Of a DNA stretch of 32,000 bases, positions 1 through 32,000 are shown one piece after another. Origin of the DNA: an uncultured bacterium (GTDB taxonomy: Bacteria > Auribacterota > JACPWU01). Under the pieces are notes generated by a model. That model was given only the letters and a program-made list of their open reading frames with translations, did not search any database and had not been told where the DNA came from. Each line of letters starts with the position of its first letter. Within the stretch, counting starts at the first letter, position 1. Location: assembly GCA_964640155.1 (NCBI GenBank), contig CAZXEQ010000007.1:90001-122000 (forward strand), given 5' to 3'. Position numbers and translations under genes: made by a program.

Positions 1-64
1 CTTTTTTGCCTTCCTGTAAACTATCCCCTAAAAAATTGAAGTTTATAAATGTAGGAAAAATTTT

Positions 65-397
65 ATGAAACAAAGAATTCTGAGAGTTAATGAATTAATT
101 CGACAAGCAATAAGCGAGATTTTACAACGAGATCTGAGTACGCAGCGTTTTGGGATAGTCTCAGTTACAGAAGTGCGTGCATCTAATGACTTACATCATG
201 CTAAAATCTTTTTCAGTGTGTATGGCGCAAATCCTCAACGTGAAAAAGCCATTCATTGGCTTCAAATGAAGACGGGTGCTATACAAAGTGAGTTAGGGAG
301 TAAAGTTCGTTTGAGATATACGCCCAGTATTCAATTTATTTTGGATGAGACAGAAGATAAGTTGAATCACATAGCGGAACTTTTTAAGAAAATATAA
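65..397 (+). CDS. rbfA: ribosome-binding factor A
   Basis: 110-aa ORF. The sequence MKQRILRVNELIRQAISEIL... and the size fit the RbfA family. It heads the widely conserved rbfA-truB-ribF-rpsO-pnp neighbourhood. Confidence 0.9.
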   Translation: MKQRILRVNELIRQAISEILQRDLSTQRFGIVSVTEVRASNDLHHAKIFFSVYGANPQREKAIHWLQMKTGAIQSELGSKVRLRYTPSIQFILDETEDKLNHIAELFKKI

Positions 398-408
398 AAG
401 AGCGGTTT

Positions 409-436
409 GTGGATAGTGAATCGTGGATTGTGGAAA
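409..436. repeat. four tandem heptamers GTGGATA GTGAATC GTGGATT GTGGAAA in the rbfA-truB spacer
   Basis: Read directly from the sequence. Inverted copies (TATCCAA TATCCTA TCCACCA, 512-532) lie about 75 nt downstream, just before the truB SD. GTGGATAG (409-416) and CTATCCAC (523-530) are exact reverse complements. Confidence 0.6.
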
Positions 437-541
437 AGTTGTACATTTATGTTGGTTGTTAGAAATTGAAAAACGAAAATTTAATTAAAATATTTAATAC
501 ACAAATCACTATATCCAATATCCTATCCACCAGGGGTTAAA

Positions 542-1276
542 ATGGATGGCATTTTAGTTGTAGATAAGCCGGCGGGGATTACATCACATGATGTGGTTCT
601 TTTTGTAAGGCAAAAATTTGGTATTTCGAAAGTAGGTCATACAGGGATTCTGGATCCCATGGCTACTGGAGTGCTTATTCTTCTTCTGGGAAAGGAGACG
701 AAAAGAGCCAATGTTTTTATTGATCAGGAAAAGGAATATCAAGCTGTTTTGGGATTAGGAAGTGAAACAAGTACACAAGATCGCGAAGGAAAATTTCTTT
801 TAAAGAATGACATTAGTCATTTGAGACAAGATCGTGTTGTCGAAGTCTTAAATGCTTTTAAAGGAGAGATTTCTCAGATTCCTCCAATGGTTTCTTCCAG
901 ACGTTTTCAAGGTAAGCGCCTTTATGAACTGGCTCGAAAAGGGATTGAAGTTGAACGAGAACCCAAAAAAGTTTGGATTTATGATTTAAAAATTGAATGG
1001 GTGAGACTTCCTTTTATATCTTTTCGGCTAGCATGCTCCAAAGGAACTTATGTGCGTACCATTTGTCATGATGCGGGAAAGATATTAGGCGTTGGGGGTT
1101 ATCTCTATGCTCTTCAGAGAACCAGATCAGGACCTTTTTCTTTGCAGCATGCAGTGATGTGGCCTGAACTAGGAGAAATGAGTCGAGAGAATTTAAGAAC
1201 TCGACTTATGCGCTACGAGGATGTTCAAAAAGGAAATGTTTCTTTACCTCAATTTATTGCCTCATCGGTTGCTTGA
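542..1276 (+). CDS. truB: tRNA pseudouridine(55) synthase
   Basis: 244-aa ORF with GILVVDKPAGITSHDVV and the catalytic-Asp motif GHTGILDPMATGVL (TruB consensus GHxGTLDPxAxGxL). AGGGG lies a few nt upstream of the ATG. Confidence 0.93.
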   Translation: MDGILVVDKPAGITSHDVVLFVRQKFGISKVGHTGILDPMATGVLILLLGKETKRANVFIDQEKEYQAVLGLGSETSTQDREGKFLLKNDISHLRQDRVVEVLNAFKGEISQIPPMVSSRRFQGKRLYELARKGIEVEREPKKVWIYDLKIEWVRLPFISFRLACSKGTYVRTICHDAGKILGVGGYLYALQRTRSGPFSLQHAVMWPELGEMSRENLRTRLMRYEDVQKGNVSLPQFIASSVA

Positions 1277-1290
1277 GAGGTTATCAAAGA

Positions 1291-2223
1291 ATGCGGGTCG
1301 TTAAAAATATTAAAGAACTTAAAAATTTTTCTTCTCGCCCTTTTGTGACATTAGGAAATTTTGATGGAGTGCATCTTGGGCATCGAAAAATTTTTGATGA
1401 ATTAAAAAAACGTTCAACTCAAGCGAATGCACAGTCTGTTGTTGTTACCTTTAATCCTCATCCGCGACATGTTTTAAATCCATCTTTACCTCTACATTTA
1501 ATTAGCTCTTTAGAACATCGATTGAAGTTATTTGAAGAAGTGGGCATTGATGTTGTTTGCATGATTCATTTTGATATTGAATTTTCTAAATTAAGTGCAG
1601 ATTTTTTTATTCGTGAATTGCTTTTTAAACATTTGAATTTTGCTGAACTGATTGTAGGTCACCCTTATGCCTTTGGAAATCAAAGAAAGGGAAATGTGGA
1701 AATGCTTCGTTCTTTGGGAAATGAGCTTGGATTTAGAGTGGACACAATTTCACCTTTTAATATCAATGGAGAGATTGTTTCAAGTAGTTTGATTCGTCAG
1801 TCTATTCAAGAGGGGAAATTAAATAAGGTCTCTCAACTCTTAGGAAGAACTTATTCGATAGGAAGTCATGTGATAAGGGGGCAGGGTTTAGGAGCTAAAC
1901 TCGGTTTTGCAACAGCCAACTTAGATATTCATTCCTTGGTGCTTCCTCCACGAGGTGTTTATGCCGTAGAAGTTAAGTTGAATGGAGAAAAGCGATTGGG
2001 TCTTGCAAATTTGGGTGTTCGCCCTACTTTTGAAGATCAAAATCCTCAAATGAATATGGAAGTCCATATTTTAAATTTTCAGGGTGATTTATACGGACAA
2101 TGGCTAGAAGTATTTTTTCTTGATAAAATACGTGATGAAATACGTTTTAAAAGTCCTCAGGAGTTGTCCGGACAGATCAAAAGAGATATTTCTAATGTAA
2201 AAGAAAAGTATCTTAGTATATAG
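1291..2223 (+). CDS. ribF: bifunctional riboflavin kinase / FMN adenylyltransferase
   Basis: N-terminal nucleotidyltransferase motif GNFDGVHLGHRKIF and a C-terminal riboflavin-kinase segment (GQGLGAKLGFATANL ... VEVHILNFQGDLYG). The track ORF starts at TTG 1273, overlapping the truB stop. ATG 1291 has GAGAGG 10 nt upstream and is preferred, but 1273 remains possible. Confidence 0.9.
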   Translation: MRVVKNIKELKNFSSRPFVTLGNFDGVHLGHRKIFDELKKRSTQANAQSVVVTFNPHPRHVLNPSLPLHLISSLEHRLKLFEEVGIDVVCMIHFDIEFSKLSADFFIRELLFKHLNFAELIVGHPYAFGNQRKGNVEMLRSLGNELGFRVDTISPFNINGEIVSSSLIRQSIQEGKLNKVSQLLGRTYSIGSHVIRGQGLGAKLGFATANLDIHSLVLPPRGVYAVEVKLNGEKRLGLANLGVRPTFEDQNPQMNMEVHILNFQGDLYGQWLEVFFLDKIRDEIRFKSPQELSGQIKRDISNVKEKYLSI

Positions 2224-2309
2224 TAATTAGTAGATGGAACATCTTCTTAGGCACAAAAATAGGTAGATTTTAGGAGGATGAAACCCAGAAAATTATTTCA
2301 TTTACGGCC

Positions 2310-2339
2310 TTGCAATTGATAAGGAACATATGATATCAT
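2310..2339 (+). promoter_or_regulatory. candidate sigma70-type promoter for rpsO-pnp
   Basis: TTGCAA (2310-2315), an 18-nt spacer, then TATCAT (2334-2339) preceded by TG at 2331-2332 (extended -10, TGnTATCAT). It lies about 40 nt upstream of the rpsO ATG. This is a pattern match only. Confidence 0.4.
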
Positions 2340-2378
2340 CTTTACCTTATTAAGAATTTAGATTAAGGAGATAAGCAA

Positions 2379-2648
2379 ATGGCGCTGACAAAAGAGAAAA
2401 AAGAAAGCATTAAAACGAATTATAAAGTTCATGAAAAAGATACAGGGTCTACAGAAGTACAAGTGGCCCTTTTGACCGAGCAAATCAATGAGTTGACCAA
2501 GCATCTTCAGGCTCATGTGAAAGATCAGGGTTCCAGACGTGGATTGTTAAAAATGGTAGGTGATCGCAGGCGTCTCTTGGACTACTTAAATGGCGTCAGT
2601 GCCCAGAGATATCAAAAGTTGGTTGAACGATTAAAATTAAGAAAGTGA
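2379..2648 (+). CDS. rpsO: 30S ribosomal protein S15
   Basis: 89-aa ORF with a typical S15 sequence ([22 protein letters not shown]...[19 protein letters not shown]). Strong AAGGAG SD at 2365-2370, 8 nt before the ATG. Confidence 0.96.
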
Positions 2649-2652
2649 TCCT

Positions 2653-4761
2653 ATGATTCATAGAGTTGAAGCGCAAATTGGTTCTAAACAGATTATCATT
2701 GAAACAGGACGTATGGCTCGTCAAGCTCATGGAGCCGTTACGGTTCAAATGGGTGGAACGATTGTTTTTGTTGCAGCTTGTGTTAGTTCTGAAGTAAAAG
2801 AAGGAACAGACTTTTTCCCTTTGACCGTTGATTATCGGGAAAGAATGGCAGCTGCAGGAAGATTTCCTGGTGGCTATATTAAAAGAGAAGGTCGTCCTAC
2901 CGAAAAAGAAATTTTGACTTCCAGACTTACAGATCGTCCTATTAGACCTTTATTTCCTGAAGGTTTCTTCAATGAAGTTCAGATCATGGCGCAAGTCATC
3001 TCTGCGGATGAAGATAATGATCCAGATGTTTTGTCTATTATTGCTGCTTCAGCAGCCCTTCATATTTCGAATATTCCTTTCTTAGGTCCTGTTGGAGGAG
3101 TGCGCATGGGCTTGAAGGAAGGTCGTTGGGTTGTTAATCCTACCTATGCTGAGCTTCCTGAAAGTGATCTTGATTTAGTGATTGCTGGAACTGAAAAAGC
3201 TATTTTGATGGTTGAAGGTTCAGCTCGTGAACTCTCAGAAGCACAGATGTTAGAAGCCTTACGTTTAGGGCATGATGAGATTAAAAAAATTGTTAAAGCT
3301 CAAAATACATTGCGTGAGAAATGTGGCAAACCAAAGCAGACTTTTGATTTGTTTAAAATTGATGAGAAGTTTTCTGCTGCCATGAATACATTTTTAAGTG
3401 GGAAGATGGATAAGGCTTTGGTCATTTCTGGAAAAGCTGCCCGTGAAGAAGGATTGGGCAAGCTTTATGACGAAATGAAAGAAACTTTAAGCACTCAATT
3501 TCCAGAAATTCCAGAAATGATGTACAAAGAAGGTTTTGCTCAGATTGAACGTCACAAACTTCGTCGTATGATTGTCGATAAAGGAATTCGTAATGACGGA
3601 AGAGGAGTTAAAGATATTCGTCCGATCAGTTCCGAAGTAGGTATTTTACCTCGTACCCATGGATCCGCATTGTTTACACGTGGTGAAACACAATGTCTGG
3701 CGACAGCAACTTTAGGTACAGTAGATGATGCTCAAAAATACGAAGGTTTCGAGGGCGAAACTTCAAAATCTTTTATGTTGCATTATAATTTTCCTGCTTA
3801 TAGCGTAGGAGAAGTGAAGCCTTCACGTGGTCCAGGACGTAGAGAAATTGGACATGGTGCTTTGGCAGAACGTTCACTTCTGGCAGTTCTTCCAAAACAA
3901 GAAGATTTTCCTTATACGATTCGTATTATTTCTGACATCATGGAATCTAATGGTTCCAGTTCTATGGCTTCTGTTTGTGGCGGTGCATTATCCATGATGG
4001 ATGCGGGTGTTCCTATTAAAGCGCCTGTTGCAGGTATTGCTATGGGATTGATTAAAGAAGAAGATAAGACGGTTGTTTTAACAGATATTCTGGGCTCTGA
4101 AGATCATTTAGGCGATATGGATTTTAAAGTAGCCGGAACAAAAAATGGAATCACTGGTTTTCAGATGGACTTGAAAATTGAGGGGATTGATCAAAGTTTA
4201 TTTAAGACAGCCCTTGAAGATGCTCGAGTAGCTCGTTTGCATGTGCTGAGTGTCATGCAACAGGCTCTTGGAACCCATCGCAGTGATCTTTCTGAATTTG
4301 CTCCACGTATTGTCACGATTCATATCAATCCTGAAAAAATTGGTTTGGTGATAGGCCCTGGTGGCAAGACCATCAAGAAGATTATTGAGGAAACTCAAAC
4401 TGAAATTAATATTCAGGATGACGGCTCTGTTGCAATTGCTTCTAGCAGACAAGATCGTGTGAAGGCAGCAATTGAAAAAATTCAAGAGCTTACGGCTGAA
4501 GTTGAAGTGGGCAAAATTTACAAAGGGACCGTAAAAAACATTGTAGAATTCGGTGCTTTTGTTGAAGTGATGCCTGGTAAAGAAGGGCTTGTTCATATTT
4601 CTCAATTGGCTGATTATCGCGTCAAAAAGGTGGATGAGATCTTGAAGCTTGGAGACGAGGTCATGGTGAAGGTGACTGAGATTGATGATCGTGGCCGAGT
4701 TAACTTAAGTCGAAAAGCAGCTCTTGCGGAATTAGGTACAGAATCTCCAGCAGGAAAATAA
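2653..4761 (+). CDS. pnp: polyribonucleotide nucleotidyltransferase (PNPase)
   Basis: 702-aa ORF starting 4 nt after the rpsO stop. It has two RNase PH-like halves (FFPLTVDYRE; SRGPGRREIGHGALAERS), a KH region (IGLVIGPGGKTIKKI) and an S1 domain (GAFVEVMPGKEGLVHISQLA). Confidence 0.97.
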   Translation: MIHRVEAQIGSKQIIIETGRMARQAHGAVTVQMGGTIVFVAACVSSEVKEGTDFFPLTVDYRERMAAAGRFPGGYIKREGRPTEKEILTSRLTDRPIRPLFPEGFFNEVQIMAQVISADEDNDPDVLSIIAASAALHISNIPFLGPVGGVRMGLKEGRWVVNPTYAELPESDLDLVIAGTEKAILMVEGSARELSEAQMLEALRLGHDEIKKIVKAQNTLREKCGKPKQTFDLFKIDEKFSAAMNTFLSGKMDKALVISGKAAREEGLGKLYDEMKETLSTQFPEIPEMMYKEGFAQIERHKLRRMIVDKGIRNDGRGVKDIRPISSEVGILPRTHGSALFTRGETQCLATATLGTVDDAQKYEGFEGETSKSFMLHYNFPAYSVGEVKPSRGPGRREIGHGALAERSLLAVLPKQEDFPYTIRIISDIMESNGSSSMASVCGGALSMMDAGVPIKAPVAGIAMGLIKEEDKTVVLTDILGSEDHLGDMDFKVAGTKNGITGFQMDLKIEGIDQSLFKTALEDARVARLHVLSVMQQALGTHRSDLSEFAPRIVTIHINPEKIGLVIGPGGKTIKKIIEETQTEINIQDDGSVAIASSRQDRVKAAIEKIQELTAEVEVGKIYKGTVKNIVEFGAFVEVMPGKEGLVHISQLADYRVKKVDEILKLGDEVMVKVTEIDDRGRVNLSRKAALAELGTESPAGK

Positions 4762-4773
4762 AAAAATCGTTAT

Positions 4774-4790
4774 GCGTTTTGCGTAAACGC
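4774..4790 (+). terminator. short hairpin after the pnp stop, doubtful as an intrinsic terminator
   Basis: GCGTTT (4774-4779) pairs with AAACGC (4785-4790) around a 5-nt loop, 13 nt after the TAA. No U-tract follows. Confidence 0.25.
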
Positions 4791-4808
4791 TAAACCGTGT
4801 CAGAAGTT

Positions 4809-4892
4809 TGTCATCCCCGATAGAAACTACTCGGGGATCCATGTAAATAGTTTTAATAAATGGATTCCCAATTAATACTTTTGGGAATGACA
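4809..4892. repeat. head-to-head pair of related ~34-bp palindromic units (REP/BIME-like)
   Basis: Unit B is TGTCATCCCCGA-10 nt-TCGGGGATCCAT, with an 8-bp stem 4813-4820/4831-4838. Unit C is ATGGATTCCCAA-9 nt-TTGGGAATGACA, with an 8-bp stem 4864-4871/4881-4888. The reverse complement of C aligns with B at both arms (TGTCAT.CCC.A ... T.GGG.ATCCAT). Confidence 0.6.
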
Positions 4893-4915
4893 TAAGTTAT
4901 AGAATATTCGGACTA

Positions 4916-4936
4916 GACGCACGACGCATGACGCAC
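4916..4936 (+). repeat. three tandem heptamers GACGCAC GACGCAT GACGCAC, ending 11 nt before the ftsK ATG
   Basis: Read directly from the sequence. It shares the 10-mer ACGCATGACG (4924-4933) with the heptamer array at 9791-9825. Confidence 0.65.
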
Positions 4937-4947
4937 AACGGCTTTCA

Positions 4948-7284
4948 ATGCGAAAAAAAACTTCCAAACAACGTCCTTCAGTTCCTACCAATAAATGGGG
5001 GGAAGTTAGAGGCGTTCTCCTCATCGGAATCAGTATTTTTTTGTTTTTAGGCCTTATCTCTTATAGTCCTTCAGATATTTCTTTTTTAACTCCTCATCCT
5101 GAAGACCCTCCACATAATTATGTTGGGTTGGTAGGGGCATGGCTTTCCTTTTTAATGCTCATTCTTTTTGGTTTGGCTTCATTTCTTGTTCCTACCATTC
5201 TTTTTATTTTTGGAGTACGCGCATTTTGGAAACAAGAAGTACATCATTTCTGGCCTAAGGTGGGACTTGTACTGGCTTTGTTAACAAGCTCAGCATGTCT
5301 TTTTGAATTGCATAGAGGTGTGATGCTTTTACAAGGAGCACAACATTTTGGACTTGCTGAAATTGGTCCTGGAGGAATGTTAGGAAAATGGATTTTAAGA
5401 CAGGCCTTGGCCAGGTGGATGGGAGTTGAAGGTTCTTACATTTTGCTTTATTCTGGCTTTTTAGCAAGTTTACTTTATTTGTTAGAAGTTCGTTTGGTTA
5501 AGTTAGGTCAGTTTTTTGCCTATTATGGGACACATATTTTTAATACGGTTTTAAATTCGATTAGAGATTCCTTGAGTTTTATAAAAACAAGATTGATACG
5601 TGCAGGAGAGCAGGCAATTGAGGAAAGACAAAAATCTGGTTCATCTGCAAAAGTAAAACCCGCTTTATGGAGAGAGAAACCTGAAGAAGATGATGATGAA
5701 ATAGATGAGGATGAAGAAACAGAACCCACACGAAAATCTTCTGGCAAACCTATCCCGGTGACAGAAGTAAAACGTCCATTACCTACTGATAAAAAGCCAA
5801 AGGAAACACAAGTTCAACTAGAACTCATTACATCGGGTAATTATCAACTTCCGTCTTTGAAACTTCTGGATGATGCGGTAGGCCCAAAAATAGTTGCAAA
5901 TGAAGATTTGCAAAGAAATGCAGAAATTTTAAAAACGACTTTGGCTGAATTCGGAGTAGAAGTGGAAGTAGTGAATATCACCAAGGGGCCTGTGATTACG
6001 CGATACGAACTTCAACCGGCGCCGGGTCTCAAAGTTCAGAAAATTGTAGGGCTTTCTAATGATATTGCCTTAGCGATGAAAGCAGCCAGTGTGCGTATTG
6101 TAGCCCCTATTCCAGGTAAGGCAGCTGTGGGGGTAGAAATTCCCAACAACACAGGTGTGGTGGTTTATTTAAAAGAACTGCTTTCTTCCGATGAATTCAA
6201 AAGTTCTCGTCATAAAATACCTTTAGCTTTAGGTAAGGATGTCACAGGCGTTCCTATTGTGGCGGATTTGACAGAAATGCCACATCTTTTAATTGCAGGG
6301 GCCACAGGCTCAGGTAAAAGTATTTGCATGAGCTCTATCATTTTAAATATTCTTTTTTATGCAAGTCCAGATTATATTCGTTTTCTTTTGATCGATCCAA
6401 AAATGGTTGAACTTTCTCTTTTTAATAATCTTCCTCATTTAGCTTTTCCTGTGATTACAGACTCTAAAAAGGCAGCGGCAGGTTTGGCTTGGCTTGTGAC
6501 AGAAATGGAACGAAGATATAAAGTTTTGGCAGAGGTGGGTGTTCGCAATATTGAAAATTTTAATGAGAGAGTTGTTAAAGAAAAAGTGACCATTCATACA
6601 AGTGAAGAGCCTTTGAAACCTCTTCCTTATATTGTGGTTGTGATTGATGAATTGGCAGATTTAATGATGGTTGCAGCCTATGAAGTAGAAAACAGCATTG
6701 CCCGCCTTGCTCAATTGGCTAGAGCTATTGGGATTCATTTGATTTTAGCAACACAGCGTCCTTCGGTAGATGTAATTACGGGTGTGATTAAAGCCAATTT
6801 TCCTGCTAGAATTTCATTTCAGGTTTCTTCAAAAGTTGATTCAAGAACTGTTTTAGATGCGATTGGTGCAGAAAAACTTGTAGGCAAAGGGGATTTGCTT
6901 TTTATGCCTCCGGGTTCTTCTAAATTAGTTCGAGCACAAGGGGCTTATATCAAGGATACAGAAATTAAACGCGTCTTAGATTTTATTAAAGGACAAAATA
7001 TTGAATCTAATTTTAATATCAATGCCAAGGAAGTTTTAGAAAAGGCACAAAGTTTTAATGGGGATATCAGTGACGCAGATGATGAGACAGTGGTTGAGCA
7101 AGCCATACAAGTTATTAAAAATACAAATCAAGCCTCCGTTTCTGTGCTACAGAGAAAACTCAAAATCGGATACAGTCGTGCTGCACGGATTATGGATCTT
7201 CTAGAGGAGCGAGGAGTGGTCGGGCCTTATAAAGGAAGTAAAGCCAGAGATATTCTCATTGATATAGGAGCTCAAGAGGTCTAA
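4948..7284 (+). CDS. ftsK: DNA translocase FtsK
   Basis: 778-aa ORF. It has an N-terminal polytopic membrane domain, an acidic linker (EEDDDEIDEDEETE), Walker A GATGSGKS, Walker B VVVIDELADLM and a C-terminal gamma winged helix (SVSVLQRKLKIGYSRAARIMDLLEERGVVGP). Confidence 0.95.
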   Translation: MRKKTSKQRPSVPTNKWGEVRGVLLIGISIFLFLGLISYSPSDISFLTPHPEDPPHNYVGLVGAWLSFLMLILFGLASFLVPTILFIFGVRAFWKQEVHHFWPKVGLVLALLTSSACLFELHRGVMLLQGAQHFGLAEIGPGGMLGKWILRQALARWMGVEGSYILLYSGFLASLLYLLEVRLVKLGQFFAYYGTHIFNTVLNSIRDSLSFIKTRLIRAGEQAIEERQKSGSSAKVKPALWREKPEEDDDEIDEDEETEPTRKSSGKPIPVTEVKRPLPTDKKPKETQVQLELITSGNYQLPSLKLLDDAVGPKIVANEDLQRNAEILKTTLAEFGVEVEVVNITKGPVITRYELQPAPGLKVQKIVGLSNDIALAMKAASVRIVAPIPGKAAVGVEIPNNTGVVVYLKELLSSDEFKSSRHKIPLALGKDVTGVPIVADLTEMPHLLIAGATGSGKSICMSSIILNILFYASPDYIRFLLIDPKMVELSLFNNLPHLAFPVITDSKKAAAGLAWLVTEMERRYKVLAEVGVRNIENFNERVVKEKVTIHTSEEPLKPLPYIVVVIDELADLMMVAAYEVENSIARLAQLARAIGIHLILATQRPSVDVITGVIKANFPARISFQVSSKVDSRTVLDAIGAEKLVGKGDLLFMPPGSSKLVRAQGAYIKDTEIKRVLDFIKGQNIESNFNINAKEVLEKAQSFNGDISDADDETVVEQAIQVIKNTNQASVSVLQRKLKIGYSRAARIMDLLEERGVVGPYKGSKARDILIDIGAQEV

Positions 7285-8222
7285 TGGAAGCAGTCGGACA
7301 AAAACTAAAAAGTGCTAGAGAAGCAAAAGGACTTTCAATAGAAGAAGTTTCTAAAATGACCAAACTCTCTGAAAAGAGTTTGATTGCGCTTGAAAATGAT
7401 CGTTATGAAGAATTACCAGCATCTCCTTATATCAAGGGCTTTGTGAAACTTTATGCTCAATCGGTGGGTTTGGATCCTACGCAAGTGTTAGAGGCCTTTC
7501 GAAAAAATCAAGTTGGCGAGACGAAACAAGTTTTGGTCTTAGAAAAAGATAAAGGAGGGGAAGTTCCTCATCTTTGGGAAATTCTAGCGGCCTTGATTTT
7601 AAAGGGAATGAACTCTTTATATGCGTCTATCCGTCGCTTGGCACAGGTTTTATATGTTTTTATTTTGGGTTTGATTCGAAAAGTTCATCCTAAAGTCTGG
7701 CTTGCGATAGGAGGAGTCTTAGTCCTGATTATTCTGATTAAATGGATTTTTCCAGTCTCTTTACATAAATCTTCTCTGCCTCCGGCCATGGAAAAAAACT
7801 CTTCAAATCAACCTGCTGCATTGATTCAACCCACAGAGCCTGTTTCTTCAGAAGATACGTCTGTAGAGATCATTTCAATTCCAGAGTCTATTGATGAAAA
7901 ACCAGTAACAACTCCTGCGCCAGCAAAACCTGCGCAAAATTTATCAGCACAAACATCTGAATCATCGCTGGTACTTGTAGGACATGCTAAACAAGCCGTT
8001 TGGATTCGAGTGAAGCCTGACGGGGTTCGAGCGTTTGAAGGATCTTTGAAGAAGGGGGCTGTTCAGACTTGGAAAGCGAACCAATATTTTATTTTGAGAG
8101 TTGGAAATCCAGACTCGATCGAGTTTACTTTGGATGGTAAAGAATTAGGGCCTATGGGAATATCGGGCGGAAAAATCCGAGATGTGCGTCTGAGTAAGGA
8201 TGGATGGCATGTCAGAGATTAG
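7284..8222 (+). CDS. rodZ: RodZ-like cytoskeleton-associated membrane protein (HTH + TM + DUF4115-like domain)
   Basis: The ATG overlaps the ftsK stop (TAATG). It has an N-terminal XRE-type HTH (LKSAREAKGLSIEEVSKMTKLSEKSLIALEND), one TM helix (VWLAIGGVLVLIILIKWIF), a Pro/Ser-rich linker and a C-terminal beta domain (VWIRVKPDG...FILRVGNPDSIEFTLDGKELG). Confidence 0.8.
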   Translation: MEAVGQKLKSAREAKGLSIEEVSKMTKLSEKSLIALENDRYEELPASPYIKGFVKLYAQSVGLDPTQVLEAFRKNQVGETKQVLVLEKDKGGEVPHLWEILAALILKGMNSLYASIRRLAQVLYVFILGLIRKVHPKVWLAIGGVLVLIILIKWIFPVSLHKSSLPPAMEKNSSNQPAALIQPTEPVSSEDTSVEIISIPESIDEKPVTTPAPAKPAQNLSAQTSESSLVLVGHAKQAVWIRVKPDGVRAFEGSLKKGAVQTWKANQYFILRVGNPDSIEFTLDGKELGPMGISGGKIRDVRLSKDGWHVRD

Positions 8223-8347
8223 CAGTTCGATGAGAAAGCCTCATCTACTTCGTTCCACGCTTCACTCCTTTGTGCGACGTATAAGAAAACATACGTCTCC
8301 TCAGTCGCTTGCGTGCGCCTCGTATCTCAGGCTTTTTGATCAAACTG
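8223..8347. repeat. ~125-bp imperfect inverted repeat filling the rodZ-rimO spacer
   Basis: The outer arms are CAGTTCGATGAGAAAGCCTCATCTAC (8223-8248) and the reverse complement of 8322-8347 (CAGTTTGATCAAAAAGCCTGAGATAC), matching at 20 of 26 positions. The apex is a perfect 7-bp stem, GACGTAT/ATACGTC, around AAGAAAAC. Confidence 0.6.
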
Positions 8348-8372
8348 TAACAATTAAAATTGGTCAGTGAAT

Positions 8373-9743
8373 ATGCATAGTCAAAATTTGTTAGAAAAAA
8401 ATATTTCTAGTCCGATTAAAATAGGGATGATCAGCCTGGGTTGTCCAAAGGCTTTGGTAGATTCAGAAGTGATGGTGGGAACTTTAAAAGCCAATGACAT
8501 GTCTTTATGCAGAAATCCAGAAGATGCCGATGTTATTGTTATCAATACCTGTGGATTTCTTCAAGCTTCTACTCAAGAGTCAATGGATACCATCTCAGAG
8601 ATGGAGCTACTCAAAAAAAATGGCAAATGTCGTGGAATTGTTGTCGCAGGTTGTCTGGTTGAAAGATCCCCTGAACGAATTTTGAAAGAACATCCAGGTG
8701 TAGATGCTATTTTAGGTACTTCTCATTTTGAAGATGTTGCAGTTGCTGTTCAGAAAATTCTAAAAGGCGAAAAATTTAAAGCACTCTCGCGTCAAAAAAA
8801 TCTTTTATCCCATCGAAGTCCCATTGTTAGACTCACCGCTTCCCATTTTTCCTATGTCAAAATTTCAGAAGGATGTGATCACCCTTGTCGTTTTTGTGTA
8901 ATTCCTAGAATTAAAGGGAAGATGAACAGTCGTTCTATGGAAGATCTTGAATCCTCTGTGCGTACTTTGGCAGAGCAGGGAACAAAGGAAATCGTTTTAG
9001 TGGCTCAAGATTTAACAGATTATGGAAGGGATATTTATCAAAAACAAGAGTTGCCCGAACTCTTAAAAAAATTAGCAAAAATAGATGGTATTGAGTGGAT
9101 ACGTCTTCTCTATGCTTATCCTGCTTACGTGACAGAAGAATTAATCGAAGTCATGTCTGCAGAACCAAAAATTTGTAAATATTTAGACATGCCTCTTCAA
9201 CATGGTGATGATCAAATGCTGAAGGCTATGGCCAGACTTGGAACAAGAGATGATTATATAAAGCTGATTCAGAAAATGAGAGATAAAATTAAAGGCATGA
9301 CTTTTCGAACTACCTTTATTGTTGGCTTTCCGGGTGAGGAAGAAAAACATTTTAAAAATTTACTTTCTTTTATGGAAGAGATTCAATTTGAGCGATTGGG
9401 TGTATTTAATTTTTCTCAAGAGCCTGGAACTTATGCCTACAATTTAGAAAATCAGGTGAGTGAAGAGATCAAAGAAGAAAGACGTAATCGAGCCATGCAG
9501 CTTCAGCAGAAAATATCTAAACGTTTTACCAAAGCGTGGGTAGGAAAGAAGCTCAAGGTTTTGTGTGATCAAAGATCTCCAAAAGATCCTAAATTTATGG
9601 AAGGAAGAAGTTATTTTGATGCTCCAGAAATAGATGGGGCTGTTTTTATTCATGATCCGAAAAACCAACTTACTAAAGGGCAAATGGTGGAGACTCAAAT
9701 TGTAGAAGCACTGGAATATGATTTGGTGGGGGAAATACAGTGA
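8373..9743 (+). CDS. rimO: ribosomal protein S12 methylthiotransferase
   Basis: MTTase N-domain cysteines (ISLGCPKALVDSE, INTCGF, AGCL), a radical-SAM CDHPCRFC motif and a C-terminal TRAM domain. The track starts at GTG 8367. ATG 8373, two codons later, is preferred. Confidence 0.92.
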   Translation: MHSQNLLEKNISSPIKIGMISLGCPKALVDSEVMVGTLKANDMSLCRNPEDADVIVINTCGFLQASTQESMDTISEMELLKKNGKCRGIVVAGCLVERSPERILKEHPGVDAILGTSHFEDVAVAVQKILKGEKFKALSRQKNLLSHRSPIVRLTASHFSYVKISEGCDHPCRFCVIPRIKGKMNSRSMEDLESSVRTLAEQGTKEIVLVAQDLTDYGRDIYQKQELPELLKKLAKIDGIEWIRLLYAYPAYVTEELIEVMSAEPKICKYLDMPLQHGDDQMLKAMARLGTRDDYIKLIQKMRDKIKGMTFRTTFIVGFPGEEEKHFKNLLSFMEEIQFERLGVFNFSQEPGTYAYNLENQVSEEIKEERRNRAMQLQQKISKRFTKAWVGKKLKVLCDQRSPKDPKFMEGRSYFDAPEIDGAVFIHDPKNQLTKGQMVETQIVEALEYDLVGEIQ

Positions 9744-9750
9744 TCAGGTG

Positions 9751-9771
9751 TAAGTCATAAGTCTTAAGTTA
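9751..9771 (+). repeat. three tandem heptamers TAAGTCA TAAGTCT TAAGTTA just after the rimO stop
   Basis: Read directly from the sequence. TAAGTCTTAA (9758-9767) recurs exactly at 14891-14900. CATAAGT (9756-9762) recurs at 4891-4897. Confidence 0.6.
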
Positions 9772-9790
9772 AAAAATAAATATTAGCTTT

Positions 9791-9825
9791 TACGCATGAC
9801 GTGCTACGCACTACGCCGTACGAGA
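9791..9825 (+). repeat. five tandem heptamers TACGCAT GACGTGC TACGCAC TACGCCG TACGAGA, ending 5 nt before ATG 9831
   Basis: Read directly from the sequence. These belong to the same KACGCAY family as 4916-4936. The track ORF start (GTG 9801) lies inside this array, which argues for ATG 9831 as the true start. Confidence 0.65.
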
Positions 9826-9830
9826 AAAAC

Positions 9831-10352
9831 ATGAAACTCTTCATATCAAGACTGATTTTAACATTCATTTCATTAGGACTTCTTTATCAAAAGTCTCTTT
9901 TTTTAAAAGAATTGGTTCTCATTCTTTTTATTGTCCAAATTGTTCTTTCCCTCTTAAGGTTTTATCCTTCTTTTCGAGAAAAAATCTTGTGTTTGCTTGC
10001 AGATAAAATTTTATTTGCTTCTGTTTTGATTATTTTGGCAGATCTTCATGGAATGCGAACAGGAATGGTTGCATGGATTATTGGTTGTGCTTTTGTACAT
10101 TCAGGTGTGGATCTTTTAGAGATTTCTTTGAATAAGTCGGTGGAGTTGGGACTTTCTTCATTTAAAAATTTTATTTCTTTGATATTAACTTTTTTTGCTG
10201 TTCTTCTTTTCTGTTTTCAAGGGATAATTCCTCTTCACATTCATGGGTATGCCTTATCCATCCTTTCTTGGATTTTTGCCGCTCTCTCAGGAATTTTTAT
10301 CCTGCAAGGTGTCCTTTCCTCAGGTTTTCGAAAATTGATACGCGAGGCATGA
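9831..10352 (+). CDS. polytopic membrane protein, possibly a degenerate CDP-alcohol phosphatidyltransferase (PgsA-like)
   Basis: About 173 aa with 5-6 hydrophobic helices. It occupies the position between rimO and pgpA where pgsA is often found. It keeps an ADK(I/V)L-like segment (LLADKILFASVLIIL, compare the PgsA sequence LDPVADKVLV). It lacks the DGxxAR part of the catalytic motif. Confidence 0.55.
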   Translation: MKLFISRLILTFISLGLLYQKSLFLKELVLILFIVQIVLSLLRFYPSFREKILCLLADKILFASVLIILADLHGMRTGMVAWIIGCAFVHSGVDLLEISLNKSVELGLSSFKNFISLILTFFAVLLFCFQGIIPLHIHGYALSILSWIFAALSGIFILQGVLSSGFRKLIREA

Positions 10353-10362
10353 GGCAAGTAGG

Positions 10363-10818
10363 ATGAAAAACATAGTCTTAATCGTCTCTTCTTTTTTTTA
10401 TTTAGGATACTCTCCTATAGCTCCAGGAACGGTAGGAACATTGGGTGGCGTGTTTATTTATGGATTAGAAAAGTATTTTCATCTGAATTTAGGAATAGAG
10501 TTGTTTATTATCTTTTTTATTTTTATATTGGGCGTTTTTGTTTCTTCTCAAACCGAAAAATTTTTAAATAAAAAAGATCCTTCTGAAGTTGTTATTGATG
10601 AAGTGATGGGCTTTCTCATTACAATGTTTATGATTCCTTTTTCATGGACAGCGTTAGTTGTGGGCTTCATCTTTAATCGTATTTTAGATATTTGGAAACC
10701 TTTTCCTGTACGTCAATCTCAAATTTTGCCTGGAGGTTGGGGAATTATGGTAGACGATGTGATTTCTAGTGTGTATGCAAATCTTTTGCTGAGAGTTGTT
10801 TTATGGGTAGTAGCATGA
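10363..10818 (+). CDS. pgpA: phosphatidylglycerophosphatase A
   Basis: 151-aa membrane ORF with PgpA family motifs: GYSPIAPGTVGTLGG, DPSEVVIDEVMG, RILDIWKPFP and MVDDV. Confidence 0.85.
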   Translation: MKNIVLIVSSFFYLGYSPIAPGTVGTLGGVFIYGLEKYFHLNLGIELFIIFFIFILGVFVSSQTEKFLNKKDPSEVVIDEVMGFLITMFMIPFSWTALVVGFIFNRILDIWKPFPVRQSQILPGGWGIMVDDVISSVYANLLLRVVLWVVA

Positions 10819-11963
10819 ATAAAAAACGCATTTACTTGGATCACAACAGTACTTCTCCTCTTTTGCCAGGCGTGGTTGAAGCGATGGCACCTTATTCCAA
10901 TTCTTTTTATGGAAATCCATCGAGCGTTCATTATGAAGGTAGACAAGCACGGCATGGCATTGAAGAAGCAAGAACTTCTGCGGCAAAATTAATTGGAGCT
11001 AGACGTGATCAAATCATTTTTACAAGTGGGGGATCTGAGGCGATCAATTTGGCGATTAAAGGAGCTAGCTTGGCGTTTCAAAATGAAGGCAAACACATTA
11101 TTACAACTTCTGTGGAGCACTCTGCTTCTATTCGGGCTTGTGAATATTTGACTGAAATCTTTGATTTCTCTTTAAGCGTTCTTCCTGTGAATCGACAGGG
11201 CCTCGTTTCTTTAGATGATTTAAAAAAAGAGATCCGGCCAGAAACAATTTTAATTTCAATCATTCATGCTCAAAATGAAATTGGAACCATTCAACCTATT
11301 GAAGATGTGATTCGTGTTGCGCATGAGCAGGATGTTTTAGTGCATGTCGATGGAGTTCAAGCAGTCGGAAAAATTCCAGTTTCCGTTGAAAAATGGGGTG
11401 TTGATCTTTACTCTTTTTCTTCTCATAAAATTGGTGGCCCCAAAGGTGTGGGAGCCCTTTTCTTAAAAGATGATTTAAAGATTCATCCATTGATTCATGG
11501 TGGACATCATGAACGAGACTTAAGAGCTGGTACTGAAAATGTTTCTGGAATCGTTGGTTTTGGAAAGGCAGCTTCATTGAGCGTTGAAAGGGGACTTGGT
11601 CAAGCAAAAATGATTTTCCAATTAAAACAAAAGCTTTATGAAGGCTTGATGAAAAAAATCCCAGGATGTTTTATAAATGGAGATTTAAATTTAGGTTTAC
11701 CCAATACGCTTCATTGTTCTTTTGAAAATGTGGATGGACTTGCGCTTCTTTTTAATCTAGATTTGGAGGGGATTTCAGTCTCTTCAGGCTCAGCTTGTTT
11801 ATCGGGAAGTATAGAGCCTTCGCGTATTTTGTTGGCATTGGGTTTATCCCCAGCCCTTGCTCAGGGAGGCATACGCTTTTCGCTAGGGTTTGAAAATACC
11901 GAAGAAGAAATAGATGTAACAATAGAAGCTGTTGAAAAAATAGTAAAGAAATTGAGAAAATAA
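10815..11963 (+). CDS. iscS: cysteine desulfurase (NifS/IscS/YrvO type, class V aminotransferase)
   Basis: IYLDHNSTSP start region, PLP-lysine motif SFSSHKIGGPKG and active-site loop SSGSACLSGSIEPS. ATG 10815 overlaps the pgpA stop (ATGA) and is preferred to the in-frame ATG 10803 used by the track. Confidence 0.9.
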   Translation: MNKKRIYLDHNSTSPLLPGVVEAMAPYSNSFYGNPSSVHYEGRQARHGIEEARTSAAKLIGARRDQIIFTSGGSEAINLAIKGASLAFQNEGKHIITTSVEHSASIRACEYLTEIFDFSLSVLPVNRQGLVSLDDLKKEIRPETILISIIHAQNEIGTIQPIEDVIRVAHEQDVLVHVDGVQAVGKIPVSVEKWGVDLYSFSSHKIGGPKGVGALFLKDDLKIHPLIHGGHHERDLRAGTENVSGIVGFGKAASLSVERGLGQAKMIFQLKQKLYEGLMKKIPGCFINGDLNLGLPNTLHCSFENVDGLALLFNLDLEGISVSSGSACLSGSIEPSRILLALGLSPALAQGGIRFSLGFENTEEEIDVTIEAVEKIVKKLRK

Positions 11964-12003
11964 GTTACAAGTCTCCAGTTGTAGGAATAAATTTATTTAT
12001 GAA

Positions 12004-12087
12004 CTGGTGACCTGTGACTGGTGACCTGTGACTGGTGACCTGTGACTGGTGACCTGTGACTGGTGACCTGTGACTGGTGACCGGAGA
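12004..12087 (+). repeat. 14-bp tandem array CTGGTGACCTGTGA: five perfect units plus one degenerate unit (CTGGTGACCGGAGA)
   Basis: Units start at 12004, 12018, 12032, 12046, 12060 and 12074. Each unit is two related heptamers (CTGGTGA / CCTGTGA), so TGAC recurs every 7 nt. The array ends 5 nt before the mnmA ATG. Confidence 0.95.
12083..12087 (+). promoter_or_regulatory. mnmA Shine-Dalgarno (GGAGA) created by the two substitutions in the last repeat unit
   Basis: GGAGA is followed by a 5-nt spacer (CTATA) and ATG 12093. The five upstream units read CTGTGA at the same position and contain no SD. Confidence 0.5.
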
Positions 12088-12092
12088 CTATA

Positions 12093-13157
12093 ATGAAAGA
12101 ACGAATTGTCGTAGGTATGAGTGGAGGAGTGGATTCCAGTGTTGCAGCCTTGCTTTTAAAAGAGCAAGGGTATGATGTCATTGGACTTACACTCAAGGTC
12201 TGGCTTGGAGACTGTTCTGATACAGGAGAGCATTCTTGCTGTGGTCCTCGAGCAGTAGAGGATGCACGATCGATTGCGCATCAATTGGGCATTCCATTTT
12301 ATGTGATGGATCACAAACAAGAGTTTCAAACGAATGTCATTGATTATTTCTGCCAGGAATATGCTTCGGGTCGTACGCCCAATCCTTGTGTTGTGTGCAA
12401 TCGAAAATTAAAATTTGGGAGTCTTTTGGATTTTGCAAAAAGCTTAGGTGCTTCAAAATTGGCGACAGGCCATTACGCAAAAGTGGAAAAAGTAGGCGAT
12501 GAATTTGCTCTTAAAAAAGCAGTTGATGAAAGAAAAGATCAGTCCTACTTTCTTTACACATTGACTCAGGAAAAGCTTTCAAACATTCTTTTCCCTTTAG
12601 GTGGATTTAGAAAAGAACAAATAAGACAATTAGCTCAGCAGGCAGGACTTCGCGTTTTTGACAAAAGTGACAGCCAAGAAATTTGTTTTGTTCCAGATGG
12701 GAAATACGTTAATTTTTTACAAAAAGTGGTTCCCGGACAATTTCAACCGGGAGAGATTAAAACTAAATCAGGTGAGGTTTTAGCAAAACACTCTGGGATA
12801 CAAAATTTTACCATTGGTCAGAGAAAAGGTTTAGGTGTAGCTTTAGGTAAACCTACTTATGTGATTCGTCTAGAGCCTCAAACCAATACAGTCATTGTGG
12901 GTGAAGAAGAAGATCTTTATTCTGGAAAATTTCTCGTCCAAGACATGCATTGGATTTCAAAAAAAACTCTCCAAAGTCAAATCGATTGCTCTGTTAAAAT
13001 TCGAAGTGCACATGAAGGAGCTTCTTGCGTAGTGAGATTTCTTGAAAATAAAACGGCAGAAGTTATTTTCAAAAAACCAGAAAAGGCTGTGACTCCAGGA
13101 CAGGCGGCTGTGTTTTATGATAAAGATCAAGTATTAGGAGGAGGCTTCATTGTTTAG
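12093..13157 (+). CDS. mnmA: tRNA-specific 2-thiouridylase
   Basis: PP-loop motif VVGMSGGVDSSVAA, cysteine motifs NPCVVCN and QEICF, 354 aa. Typical MnmA/TrmU. Confidence 0.95.
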   Translation: MKERIVVGMSGGVDSSVAALLLKEQGYDVIGLTLKVWLGDCSDTGEHSCCGPRAVEDARSIAHQLGIPFYVMDHKQEFQTNVIDYFCQEYASGRTPNPCVVCNRKLKFGSLLDFAKSLGASKLATGHYAKVEKVGDEFALKKAVDERKDQSYFLYTLTQEKLSNILFPLGGFRKEQIRQLAQQAGLRVFDKSDSQEICFVPDGKYVNFLQKVVPGQFQPGEIKTKSGEVLAKHSGIQNFTIGQRKGLGVALGKPTYVIRLEPQTNTVIVGEEEDLYSGKFLVQDMHWISKKTLQSQIDCSVKIRSAHEGASCVVRFLENKTAEVIFKKPEKAVTPGQAAVFYDKDQVLGGGFIV

Positions 13158-13184
13158 TTGCGAATGTCGATAAGAGGAAAGCAT

Positions 13185-13922
13185 ATGTCGAAAGTTATCA
13201 TAGTCATGCCTGCATATGATGCAGAACATACGATTGAAAAAACATATCGAGATATTCCAAAGGATTGTTATTCTGAAATCATTTTAGTAGATGATGCCAG
13301 TCATGATAGAACGGTTGAAGTTGCAAAAAAACTTGGGATTACAGTGGTTGTTCATTCACAAAATAAAGGCTATGGAGGTAATCAAAAAACTTGCTATCAA
13401 GAGGCTTTGGCTCGAGGCGCAGATTTTGTTGTGATGATACATCCTGATTATCAATATGACAGTCGATTGGTTCCTTTTATAACAGGTTTTCTTGCAACAG
13501 GAGTTTGTGATGTGATTTTTGGAAACCGAGTTCGTACCCGTAGAGAAGTGCTTCAAGGGGGCATGCCCATTTATAAATATATTGCGAATAGATTCTTAAC
13601 CATCTTGGCGAATATTGTTTTGGGGCAGAATATGGGGGATGGCCATAGCGGATTAAGAGCGTACTCGCGTAAAGTTCTGGAAACAATTCCCTTTAAAAAT
13701 AATGCAGATGATTATGCTTTTGATGCTCAGTTCATTACGCAATGTGCTTATTTTGGTTTTAAAATGGGGGATATTCCGGTTCCTGTACGTTATATGAAGG
13801 AATCTTCATCCATTAATTTTAGTAAAAGTGTCCAGTATGGATTTAAGACCTTATGGGTATTAATGCAATTTTTGCTGCAGAAATTTAAGCTGGCTCGTTT
13901 TAGCATTTTTCAAAAAGGTTAA
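13185..13922 (+). CDS. family 2 glycosyltransferase (GT-A fold, DPM1/ArnC-like soluble form)
   Basis: VIIVMPAYDAEHTIEKT ... IILVDDASHDRT ... VVMIHPDYQYD. No C-terminal TM helices. ATG 13185 has AAGAGGA 6 nt upstream. The track start, TTG 13158, abuts the mnmA stop. Confidence 0.8.
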   Translation: MSKVIIVMPAYDAEHTIEKTYRDIPKDCYSEIILVDDASHDRTVEVAKKLGITVVVHSQNKGYGGNQKTCYQEALARGADFVVMIHPDYQYDSRLVPFITGFLATGVCDVIFGNRVRTRREVLQGGMPIYKYIANRFLTILANIVLGQNMGDGHSGLRAYSRKVLETIPFKNNADDYAFDAQFITQCAYFGFKMGDIPVPVRYMKESSSINFSKSVQYGFKTLWVLMQFLLQKFKLARFSIFQKG

Positions 13923-13927
13923 ATCAA

Positions 13928-14887
13928 ATGAATATTTTGATCACAGGCGGAGCAGGTTTTATTGGCTCTTATTTATCAGAAGCTTTACTGAAAGAAAAGC
14001 ATACGGTTTTTGTTCTGGATGATCTTTCTACAGGAAGTATGGCCAACATCGAGCATTTAAAAAATCACCCTAATTTTCACTACACGATTAATACTATTAT
14101 GAATTATCAGCTTCTTTCTGAAATGGCGGATGCTTGCGACATCATTTATCATTTGGCTGCTGCAGTAGGCGTAAAGCTAATTGTAGATAGACCTCTTTAT
14201 ACCATTGATACGAATATTCGTGGTACTGAAAAGGTTTTGGAAGTAGCAGATAAAAAGAAAAAAAGAGTGGTAATCGCTTCCACTTCAGAAGTATATGGGA
14301 AAAGCGATAAAATTCCATTCAAAGAAGATGGAGATATGGTCTTTGGTCCAACGGTTTTGAGTCGGTGGAGTTATGCTTGTTCCAAAGCCATTGATGAATT
14401 TCTTGCTTTGGCTTATAGCCGAGAGAAAAATCTTTCAGTCATGATTGTAAGATTTTTTAATACGGTAGGGCCCAGGCAAACAGGTCGTTATGGAATGGTG
14501 ATTCCTAGATTTGTTCAGCAGGCTCTTAAAAACGAACCCATCACGGTGTACGGGGATGGAAAACAATCCCGTTGTTTTGGCTATGTGGAAGATGTTGTAA
14601 AAGCGGTGATGGATCTCTCGGGACACCCTAAAGCATGGGGACAAGTTTTCAATATTGGTTCTCAAGAAGAAATTTCTATTATTGATCTTGCTAAAAAAAT
14701 TATTCATATGACAGGAAGTAATTCAAAAATTCAGCACATCCCTTATGAGCAAGCTTATACAGAAGGTTTTGAAGATATGCAGCGCAGAGTGCCTGATGTT
14801 ACAAAAATTCAGAATCTCATCGGATTTAAACAAAAGACTTCACTTGAATTTATTTTAAAGAAAGTGATAGAATCATTTAGAAAGTAG
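13928..14887 (+). CDS. NAD-dependent sugar-nucleotide epimerase/dehydratase (UDP-glucuronate decarboxylase / ArnA-C-terminal-like)
   Basis: Extended-SDR motifs: ILITGGAGFIGSYL, STSEVYG and YACSK (YxxxK). HPNFHY and GP..LSRWSYA resemble decarboxylase-type members. The substrate cannot be assigned. Confidence 0.85.
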   Translation: MNILITGGAGFIGSYLSEALLKEKHTVFVLDDLSTGSMANIEHLKNHPNFHYTINTIMNYQLLSEMADACDIIYHLAAAVGVKLIVDRPLYTIDTNIRGTEKVLEVADKKKKRVVIASTSEVYGKSDKIPFKEDGDMVFGPTVLSRWSYACSKAIDEFLALAYSREKNLSVMIVRFFNTVGPRQTGRYGMVIPRFVQQALKNEPITVYGDGKQSRCFGYVEDVVKAVMDLSGHPKAWGQVFNIGSQEEISIIDLAKKIIHMTGSNSKIQHIPYEQAYTEGFEDMQRRVPDVTKIQNLIGFKQKTSLEFILKKVIESFRK

Positions 14888-15055
14888 GAATAAGTCTTAA
14901 AACGGTATTTTTCGATTGAAATAGCGATATTTTATACAAATTTGTACAATAAGGTATAACAAGCTCCTAATAAATAAGTTCTGGAAATTTGCATATTAGC
15001 AAAAGATATGCTATATTTAGGCAACAAGGGGAGCTTCCCAAAACATTCTCTAAAT

Positions 15056-15184
15056 ATGCAGACAGTCAGTCCATTTAACATATTGAATTGGAAGTGGTTA
15101 CGATCAGTCATTGTTTCGAGCATTTCTTTCTCGTTAATTGTCGATGCACCTGGTTTATCTTGGGAAAGAAGGGTGGAAGCTCAA
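15056..15184 (+). other. N-terminal signal peptide or signal-anchor of the giant protein
   Basis: MQTVSPFNILNWKWLRSVIVSSISFSLIVDAPGLSWERRVEAQ has basic residues (K, R) followed by a ~13-residue hydrophobic stretch and then a polar region. No lipobox is present. Confidence 0.5.
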
Positions 15185-18100
15185 ACCGTGTCAGCGTTTC
15201 CGCGCGTCGATATTACCTCTGTTTCTATTCAAGATTTAATCCTCAAAGAAATGAGAAAAGATAAGACCTTTAAGTCCTCATCCGGTCTTGAAGTTGTCCT
15301 CATTAGAGATTTACATGCGCAAGAAGAAGCCCAACTTAAAATTGCTCATTCTCTCCAACAAATCTATGAACAGTCTAAAGTTTCCAAGGTTTTCATAGAA
15401 GGAGCTGAAGGTCCTATTCGAACACTTCTTTATCAAGCTTTTCCCAATGAAGATGTCAGACGTAAAGTAGGCAGAGAGTTTGTGAAAGAGGGTTATTTAA
15501 CGGGAGCAGAACTTGCGGCAATTGAATTAGGTTTGGGCGGAAACATTGAGCTTTATGGAGCAGAAGACGCTAAACTTTATGTAGAAAATCTCAAAGCCTT
15601 TCGCCAAACACGTCTAAAGTATCAGACTCTCGAATCAGAAATCCAATCTCTCACAAATAAAATCAATTCTTTAAAAAAGACTCACTTCTCCCAAGAGCTT
15701 CAAAGTTTAGATGATTTAAAACAGGACTGGGAAAAAGAAAATGCAGATTTAGAAAAAATTGTAACTCAGATTCACGGTCTTCTTAAAGTAAATGGAAGAA
15801 CACTTGCCAAATGGAAAAATATTGAGGAATTATCATATATCATTGATTCCAATAAACAAGTAGATCAGGCTAGCGTTCAAAAGGAATTGACAGATTTAAT
15901 TACATTCTTACAAAAAGTTCTTTCTGGTGAACAAGTCAAAGAATTGATTAAGCAAACATTGGAGTATCGGCTTGGGAAAATTTCTAGTGCGCATTACTTG
16001 ACAAATTTAAAAGTAATATATCAAAAGAAAAATTCGGATAAGAACTTTGAAAAAGATTTTCCCTCCCTGCAGAGTTGGTTGTTTGTATCCCAAAGACAAG
16101 AAAAATTAAATTTAAATGAAGTGTGGAAAGAAGTTCAAGATCTTTTCGATACTTTGATTAATGAATATGCAATTCGAGAGAAAACAACCGAACTGGTCAA
16201 TTTAGATAAAAAATGGACTTTATTTCACAAGTTTTTTCAACTAGAACTTTCTCGAGCAGACTTACAACAGATTCAATCTTTAAAACTAGAACAGGAACTC
16301 GCTTCTATACATGAACGCGTACAAGCTTTAGCAGTCCCCGACATGGGGCAAGCCTCTCAGAAAAAGGGGTCTAACCCTCCAAAGATTCCTGAGAAACTTT
16401 TTGATTTGGTAAAAACAGCTCAAAATTTTTATACATTGGCTAAGAAGAGAGATGAAGTTTTAATTCATAAAACACTTGAAAAATTATCTGGACCTCAAGA
16501 TGCGGCTGTTTTGATCACGGGAGGTTTTCATACGGAAGGAATTCAGAAAATTTTGGAAAAGAAAAATATTTCTTATGTAACTTGGACTCCTCAGATTAAA
16601 GATCTTTCAAAAGAAAGCCCTTATGAAAAAATCATGATGGATGAAAGTTTTAATTTGGGTGAAAGTGAATTTTCTGAAAAGCGTTTGGTTTTGCGTGATG
16701 GATCTGATGAGATTCGAAAAATGTTGGGGATTCCTGTTCTTGCAGGAAAAATTTTGGAAGCTCTAAGTAAAGAACGGTATACAGAAGCGGTTGAGCATCT
16801 TTTAAGTATGATGGTTACGGAGGGGAGGGAAACGGAGTTTAGAACTGTAAATGAAATGTTAAATCAATGGTTTCGACCTAGGATGAACGAGGATGAAGCT
16901 TCTCGCATAGCACGAGCCGCGGCTCGTGGATTTCCTCAGGAAGTTTTTTTGGATATGGATCGACTTGTTGATCCTGCCAATCGAGCACAACGAGATCTGG
17001 CTTTGAGGGTGGTTAAAACTGCTTTTGGCGATACTTATCCAGGTCTTGTTGCTTTAACACAAACTATTTTAAGAAGAGCAGAAGGAAAGGATGAAGGTAA
17101 TAAAGAAATTAGAGCGTTGGAAATTTTCTCAAAAGTTAAGGAGCATTTGTCTGCTCCCAAGGTTGAGGAGAGAAAAGTCTTTGACTTGTTGAAAGGTGTG
17201 GAGAGTGAGCTAAAGGAAACAGCAGGTGTAAAAAGAGCAAATGCTCTTTTTTTTGATTTTCTTTCTCATAAGGCTACAAAATTCTTGGATGAAGCAGCCG
17301 GTTTATCTTTAATGGAAACAGTCGATAAAGATTTTAAAAAAAGAAAAGCAGACGTTTCGGCGAAATTAAAATTAGCCGAACTAGCCATAGCTGATTTTAA
17401 AAAGTTTGAAAGAATAGGAATATCTTTAAATAGGCCTCAGGAAGAAATCTTACGTGGTCTTAAGGCACGTGTAGAAAATTTAAATAAAGCATTGGAAGAT
17501 TATGAACTTGCCCTTGTTCAGGTAAATAAAGGATCTCAAGCAAATTTCTCATTTGTGGAGGGCGAAGCTGCTCTTATTCAACCCCATTCCCCAACATGGG
17601 CTGGGAATTTAATCTCAAAAATTGTTGATGCAAAATATCGCTTAGTTTCTGATACGGTTTCTCAAGAATCTTCTTTGCGTGAGCGAGTTGACCGAGTAAC
17701 GAATTTTTATGAATCTGCTGTAGAGAGAAGTAATGATACAGCTGCAACTTCTGTGGGGAGAGAAGTTTCTAAGCGGCTTGCACATGCCTATTTGAAGCTT
17801 TTAGTAAAAGCATTGCTTGAGTTGGCAAACGCTCCAAAAGGAGATGAAGAGGCGGAAGTTTTAAAAGAGCTTCGTACGGGAATTCGCCTTTTAAAGGGAC
17901 CTATTGGCCTTTTGCATGCTGAATCAAATGAAGGGGAAACGGTTCAATCTTTCTTAGAAGTTTGTATGCTCACGTTTGGTAGAGTGCTGGATGATATTGA
18001 GGCGAGATTAGGGGATGCAACCGCTAAGGATGATACCATTGTAGGAAATATTCTACTTGATCTCGCTAATTATATCGAAGAAGTGAAGGTGTTAGATGTT

Positions 18101-21100
18101 TATAAAACAGGAAGTAATGGTGTTGCATCTTTTCTGGAAGGTTCTACTAGAACTTTTGGAACTTTGAGGGGTGCCGCTCAAGAGAAAGCCGGGAGTTCTT
18201 CTCCTAACAATAGATTGGCTGGGACAGCGCATTTTGCAGCTCTTGTTGGATTCTCTCCTGTGGCTGGTAGGTCGTCTACATCTGATAGAGATTTAGGTAT
18301 TGTTATTGAAGATGATTTAAGTGGTGCTGATGTTTCTGGTGCGCCACGGGTTGTTGCGATGGCAACAGGATTTGATGATGAAGATGCTGAAGGAAAAGTC
18401 ACTGTACCTGCCTCTGCTCCTGTTTTTGAGAGTTTATTGCCTGATGAGTATGTGAGGTCGTTACCGCCGGATGCGCCAATGGGTTCTTCACGTGTGGCAG
18501 TAGGGCCTCCCGCTTTACCAGCTGCGTCGGCACCGGTAGCAGATGCTTCGTCAGATGGAGAAGAATTTGTCATTGATGACCTTGATGCATACATGGCGGA
18601 AACTTCTGATGCTGCTGCGGCTAAACGTCCGGCCATTCCTCCACCTGCGCTGCTTGTTCGCGGTTCAAGCGTGAGGCCTCCGGCTTTGCCACCTGGAGAA
18701 GCTAGAGCTACGACTCGTTCTGATAGACCTGCTATGCCTCCTCCTGTTCCGAGTGGAACAGTTCGTGCTCCCTCTCCGGCATCTGGGGCAAAAGCGCCTG
18801 TAGCAATAGCTGATGCATCTGCGGCTGACGATGAGGTGGAGTTTGAAGAAGCGGAGGGAGAAGGTATAGTTGTTGAAGATGATGTTTTAGAAGCAGAGGT
18901 ACTACAGAGTCTTGTGCCACCTGAACCTGATAAACGAGAAGTTGCAGGGCGGTCATCTGCAGCTTCTATTCCTTTAGATTTGAGAAGGATGAAAGAAGCT
19001 CCTACCATATCTCCAAAGGATGTTAAACCTCTGACAGGAGGTGATGGAGGAGAAGTAGAAATTGTAGCGGTCGGTAAAGATGGTGAGACAGTTCTTTCAT
19101 TAGGCGAGCCTAAAGTTAACCGTGTTCCTTCGCGACCAGCTCCACCTCTTCCTTCTGCCCAATCTGCTTCTGACCGTCCAGCACCTTTTCCGGAAGCTTC
19201 TCAGAGAGAAGGTGCTCTGCCTCGTGCTGCAGATGCTCCTACGGCTGTAGCAGTTCCTGCACCAGTTGGTGTACCTGCTCAAGAAGTAACTTTAACAGGG
19301 AAGGCTTTGCTGGATTCTCTTGCTGCTAAAATTCCCGTGAATGTTCCTAATGAGACAGAACTTTTAAGAAGTGATGATGACAGTCCGATGCGAGCTATAG
19401 CTAAGTTTTGTGGTGCGTTTACTCGAGATGCTTTGTTAGGAGATAGAGAAGAAATTTATCGCGAAGACGGCATTTGGGATCATTGTTGGCAAATAATGAT
19501 GGCTCGCGCACAGCTTCATGTAGCAAGGCGTGAATGGGATAGTGCAGTTAGGATTTATTCTGGTTCTATTACAGTGCTTGATAGCATGGAAAAAGCTCAT
19601 TCAACACTTATCGGTAAAGAAGGTGTGGTGGTTAGTAGAGAGGAGATTGGAAGAGTTGAAAAGACTTTTACAGACAAACAAGGAAATATAGAAAACGGGC
19701 GCAGAATTTTGGCTATTACCAAAACATTTTCTGCTGAACCTTCGGCAGAAGGAGTTTCTTTAGAAACAGTAACTCTTGCAAGTTTGGAAGCTTTGTATAC
19801 AGGAGATGAGGCTCCCTTAACAACTGTGACAATGGATGCTAGTCAATTTGAAAATTTGAAAACTCAGCTGATTGAATTTGTAGATCGATATTTAGTTCGA
19901 GAATTGGCTTATGCCTACATTAGATATTCTTTTGAAGATGCACAGACCTTGCTTTTAGCAGGTTTTCGTTTAATAGAAAATTTTGTAGTAATGGGGAATA
20001 GATTGGGAATAGAGAGTTCATCTTTAGAAGGTTTAGCACAAGTAGCAGATAAGCTTTGTGAAGGGTCTCCGTCAGATCAACTCAGAGTGGAATGGTTGGA
20101 TCAATTAGAAGAGCTTTCATTGCCTGATAATAAGAAAAGAGCGCTTTACGATGAGCAAATTGGTTTTTATAAAGCAGCTGAAAGAGTGGTTTCTTTTTCT
20201 AAACGTTCAGAGTTAGCACTAAAAATAAGAGATTTGGAGGCTACAAAAGAGGGAGTAGGGATAAGATTATCAGAAATGCCACCTCTTGTGCCAGCAAGCC
20301 CTTCTGCACTAAGGGGTCCAACTCCTACACACGGTTCAATACCTCCAGGAATATTTGTAGCTAAGGCTCCAGAAGCGGCTCCGGCATCTGGCGATGCTAA
20401 TCCTTCAGTATTTTTCCCAGGAGGACCTGCTGCAGGTAGTGCAGCAGAAGGAAGTGGAACTATAGAGCTTTCTGTGCCAGATTTTCCTCTTGAGTCATTA
20501 TCAGTTCCAGGAGTAGCAATGCCTGCTGTGCCAGCACCGGTAGCAACAAAAGTAGAAGGCGCTCAAAAACCTCCAGCAGTTCCAACTAAAGGTCCTAAAG
20601 GCGTTGTTCCAAGAGCAAGGCCATCTAAACCACCGGCTGCCAGGTCTACAAAATTATCTACAGGTGCTGTTGCTGCACCTCCACCTATTCCTATTGATGC
20701 TGTCCTAGAAGTTTCAGGAGCAGTACCGTTTCCTCAACCACCTCCTTTGCCTGCTGCACCGGCAGTTGCATCTGCGTCAGCTGTTCCCCCTGAAGCAGCT
20801 ACAGCAGTAGCAGCAGCTAAACCGGCAGAAGATGCACCTGAAGAACTTTCAAGCTCAGCTTTTGTGGTTGATCAACTCCCTGGAGCACCTGCAGAAATGT
20901 CTACACCATCAGATTCCTTAGAAGCTCTTGCTGCTCGAATTCCCAAAAGTCTTCCAAATGAAGCTGAGCTTTTGAGAGATGATAAAGATGGACCATTAGT
21001 AGCTGTGAGAGCTTTTTATGCGGAGTTTAATAGGGTGCCTCTTAAAGTAAAGAGTCGAGAGAGTATTTATGAGAGAGGACGTATTTTTGATCAAATGTGG

Positions 21101-24100
21101 AATATTTTGATGGCTCGTGCAGAACTTCACGTTGCAAGAGGTGAAAGATCTAGGGCTTTAGAAATTTATGATGAATCTGAAAAAATTTGTCGTGGTATGG
21201 AAGGAGCACACGGACTACTTGTGGTAAGGGCAGAAGGTCTAGCACTTGCAATATCAATGGGGGAAATTAATCCGGGTGATCTTGGTATTGGTAAAGATGA
21301 AAAATCGTTTTCTGCCAAACTTACAGATCTAGAAAATAGGCGACGTGCTTTAGCTGCTGTTCCTGTAGTAGATGAACCTACAGAGCTTTCTGCAGAACTT
21401 GTTATTTCTCGACCTTCAGCTGTACCGTCAGGTCTACCAGCAGCACCAGGTTCTGCTAGAGCGAAACCTAGTGGTAGGACAGCATCGGAACGTGCATCTC
21501 TTCGTCCACCTGCTCCGCCTGCTGCAATAGCTCCGGCATCCGTGGCAACACAAGCAGCTGTACCTCCACCTGTGCCAACATCTGCACCGCGTGCTGTTCC
21601 TCCAGCAAAAGGACCTCCTGCTGTTCCTGCAGAAATATTGGCGGCTGGTATGGGAATTACTCTGGCAGATGTTTCGAAAATGGGTTCGTCCGATGAAGCA
21701 GTCTTGGATGCATCCGATGTAGAATCTCAAAGTTGGCTTGAGGAAAAGCTTCCTTCTGTTGCAGGAGCTTTGGATTGGGTTGAAGAAAGACGAATACAAA
21801 ATTTGGTTGATACGATGGATGCAGAAAAGTTTGTACAAGCTTTACAGGGTTCCCAGAGCGATCAAAAAAGAGCTTTTAGTGCGATGCGACGAATAAAATT
21901 AGAGACAGAAAGAGGACAAGCCATTTTAGATGGGGCTTTTGCTCTTATCAAAAATATTGCAGAGGATACACAGCGTAATCGGCTTTATCTCATTTGTTAT
22001 AATTTTATTTTTGAATATGCAAACGCAAACAAATTATGGGAGCTTGCAGCCAAATACGCTGCAAGCTCTTTAAATACTCTTTATTATCCTCCCAAAAGCA
22101 TTATGGAGTTTTCTTTGTTGCTTGTTCAGATTTTGGGCCAGGCGGGGGCCAGAAAAGCAGGTTTGACACTGGCTTTTTATAGCGCGCTTCAAAGACAAAA
22201 ACCATCGAGAGAGAAAAAAATAGCTTTAAGAAATTTTTATGCTCTTCTTGTCATTCTGGCTTGGAAAGAAAGCGATTGGACTGCAATTTCAAGTTTTGTT
22301 GAGCGGGCTATCGCAGATGATTTAGAAATAGCCTTTTTTCTTATTCAAAATATTTCAAAATATAAACATAAAGATATCAATGTAAAGGCTTTATGGTGGA
22401 GTTTTGCGCAGGCTGTCACAAAGACTCTAGACTCGAATCAGGATGTTTCAGAAGAAATTATTTTTAAAACAATAGAAGCTTTGGGCGTGCAAGAAGAACT
22501 AAGTAATCTTCTGATGAGCGCTTATTATAAAAGACTTAAAAGACGGATTAAATCTGAACCTGACTCTCAAGGAACGAAAGATGCGTTAGGACGATATTTT
22601 ATTGTTTTTACAAGAATGGCGTTAAAAGCAAATGACATTGAACTAGCAATTCATTTGGCGAATCGAGCTATTGAAGATGGACTGATCGAATATGCACACG
22701 AGCCTGTGGAGCTTCTGGGAAGAAGCAAGTTCTTTAAATCTAAAAAAGTTCAGGATTTGATTGCGCGTTTTCATGGCGAGATTGTAAAAATTGCTGATGA
22801 AAAAGAAAGGGTAAAGCAGTTACGTCTTTTTTATACCGCTATAATTAGGCATGCAATTGATCATAAGGCTTGGGATATTGAAGTGGCATACTGGGATAAA
22901 TTGAAGGGAGAACATTTAATATCGGCCCTTGTTTGTTCTGTGTATTTCTTAGGATCTTCTAAAAATGCTCGAGATCTTTTCTTTAGCATTTATTATAGAC
23001 TTGATGAGAAAAAAAAGCTTGATGTGGAGCTGTCGGTCGGGAATATTTTTAAGACAATAGATACATATCTTCAAGTGAATAAGCGAATAGAGGATGATCA
23101 AATAAGGAAAGTGGTTGTTTTAAGAATGGCTGTTACGCTGCTGTGTTCTCCTGAACTGGATAAGGAAAGTCGTTTAACAGTTCAGTTGCTGTTAGAACTA
23201 ATAAAAACATTTGATAAATATACATGCAATTTTACTCCTAAAGATGCTAAGGAGTTAGGCCCTATAGAAAAAGCAGTGGGGGCTGTGATGGCTTTAAATT
23301 TTAAGTTGAAGAAAGTTTCAGGAGAAAGAGATGAGATTAAACGTTTAAAAGAAATACAAGAATTTACCAATATTGCTTTTGCGTATTTGAAAATTGCAAA
23401 AGAACTTCCTGGTACTGTTCCTGGTGAAGTTCAGAATATTTTAGTCGGGGAAATTGAAGGTCATCTTGAAAATGCTTTAGTAAGTTATAGAAAAGCTCTG
23501 GCTGCTACATATGAGAATGTTTTTTCTTATTCGGAATCTGTCTTAACTTCTGCAAAAACTCTTTTGGATGAAGGAGATGAACTTTTCAAAAATCTTCTAA
23601 GATATCAATGGAAAGGGATATCTTTTGACGAAGCCAAATCGCATGCGCTCTATAAATTGGCTGTTTCTTTGAATGAGGAACGAGAGGAGCTCAAAAAGCG
23701 TCTTAACACAAGAATATTGGAACTCCAGGTAAGTGAAATTAGAAGGGGCTTTTCGAGGGCTAATTCAGAATCTTTTGATGGAAATTGGAGTCGCTACGAT
23801 AGAGACTTGAAAGTTTTAAGAGATATTGTTTTGCACAGCACAAGTAGTGATCCGGATGTTGCCAAAGAAGCTTTGGATGTTTGTATGGATCAAATGGAGT
23901 TTCTATTATCGCTAAGTTCGACTTTGACTGGTGAGCACCGCACAGAAGGTATTCGCTGGATAGGACAACAGATTAAGGAGTTATATACTCTTGAAGGATA
24001 TGTAGGTAGGGATGCTTCTATAAAGAAACTGTTTGGTTTTAGACTTTTAGCTATGAGTTTAGATTTTTCTACACAGGCAGATCTTGCAGCAGCGGAAGTT

Positions 24101-27100
24101 ACTCAAACTCAGATGAATGGTCTTTTAGAAAGAGCAGACTGTGACATAAACGAATTAGAAAATGTTTTAGCTGGATTAGAACTTTTTGCTGCTGGCCTAG
24201 CAAGTGTTCAAGATAACAGTCGTTTTGAAAATGCCAGAACTCTTACATTGGGTTTGGCTAAAGCTGTTTTAGAAAAGGTGAAGGCATTAGATTCTTCTTC
24301 TGCATTAGTGGGAAGAACAACAAGCTTGATTGCACGATTCTCCGATAATCTTCTTGAAGCATTGCAAAATGCTTTATCTCTTGAGGCTCTTCAAGCCATG
24401 CCTCAGGAGAGTGCATTGGAAATAATAAAATCCATTTATGAAGGAGATCATGCACTTTTAAGAAAAGAGGGTTCTGCTGACGAGGCTTCATATCTTGCTT
24501 TACTTGCAAACGTTGCAATTGTTGTTAAAAGCTTTATTATTCCTCAGTTGCAAGAGGCTTGTAACCAAAGGGATTGGACGAGGGCAGGGTCTTTGCTATC
24601 TATCACGTTTGGTTTGATTTCTGGTTTTAGAAAATTTCATGCAGATCGAGGTTTCTTAGATGGAAAATTTTCTGTATTAAATGATTTGAGAGGTCTATTT
24701 ACAAAAGAAAGTAAACCGTATAGCGAATATCTTGAAGCTTCTCTTTTGGGGGCAGAAAACTTTTTATCCTTAGAACGATATTTAAATCTGTTTTTAGACT
24801 TTTATCAAAAGGCTGCTGCGGCTTTCCCCTCAAAAGATATGGAGAAAATACGAGGCAAATTTTCATTTTTCTCAGATGTCTTGAGAGATTGTAAGGGGGA
24901 TTTTAGTGGAGTGAATGTGAAGATTATTGCCGAAAAGATCTTTCAACGCCTTTCGAGTCTTAAAGATCAGGATATCGATGTATGGGAAATAGCGATTGTT
25001 TTTACAATGGCTCGACTATGTGATGGAGCAACAAAGGGGCTTAAAGACGTTTCGTTAATGGAACAGATTCAGGGTTTGATTCATCAAACTGCTAAGCTTT
25101 TAGATGAAAAACTTGGCTCTGCAGGAATAACCGATCGGGAGAAAGGATTGGGGAAGGGAGTTACCTATTTTGCTCAGATTGAGGAATCTCAAGGTAATAT
25201 TCGGCTGTTTGATAGTACGGGAAAAGTTGTTTATTTGGATAGAGCTCTTCGTGGTTTAGAGGTGGCAGCTAAAAGGACTCAAGCTAGGGGCCAAGTGTTA
25301 GAGATTTCGAATGTCTTAGTCAGTCGTGTCGGGGACTGTTTTTTTCAAAGAGAGGGGTTGGAGACTTATAGACGTGCGGAAGCTTTGTTAGGAAGTATTT
25401 TGGATGAGTTGCCTGAAGGCGATGCAAATAAGGGAGCATATCAAAATTTAAAAGATAGAATACATCGTATTGTAATTTCAAGTGAGATTGCGGATTTTGT
25501 GGGTATAGGTCAATTACTTTATGCATGTGATTTTTCGGATCTTTCTGGATGGAGAAATCTTTATGAGAGGAGAAATCGTCTTGCTGGAGTAGACATTCCT
25601 GATGATGAAGATAGAACTTTGCATCTTCATATTTTATCTGGACAGTTGGATCGTGTTTATACAGAACTTTCCAAAAAAATTGCTCAAGTTGCTGTTCCTG
25701 TTGAGGGTGTTTATCCTCAACGAGTTGATATTTTAGTTGAAATGGGATTGGGCTTAGCGAAAGCCTTTAAATCTAAATACGAAGCATACGATCTTCATGA
25801 AGGTGAGATAGCAGGAAATATTTCTATTTTTGTCGACCAATTTTTTAATGAGAAAGTCAAAGTGATTTTGTCCGCGATGGAAACTCAAGCACAGGCGTTG
25901 CTTGAAACAGACTTGTTAAGAGCTCAAGCAATTTATGCAAGAATGCTTCGCATGTGCAATCAGGCTTTGACAGCAAGTCCTTCTCTGTTTGAGTCTAGTT
26001 CAGAAAATTTTAAATTAATGAACCGCATTCGAGCGCTTTCGGTCAGACCACAGGCTGAAAATGAATATGGAAAGGCCATTGCTTTACTCAAAGAAATAGA
26101 AGCTTTGGATATGAGAATAGAAGAGGATAGAGTTGTTGCTAATAAAAAACTTGTTGAGGCCGAAAAATTGTATGAAGCGATAAAGGCTCCTTGTTCATTT
26201 CCGGGAACTCTTGATCTTTTGGCTGAATTGAAACATGCACGTGTTCTTGTAGCTATTGGGAATTCTCTTAAGGCTTTACAGGAGGAAAATGAAGAAGAAG
26301 CTCAAAATCAATGGATAATTGTTAATAGAAATTTGTTTGCAGAAAGTTCGGGCTATGGCTTAAAAGTTGTTTTGAAAGATTTTGTTTTAGCTCAGTGTCA
26401 GTTAGCTCGTTTGGACGACAATGTTTCATCCTTAATTCAAGTGGGAAAATTCGCTAGCTTGGGCTTTGAGTTGATTTCAGTTTTTCGAAAATTTTGCCTG
26501 ACTCCCGGACTTGTTGGGGGACCTTCTCCCGAGCATCAGGCAGAAGTTTTTGCTCAAGGGGATGTATTTTACGATTTAGCACGTGTTTATGAAGCGAGAC
26601 TTCTTGAAAAAATTCAAAATGAAGGAGATCCTGTTTCAGCTTTAAAAATGTATGAAGAATTGGAAAGATTTTCTCGAAGTGGGGCAGAGTCCGTTTCGGC
26701 ACCATCTTTAGTTGCTCGCTTAGATGCACAGGCTAAACGAGCAGATCTCATGAGAGCACTTCTTGCTTCTCCTATAGATTCGACTGTTGCAGAGCGTTTT
26801 CAAGATTGGATAAGAAGCGATGATTTTACACTGGACGATGAACCTTTTACAGCAGCTTTCTTAGCTCAATGGGCGAATGCTGTGAGCGCCGAACAAGATG
26901 TTGCAGCTTATGAAGCAGGTCAGACACATATCATTGAGACAATAGATATTTTACAAGAACGGTTATGCGCTTTGATTCCAGGATCAACACCGAGTCTTAT
27001 ACTCACTTCTTTTAGGGTAGTTCTTCAAATTGACAAAGCTTTAAGAGCTTACGAGAGATCTAAAAACGGCGGTAGTCAAGCAGGAGATGTCGAAAAATTA

Positions 27101-32000: not shown

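Follow-up and report, generated by a model that had tools for sequence, protein, structure and literature searches.

A 370-residue, Pro/Ala-rich tract (T1) within a giant protein of an Auribacterota bacterium is, in our moderately confident assessment, a disordered tether that carries lineage-specific short motifs, for which a bacterial partner is likelier than a eukaryotic SH3 domain. The tract would connect the N-terminal head and a helical region of the protein to the first of four helical modules of about 150 residues each. Its basic, proline-dense segments (core RP[AP]xxP[P]) are likely to adopt an extended polyproline-II conformation and would alternate with short stretches that are acidic, hydrophobic and devoid of proline (core [IF]V[IV][ED]D), and these show a weak predicted propensity for strands or amphipathic helices. 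As a whole, the chain can be regarded as a blocky polyampholyte with a net charge of -26. We infer that the unit of tract plus module underwent an ancient duplication, and that the short motifs were retained while the flanks diverged. The motifs may provide low-affinity, multivalent contact points, for which domains of the same or of another giant protein are candidate partners. A functional constraint on the motifs is suggested by paralogous tracts and by shuffled sequences, using patterns that were defined post hoc. If the motifs are indeed docking sites, they would offer a handle for finding the binding partners of giant proteins.

The giant reading frame and the composition of T1

T1 lies in frame with an ORF that starts at position 15008 of the window (the whole stretch of 32,000 nucleotides analysed) and runs on as one uninterrupted 29-kb frame (G000:C7:105008-134116), yielding a protein of 9,702 amino acids. 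In the part past the window, the ORF encodes two PP2C domains and another, second kinase-like domain, along with five hydrophobic segments and a tail that is conserved. The N-terminus of the protein resembles a Sec signal peptide (WKWLR followed by a 13-residue hydrophobic core). The head domain is common to 19-34 large ORFs per related genome, and the tail matches ORFs in the genomes G001, G004, G011 and G026 as well as paralogues in its own genome. With its shared head at the N-terminus and its conserved tail at the C-terminus, the protein belongs to the head-and-tail giant family of its own lineage. Seven Pro-rich tracts, of which T1 is the longest, sit among the repeated modules, the kinase-like domains, the PP2C domains and the hydrophobic segments (Table 1).

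Table 1. Features of the giant ORF and of tract T1, with positions counted from the first nucleotide of the window.
Feature	Position	Strand	Remarks
Giant ORF, first 5,664 of 9,702 codons	15008..32000	+	Continues beyond the window
Head domain, residues about 27-700	15086..17107	+	Behind signal-peptide-like N-terminus
Tract T1, residues 1057-1426 (370 aa)	18176..19285	+	Pro/Ala-rich, net charge -26, predicted disordered
Shadow ORF, 276 aa, Ser/Ala/Gly-rich	18178..19008	-	Antisense to giant ORF; not a gene
Acidic-hydrophobic motif GIVIEDDLSG	18296..18325	+	Low-confidence AlphaFold2 strand pairs the motif with RVVAMA
Acidic motif GFDDEDAEG	18368..18394	+	
Acidic-hydrophobic motif EEFVIDDLDAYM	18560..18595	+	Low-confidence AlphaFold2 helix over DDLDAYMAETSDAAA
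Basic proline block: KRPAIPPPA, VRPPALPPGE, DRPAMPPPVPSG	18623..18757	+	None of three fits [RK]xxPxxP
Acidic-hydrophobic motif GIVVEDDVLEAEVL	18863..18904	+	DNA 20/22 identical to the copy at 18295-18316
Second basic proline block: SRPAPPLPSA, DRPAPFPEA	19130..19198	+	[RK]xxPxxP and RxAPxxP are each matched by RPAPPLP alone
Module M1, residues 1427-1576, all-helical	19286..19735	+	Directly after T1; first of four paralogous copies
Tract T2, residues 1721-1962, paralogous, Pro/Ala-rich	20168..20893	+	Weakly collinear with T1
Module M2, residues 1963-2107	20894..21328	+	44% identical to M1
Tract T3, residues 2108-2250	21329..21757	+	LRPPAPP and AVPPPVPT in common with T1

T1 consists of 13.5% Pro and 17% Ala (30% for both residues together), and 48 of its 370 residues are Ser or Thr. 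The initial annotation had described the stretch as enriched in G+C for compositional reasons, and this was borne out. The G+C content is 0.46-0.52 in T1 versus about 0.38 in the surroundings, the rise concerns the first two codon positions only (GC1 0.71, GC2 0.57, GC3 0.24), and a value of 0.511 is predicted from the amino acid composition and the gene's own codon usage, compared to 0.507 observed. Since the rise is thus predicted and GC3 is not higher than in the rest of the giant gene (0.265-0.277), the enrichment is purely compositional; a foreign origin of the stretch was ruled out on account of GC3. The Ser/Ala/Gly-rich shadow ORF reported on the minus strand, opposite the giant ORF, is also present. 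No Pfam family matches it, and it was rejected as a real gene.

Disorder was checked with AlphaFold2, using T1 together with the adjoining module M1. The block-mean pLDDT was 29-45 along the tract, with values below 50 over nearly all of its residues, and 74-89 for the helical module; the alignment comprised four rows, which renders the low pLDDT weaker evidence for disorder than usual. Modelled alone, M1 reached a pLDDT of 85 and a pTM of 0.81, and a fold search with this module yielded nothing significant (best E = 0.047, TM <= 0.42). The top fold matches were TPR domains with acidic-hydrophobic peptides as ligands (Sec72, Sgt2, Hop and FKBP38), but at E >= 0.047 and TM 0.2-0.4 these do not count as evidence. 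Judged by its biased composition, the lack of predicted stable structure and its position between folded domains, T1 has the features of an intrinsically disordered inter-domain linker. The more conservative of two earlier readings, a long flexible spacer, is therefore supported by the Pro/Ala composition, the low pLDDT, the confidently modelled helical module that follows and the presence of six more such tracts.

An accessible linker in this protein might also be phospho-regulated, i.e., T1 might serve as a substrate or docking region for the protein's own kinase-like and PP2C domains, such that Ser/Thr residues modified in cis switch the conformation of the tether. The same polypeptide indeed harbours a pair of kinase-like repeats as well as a pair of PP2C domains, and T1 is rich in Ser, with predicted accessibility. 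Yet, the Ser/Thr residues of T1 showed no link to a kinase consensus, and no FHA domain or other phospho-reader was detected in segments that appear FHA-like by eye; the FHA assignment was dropped, as these segments had no Pfam match even at E <= 10. We regard this regulatory role as improbable.

Block pattern, paralogous tracts and relatives of the region

The five basic proline motifs and four acidic-hydrophobic motifs listed in the initial annotation were all found, once each and at the given coordinates. They do not strictly alternate: from the N- to the C-terminal end they follow one another as A A A P P P A P P (A, acidic; P, proline). At the level of blocks, however, they are significantly segregated. 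The acidic, Pro-free, hydrophobic blocks of T1 are separated from the basic Pro blocks more than in shuffled sequences: the charge-block variance lies above that of shuffles (z = 3.8, P = 0.0006), and Pro density correlates with net positive charge (r = 0.59; shuffles 0.06 +/- 0.14; P < 1/3000). For patterns set after seeing the sequence, RP[AP]x[ILMPF]P was observed four times versus 0.03 expected, and [IF]V[IV][ED]D three times versus 0.003 expected.

When the three sub-units of T1 were compared pairwise, no pair reached z > 2.5 and hence none showed similarity beyond composition, though the motifs are shared. No DNA tandem repeat was found in T1, and a recent DNA duplication of the motifs was rejected for this reason. 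At the DNA level, the one identity of note concerns a 22-mer with 20 identical positions, which by a rough estimate of ours could also arise where biased codon usage encodes identical residues. Among the paralogous tracts, T1 shows weak, collinear similarity to T2 (z = 2.6) and T3 (z = 3.6), and the cores PPPVP, RPPAxPP and PPLP align between T1 and T2/T3. In T2 taken alone, the segregation of charge and proline was not significant.

Relatives of the region were sought at several levels. A HMMER search with residues 760-1700 against 1.84 billion representatives returned a single, repeat-inflated match to a THAP-like repeat protein (P0001). No match was obtained in word-index searches with the whole protein, the region or the piece alone, in scans of genome and metagenome contigs for the region, or in the genomes of 40 relatives, and residues 1427-1757, 2215-3214 and 4400-5300 had no match in G001-G004. 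The four modules have diverged too far for their alignment to seed a scan. T1 and its flanks appear to be without homologue in any database searched, a result which does not prove the absence of full-length orthologues, as the query protein itself was never returned and the libraries may not index such long proteins or may hide the protein itself. In the same genus (G001), contig C208 carries mnmA (at least 90% identical) and the head of the giant orthologue (83-85% identical) and stops at about residue 531 of the latter; the tail (51% identity) is located on another contig end, only head and tail being present in the assembly. Outside the genus, the nearest relative with the same head (G004; 4,559 amino acids) is essentially free of Pro-rich tracts.

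These observations bear on the notion that T1 is a purely passive entropic spacer, for which only length and flexibility count, and that the motifs are left from old internal duplications or reflect compositional bias. The occurrence of seven such tracts in one protein, the weak similarity between them and the lack of a homologue in the databases searched, as expected for fast-evolving linkers, are in line with a passive role. So is the AlphaFold2 model of T1 with M1, where no motif docked onto the module with confidence, and the essentially tract-free relative implies that the tracts are dispensable for the family. However, the seven-residue cores GIVIEDD and GIVVEDD and four RP[AP]x[ILMPF]P cores persist amid flanks that cannot be aligned, and charge and proline are segregated well above shuffles. 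On balance, we hold a purely passive spacer to be rather unlikely and prefer the motif-bearing tether.

The SH3-type match and the question of mimicry

The initial annotation had singled out RPAPPLP (19133-19153, residues 1376-1382) as a near-perfect class I SH3 ligand, and the motif does fit the class I consensus [RK]xxPxxP. It is also the sole RxAPxxP in the whole 9,702-residue protein. The other four Pro motifs miss [RK]xxPxxP, with I, A, M or P at position 4 and a residue other than P at position 7. The fit of the motif to the consensus holds, but its occurrence does not exceed chance: [RK]xxPxxP was observed once in T1 versus 0.57 expected in shuffles (P = 0.44). For the strict class I form 0.13 matches are expected (P = 0.13), and stricter SH3-type forms, which were chosen post hoc, range from P = 0.06 to 0.13. 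The site in T2 that aligns with RPAPPLP reads FPQPPPLP and lacks the Arg, T2 being a paralogue rather than an orthologue. The lone match is probably a by-product of composition, because an Arg- and Pro-rich disordered tract yields such a match by chance; a near-perfect SH3 ligand that is expected by chance is not evidence of host mimicry. The case of T1 mainly cautions against reading such a ligand in a tract of this kind as a sign of a host-directed function.

At the genome level (97% complete), neither SH3_1 nor SH3_2 domains were found, and bacterial SH3_3 domains occur in two proteins only. FHIPEP (PF00771), the export gate of type III/flagellar systems, was not found in the same genome, where the controls matched; a search for an ATP/ADP translocase matched neither the target nor the controls and carries no weight. 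Ligand motifs for EVH1 or WW (PPxY) domains do not occur in T1. In the literature, Auribacterota are anaerobic fermenters from lakes and the subsurface, inferred to be fermentative heterotrophs. Taken with the chance-level SH3 match and the missing Arg in T2, the missing SH3_1/SH3_2 domains and export gate and the fermentative life style of the phylum do not support a mimicry of eukaryotic motifs, the more far-reaching of the earlier readings.

The type III effector EspF of EPEC illustrates what such mimicry can look like: it contains three to five proline-rich repeat domains, each of which has one RxAPxxP site that recurs in all orthologues (Alto et al. 2007, PMC2064658). T1 resembles EspF in its predicted disorder and multivalency, and in that a basic Pro motif of the RxAPxxP type (RPAPPLP) adjoins a second site. 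In contrast to EspF, which is delivered by a type III system, a single motif fits in T1, the repeats are degenerate and the export gate was not found.

If T1 were an array of short linear motifs aimed at a host or prey, this would imply that the giant protein is exported or delivered, and that Pro motifs (SH3/SNX9-type RxAPxxP) together with acidic amphipathic motifs recruit adaptors of the target cell. This idea draws on RPAPPLP, which satisfies the SNX9 consensus RxAPxxP as well as [RK]xxPxxP, on the Sec-signal-like N-terminus, on the EspF repeats, where a Pro motif is likewise accompanied by a further binding site, and on giant proteins of related PVC lineages, for which an action on other cells, picoalgae among them, has been proposed. 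Against it stand not only the P values of the one match, the Arg missing from T2, the lack of an export gate and of EVH1 and WW ligands and the inferred metabolism of the phylum, but also the absence of conserved tandem repeats from T1 and the fact that the prey proposed for the related lineages are mostly prokaryotes, which do not possess SH3 signalling adaptors. Such an array is highly unlikely. That a delivered giant protein employs T1 to recruit adaptor or cytoskeletal proteins of a target cell, an EspF/TarP-like strategy evolved independently in a PVC-group bacterium, seems to us very unlikely.

Comparable tracts in bacterial proteins

Disordered, Pro/Ala-rich inter-domain linkers are found in large bacterial proteins such as FtsK, ZipA and RodZ, and TonB contains a spacer of this kind. 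T1 shares with these linkers the compositional bias, the predicted lack of structure, the site between folded modules and a very fast divergence. It differs from them by its unusual length of 370 residues, the recurring cores of 6-7 residues and the partition of charge into acidic versus basic proline blocks. The comparison with TonB, put forward earlier, holds as an analogy only, since T1 lacks the EP/KP dipeptide runs of the TonB spacer, and no TonB domain was found, there being no Pfam match in T1 or the first 5,664 residues of the giant protein.

Another parallel, in terms of motifs, is the C-terminal region of E. coli SSB, described in two reports as a disordered linker with PxxP motifs and an acidic-hydrophobic tip; there, the acidic tip is an established partner contact, and binding through the PxxP linker is a proposal under examination (PMC7145534, PMC10164576). 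T1 likewise has PxxP motifs alongside short acidic-hydrophobic ones, the latter being of a type that serves partner docking in SSB. Yet, SSB has one C-terminal tip, whereas the acidic motifs of T1 are internal and repeated. The SSB case also cautions against taking a bacterial PxxP motif for an SH3 ligand.

Giant multi-domain proteins have been reported from Omnitrophota and from lineages next to them in the PVC group (West-Roberts et al. 2023, bioRxiv 10.1101/2023.11.21.568195; PMC12057145). The protein that contains T1 is similar with regard to its ORF of several thousand codons, the signal-like N-terminal sequence, transmembrane segments and many enzyme modules; in contrast to these giants, no relatives could be detected for T1 and the M modules. 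The words "proline", "disorder" and "linker" do not occur in the text of West-Roberts et al. 2023, and Pro-rich motif arrays are described neither there nor in PMC12057145. Disordered regions have been mentioned for an Auribacterota-related giant protein. The architecture outlined here suggests that giant proteins of Auribacterota/Omnitrophota-like bacteria may have variable middles, composed of duplicated units of a disordered tract plus a helical module, which bear lineage-specific short motifs and a block-wise distribution of charge.

The motif-bearing tract within a giant protein

A single open frame runs on the + strand from window position 15008 to the end of the window; in contig C7 of the source genome it extends to position 134116, for a product of 9,702 residues. 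An identical 37-kb contig, on which this 9,702-residue gene is also called, is found in the Logan assembly of SRR8893623. Tract T1, the stretch under study, comprises 370 residues of this protein and carries a net charge of -26. The initial annotation had named nine motifs in T1, five basic proline-rich and four acidic-hydrophobic; each is found once, at the position assigned to it, and the observation of a motif-bearing tract is confirmed.

By self-comparison, the giant protein contains four copies of a helical module of ~100-150 residues (M1-M4), two kinase-like repeats and, at locus G000:C7:121999-134116 (L002), a tandem 123-residue pair with copies 51% identical (Table). Pfam and NCBIfam add two PP2C domains. 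Seven Pro-rich tracts (T1-T7) are interspersed with these elements and with five hydrophobic segments; T1 is an ordinary feature type within an unusual protein. The second kinase-like domain follows shortly after the tandem pair.

Coordinates of features of the giant gene and its product (residues of the modules as delimited by self-comparison)
Feature	Window	Residues	Position or remark
Head	15086-17107	about 27-700	no Pfam match
Tract T1	18176-19285	1057-1426	before M1
Module M1	19286-19735	1435-1569	
Tract T2			before M2
Module M2	20894-21328	1971-2116	
Tract T3			after M2
Kinase-like repeat, first		4526-4817	
Module M3	29870-30277	4964-5059	
Module M4	30260-30700	5096-5265	
Tandem 123-residue pair		5878-6124	
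Kinase-like repeat, second		6195-6498	
Tract T5			after second kinase-like repeat
Tract T7			before hydrophobic segments
Five hydrophobic segments		8496-8699	beyond the window

The N-terminal head matches 19-34 separate large ORFs per genome in four related genomes and thus defines a very large paralogous family. Matches to the C-terminal tail occur in ORFs from four further genomes of the phylum as well as in paralogues in the source genome. Head and tail matches together place the protein in a “head-and-tail” family of giants. The source genome harbours 11 giant ORFs of 4,839 to 17,802 aa (e.g., C7:15772; C2:236785, minus strand; C1:578095, minus strand), which by arithmetic from the ORF list occupy ~12% of its 2.44 Mb.

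The G+C content of T1 rises to 0.46-0.52, compared to ~0.38 in the surroundings. The rise resides in codon positions 1 (0.71) and 2 (0.57), position 3 (0.24) does not exceed the remainder of the giant gene, and amino acid composition combined with the gene’s own codon usage predicts 0.511 (observed: 0.507). The enrichment is therefore compositional, as initially proposed, with nothing to indicate foreign DNA. Opposite this sense frame, rich in GCN/CCN codons, the 276-aa minus-strand ORF is a shadow; a search for a family match returned none.

Predicted disorder and block structure

Residues 1057-1640 were modelled in AlphaFold2 from an alignment of four paralogue rows. Across T1 block-mean pLDDT is 29-45, with nearly every residue below 50, followed by 74-89 in the adjoining helical module. 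The only elements within T1, all of low confidence, are a strand pair (LGIVIE and RVVAMA) and a helix over DDLDAYMAETSDAAA. M1 modelled alone is all-helical (pLDDT 85, pTM 0.81). Its fold search returned nothing significant (best E = 0.047, TM <= 0.42), and the TPR-type peptide binders heading that list are not taken as evidence; no sequence relative of the four-copy ~150-residue module was found.

Motif expectations were derived from composition-preserving shuffles of the 370 residues. The recurrence of both motif types that the initial annotation described lies far above chance, for patterns defined post hoc: the proline core RP[AP]x[ILMPF]P occurs four times (expected 0.03) and the acidic core [IF]V[IV][ED]D three times (expected 0.003). 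Genome-wide, ORFs of 150 aa or more contain 14 matches to the proline core, 6 of them in the giant protein. The alternation of the two types is real at the block level, since charge-block variance is elevated (z = 3.8, P = 0.0006) and net positive charge rises with local proline density (r = 0.59; shuffles 0.06 +/- 0.14): acidic, proline-free, hydrophobic blocks alternate with basic proline blocks. No DNA tandem repeat is present in T1, the best DNA repeat being a 22-mer (20/22 identity) spanning GIVIEDD and GIVVEDD. The modelled disorder and these blocks support and refine the conservative flexible-spacer reading: T1 is predicted to be a disordered tether, a blocky polyampholyte bearing short motifs specific to the lineage.

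A separate Pro-rich repeat protein is encoded at G000:C1:417797 (+) by a 686-codon open frame, where an N-terminal hydrophobic segment precedes at least four near-identical ~30-residue tandem units (TTRPPRPPLGG[FL]RPDDHI[DN]PDVIRTAVPI).

The proposed SH3 mimicry and the probable history of the motifs

The more far-reaching proposal was that motifs in T1 mimic eukaryotic signalling or cytoskeletal adaptors, with RPAPPLP as a near-perfect class I SH3 ligand. Single matches were observed for the class I pattern [RK]xxPxxP (expected 0.57, P = 0.44), strict class I +xΦPxΦP (0.13, P = 0.13), the SNX9 form RxAPxxP (0.065, P = 0.06; PMC2064658) and PPLP (0.05, P = 0.05), while PxxP, PPP, EVH1 and WW (PPxY) patterns stayed at chance level. 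The class I count matches the shuffles, so the Arg/Pro-rich make-up of the tract suffices to produce a ligand like RPAPPLP. T1 aligns collinearly beyond composition with T2 (z = 2.6, P = 0.012) and T3 (z = 3.6, P = 0.004). PPLP pairs with PPLP in T2, yet SRPAPPLP there faces FPQPPPLP, and the Arg needed by a class I ligand is not retained. The 97%-complete genome contains no SH3_1 or SH3_2 domain, bacterial SH3_3 domains in only two proteins and no FHIPEP export gate, hence no sign of a type III system or a flagellum. SH3 or eukaryotic mimicry by T1 is not supported and is improbable.

In T3, AVPPPVPTS and LRPPAPP align with AMPPPVPSG and VRPPALPP of T1; in T2, hydrophobic, weakly acidic segments (e.g., IELSVPDF, IDAVLEVS) align with the acidic-hydrophobic motifs. 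The tract would have been duplicated together with the helical module. Within T1, three sub-units share their motifs but have non-alignable flanks (no pair z > 2.5), which favours motifs retained or converged upon rather than recently duplicated.

No homologue of T1 or its flanks was found among 1.84 billion representative proteins (the giant itself was never returned, and very long proteins may be unindexed), by word-index search (which likewise never returned the giant), in genome-contig or metagenome-contig scans, or in 40 related genomes. The sole match among the representatives, the THAP-like repeat protein P0001, was rejected as a repeat artefact. In the same-genus assembly G001 the syntenic locus lies on an 8,303-bp contig, whose mnmA falls into the same 90% cluster; the gene copy is cut at about residue 531 (83-85% identity), its tail lies on a different contig end (51% identity), and middle pieces were not found in this assembly, where the gene is split across contig ends. 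In the window, a perfect tandem array with a 14-bp unit, ACTGGTGACCTGTG x 5.7, occupies 12003-12082 within the spacer that separates the cysteine desulfurase gene from mnmA.

Lifestyle and topology

Candidatus Auribacterota, in or near which the genome is tentatively placed, are described as anaerobic fermenters of lakes and the subsurface (PMC9324843). A role exerted on other cells has been put forward for giants of neighbouring lineages (bioRxiv 10.1101/2023.11.21.568195; PMC12057145), and by this analogy the giant protein as a whole may serve a function directed at another cell. Its N-terminus resembles a Sec signal peptide; in our own reading, a cytoplasmic bulk would agree no less well with the positive-inside charges flanking the C-terminal hydrophobic segments. 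The signal-like sequence and the charges around the five segments point in contrary directions on the topology of the 8,400-residue bulk, the part bearing the kinase-like and PP2C domains.
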